Shown: piece by piece, positions 1-64,000 of the stretch | Numbering within the stretch: the first letter of the stretch is position 1 | Layout of the letters: each line of letters opens with the position of its first letter | From: Parcubacteria group bacterium GW2011_GWC1_45_13 | Lineage (GTDB): Bacteria > Patescibacteriota > Minisyncoccia > UBA11713 > 2-01-FULL-45-33 | Reading direction: 5' to 3' | NCBI GenBank assembly: GCA_001001285.1 | Contig: LCKG01000003.1 | Location: forward strand, 27,746 to 91,745 | Length of the DNA: 64,000 nucleotides | The notes under the pieces: generated by a model | The model's database searches: none | What the model saw: only the letters and a program-made list of their open reading frames with translations | What the model was told of the DNA's origin: nothing | Position numbers and translations under genes: made by a program

Positions 1-416
1 TCAAATCTTCTTCGCAGGCTAAAAATAATTTAATAGCTGCGAACCTGGCCCAAGAAGGAATGGAGCTTATGCGAAATTTCCGGGCCAATAATGTTTTTGT
101 TTTTGGTAATTCGGGTTGGACGGCAGAAATGGATAGCTGTTTTTTCGCAGCCGGCTGTCAGATTGACGCGGCGACTCCCGCGACAGTTGCTTGTGGCGCG
201 TCTTGTTCCAATCTAAATTTTGACCAAAATTCAGGGCTTTACAGCTACGACGCCGGCGCGCCCACGATTTTTATAAGAACCATCAATATTGAAACCGTCC
301 CGCTCGGCCTTCCTCCTAGTACGGCTAATGAAATCAAAATCATAGTTTCGGTTTCCTGGCAGGAACGGTTCGGACTGCAGGAGTTCGCGTTAGAGGAGCA
401 TTTGCTTAACTGGTGA
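1..416 (+). CDS. Type IV pilin-like / PilV-like minor pseudopilin, 5'-truncated by window edge
   Basis: Frame 3 is open from the window start (…SSQAKNNLIAANLAQEGMELMR…). AANLAQEG is typical of PilV/minor pilin N-proximal regions. Two prepilin-type genes follow. Confidence 0.5.
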   Translation, partial: KSSSQAKNNLIAANLAQEGMELMRNFRANNVFVFGNSGWTAEMDSCFFAAGCQIDAATPATVACGASCSNLNFDQNSGLYSYDAGAPTIFIRTINIETVPLGLPPSTANEIKIIVSVSWQERFGLQEFALEEHLLNW

Positions 417-961
417 TTATGGAAAACCAAAAAAAAGGGTTTACGCTTCTGGAAATGATTGTTTCTTTAGGGATTTTTGCCGTGGCCGCTTTGCTTTCCA
501 CAAGCTCGCTCCTTTCTTTAACTGACGCCCAAAAGAAAGCTTTTTCTCTGCAAAGCGCTTACGACAACATCCGTTTTGCTTTGGAGACGATCGCCAAAGA
601 CGCCCGCACAGGAAGTGATTTTTATTGCGGAACGAGTTTTGACGATCTGCCGGCGGTGCCCACTTCGCAGGACTGCGCGTCCGGCGGCCCGTCCTTGACT
701 TACAAAAATGCCGCCGGCGATAATATTGCTTACCGGGTTTTAAACGGAAAAATCGAAAATTTTGTTGACGGCGTTTCAGCTGGTTATATGACTTCCGAAG
801 ACACCGCCATTGATACTTTGACTTTTTATGTTTTGGGTCCGGCGAGCGGCAATCCCCAGCCTCGGATTACCATTATTATAAAAGGCACTGCCGGTAGCGG
901 CCGGAGCGCTTCCAAATTTAACTTACAGACCACTATTAGCCAAAGAAAAATAGGAATATGA
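413..961 (+). CDS. Prepilin-type N-terminal cleavage/methylation domain protein (pseudopilin)
   Basis: N-terminus KKGFTLLEMIVSLGIFAVAALL is a class III signal peptide with the G-F-T-L-L-E motif. Overlaps the upstream gene by 4 nt (ATGA). Confidence 0.75.
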   Translation: MIMENQKKGFTLLEMIVSLGIFAVAALLSTSSLLSLTDAQKKAFSLQSAYDNIRFALETIAKDARTGSDFYCGTSFDDLPAVPTSQDCASGGPSLTYKNAAGDNIAYRVLNGKIENFVDGVSAGYMTSEDTAIDTLTFYVLGPASGNPQPRITIIIKGTAGSGRSASKFNLQTTISQRKIGI

Positions 962-1377
962 AAAAACGAGGCGTAACTTTGCTTCTAGCTATATTTATTT
1001 CGTCTCTAGCTCTTGCTCTGAGCTTGGGAATTTTTACGATTATTTTCGGCGAACTAGGCATCTCCGGAACCTCTAAGGAATCTTTAGAAGCGTTTTACGC
1101 GGCCGATTCGGGCATAGAATGCGCGCTTTTTTGGGACATCAAACAGCAAGCGTTTTCTACTTCAACTTCCAATAATATAAGCTGCGCCGGCAATTCATTT
1201 TCCGTAGGCGGGTCTTTGCTTTCCATTTTTGACCTTAATTTATCCAGTAACTCCTGCGCGCATGTCCGACTCCAAAAAACCGGCTCGGAGACGATTATCA
1301 CGTCGCTTGGCGAGAACATCGCCTGCGGGCTCATAGGAAGCCGTACCGTGCAAAGAGGATTGGAAGTGAAATATTAA
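958..1377 (+). CDS. Pilin-like / pseudopilin-like protein (degenerate prepilin N-terminus)
   Basis: KKRGVTLLLAIFISSLALALSLGIF is a hydrophobic prepilin-like N-terminus. It overlaps the upstream stop by 4 nt, operon-like with the two preceding pilin genes. Confidence 0.5.
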   Translation: MKKRGVTLLLAIFISSLALALSLGIFTIIFGELGISGTSKESLEAFYAADSGIECALFWDIKQQAFSTSTSNNISCAGNSFSVGGSLLSIFDLNLSSNSCAHVRLQKTGSETIITSLGENIACGLIGSRTVQRGLEVKY

Positions 1378-1419
1378 GTTGAAACTCGGCGGATTTTGTG
1401 CTAGAATTAAGTCAATAAA

Positions 1420-3882
1420 ATGGCTCAAAAAGAACCTGAAAAATTACAGGCGATAGGGACGGTTTCGCCAAGAGAGATCGTAACCGAAATGCAGGAGTCT
1501 TATTTGGACTACGCCATGTCGGTTATTGTTTCGCGTGCCTTGCCGGACGTCAGAGACGGCTTAAAACCAGTGCACCGCCGGATTCTTTTTGCCATGCACG
1601 AAATGGGCCTTACGCATTCCGCCAAAACCAAAAAATCCGCTAATGTTGTAGGCGAGGTTTTGGGAAAATATCATCCGCACGGCGACGTTGCCGTTTATGA
1701 TTCATTGGTGAGAATGGCGCAGGATTTTTCCTTGAGATATCCATTGATAGAAGGGCAGGGGAATTTCGGGTCAATTGATGGCGATTCGGCTGCCGCCATG
1801 CGCTACACCGAGGCCAGAATGTCCGCCATTACCACAGAGATGCTCCGGGACATTGAAAAAGAAACAATTGATTTTATTCCGAATTATGACGGGTCAAAAT
1901 TTGAGCCAGTCGTTTTGCCAGCCGCGATTCCGCAACTTTTACTCAACGGTTCCATGGGAATTGCCGTCGGCATGGCCACCAATATTCCACCGCATAATTT
2001 AACGGAAGTCGCGGAGGCGGCGCTCCATTTGATGACGCATCCTAAAGCAACGGTGGAGGACCTTACGGAATTCGTGAAAGGGCCGGATTTCCCGACGGGC
2101 GGAATAATTTTCAATAAAAAAGAAATTTTGCAGGCTTACGCAACCGGCCGCGGCGGAGTTATAAATAGGGGGGAGGCAGAAATTTTGGAGAAAAAAAATG
2201 GCGAATGGCAGATTGTCATCACATCCATTCCTTATTTGGTGAATAAATCGGAGCTGATTGTGAAAATGGCAGATTTGGTGCATGACAAAAAGCTGGAAGG
2301 CATCCGCGATATAAGGGACGAGTCCGACAAAGAGGGCCTCCGCGTGGCGATTGACCTCAAGCGCGACTCTTATCCCCAAAAAGTTTTGAATAATCTTTAT
2401 AAGCATACCGATTTGGAACGCGCCTTCCATTTTAATATGATCGCTTTGGTTGACGGGGGGCGCCAGCCGCAGACACTTTCTTTAAAAAGTATTCTTGAAG
2501 AATTCATCAAACATCGCCGGATAATAATTGAACGAAGGTCAAAATTTGATTTAGCGCGGGCCCAGGACAGGGAGCATATTCTTTTGGGGCTTAAAAAAGC
2601 GTTGGACCATATTGACGCGATAATTAAAACGATAAAAGGTTCCGCCAGCAAAGAAGAGGCGCATAAAAATTTAATTAAAAAATTTGATTTGTCCGACAAG
2701 CAGGCCTCGGCGATTTTAGAAATGCGCCTCTCGGCTTTGGCAGGCTTGGAAAGGCAGAAAATTGAAGACGAGCTGAAAGAAAAACAAAAATTAATCAAAG
2801 AATTAAAAGCGCTTTTGGCGGACGCCAAAAAAATAGACGAAGTCGTGAAAGACGAACTTTCGGAAGCCAAGAAAAAATACGGAGATGAGAGAAAAACAAA
2901 AGTTATTTCGGGAGCCGCGAAAATAATTTCGGCGGAAGATTTGGTGCCGGAAGAAGAAACCATTTTAATTTTAACGCAGGGCGGATACGTAAAAAGAATT
3001 AAGCCGGACGAATACCGCGTCCAGCGAAGGGGCGGCAAAGGAGTCATCGGCGTTACCACAAAAGAGGAAGACGTTGCCTACGAATTTATTTCCGGCAACA
3101 CACACGATGACCTTTTATTTTTTACGAATCTAGGAAAAGTTTATCAAACCAAAATGTACGAAATTCCGGAAGGCACGCGCCAGTCAAAAGGAAAAGCGAT
3201 TGCCAATTTCCTTTCTTTGTCTGCGGACGAAAAAGTTACTTCCGTCCTGCCGGTTCCAAAAACAAAAAAGGGCCAGGCGAGCTACGTAATTTTGTCCACC
3301 CAAAAAGGAGTGACAAAAAAAGTTGATTCCAAAGATTTTGAAGACGTGCGCCATTCCGGAATCCGAGCGATTAACCTCCAAAAGGGGGACACTTTGCGCT
3401 TCGCGCGGGTCGTAATGCCTGGCGAAGAGGTCGCGCTCTCTTCCAAGCTGGGGCAGGCAGTCCGTTTCAAAGAAAAAGACATCCGCCCGATGGGCAGAAC
3501 CGCCCAGGGAATCCGCGGGATGCGCCTTAAAAAGAACGATGAGATAGTTGGGATGGATATTTTGCCGCAAAACGCGAAAAAATTGGAAATTTTATCGGTT
3601 TCCCAGCAGGGCTACGGCAAAAAAACAAATATAACCCAATATCGCCTCCAAAAACGCGGTGGGTCGGGAGTTAAAACATGCAAAGTCACTTCCAAAACCG
3701 GACCTCTGGTTTCTGTTCAGGTTGTGAAAGAAGACCAGCAGGAAATTATCGCGATTTCCAAAAAGGGGCAGGTCATCCGCGCGCCGCTTTCGCAGATTCC
3801 TTCGCTTTCGCGCGCCACGCAGGGCGTGAGAATTATGAAAGTGAACGCAGGAGACGCTGTGGCTTCGGTAACTCTTTTGTAA
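1420..3882 (+). CDS. gyrA: DNA gyrase subunit A
   Basis: Contains AMHEMGL…HPHGD…[42 protein letters not shown], with the catalytic Tyr (…AMRYTEAR…). Length 820 aa, with a C-terminal beta-pinwheel region. Confidence 0.95.
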
Positions 3883-3883
3883 A

Positions 3884-4507
3884 ATGGATTTGCGGGAGAC
3901 ATACAATAAAATAGCGGAGGACTGGCATAAAGATCATAAACAGGATAATTGGTGGGTTGAGGGAACAAATGAATTTATCTCATTTTTAAAACCAAATAGT
4001 TTGGTGCTTGACGCTGGCTGCGGCGCCGGCACTAAATCTAAATATTTAATAGACAGAGGATTAAAAGTTGTCGGAATAGATTTTTCAGACAAGCTGATTG
4101 AAATAGCAAAAAGAGAAGCGCCTTCCGGAAACTTTTTTGTGATGGATATTAATGAAGCGGACAAACTGAAAGAAAATTTTGACGGGATTTTTGCGCAAGC
4201 GGTTTTACTGCATATTCAAAAAAAAGACGCGGAAAAAACATTAAATAAATTATTGGGCGTATTAAAACCCGGCGGATATTTATACATAGCAGTCAAAGAA
4301 AAAAAATTCGGCGGCGCGGATGAAGAAATAAAAACAGAAAACGACTACGGATATCCTTACGAAAGATTTTTCAGCTATTTTACTTTGGACGAAATAAAAA
4401 ATTTGATGATAGAGTTGGGATTGGCTATTAATTATGAAAATATATCTCAATACGGGTATACAAGATGGATACAGGTCATTGGGCAACAAAATAAAAATGG
4501 AAAATAA
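3884..4507 (+). CDS. Class I SAM-dependent methyltransferase
   Basis: Motif I VLDAGCGAGTKSKYL is followed by a VVGIDFS acidic loop. The gene is AT-rich. Confidence 0.8.
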   Translation: MDLRETYNKIAEDWHKDHKQDNWWVEGTNEFISFLKPNSLVLDAGCGAGTKSKYLIDRGLKVVGIDFSDKLIEIAKREAPSGNFFVMDINEADKLKENFDGIFAQAVLLHIQKKDAEKTLNKLLGVLKPGGYLYIAVKEKKFGGADEEIKTENDYGYPYERFFSYFTLDEIKNLMIELGLAINYENISQYGYTRWIQVIGQQNKNGK

Positions 4508-4844
4508 AAAATTTATTTTACGGATTAGATTGAGAGATAAATATATTTTTCAAGCAATTAAGAATGGTAACAAGAAAGTTGATACCAGAGCGGCGTCAAC
4601 TAGGAATCGTTCAATAAAAACTGGCGATAAACTCATTTTAATTTGCGGAAAAGAAAAAATTGAAAGAAAAGTAAAGGGAGTTAGAGTTTTTAAAACCATT
4701 TCGGCGCTTCTGAAGAAATATAAACCGCAACAAATCAATCCAAAAACATTTTCGGAGAAAGAAATAACAAAAATGTATTACAGTTTTCCCGGATACAAAG
4801 AAAAAATAAAAAAATACGGGTTGATTGTTATAGAATTGAAATAA
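4497..4844 (+). CDS. ASCH/PUA-like domain protein (hypothetical)
   Basis: About 115 aa from MENKKFIL… with basic, beta-rich ASCH-like features (GDKLILICGKEKI). Overlaps the MTase end by 11 nt. Very AT-rich. Start chosen at the internal ATG that matches the family length. Confidence 0.45.
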   Translation: MENKKFILRIRLRDKYIFQAIKNGNKKVDTRAASTRNRSIKTGDKLILICGKEKIERKVKGVRVFKTISALLKKYKPQQINPKTFSEKEITKMYYSFPGYKEKIKKYGLIVIELK

Positions 4845-4848
4845 AAAC

Positions 4849-4857
4849 TTATCCACA
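4849..4857 (+). promoter_or_regulatory. Perfect DnaA box TTATCCACA, 36 nt upstream of nrdJ
   Basis: Exact 9-mer consensus. One of four same-strand perfect copies in the window. Confidence 0.5.
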
Positions 4858-4892
4858 CTTGCGGGGGTTTGCGAGGAGTATAAAATAAGAGA

Positions 4893-7676
4893 ATGAGCGA
4901 GGCGGGAAGCGTAGTTTTTAAAGAGGAATCAAAGAAAGGCGCGCTGTTTGGAGCGCGCGGGCTTAATTTTAAGCGCTATTTTACTAAGGAAGGCGTCCAT
5001 CCCTATGATGAAATAGCGTGGGAAAAACGCGTTGCCCGCATCACCTCATCCAAAGGCGAGGTTATTTTTGAGCAAAAGGGCGTTGAGGCGCCGAAATTTT
5101 GGTCGCAGACGGCAACGGACATTGTCGCCGAGAAATATTTTATGGGGCATGTCGGCAAGCCCGGCAGGGAGTGGTCCGTAAAACAGCTTATAGACCGCGT
5201 TGCAAATACGATGGCGGACTGGGGCAGGCAAGGCGGTTGTTTCGCGGACGAAAAAGACGCGCAAATTTTCAACGAGGAGCTTAAATGGCTATTGGTCAAC
5301 CAGTACGCCTCATTTAATTCGCCGGTTTGGTTTAATGTCGGGGTTGAAAAGAAACCGCAGTGCTCGGCCTGTTTCATTTTGTCCATTACGGACGATAAAG
5401 AGTCCATTGCCGAATGGTATAGGACAGAGATGATGATTTTTTCAGGCGGCTCCGGCGCGGGAATAAATATTTCGCCTCTGCGCTCGTCCAAAGAAAATAT
5501 CGCCGGCCGCGGGAAATCGTCAGGCCCGGTGTCTTTTATGAAAGGAGCCGACGCGATTGCCGGCACAATCCGTTCCGGCGGCAAGACGCGAAGGGCGGCT
5601 AAGATGGTGATTTTAAACGCAAGCCACCCCGATATAAAAACTTTCATAGTTTCCAAATGGAAGGAGGAAGAAAAAGCAAAAGCGCTTATCTCTATGGGTT
5701 ATAACGACGACATTGACGGCGACGTCTATTCAAACATTTTTTTCCAAAACGCCAACAATTCCGTCCGCGCCACGGATGATTTTATGAACGCGGTTTTGGA
5801 AGACAAAAATTGGGAACTCCGAATGATAAAGACAGGCGAGGTTGCCGAGACATTAAAAGCAAGGGACCTTATGAAGCTCATCGCCGAGGCGGCTTGGCAC
5901 TGCGCCGACCCGGGCATGCAATTTGATACGACGATTAATAAATGGCACACCGCTCCCGCCGCAGGCCGCATCAACGGCTCCAACCCGTGCTCGGAATACA
6001 TGCACTTGGACGATTCCGCCTGCAATCTTGCTTCACTAAATCTTCTTAAATTTTTAAATCCGCCGGCTGGCGGAGGCAATTTTGACCACGAGGCGTTTAA
6101 AAAAGCCGTCGGCATTTTTATCACGGCGCAGGATATTACCGTGGACAATTCTTCCTACCCCACGGCTAAAATTGAACAAAACGCCCGCGCTTTCCGCGAA
6201 CTTGGCCTGGGGTACACGAATCTCGGCGCGCTTTTAATGCAGATGGGCTTTCCTTATGATTCAGACGCCGCGCGGGCTTGGGCGGCCGCGATAACTTCAA
6301 TGATGACCGGCGAGGCCTACAATATTTCCACGCGTGTTGCCGAAGCAGTCGGCCCATTTTCCGGATATGAAAAAAATAAGGAGCCGATGCTCGGCGTAAT
6401 CCGCATGCACGGCGAAGAAGCAAAAAAAATAAGCAAAAAGTATCTGCCGGCGGACGTTTGGGAATCCGCCCAAACGCCTTGGGCCGAGGCTCAAAAGCGC
6501 GGCCAGCTCTCTGGCGTCCGGAATTCCCAAGTGAGCGTTTTGGCGCCAACCGGCACGATTTCTTTCATGATGGACGCCACAACCACTGGCATTGAGCCGG
6601 CGTTTTCGCTCGTCGCCTACAAAAAAATGGTGGGCAGAGGATTTTTGAAAATCGCGAACACCTCCGTTGAGCCTGCGCTCAAAAATTTGGGATATAAAGA
6701 ACAAGAAGTCAAAGAAATAATGGATTATATTTTAGCGCATGACGGCATTGAAGGCGCCCCGCATCTTAAAGAAAAAGACATCGCCGTTTTTGATTGTGCC
6801 GTGAACGCCCCCGGCGGCAAGCGAGCCATCCATTATTCCGGCCACATCCGCATGATAGCCGCCGCGCAACCTTTCATTTCCGGAGCGATTTCCAAAACAG
6901 TGAATCTCCCCGAGTCGGCGACGGTTGAGGATATTATGAACACCTACATCGACGCTTGGAAAATGGGGCTTAAGGCGATCGCAATTTACCGCGACAAATC
7001 CAAAGGCGCCCAGCCCCTAAACACTTCCAAGGCAAAGCCATCAAGCGAAAGCGCTGTTGGTGCCAAAGAGGCCGCGCCGTCGGAAGTTGAAAGAAAAAAA
7101 TTGCCGTCAAACGTAAAATCTCTACGCCATAAATTTTCCATCGCAGGGCACGAGGGCTATATCCATTGCGGAATGTATGAAGACGGCAAATTGGGCGAAA
7201 TTTTTATCCGCGTGGCCAAAGAGGGCTCTACCATATCCGGTCTTCTGGATGCCATAGGCGTGCTCATGTCCGTCGCGCTCCAATCGGGAGTTCCGGTTGA
7301 AACTATCGTCAGAAAATTCGTCCATTCCCGTTTTGAGCCGGCCGGATACACAGAAAATCAGGATATTCCGGTTGCCAAATCAATTTTGGATTACATTGGA
7401 AAATTTTTAGCGCTCAATTTTCTTTCTCCAGATGACCAAGCTTCTTTCGGCATCTATTCGCATTCAAAAGAAGCGGAAACTGTCGTGGCGGAGCCTTTTA
7501 AGCTCAAAGAACAACCTAAGCTTTCCTCTCCGGCTTCCGTGCCAGCGGCGTACGACCGCGCTAAAATTTTCGCCTACCAGGATGCTCCCGCCTGCCGTTG
7601 CGGCGCGATTATGATCCGCACCGGCTCCTGCTACACCTGCCCCTCTTGCGGCGAAAACCTCGGGAGCTGCTCGTAG
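4893..7676 (+). CDS. nrdJ: Adenosylcobalamin-dependent (class II) ribonucleoside reductase
   Basis: Active-site region CSACFIL…; GGSGAGINISPLR…GPVSFMKG; C-terminal Cys-rich tail CRCGAIMIRTGSCYTCPSCG typical of NrdJ. 927 aa. Confidence 0.9.
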   Translation: MSEAGSVVFKEESKKGALFGARGLNFKRYFTKEGVHPYDEIAWEKRVARITSSKGEVIFEQKGVEAPKFWSQTATDIVAEKYFMGHVGKPGREWSVKQLIDRVANTMADWGRQGGCFADEKDAQIFNEELKWLLVNQYASFNSPVWFNVGVEKKPQCSACFILSITDDKESIAEWYRTEMMIFSGGSGAGINISPLRSSKENIAGRGKSSGPVSFMKGADAIAGTIRSGGKTRRAAKMVILNASHPDIKTFIVSKWKEEEKAKALISMGYNDDIDGDVYSNIFFQNANNSVRATDDFMNAVLEDKNWELRMIKTGEVAETLKARDLMKLIAEAAWHCADPGMQFDTTINKWHTAPAAGRINGSNPCSEYMHLDDSACNLASLNLLKFLNPPAGGGNFDHEAFKKAVGIFITAQDITVDNSSYPTAKIEQNARAFRELGLGYTNLGALLMQMGFPYDSDAARAWAAAITSMMTGEAYNISTRVAEAVGPFSGYEKNKEPMLGVIRMHGEEAKKISKKYLPADVWESAQTPWAEAQKRGQLSGVRNSQVSVLAPTGTISFMMDATTTGIEPAFSLVAYKKMVGRGFLKIANTSVEPALKNLGYKEQEVKEIMDYILAHDGIEGAPHLKEKDIAVFDCAVNAPGGKRAIHYSGHIRMIAAAQPFISGAISKTVNLPESATVEDIMNTYIDAWKMGLKAIAIYRDKSKGAQPLNTSKAKPSSESAVGAKEAAPSEVERKKLPSNVKSLRHKFSIAGHEGYIHCGMYEDGKLGEIFIRVAKEGSTISGLLDAIGVLMSVALQSGVPVETIVRKFVHSRFEPAGYTENQDIPVAKSILDYIGKFLALNFLSPDDQASFGIYSHSKEAETVVAEPFKLKEQPKLSSPASVPAAYDRAKIFAYQDAPACRCGAIMIRTGSCYTCPSCGENLGSCS

Positions 7677-7808
7677 CGGTATGGGCAAATAACATGGGCT
7701 TGCTCAATAAACACTTCTGGAAATTTTTCGCGGGGCTGATCGCGCTGATCTCTATTGGATTTTTAACGATTTACGCCACCGATTTTTACGCGAAAAAACA
7801 ATCTGCCG

Positions 7809-8087
7809 GTGAAGCCAAGATTTTGGAATCAAAAAGTTCGCGACCTGCCAGGTGAACTATATATTTTGGCGAAAATATTTGTAAAAGCCAAGGCTGGCGC
7901 AAAGAAGGAAAGCGTTTTAAAAACCGGCGTTTCGGAATTTAAAATTGCCGTAAAAGAGCCGGCGAAGGAGGGGAAAGCGAACGAGGCAGTCGCCAGGGTG
8001 TTGGCGGAATATTTCGGCATCGCACTTTCCAGAGTTCGGCTTCTTTCCGGATTTACCTCCCGCCAAAAAATTTTTGAGATTCTCTAG
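7809..8087 (+). CDS. DUF167/YggU (UPF0235) family protein
   Basis: …ILAKIFVKAKAGAKKESV…KIAVKEPAKEGKANEAVARVLAEYFGIALSRVRLLSGFTSRQKIFEI matches the DUF167 pattern (…APP.EGKAN..L…G.TSR.K…). Start uncertain. Overlaps a 54-aa membrane mini-ORF (7694..7855) in another frame. Confidence 0.55.
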   Translation: MKPRFWNQKVRDLPGELYILAKIFVKAKAGAKKESVLKTGVSEFKIAVKEPAKEGKANEAVARVLAEYFGIALSRVRLLSGFTSRQKIFEIL

Positions 8088-8098
8088 TTTATATATCA

Positions 8099-8124
8099 GC
8101 TAATTCGTGAGAATTAGAGAATAG
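8099..8124 (+). promoter_or_regulatory. 26-bp repeat GCTAATTCGTGAGAATTAGAGAATAG containing palindrome CTAATTC-N4-GAATTAG (copy 1, overlapping the arsR-family gene promoter)
   Basis: Exact duplicate at 8473..8498. A TAGAAT -10 lies at 8138..8143, only 6 nt before the ATG, so the mRNA is near-leaderless. Confidence 0.6.
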
Positions 8125-8149
8125 TTGCGGGGTGTGCTAGAATTTTATT

Positions 8150-8413
8150 ATGAATGAAAAAGAGCTGGAAAAGGCGTTAAAAGCGCTGGCCAATAAAAGA
8201 AGGCTTCAAATTCTGCGGTATTTAAAAAAAGTTAAAGAAGCGCCGGTGGGGGATATCGCTGAAGAAATTCGTTTGTCGTTTAAATCAACCTCCCGGCACT
8301 TGGCGGTGCTTGCCGCGGCCGATATTTTAGAGCGGGACCAAAGAAGCCTCCAAGTTTTCTATCGCCTCGGCGCGCTTCGGCACGCGGCGAAATATATTTT
8401 ATCTATTCTTTGA
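8150..8413 (+). CDS. ArsR/SmtB-family winged-helix transcriptional regulator
   Basis: LKALANKRRLQILRYL…VGDIAEEIRLSFKSTSRHLAVLAAADIL…FYRL is a typical ArsR HTH. 87 aa. Confidence 0.75.
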   Translation: MNEKELEKALKALANKRRLQILRYLKKVKEAPVGDIAEEIRLSFKSTSRHLAVLAAADILERDQRSLQVFYRLGALRHAAKYILSIL

Positions 8414-8472
8414 TGCAATTTTTATGCTTTTATATTTTTGCTTATACCTTTTGTTGTGCTTCTTGTGTCTCG

Positions 8473-8498
8473 GCTAATTCGTGAGAATTAGAGAATAG
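8473..8498 (+). promoter_or_regulatory. 26-bp palindromic repeat, copy 2 (between arsR-like gene and putative endonuclease gene)
   Basis: Identical 26-mer to 8099..8124. Confidence 0.6.
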
Positions 8499-8620
8499 AT
8501 GGGGTTGGGGGAGGCGGGTTTTGGTTTGATAAATAAATGATTTTGTGCGAGAATTTGAGGGAGTGTTGATTTTCGTCTTTAAAATATATTAAATTTGGTA
8601 TATTCTAGAAAAATCAACTC

Positions 8621-9325
8621 TTGAATATGTTGTTAGAAAAAGAAAAAAGAAAATCAGGTAACGAAGCAATACGCGTTTTAATTTCCTTAAAAACAAAGAT
8701 TTTGCGTGATTTAAAGGAAGTTGTTAATGCTGGCGATTTTGATTACCGCACTTTTGGTACAGCCATTGAAAAGCATCTTACTGATATTATTGTCAGTATT
8801 TTTGAGAAAGCCGGTTTTATTAAAAATAATAAAGATTATATCGTTGCACCCCATAAAAATTATTTTCCAGATTTCGAACTAAAAACAGCGCCACCCATCG
8901 CTATTGAGTTTAAATCCGGGAATAGAAATCAAAATAGACAGGGTAAATGGGCGACGGTTAAAAATAGCGAGAATGATATGGGCACTCTTAATGAATGGCC
9001 CAAAAGAATTAAAAAATTCGGTGGTAAAAATATTTATTATATTTTTGTTATCTATAATTTTAGTGAGAAAACAAAACAAGTTCAAAATGTTGAAATCGCT
9101 CCGTTTTATGAATTTTTAGGTTTGAACAAGTCCAAGTTTATTAAATATCGAGAAAAAGATGGAAATTTGCGGCCCAAAAATTTTGATGCTAAGCCGCCCA
9201 TTAAAACTTTTGAGCAATTTGAACAATTAATCAACAAAACCGCCGTTTATAGATCCAGGCGAATTATTAAGAAGCACAGACAAATTATAAAGGATGTGCA
9301 GAATATTAAAAAAGGGATGGATTAA
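8621..9325 (+). CDS. Putative Type II restriction endonuclease (PD-(D/E)xK fold) – hypothetical
   Basis: …YFPDFELKTAPPIAIEFKSG… gives PD-x12-EFK, a PD-(D/E)xK-like catalytic signature. Convergent with the MTase gene, overlapping it by 20 nt. AT-rich. No recognisable family beyond the motif. Confidence 0.45.
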   Translation: MNMLLEKEKRKSGNEAIRVLISLKTKILRDLKEVVNAGDFDYRTFGTAIEKHLTDIIVSIFEKAGFIKNNKDYIVAPHKNYFPDFELKTAPPIAIEFKSGNRNQNRQGKWATVKNSENDMGTLNEWPKRIKKFGGKNIYYIFVIYNFSEKTKQVQNVEIAPFYEFLGLNKSKFIKYREKDGNLRPKNFDAKPPIKTFEQFEQLINKTAVYRSRRIIKKHRQIIKDVQNIKKGMD

Positions 9326-10868
9326 TTGGTTTACTATTCTGCTTTGTGCCGTAAGTTAATTTAGGATTATCTATAGGATAGATCCCTTCGTTCTCGGATA
9401 TAGTCAAATTTCTTAAATATTTTGATGCCGTTTCAGGCGCGTCGTTGTTATACTTATAACCATTACTTGAACGATAATTAACCTTTTTAAGTTTATCCGC
9501 AACGATTTTTTTATATTTTGGGTCTATATCAATACCAATATAATTTCGGCCTAGTCTTTTTGCTGCCAAAGCTGTTGTACCAGCACCGATAAATGGATCT
9601 AAAATAACATCGTTTTCATCTGTAGTCATAAGAACCAGACGTTCAAGTAATGGTTCGGGGAGTTGGCACGGATGAGCGTCCCTGCGCGTATTATGTCTTA
9701 TGCGATGTATATCCGCCCAAACATCGCTCAAAAGAGTCCCGTGCGGGTGTATTTGGCTTTTCTTGCCCCCATAGTCTTTAATCATTTCACCACAAGTTCG
9801 GCATTTTTTATGCGGCGATCTAAGTTCATGGAATTTAAATCCCTTGGGGGTTTTTGTATAAAATAGTATTCCATAGTGTGCTGGCAACAAAGTTTTTCCC
9901 AGAGGCGTACTCATTGAATCCCATGCTATCCAGTGTTTAAAGATAGCAATTTTGTTAAGATGGTTGGCATAATAAATTAACCACTTTGGTATATTGTGAA
10001 CCAAAATCGAACCCGTTGGTTTAGTTATTCTGACCATTTCGGTTAACCATTGCTCGCACCATTTTATATAATCCTCCGCAACCCTTTTATCTTTATAGTT
10101 TCCGTATTTTTTGTTTAGGTTAAATGGCGGGTCGGCAAAAGTCATATCAATTGAGTTATCGGGTATTTTTCTCATCTCCTCAATTGAATCTCCACACAAA
10201 ATTTCGTTTAATGGAAGTTTTTTGTATTGTTTTGTTTCAGTTTTGATTTCCGGAAAAATAATAGATATGGGCGTTTCCTCTCGAATAACATCTAGCACAA
10301 TCCCTTGAATAGCTACATCCCGCCCATTTCTGAAAATAAGAGGTTCCATATTTTTATTAGCCGGCTGTAAACGGATATATCCGTGCTCTTTATAGAATTT
10401 TTTTAAGGTTGCTTCGTGGTTATCTATAAGAGCTACTACTTTTTGCCCATTTTCGGCAGTTTCTTGTTGGCGCACCAAAACAACGTCGCCATCGTTGATA
10501 TTTTCATCAATCATACTATTCCCGACAACGCGGAGAGCATAAACCTCCGATGAGGAGGGAATTTTACTTTTCGGGACGGCTATGGTTTCTCTTTGTTCCT
10601 CAAATACATGGATTGGCTCACCGGCGGCTATTGTTCCCCATAAAGGAATTTTTACTAGCTTCTCCGACGAGGATATTTCAATGCCTCTTTTCTGATTTTT
10701 TTGCCGCTGTAAATAACCCTTATTTTGCAGTGCCATTAAATGTTGATGAATTGTGGATATAGCCAAGCCCATCCTTTGCCCCATTTCTTTAATGGAGGGC
10801 GCAAAGCCGCGCTTTTTGGTGTAGGAGGTTACAAAATCTAACACCTGTTTTTGCCTGGGGGTAAGCAT
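9306..10868 (-). CDS. LexA repressor (wHTH + S24 autopeptidase) fused to beta-class N6-adenine/N4-cytosine DNA methyltransferase
   Basis: LexA half (N-terminal ~200 aa): LTPRQKQVLDF…; Ala-Gly cleavage site in GTIAAGEP; LRVVGNSMIDENINDGDVVLV (nucleophile Ser); ATLKKF (general-base Lys); IQGIVLDVIR. MTase half (C-terminal ~320 aa): motif IV DMTFADPPF precedes motif I DPFIGAGTTALAAKRLGRNYIGIDID (beta-group order); CxxC…HPH insert. Single uninterrupted 520-aa ORF. Confidence 0.8.
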   Translation of the reverse strand: MLTPRQKQVLDFVTSYTKKRGFAPSIKEMGQRMGLAISTIHQHLMALQNKGYLQRQKNQKRGIEISSSEKLVKIPLWGTIAAGEPIHVFEEQRETIAVPKSKIPSSSEVYALRVVGNSMIDENINDGDVVLVRQQETAENGQKVVALIDNHEATLKKFYKEHGYIRLQPANKNMEPLIFRNGRDVAIQGIVLDVIREETPISIIFPEIKTETKQYKKLPLNEILCGDSIEEMRKIPDNSIDMTFADPPFNLNKKYGNYKDKRVAEDYIKWCEQWLTEMVRITKPTGSILVHNIPKWLIYYANHLNKIAIFKHWIAWDSMSTPLGKTLLPAHYGILFYTKTPKGFKFHELRSPHKKCRTCGEMIKDYGGKKSQIHPHGTLLSDVWADIHRIRHNTRRDAHPCQLPEPLLERLVLMTTDENDVILDPFIGAGTTALAAKRLGRNYIGIDIDPKYKKIVADKLKKVNYRSSNGYKYNNDAPETASKYLRNLTISENEGIYPIDNPKLTYGTKQNSKPINPSLF

Positions 10869-10909
10869 ATTTTAATTTTAGCAGGTATATACCGAAAGAA
10901 AACCGAAAG

Positions 10910-10918
10910 TTATCCACA
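10910..10918 (+). promoter_or_regulatory. Perfect DnaA box TTATCCACA in the divergent promoter region of the LexA-MTase gene
   Basis: Exact 9-mer, 42 nt upstream of the minus-strand start codon. Flanked by the direct repeat ACCGAAAG-aaa-ACCGAAAG (10893..10908). Confidence 0.45.
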
Positions 10919-11012
10919 ACCATTAAAAAGGCGCTTGAATAAAAACCTAAAATCCACTAAGATTTAGGGGATTTGTAACCGGGTCGACAAAAAATTAGGA
11001 GAGTAAATTTTT

Positions 11013-11678
11013 ATGTCAGAATCAATAAATATTAACGATGTTTTTAAAGAAATAGAAAAGTCTGATAAGTCAGAATATCATCGCGGTAAATCTTGGGAAC
11101 ATTGTTATATTTTTTTCAGAAACTATAAAAAATTCGGAAGTGATAAGTTGATGGCAGATTACGCAGCGCTACATTTGGGTTTTTTTCTAGCTAGTTGGGG
11201 GATGTTGCGTGGTTCGAGCTTTTTGTTGCAGAAAGATTACAGATACTTCCTTCCGGTTGTTCGCGTATTGATAAAAGACCAATATAAAGTTTTGTGGAAT
11301 GTTGGCTATTTAAATTTGAACAAAAATCAAGAAAGCGAAATTATTGATATCTTGTTTTGGTTAAAAGACGACATTTGTAAAGTTATGACTCACAATAATC
11401 CTGACGGTAGAAAACCAACCGATTTGTTGATAACAAAAATTATAATGGCCACGATGGGCTGCGTGCCCGCTTATGATCAATATTTTAAGGCCGGTCTTAA
11501 GAGGCGTGGAATTAAAAATAACTTCAGCAAAAAAGCCTTCATAGATTTATTGAATTTCTCGAGAAAAAAACTAGAAAAACTTTATATCAAAAAACAGCCT
11601 ATTAAAGGGACAAATTATAATTATCCTACAGTGAAACTTATAGATTTATACTTTTGGCTTTTAGGTTCGCAAAAATAA
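11013..11678 (+). CDS. Hypothetical protein (divergent from LexA-MTase gene)
   Basis: 221-aa ORF with no recognisable motifs. AT-rich. Shares the 144-bp intergenic region with the LexA-MTase promoter. Confidence 0.6.
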   Translation: MSESININDVFKEIEKSDKSEYHRGKSWEHCYIFFRNYKKFGSDKLMADYAALHLGFFLASWGMLRGSSFLLQKDYRYFLPVVRVLIKDQYKVLWNVGYLNLNKNQESEIIDILFWLKDDICKVMTHNNPDGRKPTDLLITKIIMATMGCVPAYDQYFKAGLKRRGIKNNFSKKAFIDLLNFSRKKLEKLYIKKQPIKGTNYNYPTVKLIDLYFWLLGSQK

Positions 11679-11693
11679 CCGGCCAACAAAAAA

Positions 11694-12074
11694 TTAACGG
11701 GAGAAAGTTTTTTGGATTAAAAAGCCCAGAAGCCAGCCGATGAGGCCGAGGGCGATTGGAAAATAAATGTGGGAGAGGTCAAAATAAACTTCAAAAATCA
11801 CCGCGGGGATGAGCAAAACGCCAATCCACCAGTATTTTTTTGAACCGCCGAAGGCGGTGAAGAGGAGAGTGAGGAAGAAAATGTATGAAAGTGGTATACC
11901 TAAAAGAAAGTTTTCAGCAGATTTCGGCGTGCTAAATAGACTTCCCTCACTAGCACCCTGGGGGAAAAAATAAACATACAGGTTGCCAACCTGATTTGCA
12001 AAAAAATAAGCCAAAACTAAAACAACAATCAGAATGCAAATATTTTTTATTAAATTTTTTAGATCTTCGCTCAT
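11694..12074 (-). CDS. Hypothetical integral membrane protein
   Basis: 126 aa with about four predicted TM helices. 4-nt overlap with the downstream lipase gene. Confidence 0.55.
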   Translation of the reverse strand: MSEDLKNLIKNICILIVVLVLAYFFANQVGNLYVYFFPQGASEGSLFSTPKSAENFLLGIPLSYIFFLTLLFTAFGGSKKYWWIGVLLIPAVIFEVYFDLSHIYFPIALGLIGWLLGFLIQKTFSR

Positions 12075-14461
12075 AAATTATTTAATAGCCAATTAATATC
12101 TTCTTTTAATAAGTTGTAAGCTTGGTCGTTGATGTTTTTGGGATGTTCTCGTTCCAATTCGGCAAGGAACGTTTTTAACGTCTTTTGAGTGATGGGTTTG
12201 TTGTGGATATCTATCCTCTCTAATTTCCCAATCAGAGTGTTTTTAACGCTCTTTTTGGTTATCCACCCCAAAGAATACACGCGCTCAATATCGGAGATTG
12301 TACTCTGGATAGTCGCAATGACACGGAACACCGTCTCTTGATTCGCGAAGTTTCCTACAAAATCAACGGAGTTTACTGCAACCTTATGCTCTCCCAACTT
12401 CTCAAAGAATAAATCAATTATATCGCCGTTCTTTACCATTCTATCATCAAATTTAATCTCTGCGGAGGCAATGCCGGATTCCACATCGCCCACATCCACG
12501 TTTATGAAAATGGTTTCGGAGCGGAGATAATCGCGGGAGACAGGGGAAAGGATATTAATGCTTGGCGGGGTTACATCTTTTGGTTTTATTTCTAAATCGG
12601 TAGGGCTTTCGTTGTTTACTTTTAAGTCCAACTCCGTAATTAATCCGGGCTGGGTTTGGGAGGTATAGTCTTTATCCACAGAGATATTATCTGAAATATA
12701 GCCCGTGGCGATGGTATATTCGCCGCTTCCGGTTCCTTGAGCTTCAATTTTATATTCGCCGTCCAATGGATTAGGGATAGTTATATATTCGTCGTCCGTA
12801 AGAAATCCGGAATAAAACGCGCCATCAATTTGATTAATTTCGTTCCCGCTCGCGAAGTCTTTGCCAATTCTTTTCCCGTCCGGCGCAGTTACTAAAACAT
12901 CAACAGGGGAGAGGATTTTGATGAGGAGGAGTTTCGGATTTATCGATAAGCCATGATCAATCAAGATTGCGGCATTTGCGCCAGTAAGTTTTTTGAAGAT
13001 TAAGCCCTCGGCATTTGTTGGTAACGCATTATGCCCTGAAATCAATTGATTCAAATCACTTACTATAAATTCTCCGCTGCCAGCGGGTACAGTTCCGTCG
13101 CCGAATCCAAATTCAAAGCCTCTATCTGCTGTTGAGCCATCAAATCCATCTGGATAACCATTTTCCCATAAAGGAGTACTGGGAGAATTCACAACTCTAA
13201 TAGCATTTAGAGTGCTGTTATCTCCCAAATCGCCGACTACATTAGTAATTTTTATATTTTTATCAAAAAGACTTAAAACGCTGGTTTTAAGATTTTCAAG
13301 AAAAGTATTTTGAGGATAATTATTTGGATAAGTACGCAACGTTCCGCTATCTTTATCGCGTAGGTAATTGTAAGTTGGGAGAAGTTCTTGGACAGAAGAA
13401 ATTGGTTTGTTTCTTACATAATCAAATAGACTAGAGTACCTCGCCTTTTTAGCTTCTCTACCTAAAACAAATTTCATAAACCAGTCTCTTAGTCTTTCGC
13501 CGGTGTTGCCTGTTTTTGTACCAATCTCACCCGCTTCCCACATAAGATAAGCAAAAGGAGCCCCTAAATGCGGCGTTCCTAAAAAGATCAGTTGGTCAAC
13601 GTCGTTTTCGTAGTTGCCCGACTGGATGTATTGGCGCGCGACGAGGCCGCCCATGGAATGGGCAACAAGGTCAACTTTCGCGCAGTGGCAAACATTTTGG
13701 ACTTCGTTTATTTTGTCGCGAAGCTGGACGGCGGTAATCACATTAGATTGCCGCCAATCGTACGGAAAAGTGAAAAGATCTTTGCCGTCAACATATCCGT
13801 TGGCTTTTAAGGTCGCAATCAGGTCGTCATAGGTATGAAAAATCGGGTCAATCACCCAGACGCCGTTTTTGTCCGACGAGCCCAAAATCCCGGGAATGAT
13901 TATGACGGGGTCTGGCTTTGCTGGCGCTTGTATGGCGCTTTTTATATCAAAATGGATTAAGGCATGCTGGAAATCACCAATCCCTTTTTCAAATAAATCC
14001 ACTGTTTGCGCGGAGCTGGACGCGTCCGAAACGGCTACGAAAAAAGACTGGTTTGTCCCCAGCGGCATTTTAATTATGCCGTCAACGTTTCTATTGGCAC
14101 CGTCGCAGGAAAAGAGAGGAAAGTTAGAGCCAGCTTGGTAAAGCTTGGAATGGCCGATTTCATTACCTCTTGTTCCGTCATAAGTAAAAACATCAAAGCG
14201 AGGATTCAGAATATTGCCATTCGCACATTTGCTGTATACTTGTATGGCGGCAGGAGTTGTAGAGCCGATTAAGGTAAGTGGAAAACAATCCGTGCTGGAG
14301 TTAATTAGGCGCAGAAGCTCCCAGTTGTTCAGCGGCCCGGTAAACTCCGTGATAAACGTGCAGTCGCTCGATTGCAAAGAAGCATAATCCGCGAAGGCAA
14401 TTTGTGCCGTAAGCAGGGCGTAAACAGCGAAAAAAATGGTTAAAGCGTGTTTTCGCATTGC
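12071..14461 (-). CDS. Secreted lipase/esterase-like alpha/beta hydrolase (GxSxG)
   Basis: Signal peptide MRKHALTIFFAVYALLTAQIAFA (start taken at the second Met). Lipase nucleophile elbow VAHSMGGLV. About 800 aa with a long C-terminal beta-rich region. Confidence 0.7.
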   Translation of the reverse strand, partial: AMRKHALTIFFAVYALLTAQIAFADYASLQSSDCTFITEFTGPLNNWELLRLINSSTDCFPLTLIGSTTPAAIQVYSKCANGNILNPRFDVFTYDGTRGNEIGHSKLYQAGSNFPLFSCDGANRNVDGIIKMPLGTNQSFFVAVSDASSSAQTVDLFEKGIGDFQHALIHFDIKSAIQAPAKPDPVIIIPGILGSSDKNGVWVIDPIFHTYDDLIATLKANGYVDGKDLFTFPYDWRQSNVITAVQLRDKINEVQNVCHCAKVDLVAHSMGGLVARQYIQSGNYENDVDQLIFLGTPHLGAPFAYLMWEAGEIGTKTGNTGERLRDWFMKFVLGREAKKARYSSLFDYVRNKPISSVQELLPTYNYLRDKDSGTLRTYPNNYPQNTFLENLKTSVLSLFDKNIKITNVVGDLGDNSTLNAIRVVNSPSTPLWENGYPDGFDGSTADRGFEFGFGDGTVPAGSGEFIVSDLNQLISGHNALPTNAEGLIFKKLTGANAAILIDHGLSINPKLLLIKILSPVDVLVTAPDGKRIGKDFASGNEINQIDGAFYSGFLTDDEYITIPNPLDGEYKIEAQGTGSGEYTIATGYISDNISVDKDYTSQTQPGLITELDLKVNNESPTDLEIKPKDVTPPSINILSPVSRDYLRSETIFINVDVGDVESGIASAEIKFDDRMVKNGDIIDLFFEKLGEHKVAVNSVDFVGNFANQETVFRVIATIQSTISDIERVYSLGWITKKSVKNTLIGKLERIDIHNKPITQKTLKTFLAELEREHPKNINDQAYNLLKEDINWLLNNL

Positions 14462-14500
14462 TTTTATTTTTAACATAGCGCGCGAATAAAATCCAAGCGC

Positions 14501-14528
14501 TTGCAATTTTTTGGGGGCGCGCTATAAT
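14501..14528 (+). promoter_or_regulatory. Sigma70-like promoter for rnpB (TTGCAA-16-TATAAT)
   Basis: TTGCAA at 14501..14506 and TATAAT at 14523..14528, just upstream of the RNase P RNA 5' end. Confidence 0.5.
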
Positions 14529-14531
14529 GTA

Positions 14532-15008
14532 GGAAGATTCTTCGCCGGATAGCCGGTCCGATGCAAGATCGGACAGGAAAGTCCGAGCACCGCTAAGGTA
14601 TTCCCGACGCAAAGTCGGGATGCTCAAAGTTGCAGCCTCGCTGCGCTTCGGGCAACTTTGGCAGAGGCAGTGGCTAACGGCCACCCCCCGCCAACGGCGG
14701 GGCGAGAAACTCCGACGTAAAGTCGGAGCCCCGACTTCATTATTAAATTTTTTAATAGTGCGTCGGGGGTGTCACAGAGACAATACCGCGGACGTCATCA
14801 TTTTCGGTCTAAAGCCGGAAGCGTTGATAGCGCAAGGGTGAAAAGAGGTGAGGTAAAAGCTCACAGCATGCGTTGGCGACAGCGCGTGGTGAAAAACACT
14901 TGCCCGGTGCAACCTGCCTTATCGGCGGGGCTAGAGCCCGAGAGAAATCGAGGGCCCAGACAGATGGCTATTTAAACAGAACTCGGCTTATGAGCGGAGA
15001 ATCAGAAT
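14532..15008 (+). ncRNA. rnpB: RNase P RNA (bacterial type A)
   Basis: Universally conserved P4 elements AGGAAAGTCCGAGCACCGC (about 14575..14593) and ACAGAACTCGGCTTATGAGCGG (about 14976..14997). AAGGGTGAAAAGAGGTGAGGTAAAAGCTCACAGC matches the P10-P12 region. 5' GAAGATTCTTCGCC pairs with 3' GGCGGAGAATC (P1). Ends are +/- 5 nt. Confidence 0.85.
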
Positions 15009-15009
15009 C

Positions 15010-15045
15010 CCCAGCCCCCCGATGGACATCGGGGGGCTGGGTTTA
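15010..15045 (+). terminator. Rho-independent terminator after rnpB
   Basis: CCCCAGCCCCCCGATGGACATCGGGGGGCTGGG hairpin followed by TTTAT. Confidence 0.6.
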
Positions 15046-15058
15046 TATAATTCTTTAT

Positions 15059-17371
15059 ATGACTATATCAAACGAGGTCTTATATAAATCGGCGCAATGG
15101 TGTCTCATAGCCTTAGTTTTTCTTTTGCCGGTGTGGTTTTTGCCAACAACGGTTAACCCAGTGGAATTCAACAAGGTACTCTTGGTGTCCATTTTGGTAT
15201 TTTTATCTTTTATTTTATTTCTAGCCTACTCCATAAAATCCGGAAATGTGGCTTTACCGGGGCATGTTGTTTTTATAGCGGCTGGCGTGATGCTTCTTTC
15301 TTGGTTGGCTTCGGCGTTGGTTTCCCATTCGGGCGCGGCGCTTTGGGGGTTGGGAGCGGAACCAACCAGTTTTTTGGCCATAGCCACTTTCTTTTTGATG
15401 AGCGCTATGATTATGCTGCTTTTTTCCGACGGCCGTTCGCTTACCAGATTAATCGCCGCTTTGGGATGGGGATTGCTTTTGTTTTTGCTGACGACTTGGA
15501 TTTTTAATGTTTTTGGATTTGGCCAGAGCCTGGGCGGGCTTTTTCAAAATAGGGTCTTCAACGCCATCGGTTCTTGGAACAGCGCAGGTTTCGCGGCGGC
15601 GTTTTTTCTGATGATGCTTTATCCGTTTTTGAGGATTTCTTCCGGAGCCATAAGGTGGACTGTGGCGATTTCATTTTTGCTTGCGCTGTTTTTGATTTTG
15701 GTGGTTAATTTTCCGCTGATTTGGGGAGTCGTCGGGTTTTTCGCGATTTTACTTTTAAGCTACGCTATTTGGAAGAAAAATGTTTCGCTCGCGGTTATGG
15801 GAATCCCCTCGGGTATTCTTTTAATTTCACTTTTCGGTTTTTTCTTTAGCAATTTTATCGCCTCTACTTTAAATTTTCCGGCTCCGGTGGAAGTCGGTGT
15901 GGCCCACCAAACTACTTTTAACGTGACGAACCAGGCGCTTCGCGCAAATTTGGTTTTTGGCGCAGGGCCGACATCTTTCGGTTATTTGTGGGATAAATAC
16001 CGGCCACTGGAAGTCAACAATACTCCCTTTTGGAGCCTTCGTTTTGTGAGCGGGTCTTCCTTAATGTTAAGCGCGCTGGCCGAGGCGGGCCTTTTGGGCT
16101 GGCTGGCTTTCGTGATTTTTTTGGGCTGGATTTGGTACTTAGGGCTCAAAGCTTTGACAAACAATTCTGGAGAAAGCTCCGAGGTTCTGGTTTTTCCGGT
16201 TTTTTTGCTTTTCAGTTTTACAATTTTAATGTGGTCGCTTTACGCGGTGGGCTACGTATTGACGGCTTTAGGGTTTGTAGCTTTGGGTCTGATGCTTGCC
16301 GCTCTGCGGCACGCCGGCGTGTTCAAAACCTACGAATTTTCCTTGGTGCGAGAAGGGCCGCGCGGATTTATTTCAGCTTTGGCGGTGGTATTTTTTATAA
16401 TCTTAGGAGTTTTAGGTTTTTATTCGGTAATCCGTCGCTATGTTGGCCAGTTGGCTTACGCCGGAGGCTTAGAAGCTACGAACCGCGGCAATCTTGACGA
16501 CGCGGAAAAGCAAGTTTTGCTGGCAGCCCAAGCGGATCCCGGCAACGATTTGTATCTTAGATCGCTCGCCCAGATTTATATGTCTAAGGCTCAAGTTTTA
16601 TTGCAAGACAAAACCACCCCCCCTGATATTTTGGGATCTCGATTTAAAGACTTTTTGGACCGCGCGGTTTCCACTACCCAGGAGGCTATTCGTCGGGAAC
16701 CGTTGGATTTTTTAAATTACAGAACGCTCGGCCAAATTTACGGGTTTCTGGTCCAGTTAAACGCCGCTGGCTCTCTGGAAGCGTCCCAGATTCAATATGA
16801 CGAAGCTTTAAAGCGGGCTCCGGCTAATCCGCTTTTGTGGCGCGATAAGGCCATGACTTATCTTACGGATTTCGCGCTGAAAAAAAATAGCGACTCATTA
16901 AAAAAAGCGGAGGAAGCGCTTTTGAAAGCAGTGGTTTTAAAACCGGATTACGCGGAGGGGCATTTTCTTCTGGCGCAAGTTTATGACGCCGAGGGCCAAG
17001 CAGCGGAAGCCATCCGCCGCGGCGAGGCGGCTGCGCTTTTGGCGCCCAACGATATCGGCACGCTTTTCCAGCTGGGGCTTCTATATTATCGTGCGAGCCG
17101 TTTAAGCGACGCCGAAATTGTGTTCAGGCGCTCGACGGAGATAAGCCCCAATTATTCCAACGCCAGATATTTCCTGGGCCTTATTTACGACAGACTTGGC
17201 AAAAAAACCGATGCTATAGCAGAATTCCAGAAAATTTCGGCGCTCAACCCAGATAACGACGAGGTTAAGAAAATTATTTCCAATCTTAACGCGGGAAAAG
17301 CGGCGCTCGCGGGAATTGTTCCGCCGGGCCAAGCGCCGGAGAAAAGAACCGCGCCTCCGGTAAGTGATTAA
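15059..17371 (+). CDS. O-antigen ligase (Wzy)-like polytopic membrane protein with C-terminal TPR repeats
   Basis: More than 10 TM helices. C-terminal TPR units (…AEGHFLLAQVYDAEGQ…; SNARYFLGLIYDRLGKKTDAIAEFQKISALNPDN). Start moved from the ORF-track 14873 to the ATG at 15059 because 14873..15058 is RNase P RNA plus terminator. Confidence 0.55.
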   Translation: MTISNEVLYKSAQWCLIALVFLLPVWFLPTTVNPVEFNKVLLVSILVFLSFILFLAYSIKSGNVALPGHVVFIAAGVMLLSWLASALVSHSGAALWGLGAEPTSFLAIATFFLMSAMIMLLFSDGRSLTRLIAALGWGLLLFLLTTWIFNVFGFGQSLGGLFQNRVFNAIGSWNSAGFAAAFFLMMLYPFLRISSGAIRWTVAISFLLALFLILVVNFPLIWGVVGFFAILLLSYAIWKKNVSLAVMGIPSGILLISLFGFFFSNFIASTLNFPAPVEVGVAHQTTFNVTNQALRANLVFGAGPTSFGYLWDKYRPLEVNNTPFWSLRFVSGSSLMLSALAEAGLLGWLAFVIFLGWIWYLGLKALTNNSGESSEVLVFPVFLLFSFTILMWSLYAVGYVLTALGFVALGLMLAALRHAGVFKTYEFSLVREGPRGFISALAVVFFIILGVLGFYSVIRRYVGQLAYAGGLEATNRGNLDDAEKQVLLAAQADPGNDLYLRSLAQIYMSKAQVLLQDKTTPPDILGSRFKDFLDRAVSTTQEAIRREPLDFLNYRTLGQIYGFLVQLNAAGSLEASQIQYDEALKRAPANPLLWRDKAMTYLTDFALKKNSDSLKKAEEALLKAVVLKPDYAEGHFLLAQVYDAEGQAAEAIRRGEAAALLAPNDIGTLFQLGLLYYRASRLSDAEIVFRRSTEISPNYSNARYFLGLIYDRLGKKTDAIAEFQKISALNPDNDEVKKIISNLNAGKAALAGIVPPGQAPEKRTAPPVSD

Positions 17372-19064
17372 ATTTACTAAAATTTTCCACGCCGATCTCG
17401 AAAATATTCATCACGCTGCGCTTTGGCTGGGCTTTTTCGGGATCCTGGCCGACGTTTTAGGCCTTTTCAGGGACCGTTTTTTGGCCGGAATGTTCGGGGC
17501 CTCGCGCTCATTGGATATTTACTACGCGGCTTTCCGGGTGCCCGACTTCATTTATACTTTCATGCTGCTTTTTACGGCTTCCACGGCGATTATCCCGATA
17601 TTTTTAAAAAAGTTTGGAGAAAAAAAAGAATGGTCAGAGGAACTTTTGGGGTCGGCCGTTTTAAGTTTTTCTTTTGTTGTTTTAATTTTAAGCATTGCCG
17701 CGTTTTTTTTGATGCCTCTGATCGCCGGGCTTTCTTTGCCGGGATTTTCAAACGAGGATTTGGGCCAGACTACGTTTTTGGCCAGGATTATGCTGCTTTC
17801 GCCGATTTTTTTGGGGCTTTCAAATATTTTCTCAAGCGTCACCCAAGCTTTCCGGCGTTTTTTTGTCTACGGCCTCTCGCCGGTTTTTTATAACGTCGGC
17901 GTTATTTTAGGCATAACGGTATTTTACAGATTTTTGGGTCTCGCGGGCCTCGCTTGGGGCGTGGCTTTGGGGGCGTTTCTACATATGGCCATCCAGATTC
18001 CATCTCTCAAAAATCTTAGCATCGCGCCTAGACTCAAAAGATTCTGGAGCGCGGATTTAAAGCAGGTCGCTTGGCTTTCTTTGCCGAGAACTCTGGGCCT
18101 CTCCATCACGCAGATAACGATTTTCATTTTGACCGGCATGGCCTCGGTTTTTTCGCAGGGGAGCATTTCTATTTTCAATTTGGCTTTGAACTTGGAATAT
18201 ATTCCGGTCACTGTCATTGGGCTTTCCTACAGCGTGGCCGCTTTTCCGGATCTGGTTTCTTTTTCGCTGAAGAAAGCCCATGATCAGTTTGACAAATATT
18301 TTTCCGTGGCCATGCGGCATATTGTTTTTTGGACTCTGCCTATGTCGGTTTTGCTTTTGGTTTTGCGCGCTCAGATCGTGCGCGTGGTTTTGGGGAGCGG
18401 GGCATTCAGCTGGCCCGACACCAGGCTCACCGCGGCCGCTTTATTTATTTTGAGCTTGGCCGTGGTTTTCCAAAGCTTATTCATGCTTTTGGTACGCACT
18501 TTTTACGCCGAAGGCAAATCCTGGCGCCCGTTGATTATAAACATTGTGTCATCAATACTTTCTGTGGGTGCGGCGTTTTGGTTTGCGGCTTTGCTTGGAA
18601 GGGAGCCAGAAAGCGCGCTTGCGCGATTTTTATCGGGCGCGCTTCGTTTAAGCGACATCCCTGATATCAGAGTAATATCTTTGCCTTTGGGAATTTTGGC
18701 AGGAAGTTTGTTTAATTTTATTTTTTTATTCTTTTCTTTCAAAGCCGTCTTTGGCTGGTTCCCGACGCGAGGTATTTGGCGGACGCTGTTTCAGGTTTCC
18801 GCCGCAAGCGCCGTGGGAGGGCTCGCGGCTTATTGGGGGCTCAATATTTTTTCCAGCCTTTTTGATCTGCAGACTTTTCTGGGAATATTTTTGCAGGGAT
18901 TTTTCGCTGGCGTCTTGGGGATTTTGGCGACAATCACTCTACTTTGGATTTTGCGAAACTCGGAACTTTTTGAAATTTACCATAGCTTCAGAGCTTTCTT
19001 TTTGGAGAAAGAAAAAAGCAAAGCCGACATGGTCGCTCTCCCCGAACCGGAGAGATTACCTTAA
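17364..19064 (+). CDS. murJ: Lipid II flippase MurJ (MviN)
   Basis: 14-TM MOP-family protein. RVPDFIYTFMLLFTASTAIIPIF…ARIMLLSPIFLGLSNIFSSVTQAF are typical MurJ motifs. 566 aa. Confidence 0.8.
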   Translation: MIKFTKIFHADLENIHHAALWLGFFGILADVLGLFRDRFLAGMFGASRSLDIYYAAFRVPDFIYTFMLLFTASTAIIPIFLKKFGEKKEWSEELLGSAVLSFSFVVLILSIAAFFLMPLIAGLSLPGFSNEDLGQTTFLARIMLLSPIFLGLSNIFSSVTQAFRRFFVYGLSPVFYNVGVILGITVFYRFLGLAGLAWGVALGAFLHMAIQIPSLKNLSIAPRLKRFWSADLKQVAWLSLPRTLGLSITQITIFILTGMASVFSQGSISIFNLALNLEYIPVTVIGLSYSVAAFPDLVSFSLKKAHDQFDKYFSVAMRHIVFWTLPMSVLLLVLRAQIVRVVLGSGAFSWPDTRLTAAALFILSLAVVFQSLFMLLVRTFYAEGKSWRPLIINIVSSILSVGAAFWFAALLGREPESALARFLSGALRLSDIPDIRVISLPLGILAGSLFNFIFLFFSFKAVFGWFPTRGIWRTLFQVSAASAVGGLAAYWGLNIFSSLFDLQTFLGIFLQGFFAGVLGILATITLLWILRNSELFEIYHSFRAFFLEKEKSKADMVALPEPERLP

Positions 19065-19085
19065 TTCCGGTCCCGCCAATTACTA

Positions 19086-19114
19086 TTGACAAAACATTAT
19101 TTTGGGTGTATAAT
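19086..19114 (+). promoter_or_regulatory. Consensus sigma70 promoter TTGACA-17-TATAAT
   Basis: TTGACA at 19086..19091 and TATAAT at 19109..19114. About 100-nt leader to the ATG at 19221, which is preceded by GGAGG. Confidence 0.55.
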
Positions 19115-19220
19115 GGGATTTAGAATGATTAGTCTTTTATGCCCGGCTGTATTCCAAGAAATTGGAAGAATAGCGGCGGCCGTTTGCCTGCTTAGGTCAA
19201 AAAACGGTAATGGAGGATAT

Positions 19221-19631
19221 ATGCATCGAGCTGGAGTGCAATGGACACGTGGCCCGGAGCCACGAGTGGTAGCCGACAAAATTTCCCCATACATCTCTGA
19301 CCAATTCGGCCAATCCGTTCTTTATCGGACGGTGCGGAATTTAAACGAGGTGTATATTGATTGTGAAGAGTTCGATACTGCCGTCATACTTAGCGAACAA
19401 CTCCAAAAAGTCGTTTTCGAGAGTTTTGGATTTTTTTGCGATAGGCAGGTCGACGATAATTACATCGGGATGTTGCTTATCGAATACAAAGAGACTGTCG
19501 AGAAAGCGATCGCAGATCTGAAAGCCACAAGGTCGTGGTTTAAGGACTCTCGGATCGCGGAGATAAGATGGAGGCTCGAGAAAGTTTACATGCGTCCGGG
19601 GCCGGCAATATCCAGCAAGTCGCCGCTTTAA
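19221..19631 (+). CDS. Hypothetical protein
   Basis: Start chosen at the ATG with SD GGAGG 5 nt upstream. The ORF-track 19086 start would overlap the promoter. 136 aa. Followed by a terminator. Confidence 0.45.
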   Translation: MHRAGVQWTRGPEPRVVADKISPYISDQFGQSVLYRTVRNLNEVYIDCEEFDTAVILSEQLQKVVFESFGFFCDRQVDDNYIGMLLIEYKETVEKAIADLKATRSWFKDSRIAEIRWRLEKVYMRPGPAISSKSPL

Positions 19632-19649
19632 TAAAGAATGGTTAGAAAC

Positions 19650-19690
19650 GAGAGGGGGAGAAAAAAATCTTCTCCTCTTTTTTATTTTTT
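19650..19690 (+). terminator. Rho-independent terminator
   Basis: GGGGGAGAA-aaaaatc-TTCTCCTC followed by TTTTTTATTTTTT. Confidence 0.5.
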
Positions 19691-19712
19691 AAATCTTCTA
19701 TAAACTCTATTT

Positions 19713-21506
19713 ATGCCAAATATCAGGAATTTCTGCATAATCGCCCACATTGACCATGGAAAATCCACGCTTGCCGACAGGATGCTGGAAATTACCAATA
19801 CTATTGAAAAACGCAAAATGCGGGAACAGTTTTTAGATATGCATCCGCTTGAGAGAGAAAGGGGAATCACTATCAAAATGCAACCTGTGAGGATGAATTA
19901 TAAAAATTATATTCTTAACTTGATTGATACCCCCGGGCATATCGATTTTAACTACGAAGTATCGCGAGCGCTGGCCGCGGTGGAAGGAGCAATTTTATTG
20001 GTGGACGCGACTCAAGGCGTGGAGGCGCAGACGCTTTCAAATGTTGAACTGGCGAAATCACTTAATTTAAAAATAATTCCGGTAATCAACAAAATTGACC
20101 TTCCGCAGGCAAGAATCGCAGAGACGAAGGAAGAAATAAAAAATCTTTTTGGGGAAGTCGCCGAGAATATTTTATTGGTTTCAGCGAAAACCGGTGAGGG
20201 GGTGGAAAATCTTTTGGAAGAGATTGTTAAGAAAATTCCTTCCCCCGACTTGGACGTCGGACGTCCAAGTGGACGTCCGACGTCCTTTAACGAACCGCGG
20301 GCGTTGATTTTTGATTTTGAATATTCCGCGCACCGGGGAGTAATAGCGCATGCCAGAATCTTTGACGGAGAAATAAAAAAAGGCCTGAAGCTGAAATTAG
20401 CGGAAGCCAAAGAAATTTTTACAGTGGGCGAGGTGGGGATTTTTAAACCGGAGCTTGAAGCTAAAAACGCGCTAGCGGCGGGCGAAATCGGATATATTGT
20501 CACAGGCATCAAAGAGGCGAAAGTAGTGCGTGTTGGAGACACTATTTTGAGAGAATCCTCTGACCTGCCGGCGCTCGCTGGCTATAAAGAAATTATGCCG
20601 GTGGTTTTCTCCAGCATTTATCCGGAGGACCAAGACAGGTTTGGGGATCTAAGGCGCGCTTTGGAAAGATTAAAGCTTGTGGACAGCGCGATTTTTTTTG
20701 AGGAAGAATCCAGCGGAGTTTTGGGCCGTGGTTTTCGATGCGGATTTTTGGGGGCGCTCCATTTGGAAATTGTGGTGGAACGCCTTACCAGGGATTTTGG
20801 CGTCAAAGTTATTGCTGCTATGCCCACGGTGAAATATAAAATAAAGACCAAAAAAGGCGAATTTGAAATTTATTCGCCGCATAAATTTCCAGATGAGCAC
20901 GAGATTTTGGAAGTTTTGGAGCCTTACATAACAATAGAAATTCTTGCTCCGCCAGAAAAACTTTCCGGAATTTTGAAACTCTTGGGCGAGCATGAGGCGA
21001 AAATTTCCTCTACAACTAAATTTTCAGAATCCCGCATAAAGATAGACGGAGAGATGCCGCTTCGGGAGCTGATGCGCGATTTTTTTGACGCATTAAAAAG
21101 CGTTTCGCAAGGCTACGCTTCTTTGGGTTACGAGTTTTTGGACTCCCGGCCGGCGGATTTGGTAAAGCTGGATGTTTGGGTGGCTGAAGAAATCGTACCG
21201 GCTTTTTCAAGAATTGTTTCCCATGCTCGGCTGGAGTATGAAGCTGAGGCGGCTGTGGAGAAGCTTTATAATATTTTGCCTCGTGCGCTTTTTTCTTTAA
21301 AAATTCAGGCGAAAGCCCAGGGGAGAATTTTGGCATCTAGGTCTCTAAAAGCCATGAGCAAAGACGTAACGGGGTATCTTTACGGCGGCGACAGGAGCCG
21401 TAAAATGAAACTTTGGAAAAAACAAAAAGAAGGCAAAAAAAGACTTGGCGCCCGTGCGGATTACAATATCCCGCCGGAAGTCTATTTGAAGATGATTAGG
21501 AAATAA
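19713..21506 (+). CDS. lepA: Elongation factor 4 (LepA)
   Basis: IAHIDHGKSTLADR…DTPGHIDF…NKID plus the LepA-specific C-terminal domain (…GGDRSRKMKLWKKQKEGKKR…). Carries a roughly 13-aa palindromic insert (see findings). Confidence 0.95.
   Translation: MPNIRNFCIIAHIDHGKSTLADRMLEITNTIEKRKMREQFLDMHPLERERGITIKMQPVRMNYKNYILNLIDTPGHIDFNYEVSRALAAVEGAILLVDATQGVEAQTLSNVELAKSLNLKIIPVINKIDLPQARIAETKEEIKNLFGEVAENILLVSAKTGEGVENLLEEIVKKIPSPDLDVGRPSGRPTSFNEPRALIFDFEYSAHRGVIAHARIFDGEIKKGLKLKLAEAKEIFTVGEVGIFKPELEAKNALAAGEIGYIVTGIKEAKVVRVGDTILRESSDLPALAGYKEIMPVVFSSIYPEDQDRFGDLRRALERLKLVDSAIFFEEESSGVLGRGFRCGFLGALHLEIVVERLTRDFGVKVIAAMPTVKYKIKTKKGEFEIYSPHKFPDEHEILEVLEPYITIEILAPPEKLSGILKLLGEHEAKISSTTKFSESRIKIDGEMPLRELMRDFFDALKSVSQGYASLGYEFLDSRPADLVKLDVWVAEEIVPAFSRIVSHARLEYEAEAAVEKLYNILPRALFSLKIQAKAQGRILASRSLKAMSKDVTGYLYGGDRSRKMKLWKKQKEGKKRLGARADYNIPPEVYLKMIRK
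20252..20285 (+). repeat. Perfect 15-bp inverted repeat (GGACGTCGGACGTCC aagt GGACGTCCGACGTCC) inside lepA coding sequence
   Basis: Seen directly. Four GACGTC hexamers. Encodes LDVGRPSGRPTSF, absent from canonical LepA at this position. Confidence 0.8.
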
Positions 21507-21632
21507 GCCGAAATTTCTAAAGGTAGGGAACAATGAGGAAGGACAGCATGGCGATGACGGCGATTACCGTGATGGCGTTCCAGACAATTTTGGCTTTTTT
21601 TGAGGCGAATTTCATGTTAAAAATATAGTAGC

Positions 21633-22025
21633 ATGGCGTTTAATGATTTTAAAGAAAGCAAAGAGGTTGAGCGGGCGGTTTTTTCCTGGCCGGTAATATT
21701 TATCGCGGGGCTTCTGGTAATCGCGGCATTGTGGGGAATTTTCCGGGCTTTGGAAAAAGAGTTGGCTTTGAGGGGAGAAATTAAAACTTTGGAGAAAAAA
21801 ATTGTGGAAGCGGATTCCGTCAGGGCGGGTTTTCAGGCCAAGGTGGAAGATTTGCGCACCGAGGCTGGTTTGGACCGGGAGGCCAGGGGAAAGTTTAATT
21901 TAAAAAAACCAGGCGAAGAAGTAGTGATTTTTCTGGACGATGCATCCCAAACCGAGTCATCGGGGCTAACTGGGGGTTGGCTGGCGTCTTTATGGTCGGC
22001 AGTGAAGGGCGGACTCGGTTTTTAA
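21633..22025 (+). CDS. Septum formation initiator (FtsB/DivIC-like) protein
   Basis: N-terminal TM, a coiled coil, and the conserved C-terminal LDREARGKFNLKKPGEEVVIF motif of the FtsB/DivIC family. Confidence 0.6.
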   Translation: MAFNDFKESKEVERAVFSWPVIFIAGLLVIAALWGIFRALEKELALRGEIKTLEKKIVEADSVRAGFQAKVEDLRTEAGLDREARGKFNLKKPGEEVVIFLDDASQTESSGLTGGWLASLWSAVKGGLGF

Positions 22026-22028
22026 AAA

Positions 22029-22622
22029 ATGCCGGAAATTTTCACAAAAAAGAATATAACGATTTTACTCACTGTTTTATTTCTGGGAGCTGTTATATAC
22101 ATAAGCTTCGGATTTTTGCCGGTTCTTAAAGTTGAGGGGACATCGGTGAGCTATTCAGAATTTCAAAAAGTTTACGGCGCGATCGGCTCTTTTGACAAGA
22201 TTTCCAGAAAACCTGACCCTGCAGGTGGCGGTGGGAACAGCGCGGCGCCGGAAGAGATGAAAAAAATGGCTCTGGAAAGCATTATAGAAAGTAGGCTATT
22301 GGACGAACTGATAAAAGAAGCAAATCCGGAGCTCGCGAAAAAAGCCGAAGAGATTCTGCAAAAAACATTGCTGGAAAATAAAAATTTGTCTTTAGACGAG
22401 GCTTCCAAGATCCTTTACGGGATTTCAGCGGCTGATTTTCAAAAATTGGTTTTATTGCCGCAGGCAAAAAAAGATGCGCTGACGGATTATTACGAATCCA
22501 ATCCGGAGCGCCTGGCCGACCTCTGGACGGCACTCCTAAAAAGCGCTAAAGTGCAAATCTACTACCCGGGATTTTACTGGGAGAACGGAGAAGTTCACCC
22601 CGTTAGAGATTCATCACGCTGA
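22029..22622 (+). CDS. Hypothetical membrane-anchored protein (SurA-N-like?)
   Basis: N-terminal TM then a helical domain. Stop overlaps the start of the next gene (TGATGA). Confidence 0.5.
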   Translation: MPEIFTKKNITILLTVLFLGAVIYISFGFLPVLKVEGTSVSYSEFQKVYGAIGSFDKISRKPDPAGGGGNSAAPEEMKKMALESIIESRLLDELIKEANPELAKKAEEILQKTLLENKNLSLDEASKILYGISAADFQKLVLLPQAKKDALTDYYESNPERLADLWTALLKSAKVQIYYPGFYWENGEVHPVRDSSR

Positions 22623-22882
22623 TGATTTATACTTATGTCATAAAAAGCAGGAAAGATGGCAAATGGTATGCTGGGTCAACCAATGATTTACGGAAGCGTT
22701 TTAACGATCATAATCGTGGACAAGTTTTTTCCACAAAAGGAAGGAGACCGTTTGAGTTGATATACTATGAAGCTTGTTTGGACGACCATGATGCTCGAGT
22801 ACGCGAAAAGTATTTAAAATCAGGCCCAGGCAAAAGATACTTGAAAAATAGATTAAAACGCTCCCTATCTCTAACGGGGTAA
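22622..22882 (+). CDS. GIY-YIG nuclease superfamily protein (YhbQ/UPF0213-like)
   Basis: YTYVIKS…GKWYAGSTNDLRKRFNDHN…ELIYYE carries the GIY…YxG…R…H…E signature. 86 aa. Confidence 0.75.
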   Translation: MIYTYVIKSRKDGKWYAGSTNDLRKRFNDHNRGQVFSTKGRRPFELIYYEACLDDHDARVREKYLKSGPGKRYLKNRLKRSLSLTG

Positions 22883-22893
22883 AAATTGAATAA

Positions 22894-22964
22894 GCGGGTA
22901 TGGTTTAATGGCAGAATGATTGCTTCCCAAGCAATAGATCGGGGTTCGATTCCCCGTACCCGCA
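22894..22964 (+). tRNA. tRNA-Gly (anticodon CCC)
   Basis: Cloverleaf: acceptor GCGGGTA/TACCCGC, anticodon loop TTCCCAA, T-arm CGGGG-TTCGATT-CCCCG. No encoded CCA. Confidence 0.85.
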
Positions 22965-23041
22965 TAAAAAATAAACGGACTTGCGCAAAACTATTTTATG
23001 TGCTAAGGTCTTGATAGAATTTTGAGCAAGGGAGGAACGAT

Positions 23042-24274
23042 ATGTACTCTTTTTTCACAACGGTGCTGAAGCGCCTGATTGTATTTTTGGCTGTTTTGCT
23101 CTGCTGGTTGCGGATTTCCGGAGCCGCGGAGTTTACGCCGGAGCTTTTGGAGAAAAAATCGCTGGTTTGCAGAGAAGTTCTTAAAACTAAACCAGTTCAT
23201 TATTACACGTTCCGAGGCGCTGTGGTGGCAAAAGAAATTGTGCTGTGTGCGTATTCTTTATCGACCGACAGAGTTGAGACGGTAAGCATTAAGAGCGGCA
23301 TTTCCGGCAACCAAGCAACGCTCGCTTTTAATGTTTTAACGCCCGGCTATCGGATTGAGCGCGTGCGTGGGCAGGGGATTACGCATTTTTATTTCAAAAT
23401 CTCCGGCCGCGGCGGGGAAGAGTTAATTTTGCTGGACGGCAGGCATCTTGATCTTGAAACCAAAAAAAGCCTGTTTTATTTCCCTTTTGACAACATTTTT
23501 TTGAGCAAAAAATCGGCTTCCCGCGGATACAGATTTTTGCTTGACGTAATTACTTTCGCGCAAAACGAGATTTGCGCGCTTGGGGTGAAATCCCGCGCGT
23601 ATCCAGGAAGCATGCTTTGCGAGCTTTTCAACGATCGCTTCATCGCCACTCTGATTTTCATTGAGCAGGCGGACGACGGAGAGTTTTTTAACAAATGCCC
23701 GGCTCTGGAAAGTTTGCCGCTGGCGGAAAACCGGGTTTATGCAAATTGCCCGGAATACGCGATTTTTAAGACATTGACTCATATAGACAGGAACCGGGAA
23801 AAAGCATATAGCGCCGTGGCAAGCCGGAAAGGCGCTCGGGGCATCACGCAGTTTATGAACACTAAACAATACCCGACTTATGGCGAAACCGTGCGCGATT
23901 ATCCTGAAGCGAATTTAATTCCGGATTACAGGATCGGCAGCAGTGAAATGCGGAATGCCGTAAAAGCCACAATTTGCTACTTGGATAAAATTTTGCGGCG
24001 GCTTCCTCAATCGGCGCGCGAAGAATTCCGTGATGACTTTATCTTTGGAGGACTTTTCCTTATAACTGGCTATAACGGCGGGCCGGAAAAAGCAAAGTCG
24101 CTTTATCACGCTTTCCACGGGCTTTCAAAAAATAACTGGAAAGCACTTGAAATTAGTGAATTTAAACCGGGAAAAACCGTCCGGAGGGAGACGGCGGGCT
24201 ATATAGAAAAGTATCTCTTTTCCTGGCCGGTCATAGAGAAATTGGATAGGTGGCTTTCGGAAGGGCAATATTGA
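23042..24274 (+). CDS. Secreted lytic transglycosylase (SLT) domain-containing protein
   Basis: Signal peptide. C-terminal …SRKGARGITQFMNTKQYPTYGE… resembles the SLT GLMQ-type motif. Confidence 0.5.
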   Translation: MYSFFTTVLKRLIVFLAVLLCWLRISGAAEFTPELLEKKSLVCREVLKTKPVHYYTFRGAVVAKEIVLCAYSLSTDRVETVSIKSGISGNQATLAFNVLTPGYRIERVRGQGITHFYFKISGRGGEELILLDGRHLDLETKKSLFYFPFDNIFLSKKSASRGYRFLLDVITFAQNEICALGVKSRAYPGSMLCELFNDRFIATLIFIEQADDGEFFNKCPALESLPLAENRVYANCPEYAIFKTLTHIDRNREKAYSAVASRKGARGITQFMNTKQYPTYGETVRDYPEANLIPDYRIGSSEMRNAVKATICYLDKILRRLPQSAREEFRDDFIFGGLFLITGYNGGPEKAKSLYHAFHGLSKNNWKALEISEFKPGKTVRRETAGYIEKYLFSWPVIEKLDRWLSEGQY

Positions 24275-24293
24275 TTGCCCTTTTTCTTTTTTA

Positions 24294-24365
24294 AGCCACC
24301 CGTCGGATTTGAACCGACAACCTATCGCTTACGAAGCGATTGCTCTGCCGTTGAGCTAGGGTGGC
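24294..24365 (-). tRNA. tRNA-Thr (anticodon CGT)
   Basis: Reverse complement folds: GCCACCC…anticodon loop TTCGTAA…T-arm GTCGG-TTCAAAT-CCGAC…GGGTGGC. Confidence 0.85.
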
Positions 24366-24436
24366 CCACTTGGACTTGCCGAGGTCAGCACTCTTCTTTT
24401 CTAGCATTTTTTTTGATTTTGTGCTACTGTAAAATC

Positions 24437-25484
24437 GTGGAAGCTAAAGACAAAAAATACTTAGAGGACTTGACAATCAGGATCCGCCGTGCGGCGGACC
24501 GTCTTTGACTTGCGTAGCCAGAAAGAAAATCTTCTGAAATTGGAAAGCGAGGCCAGCCGCGTCGGTTTTTGGGATGACAACGAAAAGGCGCAAAAAGTAA
24601 CAAAGGAAATAGCGGGGCTTAAAGAAATCGTATCTTCGTGGGAGAAAATTTTGATGGATGCCGGAAATTTGACGGACTTGAGCGAAGCTTATGCTTTGGA
24701 AAGAAAATTTCAGGAACTGGAAAGAAACCAACTTTTTTTCGGAAAATACGACAAGGGCAGCGCCTTACTGCAAATTTTCGCGGGTGCTGGTGGGGACGAC
24801 GCCGAAGACTGGGCAAGAATTTTATTTCAAATGTATGAAAAATTTTCCGCGCGCCGTGGCTGGGATTTTAAAATTGTGCATAATCATCCCAATGAATTTG
24901 GGGGGATAAAAAACGCCGCGGCTCTAATTGAAGGGAAGTTCGTCTACGGCTATTTAAAAAAAGAATACGGCGTGCACCGCTTGGTGCGGATATCGCCTTA
25001 CGACGCCAATAAAAGGCGGCACACCTCTTTCGCGCTGGTAGAAATTTTGCCGGAAATTACCGACCCGGAAGAAATACCCATTAAAGAAGACGACTTGGAA
25101 ATTACTTTTGCTAGAGCCGGCGGACCAGGCGGGCAGAATGTAAATAAACGGGAGACGGCCGTCCGCGTTTTGCACAAGCCCACGGGGCTCACGGCGCACG
25201 CGAGTTCGGAGAGAACCCAGCAGGCCAACAGAAAACACGCCTTGAATATTTTACGCGCCAAGCTTTATGAATTGGAAATTAAAAAAACGGAGTCGGAGAG
25301 GAAAGAGGTGAGGGGCGGGAAAATTCCGCAGATAGAATGGGGCCACCAGATCCGCTCCTACGTTTTTCATCCTTATCAAATGGTAAAGGACCACCGCACC
25401 GGGTTTGAAACGGCCGATGTGGAGGGGGTACTTGCGGGCGGGCTGGAAAATATTGTAGAATCAGAATTAAATGATTTATTTTGA
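24437..25484 (+). CDS. prfB: Peptide chain release factor 2 with programmed +1 frameshift
   Basis: Frame 0 (GTG 24437) encodes …[14 protein letters not shown] and ends at CTT TGA C (24503..24509), the classical RF2 shift site. The +1 frame continues [13 protein letters not shown]…, with the SPF-type motif [16 protein letters not shown] and GGQ ([10 protein letters not shown]). Confidence 0.85.
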
Positions 25485-26151
25485 TAAAGTTTCCAAAGTC
25501 TATTCTCCAACCTCAATCGCTCTTGAGGATGTTTCTTTTACCATTGCCCCAAATGAATTTATTTCAATAGTGGGCCAGTCAGGAGCTGGAAAATCCACGC
25601 TTTTAAAATTGCTTTTGGTAGAAGACTGGCCCACTTCTGGCAAGGTTTTTTTTGAATCAAATGATGTGCATGCCATACCCAAAGAAGATCTTCCGTTAAT
25701 CCGCAGGCGGATGGGCGTAGTCTTTCAAGACTATCGGCTGCTTCCGCAAAAAACCGCTTATGAAAATGTGGCTTTCGCACTGGAGGCGGGCGGAAAAGAA
25801 GACGACGATATCAAACACGATGTGCCGCAGGTTTTGGAGCTGGTGGGTTTGATGGACAAGGCCTGGCATTTCCCGCACGAGCTTTCTGGCGGAGAAAAAC
25901 AGCGCGTAGCCATTGCCAGGGCGATTGTCTCTCGGCCGGACGTGGTGATAGCAGACGAACCCACCGGAAATTTGGACCCCTTGAATACCTTGGAAATAAT
26001 CCGCCTTTTGGAAAAAGTAAATGATTTAGGAACCATGGTTATCTTGGCTACGCACGACAAAGAAATAATAAATTCTCTGAAACGCCGGGTGGTTACGCTA
26101 GAGAAAGGCAGGTTGGTAAGAGACGAGCAGAGAGGGAGGTATGTGCTTTAA
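25471..26151 (+). CDS. ftsE: Cell division ATP-binding protein FtsE
   Basis: Walker [26 protein letters not shown], Walker [13 protein letters not shown]. Adjacent to ftsX. Confidence 0.9.
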
Positions 26152-26178
26152 TGCGTATCTTCATGTTATAATTAATCC

Positions 26179-27117
26179 ATGGCGATGGATAAGATAACTT
26201 TTCGGAGGATTTTAAAGTGGGGTTTTTTGAGTTTTTTTAGGAACGGCGTAGTAAGCGCGGCGACTGTTCTGGTAATATCTCTGTCTATTTTTATGATAGG
26301 TGCGGTGGTTGTGGGTAGCACGTTTCTTTCCGGCATCATTTCTTCTTTGGAAGAAAAAGTGGATGTCAGCGCTTATTTTAAAACCAGCGCACCGGAGGCG
26401 CGGATTTTATCGTTAAAAAAAGATTTGGAGGCATTGCCCGAAGTGCGCGCCGTGAAATACATTTCGGCCGATGAAGCCTTGCTGGCTTTTCGCGAGAGAC
26501 ACGCCGGGGACGATGCCATTTTACAGTCTTTGGAAGTGGTTGGCGCCAATCCTTTTTCTTCGAGCCTGGAAATTAAAGCCAGGGACCCATCAAAATACGA
26601 CGCCATCAGTAAGTTTCTGGAAAAAGGGTCTTATGGTGATATTTTGGACGCCGACTCTTCTGGGCAGAAAAAAATAACTTACCGCCAAAACCAATTTGTG
26701 ATTGACCGATTATCTTCATTGCTTTCCACATCGCGCCGAATCGGTTTTGCTGTAAGTTTGATTTTGGCCGTTATCGCTTTGATGGTGGCTTACAGCACTG
26801 TGAGATTGGCCATTTATAATTCCAGAGACGAAATTTCGGTAATGCAGTTGGTGGGCGCGTCCCGCGCTTTTATTCGGGGGCCGTTTTTGGTGGAAGGCGT
26901 AATTCACGGCATCATCGCTTCTTTTTTTACTTTAGTTTTGCTTTATCCGGCTTTTTGGCTGATTGGCAAAAAAACATCCGTGCTTTTCGGTGGGATTAAC
27001 ATTTTTCAATATTTTGTTTCCAATATATTTCAGATATTTTTTATATTGCTGGTTGCCGGCGTGCTTTTAGGCGTTTTGTCGGCTTACATCGCCATACGCC
27101 GGTATCTCAAAGTTTGA
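26179..27117 (+). CDS. ftsX: Cell division protein FtsX (permease-like)
   Basis: Four TM helices with a large periplasmic loop. Lies downstream of ftsE. Confidence 0.85.
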   Translation: MAMDKITFRRILKWGFLSFFRNGVVSAATVLVISLSIFMIGAVVVGSTFLSGIISSLEEKVDVSAYFKTSAPEARILSLKKDLEALPEVRAVKYISADEALLAFRERHAGDDAILQSLEVVGANPFSSSLEIKARDPSKYDAISKFLEKGSYGDILDADSSGQKKITYRQNQFVIDRLSSLLSTSRRIGFAVSLILAVIALMVAYSTVRLAIYNSRDEISVMQLVGASRAFIRGPFLVEGVIHGIIASFFTLVLLYPAFWLIGKKTSVLFGGINIFQYFVSNIFQIFFILLVAGVLLGVLSAYIAIRRYLKV

Positions 27118-27124
27118 TTTAGTT

Positions 27125-28906
27125 TTATTTTACCAGATTTTGTTTCCTCAATCTCACACTTTGAGGCGTTATTTCCAGATATTCGTCTTCGGACATAATT
27201 TCCAGCCCCCTTTCAATCGTCAAAAGATATGGAGGCGAAAGCGTGAGGGCTTCGTCCGAACTTTTGGAGCGCATGTTGGTGAGCTCTTTGCCTTTGGTCG
27301 GGTTCACAACCATTTCATCTCCTTTGGCCGTGTTGCCGATTACCATTCCTTTATAAATTTCAGTGCCCGGGCCAATGTAAAGCATTCCGCGGTCTTGCAA
27401 ACCCCAAAGAGAAAATCCTAACGCTTTGCCGTCGGCCATTGAGACCATGGAGCCGGCGGAGCGTTTTTTAATTTCTCCTTTCATCGGTCTAAAACCTACA
27501 ACATGCGACGCGAAAATTCCTTCGCCCTTGGTATCTATGATGAATTGATTTCGGTAACCCAGAATTCCGCGGGTCGGCCCTTCCAAAGAAAGCCGGACTA
27601 TATTTTCTTTGTTAAAAAGATTTGTCAAAATAAATCCGCGCCCTCCCAAGCGCTCAATAATCGCTCCCTGATGTTTCGCGGGCGCGTCAATTATCACCTC
27701 TTCGTACGGCTCGTAGACCTCGTCATCATTTTCCTTATGTAAAATGACCTGCGGTTGCGAAACCTGAAGCTCGTAGCCGGCTCTCCGCATATTTTCCAAA
27801 AGTATCGCAATGAGGAGCTCGCCTCTGCCCGAAACTTTGAAAATATCCAGCCCAAAATCAATTTTGAGTCCTACGTTCACCTCAAGCTCGCGCTCCAAAT
27901 ATTCCCTAATCTGGCGCGAGGTGACAAATTTTCCCTCTCTCCCTCCAAAGGGCGAATTATTTACTAAAAAATTAAGCGTGATGGTCGGCTCGTCTATTTT
28001 AATCGCCGGTAGCGCTTCCAAACTTTCATCTTTCATCACGGTTTCACCGATATAAATATCGGGAAGCCCGGCGACAAGCGCGATGTCTCCGGCGACTGCT
28101 TCTGACGCCTCAACGCGTTCCAAGCCGTTGAAAGTGAAAATTTTTGCGATCTTCCCAGGGCGCGTTCCGCCGTTTTTTATAAATATATTTTCTCCGGATT
28201 TTAAAATTCCTTCATAAACCCGGCCTACCGCGAGGCGCCCCAAAAAATTATCGTAGCCTAAATTAAACGGCTGAAAGCGCAGTGGTTTTTCAACCAAAAT
28301 TACGGACGAAGCCGATGGCACATGTTTTAAAATCGTTTCTAAAAGGGGAGTGAGGTCAGAAGATTCGTCTTCCAGTTTTAATTTCGCGATGCCCGCTTTG
28401 CCATTTGCGTAAATTACCGGAAAATTTGCCTGCTCGTCGGACGCTCCCAATTCCAAAAAAAGTTCCAAAACCTGCTCTTCGCATTTGGCGGGGTCAGCCG
28501 CCGGTTTGTCTATTTTATTTATTATCACAATCGGCTTTAAACCGAGCTCCAGAGATTTTTTTAAAACAAATCTTGTCTGCGGCATCGGCCCCTCCTGCGC
28601 GTCCACCACCAAAAGCACGGAATCAATTGCCCTAAGCACGCGCTCCACCTCCGAGCCGAAATCCGCGTGCCCGGGAGTGTCCACAATATTTATTTTTGTC
28701 GAAGATTGCGAAAATCCCGAGCTTGTCGAGGTATACATAATCGCAGCATTTTTTGAATAAATTGTAATCCCGCGCTCAAGCTCCAGAGCGTTTGAATCCA
28801 TAGACACGCCCTCTTTCGCCACTCCGGTTTGCCGCAAAAGCGCGTCGGTAAGAGTTGTCTTCCCGTGGTCAACATGGGCGATTATCGCTATGTTTCTGAT
28901 TTCCAT
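27125..28906 (-). CDS. typA: Translational GTPase TypA/BipA
   Basis: NIAIIAHVDHGKTTLTDALL…DTPGHADF…NKID with the BipA-type C-terminal domain. 593 aa. Confidence 0.9.
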   Translation of the reverse strand: MEIRNIAIIAHVDHGKTTLTDALLRQTGVAKEGVSMDSNALELERGITIYSKNAAIMYTSTSSGFSQSSTKINIVDTPGHADFGSEVERVLRAIDSVLLVVDAQEGPMPQTRFVLKKSLELGLKPIVIINKIDKPAADPAKCEEQVLELFLELGASDEQANFPVIYANGKAGIAKLKLEDESSDLTPLLETILKHVPSASSVILVEKPLRFQPFNLGYDNFLGRLAVGRVYEGILKSGENIFIKNGGTRPGKIAKIFTFNGLERVEASEAVAGDIALVAGLPDIYIGETVMKDESLEALPAIKIDEPTITLNFLVNNSPFGGREGKFVTSRQIREYLERELEVNVGLKIDFGLDIFKVSGRGELLIAILLENMRRAGYELQVSQPQVILHKENDDEVYEPYEEVIIDAPAKHQGAIIERLGGRGFILTNLFNKENIVRLSLEGPTRGILGYRNQFIIDTKGEGIFASHVVGFRPMKGEIKKRSAGSMVSMADGKALGFSLWGLQDRGMLYIGPGTEIYKGMVIGNTAKGDEMVVNPTKGKELTNMRSKSSDEALTLSPPYLLTIERGLEIMSEDEYLEITPQSVRLRKQNLVK

Positions 28907-29006
28907 AAAAAAATTGCCTCGTCCGCCAACTGGCGGAAGGCTTTTTTATACTACACTAAAAATTAAAATAGGTCAAATCTAAAAAAAGCCCGAGCTAGGC
29001 GCTGGG

Positions 29007-29390
29007 CTATGAGTGCTTACCGTATTTTTCGAGGTAAGGCATAAAAAATTTCTGAGGAATAAAAACTGGGTCGCCGCTTGGCATAGTAGCTATGGCCATA
29101 CAAATGTATTTTTCGCCCTGCGCGCTACTCGGGCCGCCTTCACGCTTGAGTTTTTCAATTTGACGCTTGAGTTCTTCAACGGCGGCGCGTATCACACTTC
29201 CCAGCCTGCCGCAGGCTTTGTAATGAACCTTCGGGTCTTGTTCTTTCCACCCGGTCCCTACAAACACATAGAAAATAAGATTTCCGGCGCGGTTTAGGTA
29301 GTCAAGGTCTTTTTTTATATCCAAGGCCTCTTTCCGATGCTTCCTCAATTTTCTCTCAAGCTCTTTTCTTATCATCCTTCTTACTGACAT
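29007..29390 (-). CDS. Hypothetical protein
   Basis: 127-aa ORF with a basic N-terminus. No recognisable domain. Confidence 0.45.
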   Translation of the reverse strand: MSVRRMIRKELERKLRKHRKEALDIKKDLDYLNRAGNLIFYVFVGTGWKEQDPKVHYKACGRLGSVIRAAVEELKRQIEKLKREGGPSSAQGEKYICMAIATMPSGDPVFIPQKFFMPYLEKYGKHS

Positions 29391-29542
29391 AGCCGCACCT
29401 CCATTTCTGCCTAAAACTTAGCGTTTATTTGATTTTTAGTCAAGCCGGAGCTTTCCTTCTCTCCGCCAAAAATTTCTTATCTGCCGCCAGCCCAATTCCC
29501 CGCTTCGCCCCAGTAATAACAACGAATTCGTAATAAAAATAG

Positions 29543-29773
29543 TTATCCAAGTTTAACTAGAAATAGAGTTACCAATACCAACGCTATGGTTGCTAAAGCG
29601 AGCACTCTTGACCAAATTAATTGTTTTCTATTGTACTCTTTCTGAGAATCTAAAAGTTCCTTTTGTAATTTGTAATTAATAAAGACCGCTCCTATACGAA
29701 TCATTTCGGGAACGCTATTATTTATTTTCTCTAACATTTCCTCCAACGACTGCTTTGTGTTGAAAATTCCCAT
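29543..29773 (-). CDS. Hypothetical small membrane protein
   Basis: 76 aa with a C-terminal TM helix. Confidence 0.4.
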   Translation of the reverse strand: MGIFNTKQSLEEMLEKINNSVPEMIRIGAVFINYKLQKELLDSQKEYNRKQLIWSRVLALATIALVLVTLFLVKLG

Positions 29774-29832
29774 ACCTTTATTTTAATCTAGTAATTGTCG
29801 CATTTGCATTCGAACCGACGCTACCCCCACCC

Positions 29833-29858
29833 TAGCTCAAAATCGCCGGGGTTTCAAG
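29833..29858 (+). repeat. Cassette-boundary repeat copy A (TAGCTCAAAATCGCCGGGGTTTCAAG)
   Basis: 26/26 identical to 31086..31111. Located just 3' of the toxin gene on the minus strand. Confidence 0.7.
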
Positions 29859-29866
29859 GCGATGTA

Positions 29867-30130
29867 TTAAGAAGAATACAGTTTGCTGTGTGTATCTACG
29901 GCTATAAAATATGCGATTTCTTTTTCTGCCATTTCATAAATTGCGCGCAAACCGCCCCCAACATTTATACTGCGCAACCCTTCGCATTTACCTTGCAGTG
30001 GATGATTATTTAATACAGGATTAAATGGATTTTCAATAAATACCGCCAATTGTTCCTTAAATTTATTTTGCTGACTTTTGCGCAGTTTTTTAAATTGCCT
30101 TTTAAAATTTTTATGAAATACTACCTTCAT
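29867..30130 (-). CDS. Type II toxin YafQ/RelE-family mRNA interferase
   Basis: 87 aa: …LNNHPLQGKCEGLRSINVGGGLRAIYEM…IAVDTHSKLY is the RelE/YafQ fold signature. 4-nt overlap with the upstream antitoxin. Confidence 0.7.
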   Translation of the reverse strand: MKVVFHKNFKRQFKKLRKSQQNKFKEQLAVFIENPFNPVLNNHPLQGKCEGLRSINVGGGLRAIYEMAEKEIAYFIAVDTHSKLYSS

Positions 30131-30402
30131 TTTCCGTGAAGATACCGCGCGGCACTTTCCGCGATGCCAAAAGCGGGGGAGACGTTTTTCTTCCTCGCGT
30201 AATCACTGCGCGCTTCTTTGGCAATATTTTCTAAATAAGATGTCATATTTGGCGCGACAGAAAATCTTATTTCCTGTTCTCTAACAAGTTGCCTTAACTG
30301 GGCATTTATGACCGCGCTAAGCGAGAGCCCCATCTCTTTGGCGATTTTTTTGGCTTCGTCTTTGACCTTTTGATCGGTTTTAATGTTAATTACTGTGTTC
30401 AT
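30127..30402 (-). CDS. Type II antitoxin DinJ/RelB family
   Basis: 91 aa with a ribbon-helix-helix N-terminus INIKTDQKVKDEAKKIAKEMGLSLSAVINAQL. Confidence 0.7.
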   Translation of the reverse strand: MNTVINIKTDQKVKDEAKKIAKEMGLSLSAVINAQLRQLVREQEIRFSVAPNMTSYLENIAKEARSDYARKKNVSPAFGIAESAARYLHGK

Positions 30403-30457
30403 GCATTAAGTATATATCCTATATACACAATGTCAATACCTCGTATTTGTGGATATC

Positions 30458-30530
30458 ATCGCCAGGATTTCAAGCTTGCCTGCCCCGCCTACCGGCAGGC
30501 AGGCGGCAAGCGGGGCGAGGGGGGTTATTT
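30458..30530 (+). repeat. Cassette-boundary repeat copy B with GC-rich hairpin
   Basis: ATCGCCAGGATTTCAAGCTTGCCT…ACCGG matches copy C. The extra CCTGCCCCGCC…GGCGGCAAGCGGGG imperfect palindrome overlaps the GNAT 3' end. Confidence 0.6.
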
Positions 30531-31082
30531 CCCCTTTTTATATTCGCGGTCTAAAATGCCAAAATTTAAAACGTCGTGCCATTGGTTTTCCCGCCACCAT
30601 TTTTCGCGCGTCCGACCTTCCAGTTTGAATCCGAATTTTTTCAAAACTTTCTGCGAGGCAATATTTTTGTGGAAAGTGTTCGCATAAACTCTGTGAAATT
30701 TCCATTTTTTAAACACCAAATCCAAAACAAGCCCGACTGCCTCTGTTGCTATTTCGCGCCCCCAATATTTTTTACCGAGCCAATATCCCAGCTCGACATT
30801 GTTGTTTCCCTTGTCTATTTTGTGCATGCCAATGCCGCCAATAACTTTATTAGTGGTTTTCAACGCGATACCAAAAGCCGCATCTTTTTTGGTTTTGCGA
30901 TATCTAGATATTTTTTTGAAGAAATTTAAGGCATCCCGTTTTGAGTAAGGGTGAGGAATGTTTGTCATAAAACGCACAATATTTTTGTCGTTTATATTAT
31001 TTTGCAAATCTTCCGCGTCAGATTTCCGAAGTTCTCGTACAATAATTTGTTTTCCGATTAGTTTGGTTGGCATATTATACAA
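30525..31082 (-). CDS. GNAT family N-acetyltransferase (RimJ/RimL-like)
   Basis: …NVELGYWLGKKYWGREIATEAVGLVLDLVFKKWKFHRVYANTFHKNIASQKVLKKFGFKLEG matches the acetyl-CoA binding motifs A/B. Confidence 0.8.
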   Translation of the reverse strand: MYNMPTKLIGKQIIVRELRKSDAEDLQNNINDKNIVRFMTNIPHPYSKRDALNFFKKISRYRKTKKDAAFGIALKTTNKVIGGIGMHKIDKGNNNVELGYWLGKKYWGREIATEAVGLVLDLVFKKWKFHRVYANTFHKNIASQKVLKKFGFKLEGRTREKWWRENQWHDVLNFGILDREYKKGK

Positions 31083-31085
31083 TTT

Positions 31086-31140
31086 TAGCTCAAAATCGCC
31101 GGGGTTTCAAGCTTGCCTACCGGTAGATCTCGGCGAGGAG
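31086..31140 (+). repeat. Cassette-boundary repeat copy C (head of A + tail of B)
   Basis: TAGCTCAAAATCGCCGGGGTTTCAAG followed by CTTGCCTACCGGTAG, immediately 5' of the GNAT start codon. Confidence 0.65.
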
Positions 31141-31277
31141 AGCGGGATTTGAGGAAGAAGCCGAAGCGGTTAATTACCAATATTATCGTCCGCCAAAAGG
31201 CGACTCATTTGGGTAGCAGACAGCCAGTAAGACCGCTTCACGGGCATCAAGTTGCGAGACCGCGCTTGGTGCCTTTT

Positions 31278-32525
31278 TTATTTCCTGAAAAATCCGCTGC
31301 GGCCGCCGTAGGACGGGCGCGCAAGGCCGCGGCCGAAGCGTTTGTGCGAAAAATGCCGCGGGATGATTTTGTATTCTATGAATTTTTCTTCCGAAAATTC
31401 CGGGTGTTTGGATATCGCAATCACTGTGCGAAGAAGCTTTTCAATATCGCGAACGGCGCTTTTTTGGTCGGGCGTCGCGAAAGATATCGCCCGCCCAGGC
31501 GCGCCGGCCCGTCCGGTGCGCCCTATCCGGTGGACATAATCTCCTGGATTATCCGGCAAGTCGTAATTAAGAACAAGTTCAATCCCCACAACGTCGATTC
31601 CGCGGGAGGCAATGTCGGTTGCCACAAGCACGCGGTATCTTCCGGACTTAAATCCATCCAGCGCCTCCCGGCGTTGGATGAGCGAGCGGTTGGAATGGAT
31701 CTCGGCGACCCTATGCCCCATATCTCTCACGGCGTTGCATATTTTTCTTGCGCCGTGCTTGGTGCGGGAAAAAATCAAAACCGACCCGCGGTATTCGACA
31801 AGAAGCTTTGTGAGTAATTTATTTTTATCTTCTTTTTTTACGATAAATAATTCTTGTGCTACCTTCTCCGCGGCCGTCCCCGGGCGGGCAATCTCAATCC
31901 GGAAGGGGAGCTTCATGTGCTCTGTTGCCAAGCGCACGATGTTGTCTGGCATTGTCGCCGAAAAAAGCATGGTTTGCCGGTTTTTCGGGACTTTATTTAA
32001 AATTTGTTTTAATTGCGGTAGAAATCCCATATCCAGCATTCTGTCGGCTTCATCCAAAACCAGTATTGAAATGCCGTCCAAAGAAAGCACTCTTTGTTCC
32101 ATGTGATCAATAATCCGCCCTGGTGTTCCTATTATAATGTGGGGCTGGCGGCGAAGCGCGTCTATTTGTGGGCGCATGGACGCGCCTCCTATAATAAGCG
32201 CTGTTTTGAGGCCAAGGTTCCGGCCGATTTTTTGCAGCATTTCTTCCACTTGTTGCGCCAGCTCCCTTGTCGGCAAAAGAATCAGCCCCTTGGCTTTTGT
32301 CTGGGCAATGCGCTGGATCATTGGGACGCCGAATGCCAAAGTTTTGCCAGTGCCGGTTTGCGCCACGCCGATTAAGTCCTTTCCTTCAATCGCGGCAGGG
32401 ATCGCGCGCGATTGTATCGGCGTAGGCGTTTTGAAACGGAGTTTTCCAAGAATTTCCAAAAGCGCCGGGGCGATGCCCAAACCGTAAAAACTCTTGGTTA
32501 TGTTTTCGCTAGCGCGTTGATTCAT
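31278..32525 (-). CDS. DEAD-box ATP-dependent RNA helicase
   Basis: Q-motif, AQTGTGKT, PTRELA, DEAD (VLDEADRM), SAT, HRIGRTGR. Gly/Arg-rich C-terminal tail. Confidence 0.9.
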   Translation of the reverse strand: MNQRASENITKSFYGLGIAPALLEILGKLRFKTPTPIQSRAIPAAIEGKDLIGVAQTGTGKTLAFGVPMIQRIAQTKAKGLILLPTRELAQQVEEMLQKIGRNLGLKTALIIGGASMRPQIDALRRQPHIIIGTPGRIIDHMEQRVLSLDGISILVLDEADRMLDMGFLPQLKQILNKVPKNRQTMLFSATMPDNIVRLATEHMKLPFRIEIARPGTAAEKVAQELFIVKKEDKNKLLTKLLVEYRGSVLIFSRTKHGARKICNAVRDMGHRVAEIHSNRSLIQRREALDGFKSGRYRVLVATDIASRGIDVVGIELVLNYDLPDNPGDYVHRIGRTGRAGAPGRAISFATPDQKSAVRDIEKLLRTVIAISKHPEFSEEKFIEYKIIPRHFSHKRFGRGLARPSYGGRSGFFRK

Positions 32526-32654
32526 AAGCGGTAATTAATCATCAAACCTTAGCACGAAATCGGTTTGTTTCCAAATGCCCCCGAGGGGTGTTATAAGTAT
32601 AATCAAAGGTCGGGAATTTATATTTAACTGAAAATTAACAAAAAATAAATCAAT

Positions 32655-33149
32655 ATGATAAAGAAAATTTATTCGGCTCTGGCGGTTTCAGCTTTGTTTT
32701 TGGCCGCAAGTGTCGCTTTAGCGGCAGGCGGTTTTGACCAATTCGGATATAATCGCACAGCCAGGATTTTCAACGGCACAGGTAGCTCTTGGTGTCTAGC
32801 GCGCGGAGCTTCGGCAAATTGCCTGGGCATCTACTCGCCAGACAAGCTTGTGATGAAATGGAACGCAGAATGGGACAGAGGAAACGCGGAAGGGTGGACT
32901 GACCCGAATGGTTACGGAGCGTGGGAAGACAATGAATGGAATGGGAAAAACGGCGGCTCGGGCGCTGTCTGGCACTATAAAATAAAATGGGTTGGAGCAT
33001 GCGGCGCCGACTACACGCCTTTGCCGGACGGCGGTTATTGCATCTGGGGGCAGTTTGAAGTTTTGATGGACCAAGGGCAGGACCCGAATTACGGCCCAGG
33101 CCATCTCTGGTTTGCCAATGCGCTTCCAAACGGCTACGGAGTGAAATAA
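32655..33149 (+). CDS. Hypothetical secreted Trp/Gly-rich protein
   Basis: Signal peptide MIKKIYSALAVSALFLAASVALA. 164 aa. Confidence 0.55.
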   Translation: MIKKIYSALAVSALFLAASVALAAGGFDQFGYNRTARIFNGTGSSWCLARGASANCLGIYSPDKLVMKWNAEWDRGNAEGWTDPNGYGAWEDNEWNGKNGGSGAVWHYKIKWVGACGADYTPLPDGGYCIWGQFEVLMDQGQDPNYGPGHLWFANALPNGYGVK

Positions 33150-33166
33150 TTTCTGACTAACAAATC

Positions 33167-33193
33167 AAAAATCCGCCGAGAAGGCGGATTTTT
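33167..33193. terminator. Bidirectional rho-independent terminator
   Basis: AAAAATCCGCC-gagaa-GGCGGATTTTT between convergent genes. Confidence 0.65.
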
Positions 33194-33215
33194 GTTTGGG
33201 CTCAAGCTTTCCGGC

Positions 33216-33347
33216 TTATTTAATCTGTTTCCAGAGCCAGACTATGAGCATAATCCCGACGACAAGCCAGACCAGCTCGCTTATCCAGCCGAACGCACTC
33301 CCGTATCCGCCTCCCCAGCCCATCATGTTTCCGTAGTAATTCATCAT
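33216..33347 (-). CDS. Small Gly/Trp-rich membrane peptide (43 aa), hypothetical
   Basis: MMNYYGNMMGWGGGYGSAFGWISELVWLVVGIMLIVWLWKQIK. The terminator lies directly downstream. Not in the ORF track, which lists an overlapping plus-strand ORF instead. Confidence 0.35.
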   Translation of the reverse strand: MMNYYGNMMGWGGGYGSAFGWISELVWLVVGIMLIVWLWKQIK

Positions 33348-33447
33348 TGGTTTATAGTAACACTAAACTACTATGAAGTCGAAGTGCCGACCTCTTTGAT
33401 ACTTTTTATTTTATCTATTTTGATGCTCTTCGGATGGATAGCGGATA

Positions 33448-33729
33448 TTAAAAGAAAATAAAACTAATCAGCCAAGCAATTCCTCCACTACCAATAGAAA
33501 GAATGCCAAACATGACGATGGCGGATGTATTCACAAAATTTGCTTCTCCTCGTATGAGGTTTCCACTCATACTCGCCATTTTCCCGATAAAAGCTAATAG
33601 CAATCCAATTAGTATCCCCACGACGGCACCAAATATAGAGCCGGCATTGATAGTAAACCCAAAAGCTAAACCCCATAATAAACCACTGACAGCCCCGATA
33701 AGGGCACTGAAAATAATGTTTGCAAACAT
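33448..33729 (-). CDS. Hypothetical glycine-zipper membrane protein
   Basis: 93 aa with GxxxG repeats across about 3 TM helices. Confidence 0.5.
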   Translation of the reverse strand: MFANIIFSALIGAVSGLLWGLAFGFTINAGSIFGAVVGILIGLLLAFIGKMASMSGNLIRGEANFVNTSAIVMFGILSIGSGGIAWLISFIFF

Positions 33730-33778
33730 AGTTTTATTTTATCACAGCGACGCTTCTCGGAACATGTAAACAATATAT

Positions 33779-34573
33779 TTATCTAAGAATTAGCTTTTCA
33801 ATACTATCGATTATTTGAATCGGGTCGCCTGTTAAGATCTTGTTGTCATATAAATCTTTGGTAAAAGCTAAACATATTTTTACTGCTTCTGTCGCAACAA
33901 AATCACCATCATCTCCGTCATGAAAAAATATCTTTCCATATTCATCTTTCCCAATAAATTCTTGAAATCCTTCAATATTCAAATGAGCTACTGGCGATAA
34001 CTGTCTATAGATCAAACTATACATACGTTCAAAATGTCCTTTTTCGGAGTTTTTTACTTCTTCTTTTTCGCACAATTTAGCTTTTTCTTGAAGAGACTTA
34101 GTACCTTTAAGGTCTGGATTGCCTTTTAAAATTGCTTCTTTGTGAATTTTTTGGTCACCAATAGCTCGTTCTAAGTATTTTTTATTGAACAATTGTTCTT
34201 GATTTGTAGATTCGAGGTTTGGATATCTTTTTATCAGATTCAGTATTTCCTCCAATATTGTTATTCGTTCACAAAACATTCTTTTTGCTGAAAAAGCGAG
34301 TCTTTGCTCAGAATTTCCAAACTGATGATAGATAATGTCTATGTGGGCTTCAAATAGCGCTCTAAGTAAAACTTTGGCTACATGAGATTTTCTATTTTCA
34401 CATAAAATTATTATTGATTCAGTAAAACTGAATACTGGGTGGTGAGCAAAATATATATAATTTTGCAAATGAGTATGCCTGCTAGTATCGATATTGTTAA
34501 GCAGATCCTTGATTTCTATTTTCAGCTTCAAAAATTTTTTCTTTAGTTTTCTTATGTATTCTGCTTTTTCCAT
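33779..34573 (-). CDS. Hypothetical protein (possible HEPN-like Rx5H motif)
   Basis: 264 aa. Contains LLRALFEAHIDIIYH (R-x5-H). AT-rich. No firm family assignment. Confidence 0.5.
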   Translation of the reverse strand: MEKAEYIRKLKKKFLKLKIEIKDLLNNIDTSRHTHLQNYIYFAHHPVFSFTESIIILCENRKSHVAKVLLRALFEAHIDIIYHQFGNSEQRLAFSAKRMFCERITILEEILNLIKRYPNLESTNQEQLFNKKYLERAIGDQKIHKEAILKGNPDLKGTKSLQEKAKLCEKEEVKNSEKGHFERMYSLIYRQLSPVAHLNIEGFQEFIGKDEYGKIFFHDGDDGDFVATEAVKICLAFTKDLYDNKILTGDPIQIIDSIEKLILR

Positions 34574-34602
34574 ACGTATTTAAAGCTCCTTGAAGTCCGA
34601 AC

Positions 34603-34860
34603 CTATCTCAAGCTGTTTTTATTTATTAAATTTAATTTCTTCTCTCTGCGCCAGCCTTTTATTTCGGTTTCACGGCGGCGAGCTTCTTTTAAAGTGGTAA
34701 ATTTTTCAAAATAACGCAATACCACCGGACGCCTTAGTTTTGTAAAATGCGCGCCCCATTTGGAATTATTGTGTTGTTCTAGTCTTCTTTCTAAATTATT
34801 TGTGCAACCAACGTAAAAAGATTTATCGGCGCACTCTAAAATATAAGTGAAATAAAACAT
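34603..34860 (-). CDS. GIY-YIG nuclease superfamily protein (YhbQ-like) paralog 2
   Basis: FYFTYILECADKSFYVGCTNNLERRLEQHN… 85 aa. Confidence 0.75.
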   Translation of the reverse strand: MFYFTYILECADKSFYVGCTNNLERRLEQHNNSKWGAHFTKLRRPVVLRYFEKFTTLKEARRRETEIKGWRREKKLNLINKNSLR

Positions 34861-34939
34861 ATTTTTTTGGTATCTCTTCGTCGTTAAAACTCCTCAGAGC
34901 CTTCTTCGCTCTGTTTTAAATGTCGAAGATCCTGATGAG

Positions 34940-34998
34940 CGAAGCGAAGAAGGGCTGCGGGACTAGGATTCGGACCTAGATTACACGGTTCAGAGCCG
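34940..34998 (-). pseudogene. Degenerate tRNA-Gln-like 3' fragment (anticodon arm CUG + T-arm + acceptor 3' strand)
   Basis: Minus strand reads CACGG-CTCTGAA-CCGTG TAATC CTAGG-TCCGAAT-CCTAG TCCCGCA G. The T-loop has C at position 55 and no D-stem partner, so it is a fragment. Confidence 0.4.
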
Positions 34999-34999
34999 T

Positions 35000-35040
35000 G
35001 CGCCCCAGCCTTTTCGGCGGGTCGCCGAGGAGGCGACTAC
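35000..35040 (-). repeat. 41-nt direct repeat X, copy 2 (two small hairpins: TCGCC-N5-GGCGA and CCCGCC-GAAAA-GGC(T)GGG)
   Basis: About 36/41 identical to 35422..35462. Both copies are preceded on the minus strand by GGTAG. Confidence 0.6.
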
Positions 35041-35055
35041 CACTTCCGCACAAAA

Positions 35056-35126
35056 CTGGGAGGCCTGGATTCGAACCAGGGTTATGCGGTTCAGAGCCGC
35101 ATGTCCTACCGCTAGACGACCTCCCA
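35056..35126 (-). tRNA. tRNA-Gln (anticodon CTG)
   Basis: Reverse complement: TGGGAGG TC GTC TAGCGGTAG GAC A TGCGG-CTCTGAA-CCGCA TAACC CTGG-TTCGAAT-CCAGG CCTCCCA G. Flanked by a perfect 14-bp inverted repeat (35042..35055 and 35128..35141). Confidence 0.85.
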
Positions 35127-35145
35127 GTTTTGTGCGGAAGTCTTT

Positions 35146-35421
35146 TTACTCCATTAAATAATTTTTCAACTTACCTTTTAATACTTCTCTACCATATCCT
35201 GTTTTATAAAATTTTTCTCCGGTAGTTGCATCTTTCTTGTCTAAATACGCTTCATAATATATTAGTTTGAAAGGCCTGTTTTTACTGGAATATCCGCCGC
35301 CCTTGCCGGAGTTATGTTCTGATACTCTCTGTTTTAAATCTTCGGTAAAGCCAACATAATTTCGGCCGTTTTTCAAACTTTTTAATACATATACGTAAAA
35401 CATGATTTTTATTGAAGCCAT
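35146..35421 (-). CDS. GIY-YIG nuclease superfamily protein (YhbQ-like) paralog 3
   Basis: …MFYVYVLKSLKNGRNYVGFTEDLKQRVSEHN…FKLIYYE. The true start may be the second ATG (35403). Confidence 0.75.
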   Translation of the reverse strand: MASIKIMFYVYVLKSLKNGRNYVGFTEDLKQRVSEHNSGKGGGYSSKNRPFKLIYYEAYLDKKDATTGEKFYKTGYGREVLKGKLKNYLME

Positions 35422-35462
35422 GCGTCCCCGCCTTTTCGGCGGGTCGCCGATGAGGCGACTAC
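35422..35462 (-). repeat. 41-nt direct repeat X, copy 1, immediately 5' of GIY-YIG paralog 3
   Basis: See copy 2. Preceded (35459..35479 on minus) by a tRNA 5'-half-like sequence TGCGGGATCGTCTAACGGTAG. Confidence 0.6.
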
Positions 35463-35579
35463 CGTTAGACGATCCCGCAATAATGCGTATAATATGTAGA
35501 GGTTAGCAAAAAAATTTTGGTTTGACAAAGTTTAGACATTTGTTAATGTTTAAGTGGTTTTGATTTTTGGGAGGTGCGC

Positions 35580-35748
35580 AATGTCACATGACAAGTTAAG
35601 AGATAGGATTCAAGTATGGTTTGTCGCGTTTGTTTTGTTTATTGTTGTTTTGGCTGGCATTATAATCGGCCGTCTCGTGCACCAAGGAGCTCTCCGCTCA
35701 GGAATAAATCAGATAACAGATTCAAACAGCAAGGGGCCGGCTAAATGA
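35580..35748 (+). CDS. Hypothetical small membrane protein
   Basis: 55 aa with one TM. Promoter-like TTGACA-16-TAATGT at about 35522..35550. Confidence 0.35.
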
Positions 35749-35793
35749 AAGCCGGCTATTTTTTGTTTTAATTACGCAACAATTTCTTATTTT

Positions 35794-36519
35794 GTGAAGT
35801 TGACCCCGTTAGAAGTAAACTTTATAAATAAGGTTGCCGATGTGTTGTCCACATATCGGACTTCTAACGGGGTTGACTCTAAAATTAATCGGATTAGACT
35901 TCCACTTATCAATATGTTTGACGAGCTGAAACAAAGGGCGCTCAAAATTACTGAAGCGTTATACCGGACGACCGACCTTTTTTCAGACGCAGAGCCCTTG
36001 AAATGGGCTTTAAGAAAGGAAGCTCTGGAAGTGTTAAACGTCAAACCCCAAGATGTTGTATTGCTTGAGGCTACGGTAAAAAACATATTGCTCAAGCTGG
36101 AGCTGGCTGCCTGCGGGACGTTCATTTCTAAGAAGAATTTCGATGTTTTGGGTAGGGAGTATAAAAGTTTGCTGGAAGAAGTTATGTCAGGCAAATCCGA
36201 TTACCGGCATCTATTGGACACAATTCTAATGGACATAAAATCTAACGGACGAGCAGATACATCTATCGGACACATTGAAGTTAAATCTAAATCTGCGGTT
36301 GTTTTGAAACCCAGTAACAGACCCACCTTTCGGTCGGGCAGGCAAGAAACGCTAATTTCAACATTAAAAGAAAAGGGTCGCTTGAGTGTTGGAGATTTAG
36401 CCAAGGCGCTAGGGGAGCCGGTCAGCGACAAAACAGTCCAAAGAGAGCTTACAACATTAGTAGCTTCGGGGGCGGTAAAGCAGGACGGAGACAAGCGCTG
36501 GAGGAGATACTTTATTTAG
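35794..36519 (+). CDS. Hypothetical protein with C-terminal DeoR-like winged HTH
   Basis: C-terminal …RQETLISTLKEKGRLSVGDLAKALGEPVSDKTVQRELTTLVASGAV. N-terminal domain unassigned. Confidence 0.5.
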   Translation: MKLTPLEVNFINKVADVLSTYRTSNGVDSKINRIRLPLINMFDELKQRALKITEALYRTTDLFSDAEPLKWALRKEALEVLNVKPQDVVLLEATVKNILLKLELAACGTFISKKNFDVLGREYKSLLEEVMSGKSDYRHLLDTILMDIKSNGRADTSIGHIEVKSKSAVVLKPSNRPTFRSGRQETLISTLKEKGRLSVGDLAKALGEPVSDKTVQRELTTLVASGAVKQDGDKRWRRYFI

Positions 36520-36538
36520 CTTTATTATTGGCTTTTAG

Positions 36539-36547
36539 TTATCCACA
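36539..36547 (+). promoter_or_regulatory. Perfect DnaA box TTATCCACA
   Basis: Exact 9-mer in the 400-bp intergenic region. Confidence 0.4.
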
Positions 36548-36924
36548 ATCGGCGCTTGTATTGGCTTTTGTGGGTTATGTTATACTGAAAATAAGTGGAA
36601 ATGAGGCCAAATGTCCGCTAGCTGGCGGAGGTTTTCTTGGCTTATGACATCCGGTTGAGTCCTGCTAAAGTTGGCGGAACGGCTGGATGTCAGAAGCCGA
36701 GCCTCGCCTAGCGAGTCTAGGCGGGCTATAAATAAGCCTGCTTCTGAAAAGAAGAGAACCTTGAAAAATAAATAAGAGCATAAAAACAGTAAATTAAATT
36801 TTGATTTTATCAGTTGCGAACAAACGGTCGAATGTAAAATTATTAGTTTAGTCAAAAGACCAATCACGATGCTTTGTCGAAGGCGTCTATAAATTGGCCA
36901 AATTAATTAATAGGTTAATAAATC

Positions 36925-39906
36925 ATGAATAGAAAAATATCTTTAGCTTTAGTGAGCATGAGTACAGCTGTTTTGCTTTCGGGCGCAACCATTGCGATTC
37001 CGCTTGTAGCCAGCGCCGCGCTCACAGAAGCTCAAATTCAGTCCATCCTCTCGCTTTTGCAGTCGTTTAACACCGACCAAACAACTATCAACAATGTTAA
37101 TAGTTCTTTGCGCGGTCAGGCGACTTCCGGAAGCGCGGGAACATCCGCGGCTTGCACTTTCACTCGCGATCTTACGATGAGAGCACGAGGAGACGACGTA
37201 ACCTGCTTGCAAAACTACTTGATCTCAACCGGTCACTTCACTTTTGCCGACGGCGCTACAGGATACTTTGGGTCTGTAACCCAATCAGCCGTTTCTGCTT
37301 GGCAGGCGGCCAATGGAGTTTCTCCGACCGCAGGGTACTTCGGCTCAATTTCAAGAGCCAAGTATAACAGCATGGCTCCTTCCACTCCGGCGCCAGCGTC
37401 AACTCCAACTACTACGGGAGGCACGCCCGCCGCTGTACCGGCAGCCGCTGGAACATTAAGGGTTGAGGCCGGCGTTCAACCGAACGCAAGTCTTCTCCCG
37501 ATCAATTCCACCCGCGTTCCTTTCACCGTTGTTAAGTTCACGGCGCCGTCCGGAAACGATGTCACTGTAAACTCTTTGGTGGTGCAAAGAACCGGTCTGG
37601 CAAATGATGCCGCTCTATCCGGAATTGTCCTTTTGGATGAAACCGGCGCGCAGCTCGGCATCGCCAAGACTCTTAACTCTTCCCACCAAGCCACGCTTTC
37701 TGAACCTTTCGTCGTAAAAGCGGGCACGACCCGGACTATGACATTGGCAGGAAACGCCGAGACTGCCAACGGCAGTTTGGCCGGACAGGTAGTGTACATT
37801 TCCCTGGTCACGGTTAATTCCTCCGCGGCTACTGTTGACGGTGTTTTGCCGATTTCGGGAGCCGGACACACGGTTAACGAATCTTTGACCATTGGTTCGG
37901 TTACCTTGCAGAGAGGTTCTCTTGACCCGGGATCTTCGGTTACCAAAAAAGTCGGCGAAACGGATTACACTTTTTCTTCGGTTAAAGTAACCTCCGGTTC
38001 AGCCGAAAAAATTTACTTGAGATTCATTAGATGGAACCAAACTGGTTCTATCGGCACGGCAGACTTAGCCAACGTAAAAACTTACGTTGACGGCGTAGCT
38101 TACGACACGGTTGTAAGCTCCGATGGCAAGTACTTCACGGCCACCTTTTCCGACAACGGAGGAAAAGGTATTCTGATAGACAAAGGATTCTCCAAAGAAA
38201 TGTCTATCAAGGGCGACATTGTCGGAGGTTCAGGCAGAACCATAGACTTTGACCTTGCCAAACGGACCGACATCGGTTTGCTGGGAGAAAACTACGGCTA
38301 CGGAATAACTCCTCCGCAGACCGGAGCAACTGACCCGACTGACGACACAGCTGCGTTCAGTTCTACAGAAGACCCGTGGTATGATGCCGCGCAGGTCACT
38401 GTTTCCAACGGTTCAATCACGGTATCTGGAGCTACTTCAATCCCTGCTCAAAACATCGCCATCAACCTGGCAAATCAGCCCATGGGAGGATTTACGATTG
38501 AAGTGAAGGGCGAACAGATTTCGGTTGGCAAAATGATCTTCTACTTTATGGCTACTTCTACTTCCGGCACCGGCAGTACCGGCGTTGCGGGGACTGCTAT
38601 CACGAATATTTCCTTGTATGACGCTAATGGCGCGGTTGTGGCAGGTCCGGCGGATGGAGTCGTTGTTAAAAACGGCCATGGAAAAGTGACATTCACCGAT
38701 ACGGTTACTTTCCCAATCGGCACGGCCGTCTACCAATTGAAAGGCAAGCTCTCCACCACTTTCGTGAACAACAACACGGTGCAGGCTTCCACCACGCCCA
38801 GCGTTGACTGGACGACGGTTAAGGGGCTTACCACCGGAAACAGTATTACCGGTTCTACCGCTGTTGTAACGGCCAACCAGATGACCGTGAAAGCCGGCGC
38901 GCTTACTGTTAGCGTTTCCTCTGTCCCGATTGCCCAGACGGTAATCGCGGGAGTCCAGCAATTCCTCTTTGCCAATTACATTTTGGACGGCACGGGCTCG
39001 GGTGAGGACTTGCGGCTTACCAATATTCCGATTGCCTACGATTTCTCCACCGGCGGAGCCGCCGCGGATGTGACCAACTGTAAGCTTTATGACGGAACGA
39101 CCGTTGTAAACACTACAGGTGTCAATCCAACGTTAGCCGCGTCTTCCACCAGCTTCACCTTTACCGGCAACGGATTAATCATTGCCAAGGGCACATCAAA
39201 AACCTTAGCTCTCAAATGCGATTTGATCGCGGGAGCCGCTTCTGCCAGCAGATACGCTTGGGGCTTAGGTGGCGCTGACGCCGACAACGCCGCTCATTCC
39301 AACGACTGGACCGGCGTTACCGGATTAACTTCGGGACAAACCATTGCTCAAACCGCTAACGACTCAACCGGTCAGTATATGACAGCCGCTACCGGAGGTT
39401 CGATCGCCGCGGTTCTTGACACCAACAGTCCTTCCTACAAGATTGTGGGAGCCGGGCAGACGGGAGTTGAACTTGCCAAAATCAAGTTCAGCGCTACCAA
39501 TGAAGACATTGACCTTAAACAATTAGCTCTGCTTGTTAGCAGCAATGCTTCCAACACGCCGGTTAACTTGGTAGGCAGGCAGGTGACTTTGTGGGACGGC
39601 GCGAGCCAAATCGGAACGGCTATCTTCCCAGACGGAGACAACGCCACTTCCAGCCAAATCGCCGTGGGCTCGTTCAGAATTCCAAGAGACGGAGCTAGAG
39701 TGCTGACCATTAAAGGAGACATTGCGGCAATCACCACCTCCGGCCCTATGGTCCAATCTGGCGATTTGCTCATTGTTGACTACGATGGAGCCAACACAGG
39801 TCTCAACGGCAACTACGGCACTGGAGTCGCTTCTGGCAGTACGGTTCCCGAGCGTGACTTACCAGAGCATTCCGACTACCATTTTGCCGGCTGGAACAAC
39901 CGCTAA
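36925..39906 (+). CDS. Large secreted cell-surface protein with peptidoglycan-binding (PG_binding_1-like) domain and multiple Ig-like/beta-sandwich repeats – N-terminal reading frame
   Basis: Signal peptide. TFTRDLTMRARGDDVTCLQNYLIST…GYFGSVTQSAVSAWQAANGV is a PG-binding motif. Long Thr/Ser/Gly-rich repeats. Confidence 0.7.
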   Translation: MNRKISLALVSMSTAVLLSGATIAIPLVASAALTEAQIQSILSLLQSFNTDQTTINNVNSSLRGQATSGSAGTSAACTFTRDLTMRARGDDVTCLQNYLISTGHFTFADGATGYFGSVTQSAVSAWQAANGVSPTAGYFGSISRAKYNSMAPSTPAPASTPTTTGGTPAAVPAAAGTLRVEAGVQPNASLLPINSTRVPFTVVKFTAPSGNDVTVNSLVVQRTGLANDAALSGIVLLDETGAQLGIAKTLNSSHQATLSEPFVVKAGTTRTMTLAGNAETANGSLAGQVVYISLVTVNSSAATVDGVLPISGAGHTVNESLTIGSVTLQRGSLDPGSSVTKKVGETDYTFSSVKVTSGSAEKIYLRFIRWNQTGSIGTADLANVKTYVDGVAYDTVVSSDGKYFTATFSDNGGKGILIDKGFSKEMSIKGDIVGGSGRTIDFDLAKRTDIGLLGENYGYGITPPQTGATDPTDDTAAFSSTEDPWYDAAQVTVSNGSITVSGATSIPAQNIAINLANQPMGGFTIEVKGEQISVGKMIFYFMATSTSGTGSTGVAGTAITNISLYDANGAVVAGPADGVVVKNGHGKVTFTDTVTFPIGTAVYQLKGKLSTTFVNNNTVQASTTPSVDWTTVKGLTTGNSITGSTAVVTANQMTVKAGALTVSVSSVPIAQTVIAGVQQFLFANYILDGTGSGEDLRLTNIPIAYDFSTGGAAADVTNCKLYDGTTVVNTTGVNPTLAASSTSFTFTGNGLIIAKGTSKTLALKCDLIAGAASASRYAWGLGGADADNAAHSNDWTGVTGLTSGQTIAQTANDSTGQYMTAATGGSIAAVLDTNSPSYKIVGAGQTGVELAKIKFSATNEDIDLKQLALLVSSNASNTPVNLVGRQVTLWDGASQIGTAIFPDGDNATSSQIAVGSFRIPRDGARVLTIKGDIAAITTSGPMVQSGDLLIVDYDGANTGLNGNYGTGVASGSTVPERDLPEHSDYHFAGWNNR

Positions 39907-40531
39907 CGTTAAGCTGTATAGATACAGCGTGACTGCCAATAACGGCGACGTGGCTCTATTTAAGCAAAGCTTCGTTATCGGATCTTCCACCTTATTGGCT
40001 ACAACTTCGCTCTTCGGCTTGTATGCTTACACAGACGCGGGTTACAGCAGCGTTGACACAGCCTTTTCTTCAACTGGATTGATTAACGCAGGCACTTGTA
40101 TCAATGGAGCAGGCCCAGTTGACGGCAATTCCGGCGCGACCAGCACCATAAACGTTGATATCTACCCGGCCAAGACTACCTGTAGCAGTGCTACTACGAC
40201 CTATATAATTTCCAGCGGCGTGACCAGATACTTTGAATTGCGGGCAACCGTGTCCAATGTATCCGCGGTTTCCACCAGCAAGGATTCCATCTCAGCCTAC
40301 CTGGATGGAGACGCCGCTTTCCCAACGGTCGTTCCTGGTTCAGGCGGACTTTTGGGCAGCTCTATGGCTAACGCGACTCAAGTGAACACCGATGCCAACA
40401 GAGATTTCATCTGGTCGCCAGTATCATCCACAACGCAAAACACCATCTTTGACCAGGACTTCACCAATGGTTACCAGATTGTAGGATTGCCTTCCATCGG
40501 TACGCAGACAGTGACTCTGCAGTCCGACTAA
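39848..40531 (+). CDS. C-terminal continuation of the surface protein in +1 frame (frameshift near 39845..39860)
   Basis: The same repeat style continues (…PSVTYQSIPTTILPAGTTANVKLYRYSVTANNGDVALFK…) in the other frame. Suggests a single roughly 1200-aa gene interrupted by a frameshift, either authentic or an assembly error. Confidence 0.5.
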   Translation, partial: PSVTYQSIPTTILPAGTTANVKLYRYSVTANNGDVALFKQSFVIGSSTLLATTSLFGLYAYTDAGYSSVDTAFSSTGLINAGTCINGAGPVDGNSGATSTINVDIYPAKTTCSSATTTYIISSGVTRYFELRATVSNVSAVSTSKDSISAYLDGDAAFPTVVPGSGGLLGSSMANATQVNTDANRDFIWSPVSSTTQNTIFDQDFTNGYQIVGLPSIGTQTVTLQSD

Positions 40532-40566
40532 AGTTTGCTTGGCTTGTGAACTAGCGAACTTTTTCC

Positions 40567-40598
40567 AAAAAGCCCCCTTTACGGGGGCTTTTGGTTTT
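40567..40598 (+). terminator. Rho-independent terminator
   Basis: AGCCCCC-tttac-GGGGGCT followed by TTTTGGTTTT. Confidence 0.7.
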
Positions 40599-40613
40599 GA
40601 TATTATATAATTT

Positions 40614-41288
40614 ATGTCTAGAAATAATACGATAGCGGTTATAATTTTTGCGGTTTTAGCGGCTGGTGCGGCGGGTTTTTTAACATTTCGCTCCTCAACA
40701 TCCGATGTTAAATCCCAAAAAACATCGGATGTTTTCCCGCGAAATATGGAGGAGGGCAATTCAATCTCTGATGGGATTAAACCCCCGGCTCCGGCTCCGC
40801 AAAATGACGAACTCAATGCTCTTAAAACCGCTGCGCTAGAAAGAAAAATCCCCACGGGGAACGAGGCGGCAACAAAAGAATTAAAAGATTTATCTTCGCA
40901 ATTAAAAAGCGAACCGAATTATATTCAAGGCTGGCTCCAGCTCGGAATCTTAAGAAAATATTTGGGCGATTACGAAGGGGCCAGTTTGGCTTGGCAATAT
41001 GCAACATTTTTGCGCCCGCAAGACTATATCGCTTTTTCCAATCTAGGAGACCTCTATCATTATTATCTGCGTGATTTTCCCAAAGCGGAAAGATACTTGC
41101 GAAAAGCCGTGGATGTGAAGCCCGATTATGTCGCGGGATATAAAAATCTCTTTGACCTTTACATGCTTTCTTACAAAGAAAAGGAAAATTTAGCCGAGCC
41201 CGTTTTACTCGAAGGCATCAAAAAAAATCCTGATGACCATTACCTAGAAACTATTTTAGTTTCTTATAAAAATGATAATCAACGCTAG
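40614..41288 (+). CDS. TPR-repeat protein with N-terminal TM anchor
   Basis: TPR units (YIQGWLQLGILRKYLGDYEGASLAWQYATFLRPQDYIAFSNLGDLY…). Confidence 0.65.
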   Translation: MSRNNTIAVIIFAVLAAGAAGFLTFRSSTSDVKSQKTSDVFPRNMEEGNSISDGIKPPAPAPQNDELNALKTAALERKIPTGNEAATKELKDLSSQLKSEPNYIQGWLQLGILRKYLGDYEGASLAWQYATFLRPQDYIAFSNLGDLYHYYLRDFPKAERYLRKAVDVKPDYVAGYKNLFDLYMLSYKEKENLAEPVLLEGIKKNPDDHYLETILVSYKNDNQR

Positions 41289-42132
41289 AAAAATCAGCTA
41301 TATTTTTTCCGGAGTGTTGGTGGCCTCAAGTTTTTTGGTTTTGGGTGTTTGGGGGTTGAAACTGGGCATTGATTTTACCGGTGGGACTTTGATGGAAGTT
41401 GAATTTAAAGATTCGCGCCCAGATATAAATTTGCCTGATGTAACTATCCAGACAGCCGGGGAAGGGGGACTGATTTTGCGAATGCCAGCTATTGATGAGG
41501 CAAAACACCAAACAATACTCGCCGAGCTGCGCAAATATGGCGAACTGGAAGAAAAACAATTTACTTCAATTGGGCCGACAATCGGCGCGGAGCTTAAAAA
41601 GAATTCCATTTATGCCATCGTTTTGGTAATGATAATGATCGCGCTTTATATCGCCTGGGCTTTTCGGGAGGTTTCCAGGCCGGTGCAATCTTGGAAATAC
41701 GGCGTGGCGGCGTTGATTGCTTTGATCCACGATGTTTCCATCCCCGCTGGATTTTTCGCACTCTTGGGGTATTTTTACGGCGTGGCGGTAGACACGCTTT
41801 TTGTGACGGCGCTTCTTACGATTTTGGGATTTTCCGTGCACGATACAATTGTGGTTTTTGATCGCATCCGGGAGAATTTAAAAAAATTAGGAGCCAAAGA
41901 AAATTTTGAGAATGTTGTTGAGCAAAGCTTGCGCCAGACCATCGGCCGGTCAATCAATACCTCTCTTACTGTGATGATAGTGATGCTGGCGCTTTACTTT
42001 TTGGGCGGGCTCTCCACTAAATTTTTCGCCCTTACCATTTTGATAGGCGTCTTCTTCGGCACATATTCCTCCATCTTCATCGCCAGTTTTCTCTTGGTCA
42101 CATGGCACAAGTGGGGCTTAAAGAGGGCTTGA
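41272..42132 (+). CDS. secF: Protein translocase subunit SecF
   Basis: GIDFTGGT…; six TM helices; conserved HDVSIPAGFFALLG…LGFSVHDTIVVFDRIREN. 286 aa. Confidence 0.85.
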   Translation: MIINARKISYIFSGVLVASSFLVLGVWGLKLGIDFTGGTLMEVEFKDSRPDINLPDVTIQTAGEGGLILRMPAIDEAKHQTILAELRKYGELEEKQFTSIGPTIGAELKKNSIYAIVLVMIMIALYIAWAFREVSRPVQSWKYGVAALIALIHDVSIPAGFFALLGYFYGVAVDTLFVTALLTILGFSVHDTIVVFDRIRENLKKLGAKENFENVVEQSLRQTIGRSINTSLTVMIVMLALYFLGGLSTKFFALTILIGVFFGTYSSIFIASFLLVTWHKWGLKRA

Positions 42133-42220
42133 CTTATTTTGGGGGTCTGATAGAATAGGATTTATTGTCGATGGAGGCTCCGACGCTGCGGTCGGAGAGC
42201 CGACCCCAAGGGCGTCGGCT

Positions 42221-42229
42221 TTATCCACA
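42221..42229 (+). promoter_or_regulatory. Perfect DnaA box TTATCCACA upstream of rpoB, preceded by two CCGAC/GTCGG hairpins (42178..42220)
   Basis: Exact 9-mer. Hairpins CTCCGAC-gctgcg-GTCGGAG and AGCCGAC-N9-GTCGGCT. Confidence 0.45.
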
Positions 42230-42381
42230 AGGGGTCTTATTGACATTTTTTAATGGCGAGATAAAATAGTCACTATCGTTTTGAATACTAAAGCTGGCAC
42301 CTAAAGATAGTGTTTTTCAGTCCTCGTAAGCAATCATAAAGAGGGCTATTTTGGTTTATTCTTAAAGTAATTTAAGCTAAA

Positions 42382-45300
42382 ATGCCGATACAAAAAAAAT
42401 ATTTCTCCCGTTACCGGGAACCCTTGGCGAGCTTGCCCAATCTGGCTGAAATGCAGTTAAAATCCTTTGAATGGTTGGCAAAGGAAGGAATCGGCGAAAT
42501 CCTGAAAGAATTTTCTCCCGTGCTGGATTACACCGGCGAGGAGCTCGCTTTGGAATTTTTGGATTATTCTTTGGACGAACCGAAATTTGATGAAAATTAT
42601 TCTAGGGTAAACAATCTTTCCTACGAAGCTTCTTTAAGGCTTCGCATTCGTTTGGTCAACAAACGCACCGGTGAAAAAAAAGAGCAGGAAATCTTTTTGG
42701 CGGATATGCCCATTATGACCCCCCGCGGAACTTTTCTTATAAACGGCGTGGAGCGAGTGATTGTCTCGCAGCTCGCGCGTTCCTTCGGCGCGTATTTTAC
42801 GGCCAATATTTCGCGTGGGAAAAAACTTTTCGGCGCCAAGATAATTCCTTCCCGCGGGGCCTGGCTGGAATTTGAAACGGAGTCGGACGGAACAATGTAC
42901 GTAAAAGTAGACCGCAAAAGAAAAATCGCGGCGACTGCGTTGCTTCGTATTTTCGGTATGGAAAAGAACGAAGAGATTAAAGATGCTTTTTCCAAAGTAG
43001 ACAACGGCGAAGTTTCTTTCATAAACCAAACACTGGAAAAAGATTCCACCAAAACAGCCGACGATGCTTACGTGGAAGTTTTCAAAAGAATAAGGCAAGG
43101 GGAGCTGGCCACTCCGGAAAACGCCAGAGAACTGGTGGAGCTGATGTTCGGCCCAGAAAGATACGATATTTCCGCTGTGGGCAGATATAAGCTCGGCCAG
43201 AGGCTTCCGGCTCTGGCTTCCATGAAAGTAAAAAATCCGCGTATTTTAAATAAGGAAGATATGATCGTCGTAATTTCGGAAATAATTTCTTTAAATAATA
43301 ATCCGCTGGCTGTCCAGGACGATATTGATAATTTGGGCAACCGCAGGGTACGCTCGGTGGGAGAGATGCTTCAGCAAAGATTGCGCATCGGGCTCGCGCG
43401 CATGGAGCGTACCATTAAGGACCGCATGTCCACTTCCGATTTGGCCACGGTAACCCCGGCTCAACTTTTAAACGCGCGCCCATTTGCCGCGGTAATTTCC
43501 GAATTTTTCATGACCAACCAGCTTTCCCAATTTATGGATCAGACCAATGTTTTATCCGAATTGGAACATAAGCGCAGGGTTTCAGCTTTGGGCCCGGGGG
43601 GACTTACTCGCGAAAGATCCGGTTTTGAGGTGCGCGATGTTCATCCCTCTTACTACGGCCGGCTTTGCCCGATTATGACTCCTGAAGGCCCAAATATCGG
43701 TTTGATAAATTATTTGGCGGGATACGCAAAAATTAATGAATATGGAATTTTGGAAACTCCTTACAGAAAAGTTGTTGATGGGCGCGTGTCTAAAGAGCTT
43801 CATTATCTTACGGCTTTTGAAGAGGTTAGGCATAAAATCGCTCAAGCCGGAGTTTCCATTGATAAAGAAGGCAATATTTTGGATGAGGAATGCGAAGGAC
43901 GCGCGAGCGGCCAGCCGGCGCTAATTCCGCGTGGCGAGATTAATTACATGGATGTTTCTCCACAGCAGGCTTTTTCCGTCGCGACTTCTTTGGTGCCGTT
44001 TTTAGAGCATGACGATTCAACCCGCGCCATGATGGGTTCCAACATGCAGCGCCAAGCTGTGCCTTGCGTCCGGCCGCAGGCGCCGTTGGTTGCCACCGGC
44101 ATGGAGGAAAAAGCAGCCAAGGATTCTGGCAGGCTTGTTTTAGCCGATGTGGATGGAATCGTAAGCAAGGTTGACGCTAATTCCGTAACGATACGTTATG
44201 AGAAACCCCGACGTAAAGTCGGGGCTCCGACCAAAGCGTCGGAGGAAAAAACTTACGAATTAATGACATTCGTCCGTTCCAACCAGTCTACTGTAATCCA
44301 TCAGCGTCCTTCAGTGAAAGTCGGTGACAAAGTAGAGAAGGGAGATGTTTTAGCTGATACCTCGCTGACCGACCGGGGACATTTGGCTTTGGGGCAAAAT
44401 TTGCTGGTAGCTTTTCTTTCATGGGGCGGAGCTAATTTTGAAGACGCCATCATACTTTCAGACCGCATGGTGAAAGACGATGTTTTTACTTCAGTTTTGA
44501 TAGAGGATTACACGGTGTCTGTGCGGGACACCAAGCTGGGCCCGGAAATTACCACGCATGATATTCCCAATGTGGGAGAAGAAAGGCTCAAAGATTTGGA
44601 TGAAGATGGAATTGTAAGAATTGGCGCCGAAGTCAGGCCCGGCGATATTTTGGTCGGGAAAATTTCTCCGAAAGGTGAGTCGGATCTCACTCCAGAGGAA
44701 AGACTGCTCCGCGCCATTTTCGGAGAGAAAGCTAGAGATGTCAAAGATACTTCTTTCAGAATGCCGCACGGCAGAAAAGGCCGCGTGGTCGGCATCAAAA
44801 TTTTTTCTCGCGAAAAAGGAGATAAATTGGAAACAGGAGTGATTAAGGAAATCCGAATTGAAGTGGCCGAGATGAGGAAAGTTTCTCCGGGCGACAAATT
44901 GGCCGGCAGGCATGGAAATAAAGGCGTTATCTCGCGCATTCTGCCGCAGGAAGATATGCCGTATTTGGATGACGGCACGCCGGTGGATATAATTTTAAAT
45001 CCTTTGGGCGTGGCATCACGCATGAATATCGGGCAAATTTTGGAAACACACTTGGGCTGGGCCGCCCAGAAGTTGGGCTATATGGCCATAACCCCGACCT
45101 TGGCGGGAGCTACCGAAACCGAAATAAAAGAAGAATTGAAAAAAGCCGGATTACCGGAAGATGGTAAAATAAAACTTTTTGACGGGCGAACCGGCAGGGA
45201 ATTTGACCAAAAAGTGACTGTCGGCATGATTTATGTGATGAAGCTTTCCCATATGGTGGAGGACAAAATCCATATGCGTTCCATCGGTCCTTATTCGCTT

Positions 45301-45657
45301 ATAACCCAGCAGCCCTTGGGTGGAAAAGCGCAGGGCGGAGGGCAGCGTTTTGGAGAAATGGAAGTTTGGGCGCTGGAAGGTTACGGCGCAGCGCACACTT
45401 TGCAGGAAGTGTTGACCATTAAATCGGACGATGTTTTAGGCCGTGCCGCGGCTTACGACGCCATTGTCCGCGGGGAACCTTTTAGGGCTCCCAATATGCC
45501 GGCGTCTTTTCATGTTTTAGTAAATGAATTAAAAGGTCTTTCTCTGGATGTTGAGCTTAAAGGCGTGGAAAGTGTGCCTGAAGAAATAGAAGAAAAAGAA
45601 ATTAAAACCAAAAGCCGCCAAAAAGAGCGCTTTGAAGAATATATTGAAGCGGAATAA
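42382..45657 (+). CDS. rpoB: DNA-directed RNA polymerase subunit beta
   Basis: 1091 aa with rifampicin-cluster and catalytic regions (…NMQRQAVP…; GRHGNKGVISRILP…). Confidence 0.97.
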   Translation: MPIQKKYFSRYREPLASLPNLAEMQLKSFEWLAKEGIGEILKEFSPVLDYTGEELALEFLDYSLDEPKFDENYSRVNNLSYEASLRLRIRLVNKRTGEKKEQEIFLADMPIMTPRGTFLINGVERVIVSQLARSFGAYFTANISRGKKLFGAKIIPSRGAWLEFETESDGTMYVKVDRKRKIAATALLRIFGMEKNEEIKDAFSKVDNGEVSFINQTLEKDSTKTADDAYVEVFKRIRQGELATPENARELVELMFGPERYDISAVGRYKLGQRLPALASMKVKNPRILNKEDMIVVISEIISLNNNPLAVQDDIDNLGNRRVRSVGEMLQQRLRIGLARMERTIKDRMSTSDLATVTPAQLLNARPFAAVISEFFMTNQLSQFMDQTNVLSELEHKRRVSALGPGGLTRERSGFEVRDVHPSYYGRLCPIMTPEGPNIGLINYLAGYAKINEYGILETPYRKVVDGRVSKELHYLTAFEEVRHKIAQAGVSIDKEGNILDEECEGRASGQPALIPRGEINYMDVSPQQAFSVATSLVPFLEHDDSTRAMMGSNMQRQAVPCVRPQAPLVATGMEEKAAKDSGRLVLADVDGIVSKVDANSVTIRYEKPRRKVGAPTKASEEKTYELMTFVRSNQSTVIHQRPSVKVGDKVEKGDVLADTSLTDRGHLALGQNLLVAFLSWGGANFEDAIILSDRMVKDDVFTSVLIEDYTVSVRDTKLGPEITTHDIPNVGEERLKDLDEDGIVRIGAEVRPGDILVGKISPKGESDLTPEERLLRAIFGEKARDVKDTSFRMPHGRKGRVVGIKIFSREKGDKLETGVIKEIRIEVAEMRKVSPGDKLAGRHGNKGVISRILPQEDMPYLDDGTPVDIILNPLGVASRMNIGQILETHLGWAAQKLGYMAITPTLAGATETEIKEELKKAGLPEDGKIKLFDGRTGREFDQKVTVGMIYVMKLSHMVEDKIHMRSIGPYSLITQQPLGGKAQGGGQRFGEMEVWALEGYGAAHTLQEVLTIKSDDVLGRAAAYDAIVRGEPFRAPNMPASFHVLVNELKGLSLDVELKGVESVPEEIEEKEIKTKSRQKERFEEYIEAE

Positions 45658-45663
45658 ATAGAT

Positions 45664-48600
45664 ATGGAAACCCAAAAAATAACTGATTTTAAATCTTTAT
45701 CGATTCGCTTGGCATCCCGCGAGAGAATTTTAAATTGGTCCCGAGGCGAGGTGACCAAGCCCGAGACAATCAATTACCGCACGCAGAGGCCGGAAAAAGA
45801 TGGGCTTTTTGACGAACGCATTTTCGGTCCGGAAAAAGATTACGAATGTTATTGCGGAAAATATAAGCGCGTGAGATACAAGGGAATTATTTGCGACAAA
45901 TGCGGAGTGGAGGTGACCCGTTCCATCGTGCGCCGGGAAAGAATGGGGCATATTGAGCTGGCTTCGCCGGTTTCGCACATTTGGTTTTTGCGCGGCGTGC
46001 CTTCCCGCATCGGGCTTATTTTGGATATGTCGGTTCCGGATTTGGAAAAAGTAATTTACTTCGGCGGATATGTTGTTACCAAGGTTGATGAAAAAGCCAG
46101 AAAAGAAGTCGTGGACGCGGTGGAAAAAGAATACAAATCAAAATCCAAAACCAATTCTGCGGCCGAGAAAGAAGCTCTTAAAAACATTTACGACAGCACG
46201 CTTGCCGAGATAAAAAATTTAAAAGAAAGAGCGGTAATTTCAGAAGTGGAATACCACCGTTTCAGCCTGAAATACGCGCAAGTTTTTGAAGCCGGTATCG
46301 GGGCGGAAGCGCTGAAAAAACTTTGTTCCCAGCTTAATCTCAACCAGATTTCCGGAGGGCTCGCCAAGGATATGGAAGAGGCTTCGCCTTTGCAAAAAAA
46401 GAAAATTTTAAGAAGGTTGCGCTTGATTCAATCTCTAATTCGCTCCGGCGTGCGCCCGGATTGGATGTTCCTTACAGCGATTCCCATAATCCCGCCGGCT
46501 TTGCGCCCGATGGTGCAATTGGAAGGCGGACGGCACGCGACTTCCGACATCAACGATCTTTACCGCCGGGTGATCAACCGCAACAACCGCCTGAAAAAAC
46601 TTTTGGAAATCAAAGCGCCGGAAGTTATCGTAAGAAACGAAAAAAGAATGCTTCAAGAATCCGTGGACGCTTTGATTGATAATTCCATAAAACGCACCCA
46701 AGGCCCCGCGGCCACTTCCCAAGCTCAAAAAAGGCCTTTGAGATCTTTAGCCGATATGTTGAAAGGCAAGCAAGGCAGGTTCAGGCAGAATCTTTTGGGC
46801 AAGCGCGTGGATTATTCCGGCAGGTCAGTGATAGTGGTAGGTCCGGAATTAAAACTTCATCAATGCGGTCTCCCGAAGCATATGGCTCTGGAACTTTTCA
46901 GGCCGTTTGTCATCCATGATTTAATCGCCCGCGACTTGGCACATACCATCAAAGGCGCTGGACGCTTGATAGATGATTTAAAACAAGAAGTTTGGGAAAG
47001 CCTGGAAAATGTCATTAAAGATAAATACGTGCTTTTGAATCGCGCACCGACTCTGCACCGCTTAGGCATCCAGGCTTTTCAGCCGATACTTATTGAAGGC
47101 AACGCTATTCAACTTCATCCTTTGGTTTGCTCGGCTTTCAATGCCGACTTTGACGGCGACCAGATGGCTGTACATGTGCCTTTAACCGATGAAGCTCAAA
47201 AAGAAGCCAGGAGTATCATGGCCTCCGTCAAAAATCTTTTAAAACCGGGAAATGGCGAGCCAGTGATAACTCCAACTCAAGACATCGTTATGGGCATCGC
47301 CTATCTTACGAGGATTCGCCCTGTGGCGAAAGGGGAAGGAAAATATTTTGCCAGTCCCAACGAAGCCATTTTGGCTTACGACTACGGCTGGGTTGATATT
47401 CATTCAAAACTTTTCGTAAAAATAACCAAAACTCCAAAGTACCAGCAGGTCGGCCGTGAAATTTTAGAGACCTCCGTGGGGCGGCTACTTTTTAACAGTG
47501 TTTTGCCCCGCGATTACGCGTTCTTAAATAAAGAGATGACTAAAAAAGATTTGGAGCGTCTGGTTTCAAATTTAATCCAGAGATACGGCATTGACGCTAC
47601 CCCAATGATTTTAGACCGCATCAAAAGTTTAGGTTTCAGGCATGCCACCGATTCCGGAATCAGCTGGGGGATGGACGATATTCAGGTACCTGAAGAAAAA
47701 AAATCTTTAATAGAAAAAGCCAAAGAAGAAGCGCGCGTCATAGAAAATCAATACAATCAAGGGCTTTTAACCGATCGGGAGCGCTCCGAAAAAATCATTG
47801 AGGCATGGACTAATGTAAAAACCAAGGTTGATGCGCTGGCGCCGTCTGCGCTGGACCCTTTCGGTCCGATTCATTATATGGTTTCTTCGGGCGCTCGCGG
47901 CAACTGGGCGCAGATTAACCAATTGGCTTCTATGAAAGGACTCGTGGTAAATCCTTCCGGCCGCACAATTGAGCTTCCCATTTTGGCAAGTTACAAAGAA
48001 GGTCTGGCCGTGCTGGAATATTTTATCTCTACCCATGCTTCCCGAAAAGGAACAGCGGACACTGCGCTTAAAACTGCAGCCGCCGGATATTTGACGCGTC
48101 GCTTGGTGGACGTGGTGCAGGACGTCATAGTCAGCGAGCCGGATTGCAAAGACGAAGCCGGTTTTGAAGTGTATAAAAAAGATTTCGATAAGCTCGGAAA
48201 AAATTTCGCTTCGCGCGTTTTCGGTCGCGTTTTGGCGATGGATATTTTAGACCCATCATTGGGAAAACCGCTTTTCAAAAAAGGGCATCTTTTATCTATG
48301 GATGACGCTGAGCGCGTCGCTTCGCTGAATATTTCCACGGTAACACTGCGCTCGCCGATTTCTTGCAGGTCCCGCCGGGGAATTTGCCAACTTTGCTATG
48401 GATACGACCTCGGCTCCAACACTCCGGTAAAATTGGGCGAAGCGGTGGGTATTGTTGCGGCGCAAGCAGTTGGCGAGCCGGGCACGCAGCTGACCATGCG
48501 AACTTTCCATGTGGGAGGCATCGCCGGAGCTGCCGACATTACAATGGGTCTTCCGCGAGTTGAGGAAATTTTTGAACTGCGCACACCAAAAACTCCGGCT

Positions 48601-49272
48601 ATACTTTCCAATATTTCTGGAATTGTTTCGGCTATTGTTGATTCACCTGAAGGCAATCGCGATAAAATTATACGAATCGGAGAAGCGGAATTTACCGCGC
48701 CTTTCGGGCGTACGATTTTAGTTTCTCCCGGCGAAGAAATTAATCCCGGGGACAGGCTTACCGAAGGCGCGGCCGACATCAAAGAGCTTTTAACGGTGGC
48801 CGGAATAAAAGCCGCCCAAAATTATATTATTTATGAAGTCCAACAGCTTTACACTTTTCAGGGCGCTTCCATAAACGACAAACATATTGAAACCATAGTC
48901 CGTCAGATGTTCTCCAGAGTGAAAATCAAAGATCCCGGCGGAACCAAACTGGGCATCGGAGAAATTGTTGAAAAACCTATGTTGCGCGAGGAAAATTTAA
49001 AAATTAGAAAAGCTAGCGGGCTCCCGGCGAAAGCCGTCCAGTTGATGATGGGCATTACTAATGTGGCGCTGACCACGGAAAGTTTCCTTTCGGCGGCCTC
49101 TTTTATGCAAACTATGCGCGTTTTGACCAACGCCGCCATTGAAGGGAAGGAAGATAAATTGCGCGGCCTTAAAGAAAACGTCATCATCGGCCGGCTCATT
49201 CCCGCCGGCACCGGCTACCGCAAAGAATACCTCAAAAAACTGGAATCGGCGGCGAAAGAAGAGGAAGAGTAG
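45664..49272 (+). CDS. rpoC: DNA-directed RNA polymerase subunit beta'
   Basis: Zn-finger CYCGKYKRVRYKGIICDKCGVEV; catalytic NADFDGDQMAVHVP. 1202 aa. Confidence 0.97.
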   Translation: METQKITDFKSLSIRLASRERILNWSRGEVTKPETINYRTQRPEKDGLFDERIFGPEKDYECYCGKYKRVRYKGIICDKCGVEVTRSIVRRERMGHIELASPVSHIWFLRGVPSRIGLILDMSVPDLEKVIYFGGYVVTKVDEKARKEVVDAVEKEYKSKSKTNSAAEKEALKNIYDSTLAEIKNLKERAVISEVEYHRFSLKYAQVFEAGIGAEALKKLCSQLNLNQISGGLAKDMEEASPLQKKKILRRLRLIQSLIRSGVRPDWMFLTAIPIIPPALRPMVQLEGGRHATSDINDLYRRVINRNNRLKKLLEIKAPEVIVRNEKRMLQESVDALIDNSIKRTQGPAATSQAQKRPLRSLADMLKGKQGRFRQNLLGKRVDYSGRSVIVVGPELKLHQCGLPKHMALELFRPFVIHDLIARDLAHTIKGAGRLIDDLKQEVWESLENVIKDKYVLLNRAPTLHRLGIQAFQPILIEGNAIQLHPLVCSAFNADFDGDQMAVHVPLTDEAQKEARSIMASVKNLLKPGNGEPVITPTQDIVMGIAYLTRIRPVAKGEGKYFASPNEAILAYDYGWVDIHSKLFVKITKTPKYQQVGREILETSVGRLLFNSVLPRDYAFLNKEMTKKDLERLVSNLIQRYGIDATPMILDRIKSLGFRHATDSGISWGMDDIQVPEEKKSLIEKAKEEARVIENQYNQGLLTDRERSEKIIEAWTNVKTKVDALAPSALDPFGPIHYMVSSGARGNWAQINQLASMKGLVVNPSGRTIELPILASYKEGLAVLEYFISTHASRKGTADTALKTAAAGYLTRRLVDVVQDVIVSEPDCKDEAGFEVYKKDFDKLGKNFASRVFGRVLAMDILDPSLGKPLFKKGHLLSMDDAERVASLNISTVTLRSPISCRSRRGICQLCYGYDLGSNTPVKLGEAVGIVAAQAVGEPGTQLTMRTFHVGGIAGAADITMGLPRVEEIFELRTPKTPAILSNISGIVSAIVDSPEGNRDKIIRIGEAEFTAPFGRTILVSPGEEINPGDRLTEGAADIKELLTVAGIKAAQNYIIYEVQQLYTFQGASINDKHIETIVRQMFSRVKIKDPGGTKLGIGEIVEKPMLREENLKIRKASGLPAKAVQLMMGITNVALTTESFLSAASFMQTMRVLTNAAIEGKEDKLRGLKENVIIGRLIPAGTGYRKEYLKKLESAAKEEEE

Positions 49273-49333
49273 GTTTTTGGCTTGCAAATTTTTATATAAC
49301 TGCTAAGATTTTTTCAGAAAGGTGGAAAGTCCT

Positions 49334-50203
49334 ATGAAAATTACTTACCTCGGACCTGCCGGAGCAACATTTTCTGCGATGGCTTATGACAAGCTGGCCT
49401 TTATGTTCGACGCGCCTAAAACTGGCGATTCTGGCACAGAGCTTTTGCTTGCGCAATCGAATGAGGAGATTTTGCCGCTTATGCTGAAGCACGGTGGCTA
49501 CGGAGTCATGGCTATGGAAACAAAGGCACAAGGGCGCATTGATCCGCCGGTTAATTCTTTCATCGAGCTTTTGGAAGCATACGACGAACGCTGTCCCGTT
49601 AGTATTGTCGCGGCTATCCGCATGAGACTCAATTTCGCGCTCATGGCCCGCCCTGGTCTGTCTGTGGACAAAGTGAAAATGATTTTGGCGCACAAGCAAG
49701 CCCTGGGCGCGTGCCGTAAACGCTTGGAAACTCTGGGGGCGGAATTGATTGAAGCTTTGAGCAATGGTCAAGCCGCTGAAGATGTGGCAACTAAAGACGA
49801 CTTGGCCTATGCTGCTGCTCTTGGGCCGAGTGTCGCGGCAGAAAAATATGGCCTTGTGATACTAAATGGCGCGTTTGAAGACAAGGAAGCCGTAACTACT
49901 TTTTTTCTTTTGAGCGCCGAAGGCAGCGCTTCGTGGACATGCGAAGAAAACCGCGGGCTTATGGTCTTTAGAACAAAACATAAGCCCGGCGCTCTTGTGA
50001 GCGTTCTTACACCATTCGCTAGACTGGGCATCAATCTGATACACATCCATTCTTTGTATTCCGGCAACGGTGAATACGATTTCGCCGTAGAAACCGAATG
50101 CGGTTTTACTGAATTAGGGAGCCATCTGCTTGCCGGGAGAAACGCCAGAGAGTTTATGACCAAACATATAGTCTTTGGCCCATTCGCAATCTTAGACGTT
50201 TAA
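49334..50203 (+). CDS. pheA: Prephenate dehydratase (PDT + ACT domains)
   Basis: ITYLGPAGATFS N-terminal motif and a C-terminal ACT regulatory domain. Start taken at the second Met. Confidence 0.75.
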   Translation: MKITYLGPAGATFSAMAYDKLAFMFDAPKTGDSGTELLLAQSNEEILPLMLKHGGYGVMAMETKAQGRIDPPVNSFIELLEAYDERCPVSIVAAIRMRLNFALMARPGLSVDKVKMILAHKQALGACRKRLETLGAELIEALSNGQAAEDVATKDDLAYAAALGPSVAAEKYGLVILNGAFEDKEAVTTFFLLSAEGSASWTCEENRGLMVFRTKHKPGALVSVLTPFARLGINLIHIHSLYSGNGEYDFAVETECGFTELGSHLLAGRNAREFMTKHIVFGPFAILDV

Positions 50204-50212
50204 TATGGAATC

Positions 50213-50241
50213 ATGCGCCTGCGCCGTCGGGCGCATTTTTA
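50213..50241 (+). terminator. Rho-independent terminator after pheA
   Basis: ATGCGCC-N10-GGCGCAT followed by TTTTTAT. Confidence 0.55.
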
Positions 50242-50244
50242 TAT

Positions 50245-50322
50245 ATGATTTGCTATAATAAATAAATGGCGAAAAAGAAACGGAATAACGGAAAAAATGG
50301 AGCGGGGATTGGGGCGTGGCAT
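50245..50322 (+). repeat. Duplicate of ftsK promoter + first 19 codons (about 94% identical to 51328..51405)
   Basis: TTTGCTATAAT(A/T)AAATAAATGGCGAAAAAGAAA…GGAGCGGGGATTGGGGCGTGGCAT is shared. Here the open frame MAKKKRNNGKNGAGIGAWHWA stops, and the PaaX-like ORF starts (GTG) inside the duplicated segment. Confidence 0.8.
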
Positions 50323-50816
50323 TGGGCTTAGCGGCTCATTCTCCTCGAAGGCGAAGAAGGGTGTTTAAAAATATACCTTTAGAATTTAACAAAATTGACC
50401 GGCGCGTTCTTCAACGCATTATACGCGAATTCCATCGCGATAGACTGGTAGATTTTAAGGAAGATGGGGATAACGGCGTTCGGATTATTCTTACAGAGCA
50501 GGGCGTCAAAAAGGCGTTGCGGTATAATATTGATGCCATCTTTATTGAAGAGCCTAAAAAATGGGATGGAAAATGGAGGATCGTGGTTTTTGATATTCCG
50601 GAAAAAATGAAAAAGGCTCGCGAGGCGCTGCGTGACAAACTGCGCAAACTCGGTTTTTATCAACTTCAAAAAAGCGTTTTTGTTTTCCCCTTCGCGTGCC
50701 ATGATGAAATAAATTTTATTGTTGAATTTTTTGAATTACGCTCCAATGTCCGCATTATGACCGTGTTGGACATTACTAATGAAGCCGAACTAAAATTGCA
50801 TTTTGGGCTTTCTTAA
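50316..50816 (+). CDS. PaaX-like transcriptional regulator family protein (paralog 1, N-terminally remodelled)
   Basis: wHTH (RVLQRIIREFHRDRLVDF) plus KWDGKWRIVVFDIPEKMKKAREALRDKLRKLGFYQLQKSVFVFP (the PaaX C-domain WDGKW motif). GTG start. Confidence 0.6.
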   Translation: MALGLAAHSPRRRRRVFKNIPLEFNKIDRRVLQRIIREFHRDRLVDFKEDGDNGVRIILTEQGVKKALRYNIDAIFIEEPKKWDGKWRIVVFDIPEKMKKAREALRDKLRKLGFYQLQKSVFVFPFACHDEINFIVEFFELRSNVRIMTVLDITNEAELKLHFGLS

Positions 50817-51001
50817 ATTTGGTTTAGAATACTTTAGAATACTGATGCACCATACTTTTGCGATCGCCGGAGAACGGACTTTTCTTTGTTTGACTTATTA
50901 AGTCCGCTGTGCTAGGGTTAGGGCGTTATCAAGCAACGCGCTTGGCAATCTCCATGGCGGAGCGTAGCCGTAAATTGTTCATTGAGAAAAAGGAGAAACG
51001 C

Positions 51002-51250
51002 ATGGAAAATCTTGGAAAAGAGCTGAAGGTAAATCTGGAAAAAAAGTTAAGAAAGAGGTATGCCGAAAGAATCGTGCAGGAAATAATGAGGCGATTTCGC
51101 CCAACGTCGCCGTCGCAAGACGAAAAGACCGCGCTGTCTACTTGTATGCAAATAGCTGGAGATGTCTTGCGAGAATCAGCGCGAGACGCAGTCAGAGAAA
51201 CAAAGGCGGATGCAGACGCAAGACTTTCAACAGGATATTGGGGTGATTAA
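51002..51250 (+). CDS. Hypothetical small basic protein
   Basis: Start at the ATG preceded by AAGGAG. 82 aa, Lys/Arg-rich. Confidence 0.4.
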   Translation: MENLGKELKVNLEKKLRKRYAERIVQEIMRRFRPTSPSQDEKTALSTCMQIAGDVLRESARDAVRETKADADARLSTGYWGD

Positions 51251-51346
51251 TTGAATTTGGGTTTTTCGTGTGGGCTTTCTCGTCATTGCTATCGAGAAGG
51301 CCTTTTTATTTACCTCAAAGAGCTTTATTTTGCTATAATTAAATAA

Positions 51347-53566
51347 ATGGCGAAAAAGAAAAGGAATAACGGGAAAAGCGGAGCGGGGATTGGGGCGTGG
51401 CATCAGAATTTAAGGCCGGAGACCAAGCATTCGCTTTGGGCGGTTTTATCTTTTCTGGCGGCGGTGCTTTTGGCGCTGGCTTATTTCGGCAAAGCCGGGC
51501 TGGTAGGGGACGCAATCCAAAAAACTTTGCTTTTGGTTTTCGGAAAAGGTTTTTTTCTCGTCTCTCTGGCTTTTCTTCTGGCCGGGTTATCGTTTCTTTT
51601 TGCTTTGGGAAACCATCTGCTTATTACCACTATTCTCGGCGGAGTTTTATTTTTAATAAGTTCTTTGGGGCTTTCCGATATTTTATTCGGCGCTTACACC
51701 GGCGGGTATGTCGGCTTTTTATTTTCTTTCCCATTTTTGAAATTATTTGATTTTTGGGCGTCTCTGATAATTTTTTCCGCCCTGCTTCTGGCGTCCTTCC
51801 TGATTATGCTTAATGTTTCTTTAAAGCCGAAAAGAAAAGAGAAAGCAGAAAGAGAAAAAGCGGAAGAAAAAATCTTCGCGCCAATGCCAGCTGTTCCCTC
51901 GCTTTCTTTGCCTCCGGCAAAAATTGAAGAAAAAAAGATTGAAGAAAATGACGAAGAAACGTCCATTTTGTCTTTAATCCCCAAAAATATTTTCAGAAAA
52001 TCATACAAGCCGCAGAAACTTGAACTTGCCAAAGAATACGCCACTCCGCCGTTGGACCTTTTGGAGGACGACAAAGGCACGCCTTCATCGGGCGACATCA
52101 AAGCCAACGCCAATATTATAAAAAGGACATTGCAAAATTTTGGTATTGACGTGGAGATGTCCGAGGTGAACGTTGGCCCTTCGGTTACGCAGTACACTTT
52201 AAAACCCGCAGAGGGAGTAAAGCTTGCCCGCATCACGGCTTTGCATAACGACTTGGCGTTGGCTTTGGCGGCGCATCCTTTGAGAATTGAAGCGCCCATT
52301 CCCAGCAAATCTTTGGTTGGAATAGAAGTGCCAAACCGCTCTATTGCTTTGGTGGGGCTTCGAAGCCTCTTAGGCATGGATGAATTTAAAAACGGCATGC
52401 CGCTTACTTTTGCGCTGGGCAGGGATGTTTCTGGCAGGGCGGTTTTCGCCGATATCGCCAAAATGCCGCATCTTTTGGTGGCTGGAGCCACCGGTTCGGG
52501 AAAATCAATTACTATGCACACTTTAATTGTGAGTTTGCTTTATAAAAATTCTCCGGAATTCGTGCGCTTTTTAATGATAGACCCTAAAAGGGTGGAGCTT
52601 TCCGTGTATAAAAATCTTCCGCACCTTCTGGCGCCGGTAATCACTGACGCCAAAAAGGCCATTATGTCTTTAAGATGGGCCGTCCGCGAAATGGAAAGGC
52701 GATACGAAAAACTTTCCGAGGTCGGCGCCAGGGATATTGTTTCCTACAACACAGAAATGATAAAGGAAAAAGCGCACGATGAAATTTTGCCAAATCTCAT
52801 AATAATTATTGACGAGCTGGCCGACCTTATGGCTTCCTATCCGCGTGAAATGGAGGCCTCAATCGTGCGCTTGGCGCAGATGTCGCGGGCGGTGGGAATT
52901 CATTTGGTAGTTTCCACCCAGCGCCCATCGGTTGAGGTGATTACCGGTTTAATCAAAGCGAATATTACTTCAAGAATCGCTTTGCAGGTGGCTTCCGGCG
53001 TGGATTCGCGCACAATTTTGGATATGTCTGGAGCCGAAAAACTTTTGGGCAACGGCGACATGCTTTTTTTGGCGGGGGACACTTCTAAACCGAGAAGAAT
53101 CCAAGCGGCATTTATATCAGAAAAGGAAGTGAAAAAAGTCGCGGCGTATGTCGCGGAGTCCGCCGGAGAATTTTTGGCCGAAGGCGCCCGCCTGCCGGAC
53201 GGGCATGGAGAAATTGATTTTGAATTGAAATTGCCGTTAGCCAACGGAGCCGGCGGAGATTTGGGAGAAAATGAGGATATGGACGACGAACTTTATGAAG
53301 AGGCCAAAAGGCTTATTGTGGACGCGCAAAAAGCTTCGGCGTCATACCTTCAAAGAAGGCTGCGGGTTGGCTACGCCAGAGCCGCGCGGCTCTTGGATAT
53401 GTTGGAAGCGCAGGGCGTAATCGGCCCCGGCGAAGGGGCGAAGCCGAGGGAGGTTTTGATTAAAAAATCAGCGGAATCAATCGCGATTGGCAAAACTTTG
53501 GAGCCGGAAGATTTTGGAGATGACGAAGAAAAATCCGATACTCCTTACACTAACTTTGATTTTTGA
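51347..53566 (+). CDS. ftsK: DNA translocase FtsK/SpoIIIE
   Basis: N-terminal TM region. Motor domain with Walker A GATGSGKS, Walker B IIIIDELADL and the C-terminal gamma winged helix. The TGcTATAAT promoter gives a near-leaderless start. Confidence 0.9.
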   Translation: MAKKKRNNGKSGAGIGAWHQNLRPETKHSLWAVLSFLAAVLLALAYFGKAGLVGDAIQKTLLLVFGKGFFLVSLAFLLAGLSFLFALGNHLLITTILGGVLFLISSLGLSDILFGAYTGGYVGFLFSFPFLKLFDFWASLIIFSALLLASFLIMLNVSLKPKRKEKAEREKAEEKIFAPMPAVPSLSLPPAKIEEKKIEENDEETSILSLIPKNIFRKSYKPQKLELAKEYATPPLDLLEDDKGTPSSGDIKANANIIKRTLQNFGIDVEMSEVNVGPSVTQYTLKPAEGVKLARITALHNDLALALAAHPLRIEAPIPSKSLVGIEVPNRSIALVGLRSLLGMDEFKNGMPLTFALGRDVSGRAVFADIAKMPHLLVAGATGSGKSITMHTLIVSLLYKNSPEFVRFLMIDPKRVELSVYKNLPHLLAPVITDAKKAIMSLRWAVREMERRYEKLSEVGARDIVSYNTEMIKEKAHDEILPNLIIIIDELADLMASYPREMEASIVRLAQMSRAVGIHLVVSTQRPSVEVITGLIKANITSRIALQVASGVDSRTILDMSGAEKLLGNGDMLFLAGDTSKPRRIQAAFISEKEVKKVAAYVAESAGEFLAEGARLPDGHGEIDFELKLPLANGAGGDLGENEDMDDELYEEAKRLIVDAQKASASYLQRRLRVGYARAARLLDMLEAQGVIGPGEGAKPREVLIKKSAESIAIGKTLEPEDFGDDEEKSDTPYTNFDF

Positions 53567-53898
53567 TTATGCATATTCGCCGCTGGATATTTTTGGGGAT
53601 AATAATTTTGGCGGGGGGGTATTTTTTTTATGAGGCGAGGGGAGTGCTTTTTAATCCAAAACTGGAAATTTTTGAACCGAAAGATGGCGCGGTTTTAATG
53701 TCCGCGAGAATTCATATTGCAGGGCGCGCCGACCCCAATTCGGCAGTTTGGGTTGCCGGTAAAATTTTTCAGAGCGGAGAGAGCGGCATTTTTGAAGGAG
53801 ATATCGCTTTGGCGCCCGGTTACAATCAAATCGGCGTTTTGGTGAAAGGCCGCTTTGGCGGCGAGACTAGGAAAGTTTTACGGGTTTTGGTAAAATAA
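53563..53898 (+). CDS. Hypothetical membrane-anchored protein
   Basis: N-terminal TM. 111 aa. 4-nt overlap with ftsK. Confidence 0.5.
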
Positions 53899-53905
53899 CT
53901 TTATT

Positions 53906-54922
53906 ATGGCAAAAAAAGAAGAGAAACAATCAAAGGACAGCAGGTGGCAGCAGGTGGACGCGGCGGTGAGGGATTTGGAGTCCAAATTCGGCGAAGGCGT
54001 GCTTATGAAATTGGGAGACGTCGCGAAAGTTGACGTGGACGTGATTCCGACAGGCTCTTTGAGTTTGGATATGGCTTTGGGGGTCGGCGGAATCCCGCGG
54101 GGAAGAATTATTGAAATTTTTGGGCCGGAGTCTTCCGGAAAAACCACTCTGGCTCTTCATGTTATAGCGGAAGCCCAGAAAAAAGGAGGCATCACCGCTT
54201 TTATTGACGCCGAGCACGCGCTTGACCCGGAATACTCAAAACGGCTGGGCGTAAAGACGGAAGACCTTTTGATTTCCCAGCCGGACACCGGCGAGCAGGC
54301 GCTGGAAATTATTGAATCATTGGTGCGCTCGGGAAAAGTTGACGTGATAGTCGTGGATTCAGTCGCCGCGCTAACTCCTAAAGCGGAAATAGAAGGGGAT
54401 ATGGGCCAGCAGCATATGGGGCTTCAGGCGCGCCTTATGTCGCACGCGCTCCGGAAGCTTACGGCGATAGTCGCCAAGTCCAACACCATAGTAATATTTC
54501 TCAATCAAATCAGGATGAAAATCGGAATAATGTTCGGAAATCCGGAGACCACTCCCGGAGGCAACGCGCTTAAATTTTATTGTTCGGTGCGGATTGATTT
54601 AAGGCGCCTCGCCCAGATTAAAAAAGGCGAGGACATAATCGGCAACCGCGTGAAGGCAAAAATCGTGAAAAATAAAGTGGCGCCGCCTTTTAAAATCGCC
54701 GAGTTTGATATTTTATACAACGAAGGCATTTCTTTTGAAAGCGACCTTTTGGGGCTCGGCGAAAAATACGGCGTTGTAAAAAAATCGGGGGCTTCCTACA
54801 GCTTCGGGGATATTTCTTTGGGGAGGGGCTACGACGCCGCCAGATTAAAGCTCAAAGAAGACAAAAAACTAACCCAAGAATTGGTAAAAGCGATAAAAGA
54901 GATCGCAAAGAAGGCGGAATAA
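53906..54922 (+). CDS. recA: Recombinase RecA
   Basis: [20 protein letters not shown] (Walker A) and L1/L2 loops. 338 aa. Confidence 0.95.
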
Positions 54923-54943
54923 TTTAACATTTTTTAGACACTT

Positions 54944-55753
54944 ATGGACTTAGGGCTGAAGAATAAAGTAGTTTTAATAACCGGGGCTTCTGGCGGAATA
55001 GGTCAAGCAACAGCTCAAATGTTTTCAGAAGAAGGCACCAAAGTCGCTCTATGTTTTCATGCAAATAAAAAAGGGGCGGAAAAATTAGCCGGTAAACTTC
55101 CGGGCGAATATATTCTTATTGAATGCGATGTTTCCAATGAGGCGGACATGGAGAAAGCGTTTGGCAATGTTGTAAAAAAATTCGGTAAAGTGGATATAGT
55201 CATTGCCAACGCTGGCATTGCTATTCCGAAGGAAGCGCCAATATATGAGATGGAAAGCGCGCGTTTTGATGAAGTAATTTCCAAAAATTTAAAAGGAGCG
55301 TGGCTTACGGCGAAAGAATTTTTTAAAGTTTTGAAACAAACTAGGCCGGAATCAGCATCGCTGATTTTTGTAAGTTCAACCTCAGGTATTTTTGGAGAGG
55401 AGGGCCATTCGGAGTATTCAGCGTCCAAAGCGGCGCTTATTGGTTTAACTAAGACTTTAAAAAATGAACTTGTGCGTATTGTGCCCATGGGGCGGGTAAA
55501 TGCTGTCGCTCCCGGGTGGGTATGGACTCCTATGACTGAACAATTTATTTCTGATAAGGAAGCCGTATTAGAAGCGCTTCAAACTAAAGCGTTAAGAAGA
55601 ATCGGCCGACCAAACGAAATTGCTTCCGTTATCGTTGCTTTGGCATCCGATAAAATATTCAGCCATGTTACGGGTCAAATAATCGCCATAGATGGCGGTA
55701 TGGATGGGCGGATTATTTGGACCCCTGATGATATAGATTTAGATAAAGCTTAA
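54944..55753 (+). CDS. SDR-family oxidoreductase (3-oxoacyl-ACP reductase-like)
   Basis: TGASGGIGQA Rossmann motif and catalytic YSASK. Confidence 0.8.
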   Translation: MDLGLKNKVVLITGASGGIGQATAQMFSEEGTKVALCFHANKKGAEKLAGKLPGEYILIECDVSNEADMEKAFGNVVKKFGKVDIVIANAGIAIPKEAPIYEMESARFDEVISKNLKGAWLTAKEFFKVLKQTRPESASLIFVSSTSGIFGEEGHSEYSASKAALIGLTKTLKNELVRIVPMGRVNAVAPGWVWTPMTEQFISDKEAVLEALQTKALRRIGRPNEIASVIVALASDKIFSHVTGQIIAIDGGMDGRIIWTPDDIDLDKA

Positions 55754-55754
55754 A

Positions 55755-55970
55755 TTATCTTGTTGTGTAAGGAACGAGCCCTAAATAGCGGGCGCGTTTG
55801 ATGGCTTCGGAAAGTTTTCGCTGGTGCAAAGAGCAGACGCCCGTCCTCCGGCGGCGCGTTATCGGACCCTGCGGAGTCATAAATTTTCTTAGTATTTGTG
55901 AGTCCTTATAATCAACAACTTTTATATTGGCTGCGCAAAAGTAGCATTGTTTTGATTTTGTATTCGGCAT
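55755..55970 (-). CDS. rpsR: 30S ribosomal protein S18
   Basis: CYFCAANIKVVDYKD…ITRRRRTGVCSLHQRKLSEAIKRARYLGL. Confidence 0.9.
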   Translation of the reverse strand: MPNTKSKQCYFCAANIKVVDYKDSQILRKFMTPQGPITRRRRTGVCSLHQRKLSEAIKRARYLGLVPYTTR

Positions 55971-55973
55971 AAT

Positions 55974-56420
55974 TTAAAAAGGGATATCCTCCGGCTTAAT
56001 TTCGTCTTCGGGGTATTCCACAGTGGCCAAGATTTCCGGAGCCTCTTCCTCCTGCTTTGCCGGACTTTCAGCGGAAGGCGCGCGGTTTCCTCCTCCGCGC
56101 GGACCCATCTGCATGGCTTCGGCGACTATTTCGGTTCTTTGTTTTTTCTGGCCGTCTTGGCCTTGCCAGGACCTTGTTTGAATTCGGCCCTCAACCATAA
56201 TCATGCTTCCTTTTGTCAGATATTGTTTGGTAATTTCCGCCAGGCGCCCAAACATCACGATATTGTGAAATTCCACCTGCTTTTGTTGTGAGCCGTCTTT
56301 CCCTTTCCACATTCTGTTGGTGGCCAATCCGAAATTTACAACCGCCTGCCCAGAGGGCAGTGAGCGCAGTTCTGGATCGCGGGTCAAATTTCCTATTAAA
56401 AATACTTTATTTAGATTCAT
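55974..56420 (-). CDS. ssb: Single-stranded DNA-binding protein
   Basis: OB-fold with a Gly/Gln-rich linker and the acidic tail …EDIPF. Confidence 0.9.
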   Translation of the reverse strand: MNLNKVFLIGNLTRDPELRSLPSGQAVVNFGLATNRMWKGKDGSQQKQVEFHNIVMFGRLAEITKQYLTKGSMIMVEGRIQTRSWQGQDGQKKQRTEIVAEAMQMGPRGGGNRAPSAESPAKQEEEAPEILATVEYPEDEIKPEDIPF

Positions 56421-56433
56421 ATTCTATTTCTAA

Positions 56434-56904
56434 TTATTTTCCTAAAATCTCTTCTAATTTTTTATCAATCTCCTCAATGTTGGCGGCTGATTCTAAAACT
56501 GGTTGTTTAATTTCCGGAGCTTGCGGCGCGTTTTTTGCATTATACTTCAAAGCCGGCCTTTCCGGAATGATTTTGCCTATTCGTGGAGCGCGGGCTACAT
56601 GCGGAGACTGGCGCTTGGTATGCACGGCCAAATATCTTAAAACTTGCGGAACAATAAGTTTTGTTTCAAATTCGCGTATCTTTTCGGAGGCCAATAAAAA
56701 TCTGAAACTGGCGAGGTACGCCTCCAGCATTTTTTTAATCGGATAGGAAAGCCTGCGCTTTAAAACACCGCCTTCATTATCAATGAGTCCGCCCAAGCTC
56801 TTTATCTCGTTTTTTAGTGATTGCTGAAAAGCCTGGGCCTCTTCTTCCGAATAGGCTGGGCTTATCAGATAAGTTATTTCGTATAATTTTTGGTCTTTGC
56901 CCAT
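56434..56904 (-). CDS. rpsF: 30S ribosomal protein S6 (with C-terminal extension)
   Basis: YEITYLISP…GGLIDNEGGVLKRRLSYPIKK. Forms the rpsF-ssb-rpsR operon. Confidence 0.85.
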   Translation of the reverse strand: MGKDQKLYEITYLISPAYSEEEAQAFQQSLKNEIKSLGGLIDNEGGVLKRRLSYPIKKMLEAYLASFRFLLASEKIREFETKLIVPQVLRYLAVHTKRQSPHVARAPRIGKIIPERPALKYNAKNAPQAPEIKQPVLESAANIEEIDKKLEEILGK

Positions 56905-56924
56905 CGGATTTTATATTAACATAT

Positions 56925-57971
56925 CTATATTTTAAACTCAATGACATCGCCATCTTTCACTATATAATCTTTGCCTTGGGAGCCTAGCCAGCCTAATTCC
57001 CGAGCTTTTGTCCATGAGCTCGCTTCCATAAGCTTTTCCCAAAATACAACATCGGCACGGATAAAGTTTTCCTCAAAATCGCTGTGAATGGCGCGCCCGG
57101 CACGTTTGGCGGTTGAACCTTGAGGAATGGTCCATGCGCGCGTTTCTTCCTCGCCGGCCCCGACGTTCTGTCGGGGCGCCGACTTCGTTATTTCTTTTAT
57201 ATAGTGCGTCGGCGTGGTAAAAAATGTAATCAATCCTAAAAGTTCGTACGCGGCTTTTATGAGTTTCGGAAGTTGTGGTTCAATACTCAGCTCTTTTCTC
57301 TCTTCTTCGGACATCGCTGAAACATCGTTTTCTTGGGCAATATCTAGTACCACAGAATTTGGAAATCGGAAGTCAGAGGTTAGATTGCTTGTTGCTGAAA
57401 CATTGAAAACGTAAATGGTGGGTTTAAAAGATAAAAGCTGGTATTGTTTGGCCACGCCGGAAGGTATTTTTTCAAAATTCTCTAACGCGCTGACAAGTTC
57501 GGCGGCCTCTTTTTTCCCGCTTTTTGCGTCTGTTTGCGCCTTTTCTTTAATTTTTGCCACCGTCTCCAAATCTTTCAAAGCCAGCTCCGTTTTTATGGTT
57601 TCAATGTCGGAAAGGGGATTGGGTTTTCCGGAGACATGGATAATATTTTCATTTTCAAAAGCGCGGACAATATGGCAGATAGCATCCACTTCGCGTATAT
57701 GCGATAAAAATTTGTTTCCAAGCCCCTCGCCTTCCGCGGCGCCCTTAACTAGTCCCGCAATATCCACAAATTCAATTACGGCAGGCACGATTTTTTTGGA
57801 CTTAGAAAGTTTGGCCAATTTATCCAATCTTTCGTCAGGCACCTGAACCACGCCCACATTGGGGTCAATGGTGGCAAAAGGGTAGTTGGAAGTATCTACC
57901 TGTTTTTTAGTAAGCGCCTGAAAAAGCGTTGATTTTCCGACATTTGGTAGGCCGACTATGCCCATCTTCAT
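56925..57971 (-). CDS. ychF: Ribosome-binding ATPase YchF (Obg-family)
   Basis: GIVGLPNVGKSTLF plus a C-terminal TGS domain. Contains an in-frame hairpin insert (57158..57176). Confidence 0.9.
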   Translation of the reverse strand: MKMGIVGLPNVGKSTLFQALTKKQVDTSNYPFATIDPNVGVVQVPDERLDKLAKLSKSKKIVPAVIEFVDIAGLVKGAAEGEGLGNKFLSHIREVDAICHIVRAFENENIIHVSGKPNPLSDIETIKTELALKDLETVAKIKEKAQTDAKSGKKEAAELVSALENFEKIPSGVAKQYQLLSFKPTIYVFNVSATSNLTSDFRFPNSVVLDIAQENDVSAMSEEERKELSIEPQLPKLIKAAYELLGLITFFTTPTHYIKEITKSAPRQNVGAGEEETRAWTIPQGSTAKRAGRAIHSDFEENFIRADVVFWEKLMEASSWTKARELGWLGSQGKDYIVKDGDVIEFKI

Positions 57972-58007
57972 GCTCGTTATATTATCACAACTGCGTTAAA
58001 AACTGAA

Positions 58008-58043
58008 GTGCAGATTTGACAGCTATAGCGTTCAAACTTGCAC
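58008..58043 (+). promoter_or_regulatory. 36-bp imperfect palindrome GTGCAGATTTGACAGCTATAGCGTTCAAACTTGCAC (copy L)
   Basis: A direct, slightly diverged copy lies at 58669..58704. The pair brackets the PaaX-like paralog 2 gene, and copy L is also 37 nt upstream of ychF. Confidence 0.55.
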
Positions 58044-58066
58044 ACGGATTTTATAAGCCATATTCA

Positions 58067-58633
58067 TTATAAATTAAACAGTTTTTTCATATGCAGTTCG
58101 TTATCAATTTCGTTAGCCGTAACGAATCTGACATAAGGCCTTACATTAAAAAACTCTATTATAAAATCAACTTCGTCTTTACATTCGAATGGATGAACAA
58201 ATACGCTTTTTTGGAATTTTATAAATCCGGCGTTTTTTAGCACTCTGGCAAAAGCGTCTCTAGCCCTTTTCATATTTTCCGGTATATCAAAAAGAACTAT
58301 GCGCCATTTTTTGTCCCACTTTTTCATTGGCTGTATTTTTAATTCATCAATTTGGTAAGTTAGAACTTTCTTTTTGCCGCGCTCGGTTAAAATAAGTGTT
58401 GTTGCGCCGTTTACGTTATCCACAACGTCTATGAGGCGAGAGCGGTACAAGCTTTTTATGGCATTGTAAAGCGCACGTCGTTCGATATTCTTCCATTCTT
58501 TTCCGATCATTCTTATAATTTTAAAGTATCGCTGCGGTGAATGCGTAAGCCCGAGCGCCAAACCGCCCCAGAGCAAAAGCATCACTTTTTGAGCAGTTGG
58601 GCCTATTCGCGGTTCTGAATAACGTTTTCGCAT
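58067..58633 (-). CDS. PaaX-like transcriptional regulator family protein (paralog 2)
   Basis: wHTH (RALYNAIKSLYRSRLIDV) plus KKWDKKWRIVLFDIPENMKRARDAFARVLKNAGFIKFQKSVFVHP. Confidence 0.65.
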   Translation of the reverse strand: MRKRYSEPRIGPTAQKVMLLLWGGLALGLTHSPQRYFKIIRMIGKEWKNIERRALYNAIKSLYRSRLIDVVDNVNGATTLILTERGKKKVLTYQIDELKIQPMKKWDKKWRIVLFDIPENMKRARDAFARVLKNAGFIKFQKSVFVHPFECKDEVDFIIEFFNVRPYVRFVTANEIDNELHMKKLFNL

Positions 58634-58668
58634 TGATGTGATGTTATGATAGCGCGTGTTATTTGTTA

Positions 58669-58704
58669 GTGCAAGTTTGACAGCTATCGCTGTGAAATCT
58701 GCAC
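58669..58704 (+). promoter_or_regulatory. 36-bp imperfect palindrome GTGCAAGTTTGACAGCTATCGCTGTGAAATCTGCAC (copy R)
   Basis: 36 nt upstream of the PaaX-like paralog 2 start codon. Geometry (two half-sites about 26 bp apart) resembles known PaaX operators. Confidence 0.55.
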
Positions 58705-58771
58705 TAGGATTTTGGTTTGTAAATAAAAAAACCGCCGAGATGCGCTGTCCTAGGCAGAGTCTGGCGGTGTT

Positions 58772-59017
58772 TTACGATGGGCGCGATTCCTTATGCGCCG
58801 CTTGAATTGCTTTAATCAATTGCTTTATTTCCGGATTATCGCGGTAAGCTGTCTTATTAGGATCTTGGACTTCTCTTCGCCGCCAAGGATGGCCTAGATG
58901 TATGGTGGCCGCGATGTTGTTTTCTACAACAGTAATTGAGACACGGTTATGTTCTGTGTCAGAACATACTATAATCTTCCCGCCGGAACTGCTTTGAATA
59001 ATGGTATTGGTACTCAT
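58772..59017 (-). CDS. Hypothetical protein
   Basis: 81-aa ORF with no motif. Confidence 0.4.
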   Translation of the reverse strand: MSTNTIIQSSSGGKIIVCSDTEHNRVSITVVENNIAATIHLGHPWRRREVQDPNKTAYRDNPEIKQLIKAIQAAHKESRPS

Positions 59018-59102
59018 AACAACTTACCTCCTATGGTTAGGATATCATGCCATAGTTGTTTGTCAAGTATCTGAAAATAGAGCTAAATTATAGAATAAGG
59101 TA

Positions 59103-60338
59103 ATGCATAAAATTGCGCAAAAATCGTGGAGCGAGGAGATTTTTAGAGCATATGATATTCGGGGGCTTTATCCCACAGAAATAAATGAAGACGCGGTGTA
59201 TAAGATCGCGCGGGCGTTTGCGAGATATTTAAGAATTGGCAATGCGGAGGGCGGTATTTTGAAAGTAGTGATTAGCACTGATGCCCGGGCGTCCTCGCCC
59301 GCGCTTAAGGAAGCGTTTTTAGACGGCCTTTTGGATGAAGGCGCGGAAATTATTGATGCTGGTCTGACTACCACCCCGATGCATTATTTTATTGTAAATA
59401 CAACAGAAGCAGACGGGGGCGCGATGATTACGGCTTCCCATAATCCGCCCGGATTTAACGGAGTTAAGCTTTCTAAAAAGGGGGCGGTATCAATCGGGTC
59501 GGGCGCGGGGATGGAGGAGGTAAAAAATGATGCCATGAGAGGTATTTTTCAGACTTTGGCCTTGGAAAACCGCGGGAATATAACCAAAAAAGATTTTTCG
59601 GATGACTATATTAAATTCCTGGTCGGCCATTTCCCGAATTTAAAATCTTATATCGCAAAATTCGTGGCTGGCGAAAAAATTCCCGGAATATCTTTTGATT
59701 TTGACGGCGATCGAGTTAAATTCCGCGACGAAAACGGAAAAGCGGTGCCGGGAGACATAATTACGGCACTCTTAACGCGAAAATACGCCAAACCCGGAGA
59801 GAAAATTATCTATGATGTTCCTTCAAGCAATGTGGTAAAAGAAGAAGTTGAAAATAACGGTGGGCAGGCGATTGAAAGCCGGGTAGGACATTCGTTTATT
59901 AAGGCGTTGATGAAAAAAGAGAACGCGGTTTTCGGCGGGGAGCTCTCCGGGCATTATTATTTTCGCGGTTTTTTCTATTCGGATTCCGGCATTTTTGCCG
60001 CGCTGGCTATTCTGGATTTGCTGAAGACGGCAAAAAAAACTTTAAGCGAGCTGATCAAACCACTTTTGCGATATGCCAAATCTGAAGAGATAAGTTTTGT
60101 TATTAAAGATAAGGAAAAAATAATGGACAAAATAGCGTCATATTTTCCGGACCTGTCTGCTGACAAGGCAGGCGCCAGAGTTTCTTACCTGGACGGGATT
60201 AAAGTTGAATATCATGACTGGTGGTTTAATTTGCGTTCGTCCAACACCGAGAACTTGCTGCGCTTAAATATTGAGGCCTCAAATCCCGAACTCTTGGAAG
60301 AAAAAAAGAAAATCCTTTCCGATTTAATGAGCCAATAA
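59103..60338 (+). CDS. Phosphomannomutase/phosphoglucomutase (alpha-D-phosphohexomutase)
   Basis: Active-site loop TASHNPPGFNGVK, metal-binding DFDGDR and sugar-binding GGELSGH. Confidence 0.85.
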   Translation: MHKIAQKSWSEEIFRAYDIRGLYPTEINEDAVYKIARAFARYLRIGNAEGGILKVVISTDARASSPALKEAFLDGLLDEGAEIIDAGLTTTPMHYFIVNTTEADGGAMITASHNPPGFNGVKLSKKGAVSIGSGAGMEEVKNDAMRGIFQTLALENRGNITKKDFSDDYIKFLVGHFPNLKSYIAKFVAGEKIPGISFDFDGDRVKFRDENGKAVPGDIITALLTRKYAKPGEKIIYDVPSSNVVKEEVENNGGQAIESRVGHSFIKALMKKENAVFGGELSGHYYFRGFFYSDSGIFAALAILDLLKTAKKTLSELIKPLLRYAKSEEISFVIKDKEKIMDKIASYFPDLSADKAGARVSYLDGIKVEYHDWWFNLRSSNTENLLRLNIEASNPELLEEKKKILSDLMSQ

Positions 60339-61481
60339 TCCCACTTTTTGGCGCACTGCGTGCATGGTCAGCGCGGCGGCGTCTCGGGCTCTGTCGGCGC
60401 CGTTTCTAAGGATTTTTAAAACACTTTCGCTGTCTTTGGTCAGCGCTTTGTATTTTATCTGGATTGGGGAGAGGGCTACAACCAGCGCGTCCGCTAAATC
60501 CGATTTAAATTCCGCGTAGGTCTTGCCAGCATATTTTTTTTCAAGCCCCGGAACAGGTATATCCGCCATCTGGCTGAAAATAATCAGTAAATTAGAAATC
60601 GCGGGCTTTGTTTTCGGATAAAATTTTATTTCTTTGCCGGAATCTGTCACGGCGATTTTAATTTTGCGCCGGATTTCTTCTTCGCTATCCAGAATCCCAA
60701 TGTAATTATTTGCGCTAGTCGCAGACTTGGACATTTTTTTTATTGGATCATCCAACCCCATAATTCGCGCGCCTTCTTTTTGAATAAGTGCTTTCGGCTC
60801 TTTGAAAGTCTCGCCGAAGCGCGTATTGAATTTTCTTGCAACCATCCGCGCGAATTCCAGATGTTGCAGTTGGTCTTCGCCGACGGGCACAGCATCTGGA
60901 TTATAAAGCAAAATATCCGCCGCCATAAGAGTTGGATAGTTAAGAAGCCCGGCAGTAGTACGGCCTCTATTTTTCAGCTCTTCTAATATTTCTGAAAGAG
61001 TAGTGGTAATATCAATTTTAATTTCTTTAATTTCTTTGATTGAACCTTCTGAACGTTCAATGGCTTTATATTTAGCATTTTCTAAGCGTATCAACTGTTC
61101 TAAATCGAATAAAGAATTTTTATCAATTTTCGCTTTATCTTTAAACTGAGTCATTCTTTCAAGTTCGCCCAGCGGGGTTATCGTATTTAAAATCCAGCCG
61201 AGTTCGGTGTGCTGGGGAACGTGCGATTGTATAAAAATCGTGGTTTTTTCTGGGTCAAGCCCGCAGGCGAGGTAAGTGTAAACGGCGTCCAGCGTTTGAG
61301 CTTGAAGTTTTTCGGGGTCCTGCGGGACGGTTATGGCGTGCAGATCGGCTACAAAAACAAACATTTTATATTTGTCCTGCAATTCAACAAATTGTTTTAT
61401 TGCGCCGATATAGTTTCCGATATGTAGATTCCCGGATGCTTGTATCCCGCTTACGGCAATTTGTTTATTTGGCCCTGCCAT
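60324..61481 (-). CDS. trpS: Tryptophan--tRNA ligase
   Basis: HIGNYIG (HIGH-type) and KMSKS. About 385 aa with an inserted helical segment. Confidence 0.88.
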   Translation of the reverse strand: MAGPNKQIAVSGIQASGNLHIGNYIGAIKQFVELQDKYKMFVFVADLHAITVPQDPEKLQAQTLDAVYTYLACGLDPEKTTIFIQSHVPQHTELGWILNTITPLGELERMTQFKDKAKIDKNSLFDLEQLIRLENAKYKAIERSEGSIKEIKEIKIDITTTLSEILEELKNRGRTTAGLLNYPTLMAADILLYNPDAVPVGEDQLQHLEFARMVARKFNTRFGETFKEPKALIQKEGARIMGLDDPIKKMSKSATSANNYIGILDSEEEIRRKIKIAVTDSGKEIKFYPKTKPAISNLLIIFSQMADIPVPGLEKKYAGKTYAEFKSDLADALVVALSPIQIKYKALTKDSESVLKILRNGADRARDAAALTMHAVRQKVGLLAH

Positions 61482-61488
61482 TTTCCAA

Positions 61489-63162
61489 TTATACCTCAAT
61501 AATTACCGGAAGCACCATTGGGCGGCGGTTGGTTTTTTGAAATAGATACGAGCCGAGCCGTTCGCGAACGTTATCGCGGACATGGGTGTAATTTATAGGA
61601 TGCATTTTATTTGTGGATTCTTCCACCACGCGCTTTACTAAATGTCGCGTGTGCGCAAGGAGCTCATGAGATTCTTTGAGATAAATGAACCCGCGCGAGA
61701 TTATGTCGGGCGAACCTTTTACTTGCCCGGTTTTTGAATCAACTGCCGCGATAACAACAAAAATTCCGTCTTGTGAGAGCATCCTGCGATCTCTCAAGAC
61801 CACTTCTTGTACGTCTCCTACGCCGAGGCCGTCCACCATAACGTAAAAAGCGTCAACGGTTTTGTCGGTGATGATCACGCTGTTTTTGCCGAGTTCCGCG
61901 ATCTGGCCGTTGTCCATTAGAATGATTCGCTCTTTACCGATACCTATTTGCTTCATGTTTTGAATATTGGCAGCGCGCTTGAAATAGAAGCCGTGAATTG
62001 GAATAATAAATTTCGGCTTGCAAATTTTTGCAACCATCGCCAAATCATCTCCCGGGGCGTGGCCGGATGAATGGATGTCAAGGTCATTATTCGTAATGAC
62101 AATCGCTCCCTGGCGCGTGAAGTTATCTTTGAGCGTTTGCACGCCGCGCTCGTTGCCGGGAATTACCGAGGAAGAAAACATAATCGTGTCGCCGAGCTTG
62201 ATGTGGATATGCTTGTGTTCGCTGTTCGCTATGCGCATTAGCCCGGAATTTTCCTGCCCCTGGGCGCCGGTTGATAGGATAAGTATTTTATCGTCTTTGT
62301 ATTTATTTATTTCTTCAACCTGAATCAGCGTTCCGGGTTTGTATTTGATATAGCCGAGGTTTCTCGCGATTTCAAGATTGTCTTTCATGCTCCGTCCGTT
62401 GATGACGACTTTGCGCCCGATTTTTTCCGCTATTTTTACAATTTCGGCCATACGGGTAATCATTGAAGAAAATGTTGAAAGGATAATCCGACCCTTGGCT
62501 TCGCGGAAACTTGCTTCAAGATTGGCTTCAACTGTTCTCTCCGAAACCGAATGGCCGCTAAAATCCGCGTTGGTGCTGTCTAAAAACAGTGTGTGGACAC
62601 CGAGCCCGGAGAGTCGCTCAAACTCCCGGAGATTTTGGACGGTGTCCTCCTGGTCATAATCTAACCGGAAGTCGGCGAAATGAACCATGATTCCAGCGGG
62701 CGTATGCAGCGCAACTCCGGTTGTGTCAGGAACGGTGTGGCTTACACCGAAAAACTCTGCGGTAAAATGCTCAGAAAGTTTAACCTTATCGTGGCTTTTT
62801 ATTTCTATAAAGCGCATTTTTGGGACGTTTGGCATCTCGCTCAAGCGTTTTTGAATAATTTCTCTGATGAGCCGCGTGCCGTAGATAGGCGGATTGCCGA
62901 GCCGCTCCAAAACGTAAGGAATGGCGCCGAAATGGTCGTAGTGCCCATGAGTTATCAAAAGCGCTCTGATATTTTTCTTTTTTTTCTCAAGATATTTTGT
63001 GTTTGGGATAATCCAATCCACGCCCGGGGTTTCTTCTTCGGGGAATTGTATACCCATATCAATGATTACAATTTCATCATTGTATTCAAAAAACGAGCAG
63101 TTGCGGCCGACTTCCTCCAATCCTCCCAAAGGAACATAGTAAACCGTGTCGCGTTTCAAGGC
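61489..63162 (-). CDS. rnj: Ribonuclease J (metallo-beta-lactamase/beta-CASP)
   Basis: …VPLGGLEEVGRNCS…LITHGHYDHFGAIPY…HSSGHA. The ORF-track N-terminal extension to 63363 is GC-rich and non-conserved and is treated as leader. Start is uncertain (TTG/CTG candidates). Confidence 0.8.
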   Translation of the reverse strand, partial: ALKRDTVYYVPLGGLEEVGRNCSFFEYNDEIVIIDMGIQFPEEETPGVDWIIPNTKYLEKKKKNIRALLITHGHYDHFGAIPYVLERLGNPPIYGTRLIREIIQKRLSEMPNVPKMRFIEIKSHDKVKLSEHFTAEFFGVSHTVPDTTGVALHTPAGIMVHFADFRLDYDQEDTVQNLREFERLSGLGVHTLFLDSTNADFSGHSVSERTVEANLEASFREAKGRIILSTFSSMITRMAEIVKIAEKIGRKVVINGRSMKDNLEIARNLGYIKYKPGTLIQVEEINKYKDDKILILSTGAQGQENSGLMRIANSEHKHIHIKLGDTIMFSSSVIPGNERGVQTLKDNFTRQGAIVITNNDLDIHSSGHAPGDDLAMVAKICKPKFIIPIHGFYFKRAANIQNMKQIGIGKERIILMDNGQIAELGKNSVIITDKTVDAFYVMVDGLGVGDVQEVVLRDRRMLSQDGIFVVIAAVDSKTGQVKGSPDIISRGFIYLKESHELLAHTRHLVKRVVEESTNKMHPINYTHVRDNVRERLGSYLFQKTNRRPMVLPVIIEV

Positions 63163-63406
63163 CTTGGAGTGGCCATGCGGTTCGTGGCCGGTCAGCGATC
63201 CCTCTTTATAAAATTTGCGGTCGGAGGCCGCGTTGTGGCGCGGAGCCGAGTGCTGGCGGCGGTCCGAATGGCCCCGCCCCGGCGGGCCAGCCTCGCCGAG
63301 TCTAGGCGGGTCATTTAATGTCCTGATTCTCGGTCTTTGATTGTGTTCTTGTCTCGGCGGCATATTTTTTATTTAATTTCTAATAATATTAAGTTGATAA
63401 TAAGTT

Positions 63407-63676
63407 TTATCTTTCACGATAAATAAAGTAAAGCACTACAATTGCCAATAGGCCGATGACCGATACCAAATTACTGACTATTACTGGAAAATCGTTAATC
63501 TGAATTCCGTAAAAAAACCATATTATTTTACCGATTAAAAGAATTGTAAAAGTAGCAATAGCTATATTGTGTGCGCTTTTATTTTTTAGTTGTTTCCATG
63601 CTTGCGGGAAATAACTCACTGACATAATGAGTCCTGATATTAACGCCAACCAATATATAATTTCCGCATATATCAT
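63407..63676 (-). CDS. SemiSWEET (PQ-loop) family sugar transporter
   Basis: 89 aa with 3 TM helices and the PQ motif (SYFPQAWKQLKNK). Confidence 0.6.
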   Translation of the reverse strand: MIYAEIIYWLALISGLIMSVSYFPQAWKQLKNKSAHNIAIATFTILLIGKIIWFFYGIQINDFPVIVSNLVSVIGLLAIVVLYFIYRER

Positions 63677-63690
63677 AAATATTTAGTTAA

Positions 63691-63774
63691 TGGGCGAGAG
63701 AGGATTTGAACCTCCACGGGATTGCTCCCACACGGCCCTGAACCGTGCGCGTCTGCCAATTTCGCCACTCGCCC
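63691..63774 (-). tRNA. tRNA-Leu (anticodon CAG), class II with long variable arm
   Basis: Reverse complement: GGGCGAG TG GCGAAATTGGCAGACGC GCACGG-TTCAGGG-CCGTG TGGGAGCAATCCCGT GGAGG-TTCAAAT-CCTCT CTCGCCC A. Confidence 0.85.
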
Positions 63775-63782
63775 GTATTTAA

Positions 63783-64000
63783 ATTTCTTCGTATAAATTT
63801 TTAATTGTTAATAATTCCTGATATTTTTCTGGATGCGCGAGCCAGTCAAGTTTTTTCGGTCCGCCAGCTGGCGGAGTTTTTAAGTTCCAGATCGGATATT
63901 CCGCGCCGTTTTTAATTCCCAGCTCTGGAATATCGCGCTGTTTTAATTTTTTAAGTTCCGGAACGGATTTATAATTTGGATTTTTTTCAAATTCAATATT
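63783..64000 (-). CDS. Hypothetical protein, C-terminal fragment (5' end beyond window)
   Basis: Minus-strand open frame ending …KNLYEEI* at 63783. Unassigned. Confidence 0.35.

What the first reader, a model, noticed from the sequence alone, without database searches (positions are those of the whole stretch)
50245..51405. Promoter-plus-5'-end of ftsK duplicated and grafted onto a PaaX-like regulator gene
About 78 bp (TGcTATAAT -10, ATG, 19 codons MAKKKRNNGK…GAWH) are present twice at about 94% identity. The copy at 50245..50322 terminates after 21 codons, and a GTG-initiated PaaX-like ORF begins inside it. Relative to paralog 2, this ORF lacks the N-terminal ~20 residues. This is a clear promoter-capture or duplication event that would put the regulator under the same near-leaderless cell-division promoter as ftsK.
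Basis: seen in the sequence. Interest (0 to 1): 0.6.

Follow-up and report, generated by a model that had tools for sequence, protein, structure and literature searches.

The report
Recombination scar truncating a PaaX-like gene
The duplicated ftsK promoter and first 19 codons are real, but they are best explained as the leftover of an accidental recombination that brought in a pheA gene and cut off the start of a neighbouring regulator gene, not as evident rewiring of that regulator.

Summary
A 73-74 nt stretch (TTGCTATAAT, ATG, 19 ftsK codons) occurs twice, 1081 nt apart, at 93-94% identity. Copy A ends in a 21-codon ORF, and a 166-codon PaaX-like ORF starts inside it at GTG 50316. It is not a mis-assembly: at least seven contigs from JGI, MEGAHIT and other assemblies carry both copies with the same differences.

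Comparison with sister Candidatus Giovannonibacteria genomes changes the interpretation. All orthologs start MAKYYYSPxKQK..WAGVALGL behind their own palindrome-bearing leaderless promoter. In the window those 60 nt are replaced by 50 nt of ftsK, joined at a 10-nt microhomology (GGCGTGGCAT), which breaks the reading frame. Copy A's upstream flank (pheA, terminator) is the true ftsK upstream region in L032 and L036. Copy B's flank is the true one in L010. The locus is therefore a composite of two alternative rpoC-ftsK haplotypes joined by one illegitimate crossover. The likeliest mechanism is homology-facilitated illegitimate recombination that brought in pheA.

The regulator lost its promoter, its operator and most of conserved helix 1. 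Whether the remnant is expressed is unknown. This is an ordinary kind of event, though well documented here.

The parts
49334..50203 (+). pheA-like prephenate dehydratase gene. It is the acquired block to which copy A is attached. The longest-ORF start is GTG 49322; gene callers use ATG 49334.
   Evidence: Pfam PDT 1.5e-25 plus ACT. Among the rpoC-ftsK intervals examined here (L010-L036), pheA is present only in the window species, L032 and L036. It is absent from the loci fetched for L010, L011 and L033 and from the short L034 contig.
50213..50236 (+). pheA intrinsic-terminator hairpin followed by a T-run. It should insulate copy A from upstream transcription.
   Evidence: Terminator scan. 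Homologous hairpins follow pheA in L032 and L036.
50250..50322 (+). Copy A: extended -10 box TGCTATAAT (50251-50259), a 6-nt spacer, ATG 50266 and ftsK codons 1-19.
50266..50331 (+). 21-codon leaderless-type ORF (MAKKKRNNGKNGAGIGAWHWA*), made of 19 ftsK codons plus 2 out-of-frame PaaX codons. It overlaps the PaaX ORF by 16 nt.
   Evidence: Direct reading of the sequence.
50313..50322 (+). Illegitimate joint: the 10-nt microhomology GGCGTGGCAT, shared by ftsK codons 16-19 and PaaX codons 20-23.
   Evidence: Three-way comparison of copy B, copy A and the L034/L010 PaaX 5' ends.
50316..50816 (+). 5'-truncated PaaX-like ORF (166 codons from GTG). It corresponds to residues 21-186 of the full-length orthologs.
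   Evidence: dN/dS against orthologs is 0.12-0.16.
50850..50867 (+). Remaining half-site CCATACTTTTGCGATCGC of the candidate operator. The full palindrome found upstream of every intact ortholog is missing here.
50890..50990 (+). Conserved promoter-like element (TTGACT, 17 nt, TAGGGT) plus a roughly 70-nt conserved leader. It belongs to the L010-type haplotype.
   Evidence: Alignment of 5 species. No Rfam match.
51002..51250 (+). orf82, a species-specific small ORF with a good SD, sitting in the variable slot behind the conserved leader.
   Evidence: Gene call in L001. No Pfam family. SD duplex -8.9 kcal/mol.
51330..51403 (+). Copy B: the functional ftsK promoter (TGCTATAAT, 7-nt spacer) and codons 1-19.
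   Evidence: Its upstream flank is homologous to L010's ftsK upstream region.
51347..53566 (+). ftsK (739 aa).
   Evidence: Pfam FtsK_alpha, FtsK_SpoIIIE and FtsK_gamma.
58067..58633 (-). Intact paralog 2 of the PaaX-like family (188 aa). It is syntenically conserved in L010 and L011.

Best explanation
The locus is a recombination scar. In Candidatus Giovannonibacteria the interval between rpoC and ftsK is variable. One haplotype carries an accessory PaaX-like regulator with its own leaderless, palindrome-bearing promoter, followed by a conserved leader and a small ORF (as in L010). Another carries pheA directly upstream of the ftsK promoter (as in L032 and L036). In the window's lineage a pheA block (rpoC 3' end, promoter, pheA, terminator, ftsK promoter, ftsK codons 1-19) became joined to codon 21 of the resident PaaX-like gene. 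The join is a single illegitimate crossover within the 10-nt microhomology GGCGTGGCAT. The other end was most probably resolved by ordinary homologous recombination in rpoC, which is the pattern called homology-facilitated illegitimate recombination (HFIR). As a by-product the ftsK promoter and 5' end are now present twice. The regulator gene lost its own promoter, its palindromic operator and its first 20 codons. Because 50 nt replaced 60 nt, the ftsK-derived start is out of frame and ends as a 21-codon mini-ORF that overlaps the remaining PaaX reading frame. Any expression of the remnant would have to come from the copied, operator-less ftsK-type promoter, with initiation or termination-reinitiation at GTG 50316 or TTG 50322. 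The product would lack most of helix 1 of the winged-helix domain, so it is probably no longer the ancestral regulator. Shown here: the duplication, the junction, the lost elements and the alternative haplotypes. Inferred: the HFIR mechanism, the direction of transfer and the functional state of the remnant.
For: (1) All orthologs (L010, L032, L033, L034) and more distant family members start MAKYYYSPxKQKxxLLLxAG, in frame with VALGL. The window has ftsK sequence there instead. (2) The junction lies in GGCGTGGCAT, which is shared by ftsK and PaaX. (3) Copy A's left flank (pheA 3' end, hairpin) aligns with the true ftsK upstream region of L032 and L036. Copy B's left flank aligns with that of L010. 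(4) Every state that distinguishes copy A from copy B is a natural ftsK allele elsewhere: CGG in L011 and L036, the 6-nt spacer in L010, L011, L034 and L036, and GGA AAA AAT in L033. (5) All three pheA-bearing haplotypes examined carry a duplicated homology-arm scar next to pheA. The window has 75 nt of ftsK 5' end, L036 has 27 nt of P_ftsK joined to 101 nt of rpoC 3' end, and L032 has 49 nt of rpoC 3' end. No such duplicate was found in the fetched loci of the four pheA-less haplotypes. (6) ftsK itself is mosaic between lineages. (7) The arrangement is present in JGI and MEGAHIT k127/k141 contigs from several samples. (8) HFIR joints at 3-10 bp microhomologies are documented in transformable bacteria (PMC6382021). 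(9) Helix 1 (residues 8-25) and the near-invariant K12, L17 and G20 fall in or next to the lost segment. The upstream palindrome is lost.
Against: The simple parental haplotype rpoC-pheA-ftsK was not found (one search gave only a chance hit). pheA of the window is only 73% identical in nucleotides to L032's, so no donor can be named. Copy A is still slightly closer to copy B (69/74) than to any other ftsK allele (at most 67/73), which an intragenomic duplication would also predict. Natural competence of this organism was not tested. The remnant ORF shows no decay: it is intact over 166 codons and dN/dS is 0.12-0.16, so 'crippled' is an inference from what is missing.
Confidence: 0.68

Rival explanations
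1. Intragenomic microhomology-mediated tandem duplication of the segment from PaaX codon 21 to ftsK codon 19, followed by differential loss or replacement of the redundant genes. This would give the present order pheA, P_ftsK', truncated PaaX, leader-orf82, P_ftsK-ftsK.
For: Copy A is marginally closest to copy B (69/74). A tandem duplication gives exactly this kind of novel joint. One scaffold of the same species (L003) shows a 2083-nt tandem repeat of pheA-PaaX-orf82, joined at the 9-nt microhomology TACCTCAAA.
Against: A tandem duplication would give both promoter copies the same upstream context. Here the contexts differ, and each matches a different sister haplotype, so at least two further events are needed. 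Copy A's differences are standing ftsK alleles, not random decay. L003 comes from an assembly series that demonstrably makes chimeric joins at short shared strings (L044).
Confidence: 0.17
2. Adaptive promoter capture. The regulator was placed under the ftsK-type leaderless promoter and is expressed as a functional N-terminally shortened protein, co-regulated with cell division.
For: A perfect extended -10 box is retained 6 nt before ATG. This is the same architecture found at 13 or more real gene starts in the window. The ORF is intact in every contig examined, and dN/dS is 0.12-0.16, as for intact orthologs. GGAG lies 12 nt upstream of GTG 50316 (-7.0 kcal/mol, top 5% of background). The 16-nt overlap with the mini-ORF would allow termination-reinitiation.
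Against: The join is out of frame. It removes a motif that is conserved across CPR classes and 13 of the 18 residues of predicted helix 1. The GTG is buried in a predicted hairpin. The gene is accessory and is absent from L011. The truncated form was seen only in this species. Most of the measured divergence may predate the event, and the branch-specific counts (6 synonymous, 8 non-synonymous) are uninformative.
Confidence: 0.25
3. Assembly artefact: a chimeric join or a collapsed repeat.
For: The junction lies at a short shared string. One assembly series produces chimeras at such strings (L044). Two contigs break exactly at the repeat (L005 and L043).
Against: The same structure, with the same five differences between the copies, is in JGI contigs and in MEGAHIT k127/k141 contigs from different samples. 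A 10-nt overlap cannot create a k127 or k141 path. A collapsed repeat would give identical copies, not copies at 93-94% identity.
Confidence: 0.02
4. Programmed -1 ribosomal frameshift at A AAA AAT (50292-50298), fusing the ftsK-derived leader peptide to the PaaX frame.
For: The heptamer is in the zero frame. The PaaX frame is -1 relative to it and opens just upstream, after the TAA at 50286-50288. A predicted hairpin starts 5 nt downstream of the heptamer.
Against: The same GGA AAA AAT is a normal allele in L033's genuine ftsK, so it did not arise at this locus. The fold is not unusual (z = -1.46). The fusion would not restore the lost helix. The motif is seen in one species only.
Confidence: 0.03
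5. A mobile element or integrase-mediated insertion, with the repeat being a target-site or att duplication.
For: A 1.08-kb segment is flanked by direct repeats.
Against: The segment contains no transposase or integrase. The left edge of the repeat is simply where ftsK promoter conservation begins in all species. The right edge lies inside homologous PaaX codons at a microhomology.
Confidence: 0.02

Closest known systems
Homology-facilitated illegitimate recombination (HFIR) in naturally transformable bacteria (Acinetobacter baylyi, Streptococcus pneumoniae, Pseudomonas stutzeri; de Vries & Wackernagel 2002, Prudhomme et al. 2002, Meier & Wackernagel 2003, as summarised in PMC6382021)
   Same: Non-homologous DNA (pheA) has been acquired. 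One side lies next to a conserved gene that could serve as the homologous anchor (rpoC or ftsK). The other side is joined at a short microhomology: 10 nt in the window and about 6-7 nt in L032. A duplicated arm is left behind as a footprint.
   Different: Here it is inferred only from comparative genomics of uncultivated CPR bacteria. The donor, the uptake route and RecA dependence are unknown. The L036 joint has almost no microhomology.
Microhomology-mediated tandem duplication followed by differential gene loss
   Same: It produces a novel joint at a microhomology and a short direct repeat flanking the reshuffled genes.
   Different: It predicts identical upstream contexts for both promoter copies, and that is not observed.
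E. coli PaaX (PDB 8a39), repressor of phenylacetate catabolism
   Same: The central Cas2-like domain matches (PF20803, 1.1e-22). Full-length relatives are predicted to have an N-terminal three-helix plus wing domain. PaaX is the top Foldseek hit.
   Different: The CPR proteins are about 186 aa and lack the PaaX C-terminal domain. No ligand or regulon is known. The window's copy also lacks helix 1 and its own operator.
Promoter capture or promoter swapping through gene rearrangement
   Same: A gene ends up downstream of another gene's promoter after a rearrangement.
   Different: In recognised functional cases the coding region stays intact and altered expression has been shown. Here the join is out of frame, removes conserved residues, and expression is untested.

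Membership tests
PaaX-family transcriptional regulator | Central Cas2-like domain (Pfam PF20803 PaaX_M) | tested here: met
   1.1e-22, 80.4 bits against a cut-off of 24. Foldseek finds Cas2 and VapD folds for the C-terminal domain of a full-length relative.
PaaX-family transcriptional regulator | Complete N-terminal winged-helix DNA-binding domain | tested here: not met
   The model of full-length relative P0010 has H8-25, H33-47, H49-61 and wing strands 64-90, with pLDDT of only 55-66 in this domain. The window ORF starts at the equivalent of residue 21, so it lacks 13 of the 18 helix-1 residues and the near-invariant K12, L17 and G20.
PaaX-family transcriptional regulator | C-terminal PaaX_C domain | tested here: not met
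   No Pfam match beyond PaaX_M and Cas2. The whole family is about 180-190 aa, against 305 residues for PDB 8a39.
PaaX-family transcriptional regulator | Binds an operator and responds to an acyl-CoA effector | not testable with these tools
   There is only a candidate operator. The palindrome CCATACTTTTGCGATCGCAAAAGTATGG overlaps the -10 box of every intact ortholog. The window keeps only a downstream half-site.
HFIR footprint | Illegitimate joint at a 3-10 bp microhomology | tested here: met
   GGCGTGGCAT (10 nt) is shared by ftsK codons 16-19 and PaaX codons 20-23.
HFIR footprint | Heterologous DNA flanked on one side by a homologous anchor and present in only some lineages | tested here: met
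   pheA lies directly after rpoC in the window. It is absent from the loci fetched for L010, L011 and L033 and from the short L034 contig. All three pheA-bearing haplotypes examined have arm duplications next to pheA.
HFIR footprint | Identifiable donor lineage or parental haplotype | tested here: not met
   The metagenome pattern scan for pheA followed by an intact ftsK gave only a chance hit. The nearest pheA genes are only 71-75% identical in amino acids.
HFIR footprint | Natural transformation and RecA dependence | not testable with these tools
   recA is present at 53906-54922. Competence genes were not examined.
Leaderless-mRNA promoter | A -10 box about 6-8 nt upstream of the start codon, with no SD | tested here: met
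   TGCTATAAT followed by 6 nt (copy A) or 7 nt (copy B) and then ATG. The same architecture occurs at 13 or more real gene starts in the window. The median SD duplex energy of 37 real starts is about 0.
Leaderless-mRNA promoter | A mapped transcription start at the start codon | not testable with these tools
   No transcript data are available.
Programmed -1 frameshift site | A slippery X XXY YYZ heptamer in the zero frame plus a downstream structure, conserved for that purpose | tested here: inconclusive
   A AAA AAT and a hairpin 5 nt downstream are present. However, z is -1.46, and the same A-run is an ordinary ftsK allele in L033.
Transposon or integrative element with a target or att duplication | A recombinase gene and element ends that are independent of the host genes | tested here: not met
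   No recombinase lies between the repeats. The repeat edges coincide with the edge of promoter conservation and with a coding-region microhomology.

The most novel reading that the evidence does not exclude
The rpoC-ftsK interval of Giovannonibacteria may be a natural hot spot where a pheA cassette, carrying rpoC and ftsK homology arms, spreads between lineages by one-sided (homology-facilitated illegitimate) recombination. That would leave rare, datable footprints of DNA uptake in uncultivated CPR bacteria. In this species the accident would also have rewired an autoregulated PaaX-like gene into an operator-less unit under an ftsK-type leaderless promoter. Its helix-1-less product, mainly the Cas2-like domain, would be made by reinitiation after a 21-codon leader ORF and would have acquired a new role.
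Probability: 0.2. Interest if true: 0.5.

Novelty: new member of a known kind. Interest (0 to 1): 0.27.

Why it matters
Mainly it sets the record straight. An eye-catching 'promoter capture' is better explained as collateral damage from illegitimate recombination. The 166-aa 'regulator' in this genome is a 5'-truncated, probably impaired remnant. There are three secondary points. First, three independent arm-duplication scars around pheA in one interval are a compact natural example of one-sided recombination in CPR bacteria, whose gene-exchange mechanisms cannot yet be studied in culture. Second, gene callers systematically miss the SD-less, leaderless-type starts of this PaaX-like family, calling 151-170 aa where the true length is about 186 aa, even in a complete genome. 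That would mislead any comparison based on annotated proteins. Third, extended -10 boxes placed immediately before the start codon, together with little use of SD sequences, appear to be the norm in this genome.

Tried and rejected
1. Mis-assembly. Rejected because the same junction and the same copy differences are present in JGI and MEGAHIT k127/k141 contigs.

2. Search for the parental rpoC-pheA-intact-ftsK haplotype in metagenome contigs with a gapped pattern. It returned only an unrelated chance match, L041.

3. Contexts of more distant pheA homologs (P0124, P0125). They are unrelated to rpoC/ftsK and gave no information on a donor.

4. Recombination breakpoint in rpoC by sliding-window identity. 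There is no clear signal: all three relatives are about equally distant. ftsK does show mosaicism.

5. Selection test on the remnant. Pairwise dN/dS is 0.12-0.16, but the branch-specific count of 6 synonymous and 8 non-synonymous changes is too small to separate constraint from recent neutrality.

6. Short (161-170 aa) family members as evidence for natural short isoforms. Rejected because they are mis-called starts.

7. -1 frameshift idea. Weakened because the A-run is a normal ftsK allele in L033 and the fold is not significant.

8. Rfam search of 49200-51500. Nothing found.

9. L003 tandem duplication as evidence for recurrent tandem duplication. Down-weighted after L044, from the same assembly series, proved chimeric.

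10. PDB sequence search with the family profile. No hits.

11. Pfam scan of the variable small ORFs. No assignment above the curated cut-offs; the only sub-threshold matches are zinc-ribbon hits in L010's ORF.
Full report
**Observation**

The repeat is real. The repeat finder reports 50259-50322 and 51340-51403 as a 64-nt direct repeat at 94% identity, 1081 nt apart. With the TTGCTATAAT box, which is offset by a single-base indel, the similarity covers 50250-50322 and 51330-51403, 69 of 74 aligned positions. A degenerate 30-nt pattern for the first ten codons hits only these two places, against none in 100 shuffles.

Copy B is the start of a 739-aa FtsK with alpha, motor and gamma domains. Copy A reads ATG 50266 to TAG 50329-50331, which is MAKKKRNNGKNGAGIGAWHWA*. 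A 166-codon ORF with a PaaX_M/Cas2-like domain (1.1e-22) starts at GTG 50316, inside copy A. A second, intact paralog lies at 58067-58633 on the minus strand (48% identity) and has 24 more N-terminal residues.

**Not an artefact**

The window is from a Candidatus Giovannonibacteria (CPR) population in groundwater. The exact FtsK protein is on 24 contigs. Nine were read. At least seven of them, from JGI assemblies, MEGAHIT k127/k141 assemblies and a third scaffold series, carry both copies with the same five differences between them. A 10-nt shared string cannot create a k127 or k141 path, and collapsed repeats would be identical.

Two cautions apply. One scaffold series is demonstrably capable of chimeric joins: the first 140 nt of L044 are an unrelated high-GC dehydrogenase fragment joined to pheA at ACGGTGAATAC. 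I therefore give little weight to the odd tandem pheA-PaaX-orf82 duplication in L003, which is from the same series. Also, two contigs break exactly at the repeat (L005, L043), which might reflect co-existing haplotypes. That cannot be tested here.

**What the gene looked like before**

The closest orthologs (86-89% identical in amino acids) are full length in four other Giovannonibacteria lineages. L010, L032, L033 and L034 all read ATG GCA AAR TAY TAY TAT AGY CCA ... TGG GCY GGC GTG GCR TTR GGY, that is MAKYYYSPxKQKxILLLWAGVALGL. Database entries of 151-170 aa are mis-called starts. Even in a complete Niyogibacteria genome (L042) the in-frame MAKYYYSPTKQK lies upstream of the annotated start.

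In a 73-member alignment K12, L17 and G20 are nearly invariant. An AlphaFold model of a full-length member puts residues 8-25 in the first helix of a three-helix plus wing domain, at modest confidence, ahead of a confidently modelled Cas2-like domain. The top Foldseek hit is E. coli PaaX, followed by Cas2 proteins.

Every intact ortholog is preceded by the perfect palindrome CCATACTTTTGCGATCGCAAAAGTATGG. It overlaps a TGGTACTAT box 6 nt before the ATG, and a half-site follows the gene. The window retains only the downstream half-site, at 50850-50867.

**The junction**

In the window the 60 nt from ATG to the GTG of V21 are replaced by 50 nt of ftsK, so the frames no longer match. The switch from ftsK to PaaX sequence falls within GGCGTGGCAT (50313-50322). 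That string is shared by ftsK codons 16-19 (GGGGCGTGGCAT|CAG) and PaaX codons 20-23 (GCTGGCGTGGCAT|TGGGC in L034). The left end of the repeat is not a junction. It is simply where conservation of the ftsK promoter begins in all species.

**Two haplotypes, one joint**

rpoC-ftsK-recA synteny is widespread in CPR, but in this genus the rpoC-ftsK interval is variable:

- L011: only a conserved leader plus a small ORF.
- L010 and L034: PaaX, leader and another small ORF.
- L033: PaaX and a HAD hydrolase.
- L032: PaaX, a 49-nt duplicate of the rpoC 3' end, pheA, then ftsK.
- L036: pheA, a 27-nt copy of the ftsK promoter and ATG joined to 101 nt of rpoC 3' end, then leader, another small ORF and the real ftsK.

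Copy A's left flank (pheA 3' end and terminator hairpin) is homologous to the genuine ftsK upstream region of L032 and L036. Copy B's left flank (TTTTTATTTACCTCAA..) is homologous to that of L010. The states that distinguish copy A from copy B are all standing ftsK alleles in sister species: CGG, the 6-nt spacer and GGA AAA AAT. All three pheA-bearing haplotypes examined carry a duplicated 'arm' scar next to pheA, and no such duplicate was found in the fetched loci of the four pheA-less haplotypes. ftsK itself is mosaic: nt 0-300 are closer to L010 and L011, and nt 450-750 are much closer to L032.

**Mechanism**

The most economical reading is a single illegitimate crossover between a pheA-ftsK haplotype and a PaaX-leader-orf-ftsK haplotype, with the other end resolved by homology in rpoC. 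This is the signature of homology-facilitated illegitimate recombination, documented in transformable bacteria with joints at 3-10 bp microhomologies (PMC6382021).

An intragenomic tandem duplication followed by differential loss gives the same joint. It needs at least two extra events to explain the different upstream contexts, so I rate it lower (0.17). No donor or simple parental haplotype was found, so the direction of transfer and the source remain inferred.

**Consequence for the regulator**

After the pheA terminator (50213-50236), the only promoter-like element upstream of the remnant is the copied TGCTATAAT box 6 nt before ATG 50266. This extended -10 box followed directly by a start codon occurs at 13 or more real gene starts in the window, including ftsK, recA, rpsF, ychF and paralog 2. 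Most genes here have no SD: the median duplex energy is about 0 for 37 starts. A leaderless transcript starting at the mini-ORF is therefore plausible.

Translation of the PaaX frame would need initiation at GTG 50316 or reinitiation after the overlapping mini-ORF. GGAG lies 12 nt upstream of the GTG (-7.0 kcal/mol, top 5% of background), but the GTG sits in a predicted hairpin.

The ORF is intact, and its dN/dS against orthologs (0.12-0.16) equals that among intact orthologs. However, the branch-specific counts (6 synonymous, 8 non-synonymous) cannot separate constraint from a recent event. The gene is accessory, being absent from L011, and the intact paralog 2 is syntenically conserved.

On balance the remnant is more likely an impaired or decaying copy than a purposefully rewired regulator. 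I put functional expression at about 0.25. A -1 frameshift at A AAA AAT is formally possible but unlikely, because the same run is an ordinary ftsK allele in L033 and the fold is unremarkable.

**Comparison and verdict**

The event belongs to a known kind: a microhomology or HFIR-type recombination scar that causes 5' replacement of a neighbouring gene. The protein is PaaX-like in its central domain only. The family lacks the PaaX C-terminal domain, and this copy also lacks helix 1.

Its interpretation is partly supported: there is a duplication, and the copied promoter is the only upstream promoter candidate. But 'clear promoter capture' overstates the case. Interest is modest at 0.27. The case is well documented and corrects the annotation, but it is neither surprising to a specialist nor a new mechanism.

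Noticed in passing
window 50890-50990; L010 5338-5440; L011 3420-3520; L034 786-890; L036 1160-1260: A strongly conserved promoter-like element (TTGACT, 17 nt, TGCTAGGGT) plus a roughly 70-nt leader with predicted hairpins. In each species it is followed by a different, unrelated small ORF: orf82 in the window, a 155-aa ORF with sub-threshold zinc-ribbon matches in L010 (L034's begins similarly), an 89-aa ORF in L011 and a 105-aa ORF in L036. It looks like a variable-cargo slot behind a conserved leader. There is no Rfam match, and five sequences show no double compensatory changes.
   Followed up: partly
window 58007-58052 and 58668-58713: The intact PaaX-like paralog 2 is flanked on both sides by copies of a 37-46 nt sequence that is itself palindromic (GTGCAGATTTGA..TCAAACTTGCAC). 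This parallels the palindrome and half-site that flank paralog 1 orthologs. They could be operators or cassette boundaries.
   Followed up: no
L032 4955-5456, L034 208-709, L042 1436-1992 and many database entries (P0003, P0006, P0007, P0031 and others): Gene callers, including the annotation of a complete genome, systematically start this PaaX-like family 15-25 codons too late, apparently because the true ATG has no SD and often sits only a few bases after the -10 box. Annotated lengths of 151-170 aa are therefore unreliable.
   Followed up: yes
whole window, e.g. starts at 4893, 8150, 10868(-), 26179, 33729(-), 40614, 51347, 53906, 56904(-), 57971(-), 58633(-), 59103, 61481(-): An extended -10 box (TGnTAnnAT) lies 6-9 nt upstream of the start codon at 13 or more real genes. 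Only about 10 of 37 starts have a recognisable SD. This suggests widespread leaderless or SD-independent initiation in this CPR genome.
   Followed up: partly
L003 5893-7975 (same species, scaffold ANAN16-1_SAMN03842451 scaffold_2045): The scaffold has a tandem duplication of the 2083-nt unit rpoC 3' end (45 nt), pheA, copy A, PaaX remnant and orf82. It is joined at the 9-nt microhomology TACCTCAAA, with two SNPs near the joint. This is either a real population variant or a chimeric scaffold.
   Followed up: partly
L044 1-140 (ANAN16-1_SAMN03202997 scaffold_91271): A chimeric scaffold: an unrelated high-GC short-chain dehydrogenase fragment is joined to this species' pheA at the shared string ACGGTGAATAC. 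This is a warning about that assembly series.
   Followed up: yes
window 51347-53566 compared with L010, L011 and L032: ftsK is mosaic between sister lineages. Nucleotides 450-750 are 84-86% identical to L032 but only 68-74% identical to L010 and L011, while the first 300 nt show the opposite tendency.
   Followed up: partly
L005 start (window 51329) and L043 end (window 50259): Two contigs from independent assemblies break exactly at the edges of the TTGCTATAAT repeat. This may mean the population contains a second haplotype, for example one in which recombination between the repeats has deleted the intervening 1081 nt.
   Followed up: no
window 14704-14735 and 44200-44231; 34955-35463: A 32-nt hairpin-like repeat (GAGAAACYCCGACGTAAAGTCGGRGCYCCGAC, 91% identical) occurs at two distant sites. 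Separately, there is a cluster of related repeats at 34955-35463. Neither was examined.
   Followed up: no

Follow-up and report, generated by a model that had tools for sequence, protein, structure and literature searches.

To our knowledge, almost nothing is known about gene regulation in bacteria of the Candidate Phyla Radiation (CPR), and a search of the literature found nothing relevant on PaaX-like or Cas2-like regulators in CPR bacteria. Autoregulators of the MarR type and the C-proteins of restriction-modification systems are small dimeric helix-turn-helix proteins that bind a palindrome over their own promoter, and the specificities of their paralogues have diverged. Stand-alone CRISPR Cas2 proteins are about 90-100 aa long and are encoded beside cas1 and a CRISPR array. 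PaaX carries a C-terminal domain that senses phenylacetyl-CoA, the ligand that releases it from its specific DNA site, and YchF, whose gene is also part of the locus described here, is a conserved ribosome-associated ATPase. E. coli PaaX binds TGATTC(N27)GAATCA and represses its own promoter, Px, by occlusion of RNA polymerase (PMC9493321), which agrees with the half-sites about 27 bp apart that the initial annotation of this locus had given for PaaX.

In the window, meaning the whole 64-kb stretch of DNA that was analysed, from an ultra-small groundwater bacterium, a gene for a 188-aa protein lies between two 36-bp palindromes, referred to here as copy L and copy R. The features of the locus are as follows.

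56925..57971, minus strand: ychF, with Pfam matches to MMR_HSR1 and YchF-GTPase_C, downstream of L
57979..58007, minus strand: putative ychF promoter, predicted from sequence, with -35 box TTCAGT (58002-58007) abutting L, a 17-nt spacer and -10 box TAATAT (57979-57984)
58008..58043, no strand assigned: copy L, 36-bp palindrome (extended repeat unit 58007-58052)
58067..58633, minus strand: gene of the putative regulator (188 aa), which combines a predicted PaaX-like winged helix with a Cas2-like middle domain and has no PaaX C-terminal domain
58646..58651, minus strand: putative regulator -10 box TATCAT, predicted, separated by 17 nt from the -35 box and by 12 nt from the ATG
58669..58674, minus strand: putative regulator -35 box TTGCAC, predicted, the last 6 nt of R in sense orientation
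58669..58704, no strand assigned: copy R, 36-bp palindrome upstream of the regulator gene (extended repeat unit 58668-58713)
58721..58772, minus strand: GC-rich hairpin of conventional type with a T-run, which terminates the upstream 81-aa ORF, just before R

Read along the minus strand, the order is the 81-aa ORF, its GC-rich terminator, R, 35 nt, the 188-aa ORF (58633-58067), 23 nt, L, 36 nt and ychF (57971-56925). The gene with its two palindromes is called the module below. The reading favoured in this study, with some reserve, takes L and R as DNA sites cognate to the enclosed protein, which would be a minimal PaaX-like autoregulator.

The sequences of the two copies are GTGCAGATTTGACAGCTATAGCGTTCAAACTTGCAC for L and GTGCAAGTTTGACAGCTATCGCTGTGAAATCTGCAC for R, and in each of them 14 of 18 symmetric positions are paired. 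The initial annotation had described both as GTGCA-N26-TGCAC palindromes with a shared core and internal TTTGA/TCAAA arms. Palindromes of this form are present at L and R and nowhere else in the window, and the shared core TGACAGCTAT was found in both copies; the internal arms are a full pair in L only, as the right inner arm of R reads TGAAA. A search of the 64 kb with the pattern GTGCA-NN-TTT-N-A-N12-T-N-AAA-NN-TGCAC, allowing up to 2 mismatches, recovered L and R only (0.01 matches expected), and the matches of the half-site GTGCARRTTTGACAGCTAT in the window were the four arms of L and R only (0.04 expected). On the sense strand of the regulator gene the centre 8-mer is GCGATAGC in R and GCTATAGC in L. 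As direct repeats L and R are 78% identical over 46 nt (58007-58052 and 58668-58713) with a spacing of 661 bp that encloses the regulator gene. Compared with the reverse complement of R, L is 89% identical over 37 nt. A true inverted pair was nevertheless rejected as a description of L and R, because at other loci the direct identity is usually equal to or higher than the inverted one (L005, L007, L016). No Rfam family was found at the palindromes or the conserved non-coding element, using gathering thresholds in the window and E-value thresholds in the L004 region.

The enclosed protein had been annotated as a PaaX-like paralog, and its middle domain bears this out. Pfam PaaX_M (PF20803) matched residues 104-177 at 6.9e-21 (74.6 bits against a 24-bit cut-off), and the Pfam CRISPR_Cas2 match was weaker (9e-6); the Pfam PaaX N-terminal domain had no match in the 188-aa protein at E <= 0.01. 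A PDB sequence profile search returned only marginal matches to MarR and Cas2 proteins, the MarR-like one being weak (E 0.045, residues 38-88). In the AlphaFold2 model (pLDDT 85) N-terminal helices and a three-stranded wing are followed by a beta-alpha-beta-beta-alpha-beta Cas2 fold. Foldseek matched the C-terminal half to the Cas2 chains 8ia4, 5xvn and 5zyf at probability 1.0 and aligned E. coli W PaaX (8a39) over 145 columns that span both domains. The C-terminal, Cas2-fold half also contains FDIPE and QKSVF motifs, and residues D116, E119, K142, E154, E160 and R169 are invariant in the Cas2-like domain. Homologues were numerous (1156 at E <= 0.001, of 1241 candidates scored), and those with named sources come from Giovannonibacteria, Vogelbacteria and the Patescibacteria group.

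However, the protein is not PaaX proper. It scored 32.9 bits against the PaaX model TIGR02277, far below the cut-off of 264.55, with a match confined to model positions 63-153 of 279, the chain stops at residue 188 so that the C-terminal domain is absent, and there are no paa genes nearby. A CRISPR Cas2 was likewise rejected, given the predicted winged-helix fusion, a match to the NCBIfam cas2 model on only 43 of 96 positions and housekeeping genes in the nearby few kb; no CRISPR-like spaced repeat family was seen in the 64-kb window. That cas2 model (TIGR01573) was nonetheless passed at 29.5 bits against a cut-off of 24.5, which is why public records name relatives of this protein "Cas2". A conserved and sizeable group of genes annotated as "Cas2" in CRISPR-less Parcubacteria genomes probably encodes DNA-binding regulators.

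Synteny of the module with ychF was found in 8 genomes, and the order PGM-module-ychF with both palindromes is kept at 71-88% protein identity in L001 (complete genome CP066687.1), L003, L005/L013 and L006. Where the loci are longer, trpS lies upstream and rpsF, ssb and recA lie downstream; the neighbours of the module are trpS, PGM, ychF, rpsF, ssb, rpsR and recA, and none is a paa gene. The upstream 81-aa ORF had no counterpart in the other loci, so no conserved partner gene was found there. Across five syntenic Giovannonibacteria genomes the mean identity was 82% for R and 83% for L, compared with 49-55% for three of the four adjoining 15-nt flanks (49-53% for the flanks of R) and 70% for the flank on the ychF-promoter side. 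Judged by these alignments, L and R are under purifying selection.

The bracketing extends well beyond this locus. A further 80 loci, encoding relatives at 46-88% aa identity, were fetched and analysed by script. The upstream 36-nt stretch matched the downstream one at 26 or more of 36 positions in 72 of the 78 loci for which both flanks were available, whereas only 2 of 217 random region pairs reached 25 or more. Upstream and downstream regions contained a palindrome with at least 13 of 18 pairs equally often, in 62% of cases each, compared with 4% in the null. The same arrangement also occurs in unrelated gene contexts, such as between uvrA and PKD genes (L007-9) and beside an aminotransferase gene and a convergent alaS (L010-12). 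Bracketing by palindromes is a hallmark of this protein family, and no description of it was found in the searchable literature.

The anatomy of the sites was compared family-wide in 64 non-redundant loci forming 43 clusters. The central 8-mer follows the consensus R-C-K-A-T-M-G-Y, with counts of 30 for GCTATAGC, 25 for ACGATCGT, 24 for GCGATCGC and 19 for mixed forms; C16 is 99% conserved, and 91 of 128 sites (71%) have four palindromic bases at the very centre. Pairing is found in 58-91% of cases at positions 2-12 and in only 41-48% at positions 13-14. Both copies are flanked by A-rich sequence on the 5' side (A 0.53) and T-rich sequence on the 3' side (T 0.55). The arms hold just 0-0.5 bit of family-wide information, and arm identity is 0.76 within a locus, where all four half-sites remain similar, but drops to a nearly random 0.36 between clusters, with the arms following the clades of the encoded protein. 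The family-wide information is in the central 8-mer and not in the outer half-sites. This qualifies the proposal of the initial annotation that L and R are autoregulatory operators: it gains from the conservation of the sites, their presence throughout the family and the overlap of R with the regulator's own putative -35 box, but the outer half-sites on which it was built are not where the family-wide information lies. A centre that is palindromic through the dyad, together with the near-invariant C16, suggests recognition of the DNA duplex by a protein with two-fold symmetry.

That protein could in principle be another host factor that reads the conserved centre, in which case the flanking of this gene family would be incidental. 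Such a factor would fit the fact that only the central RCKATMGY and the A/T flanks carry family-wide information, and the class of the centre switches within protein clades, with no clean residue-to-base rule between centre class and clade. However, the sites occur almost only at this gene family, the arms go with the clade of the protein they flank, and paralogues that share a contig differ in their arms. An outside reader is therefore considered very improbable.

The way in which the arms change argues for the enclosed protein as the reader. Synteny of the form trpS-PGM-module-ychF-rpsF reaches modules at only 55-66% protein identity (L016, L020, L039), and within that synteny the arms and even the centre have changed in parallel in all four half-sites when the window is compared with these three loci. 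In L016 the two copies are 35/36 identical to each other, yet many of their arm positions are unlike those in the window, and the L016 contig has two paralogous modules with different palindromes. Drift of a protein together with its cognate sites would give parallel change in situ of this kind, and the pattern suggests that such drift has taken place here. Target-site duplication was rejected as the main cause of arm variability, as the arms change in situ inside one conserved synteny.

Part of the sequence pattern has a different character and points to pairing within a single strand. Compensated double changes between the two copies of a locus were seen 19 times where 3.9 were expected, and the highest count among 2000 shuffles was 10. 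They are plainest in L048, L043, L086 and L041, in which 16-18 of 18 pairs are kept. These changes point to base pairing or hairpin-templated correction and are not predicted by a protein-only model. Additionally, G:T oppositions exceed A:C oppositions on the sense strand of the downstream copies (56.7 versus 32, p about 0.01; sign test 20 versus 7), which is a signal at the RNA level; no G:T bias was found in the upstream copies. The sense-strand RNA of R folds at -18.8 kcal/mol (z = -5.4). All of this, together with the A-rich and T-rich flanks of both copies, would be in keeping with palindromes that act only as nucleic-acid hairpins, that is, as bidirectional intrinsic terminators or insulators with no specific protein reader.

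However, a hairpin loop needs neither symmetry nor conservation, and the would-be loop is palindromic in most sites and is the most conserved part of the element. Hairpins alone also give no reason for the upstream and downstream copies to stay matched to each other while both drift from their orthologues. The upstream copy, besides showing no G:T bias, sits behind a GC-rich terminator and overlaps a putative -35 box. Because that conventional terminator precedes it, R is not required for termination of the upstream gene; the terminator stretch CTCGGCGGTTTTTTTATTT is unchanged across L001-L003. The sense RNA of L has only a modest fold (-16.4 kcal/mol, z = -1.4), followed by UUCAGUUUUU, and the terminator scan did not call L. 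An explanation by hairpins alone is thus judged unlikely. For the sites of a DNA-binding protein, as favoured here, the sequence data most likely reflect an added hairpin constraint, in which the downstream copy forms a 3' hairpin of the regulator transcript, and hairpin-templated correction of the palindrome is a possible further contributor.

The position of the palindromes relative to predicted promoters gives the proposed operators a plausible role. Of 57 homologous loci, 34 have a TANNNT box whose end is 6-8 nt upstream of the ATG, which implies a leaderless mRNA. The upstream palindrome in these 57 loci typically has its last hexamer 16-17 nt ahead of TANNNT, the position of a -35 box, and this hexamer is often TTGCAC, TTGCAT or TTGACA. 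On the other side of the module, 7 of the 8 syntenic genomes have 36-37 nt between the end of L and the ychF ATG; in L016 this distance is 14 nt. The putative ychF -10 box ends 7 nt ahead of the ychF ATG (57971), and variants of the ychF promoter are kept in L001, L003 and L005 (TTCAGT or TTCAAT, and TAATAT, TAAAAT or TAAGAT). From this arrangement ychF is likely to be a second target of the putative regulator. The initial annotation had L controlling ychF, and the near-constant distance speaks for that claim, but control of ychF is not the sole or defining role of the downstream copy, given its G:U signature and the orientation of its neighbours. The downstream neighbour is co-directional in 36 of the 57 loci, often starting about 35 nt past the downstream copy, and convergent in the other 21. 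As the downstream copy is kept in those 21 loci, serving as a second operator for the neighbour is not its general role.

A mechanism can be proposed in which the minimal regulator would dimerise through its Cas2-like domain, read DNA through its winged helix and lack a C-terminal domain for ligand binding. The two-fold axis of the dimer would lie on the conserved central 8-mer, and its two winged helices would reach out to the lineage-specific arms, about 10-15 bp away on each side. The resulting footprint of about 36 bp would be similar in length to the 39-bp site of E. coli PaaX, TGATTC-N27-GAATCA. Since R would supply the -35 box TTGCAC of the regulator's nearly leaderless promoter, its occupancy would shut the gene off and result in autorepression, in the manner of PaaX at Px. 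The same protein on L, against the -35 box of the leaderless ychF promoter, could gate ychF and block read-through, and L, once transcribed, would become the 3' hairpin of the regulator mRNA. Binding, the direction of regulation and the split of contacts between the two domains are inferred from the observed anatomy, conservation, bracketing, co-variation and lack of dispersal. Against the operator reading stand the demand that a dimer of a 188-aa protein would have to read the central 8-mer plus arms across 36 bp, and arms that stay palindromic despite carrying little family-wide information, besides the compensated changes, the G:T excess and the copies kept beside convergent neighbours.

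The sites are not dispersed. A clade pattern with 21 specified bases had 2 matches in 185,579 genomes, one syntenic and one solo; this collection excludes the source genome and CP066687.1, and the pattern is too strict for the definition of a regulon. Related loci totalling 624 kb contained 3 extra palindrome copies, among them one in the promoter region of a small gene nearby (L031) and one inside an ORF (L090). Copies at many unrelated loci, which the initial annotation had named as the mark of a MITE, were therefore not found, with two copies in the 64 kb of the window and extra copies rare elsewhere; the element is not a MITE.

A lower-copy form of mobility was also considered. Each site consists of 14-nt inverted arms around an 8-bp core, much like the target of a recombinase. 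L and R could then be the ends or the recombination or integration sites of a self-contained cassette that is moved or excised with the Cas2-like protein, or they could be a duplicated integration target, comparable to the CRISPR repeat that is doubled when a new spacer is inserted. The repeats are direct, including a few asymmetric flanking bases, the modules occur in many different gene contexts, and the invariant residues of the Cas2-like domain listed above would suit such a role. Also, PGM-ychF junctions reached through YchF homologues are not always occupied by the module. It is missing in L097 and L099, an unrelated ORF takes its place in L093, and in L095 the junction holds a gene of another PaaX_M subfamily, in the opposite orientation (divergent from ychF) and bracketed by its own 44-nt repeats. 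Solo sites exist as well: L004 has two of different classes side by side in a 372-bp stretch with an exact 22-nt bounding duplication. A 64-nt duplication of the ftsK start encloses the 1081-bp stretch that contains paralog 1 of the window, and in L058 a non-palindromic centre is inverted between the two copies. The compensated hairpin changes described above would fit a cassette as well. The duplications at L004 and at paralog 1 hint at past rearrangement.

However, several lines of evidence speak against movement. Identical proteins were always found in a single gene context (16, 24 and 24 contigs). With identical YchF, the module was present in 24 of 24 contigs in one gene arrangement, and three fetched copies of the module region, from independent assemblies, were base-identical over 830 nt; no polymorphism for empty or solo-site alleles was found in the source population among these 24 contigs and three aligned copies. 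The empty junctions in L097 and L099 retain no footprint, and the copy number is low. One syntenic locus has persisted down to 55% protein identity with its sites changing in place, and for this reason a one-off duplication of a target is excluded. No HUH/Y1, tyrosine or serine recombinase signature was found in the Pfam and NCBIfam matches of the protein or among its invariant residues, and a core that is symmetric in 71% of sites could not set the direction of recombination. Recombination or integration sites are accordingly considered a doubtful explanation of the pair, and it is just as doubtful that the palindrome-gene-palindrome unit is an autonomous cassette whose Cas2-fold protein recognises its own bracketing 36-bp direct repeats. 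If that were true, the family would be a novel class of element that can excise or integrate in ultra-small bacteria, or else a surviving relative of the stage that linked Cas2 to palindromic repeats.

Should L and R be operators, as favoured here, the family would offer about 40 distinct natural protein-site pairs with one protein family, one site architecture and lineage-specific arms, and such pairs could serve as orthogonal repressor-operator parts. In one Giovannonibacteria lineage it would also link a regulator to ychF. For a transcription factor it is unusual to have a second copy so systematically placed past the stop codon, with signatures of both the DNA and the RNA level.

When the module is set beside described systems, E. 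coli PaaX is the closest in form. In both proteins a Cas2-like middle domain follows a winged helix, which is a predicted one in the 188-aa protein, and in both cases a long two-fold symmetric site of about 36-39 bp overlaps the regulator's own promoter, a comparison that concerns geometry only. However, the 188-aa protein has no C-terminal domain and no nearby paa genes, the module has a second copy of the site after the stop codon, and whereas the PaaX site is two 6-bp half-sites with an N27 spacer, the sites in the window are palindromic throughout and have a conserved central 8-mer. With CRISPR Cas2 the protein shares the fold of its C-terminal half, and the flanking repeats resemble CRISPR repeats in being 36 bp long, direct and partly palindromic; the protein differs in its predicted winged-helix fusion, and the repeats differ in lying 661 bp apart around the gene itself, with housekeeping genes nearby. 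MarR-type regulators and C-proteins have operators of 16-20 bp that are upstream only, and we know of no family in which nearly every member has a matched second copy just past its stop codon. The REP/RAYT and IS200/IS605 systems, like the module, have a single small gene between imperfect palindromes capable of forming hairpins, but the module has no HUH/Y1 domain (no Y1_Tnp match and no invariant HUH motif) and is not dispersed. The arm-core-arm layout of lox, FRT and dif sites is also found in L and R, but in this family the core is symmetric in 71% of sites and the encoded protein matches no recombinase family.

PaaX-like paralog 1 of the window looks like a decayed module, the module being a gene for a PaaX-like regulator with a matched 36-bp palindrome on either side. 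The features concerned are as follows (window positions):

50316-50816, plus strand, PaaX-like paralog 1
50259-50322 and 51340-51403, direct repeat of 64 nt, 94% identity between copies spaced 1081 bp apart

What is repeated is the ftsK promoter together with the gene's first codons. The first copy takes the place of the palindrome that would lie upstream of paralog 1, and of about 24 codons at the N-terminal end of this gene. An intact orthologue was found on L016, a contig from a relative (18104-18640, minus strand), where the palindrome is GTGACCATACTTTTGCGATCGCAAAAGTATGGTACT. Downstream of paralog 1 itself, just the centre, GCGATCGC, at about 50858, and a left arm of similar sequence remain. 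Several repeats (span 34955-35463) also adjoin a tRNA gene of the window and may be remnants or duplications of tRNA genes; they are listed here with further direct repeats:

35056-35126, minus strand, tRNA gene
34994-35041 and 35416-35463, 48-nt repeat by the tRNA gene, 92% identity
34955-34998 and 35056-35099, 44-nt repeat by the tRNA gene, 75% identity
29833-29858 and 31086-31111, 26-nt direct repeat, 100% identity
30458-30484 and 31095-31121, 27-nt direct repeat, 89% identity
8089-8130 and 8463-8504, 42-nt direct repeat, 86% identity

The following features were noted in loci fetched from relatives, in the coordinates of each locus:

L058, 3023-3058 and 3683-3718, two palindrome copies
L095, 1755-2450, minus strand, PaaX_M gene (231 aa, hydrophobic N-terminal segment)
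L095, 1700-1745 and 2420-2465, bracketing repeats of about 45 nt
L004 (MFIM01000012.1, Giovannonibacteria RIFCSPLOWO2_02_FULL_45_28), 7333-7726, region with solo palindromes
L004, 7631-7666, solo palindrome with centre GCTATAGC
L004, 7666-7703, solo palindrome with centre CCGATCGG
L099/L100, 3602-4273, minus strand, ORF of 223 aa, weak match to Y1_Tnp (IS200-like)

The centre in L058 is not palindromic and has opposite orientations in the two copies, reading GCTCCAGC upstream and GCTGGAGT downstream, and in its close relative L021 both copies have the centre GCTGGAGC. The L095 protein belongs to a different subfamily from the 188-aa family, and its gene is divergent from ychF. The repeats on either side of this gene make up an imperfect palindrome of 44 bp with ACGATAGG as its centre. 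Bracketing therefore reaches beyond the 188-aa family. The two adjacent solo palindromes of L004 differ from each other in class, with no PaaX-like gene in view around them. They are enclosed in a stretch of 372 bp, and 22 nt from the 3' end of efp, duplicated exactly, form its boundaries. A non-coding stretch of ~260 nt downstream of efp is shared by two Parcubacteria contigs at 79% identity (L004 7360-7618 vs L031 4654-4925), with a good promoter-like sequence facing it on the minus strand. A search of Rfam at E <= 0.1 returned no match to this stretch except two weak, implausible ones, and the stretch could represent an RNA gene not yet described. The L099/L100 ORF lies immediately 3' of ychF in a relative without the module.

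In the window (57972-57984 and 58634-58651) and across 57 homologous loci, -10-like boxes end 6-8 nt 5' of the start codon, and there is no Shine-Dalgarno sequence. This geometry implies that the mRNAs of the regulator and of ychF would be leaderless or nearly leaderless.

The 188-aa protein (58067-58633) passes the cut-off of TIGR01573, the NCBIfam cas2 equivalog, with 29.5 bits against 24.5, over just 43 of 96 positions. For this reason many relatives are deposited as 'CRISPR-associated endonuclease Cas2'. No CRISPR-like repeat family was seen in the 64-kb window, and the genes adjoining the module are housekeeping genes. The 'Cas2' naming of these relatives is likely a systematic mis-annotation.
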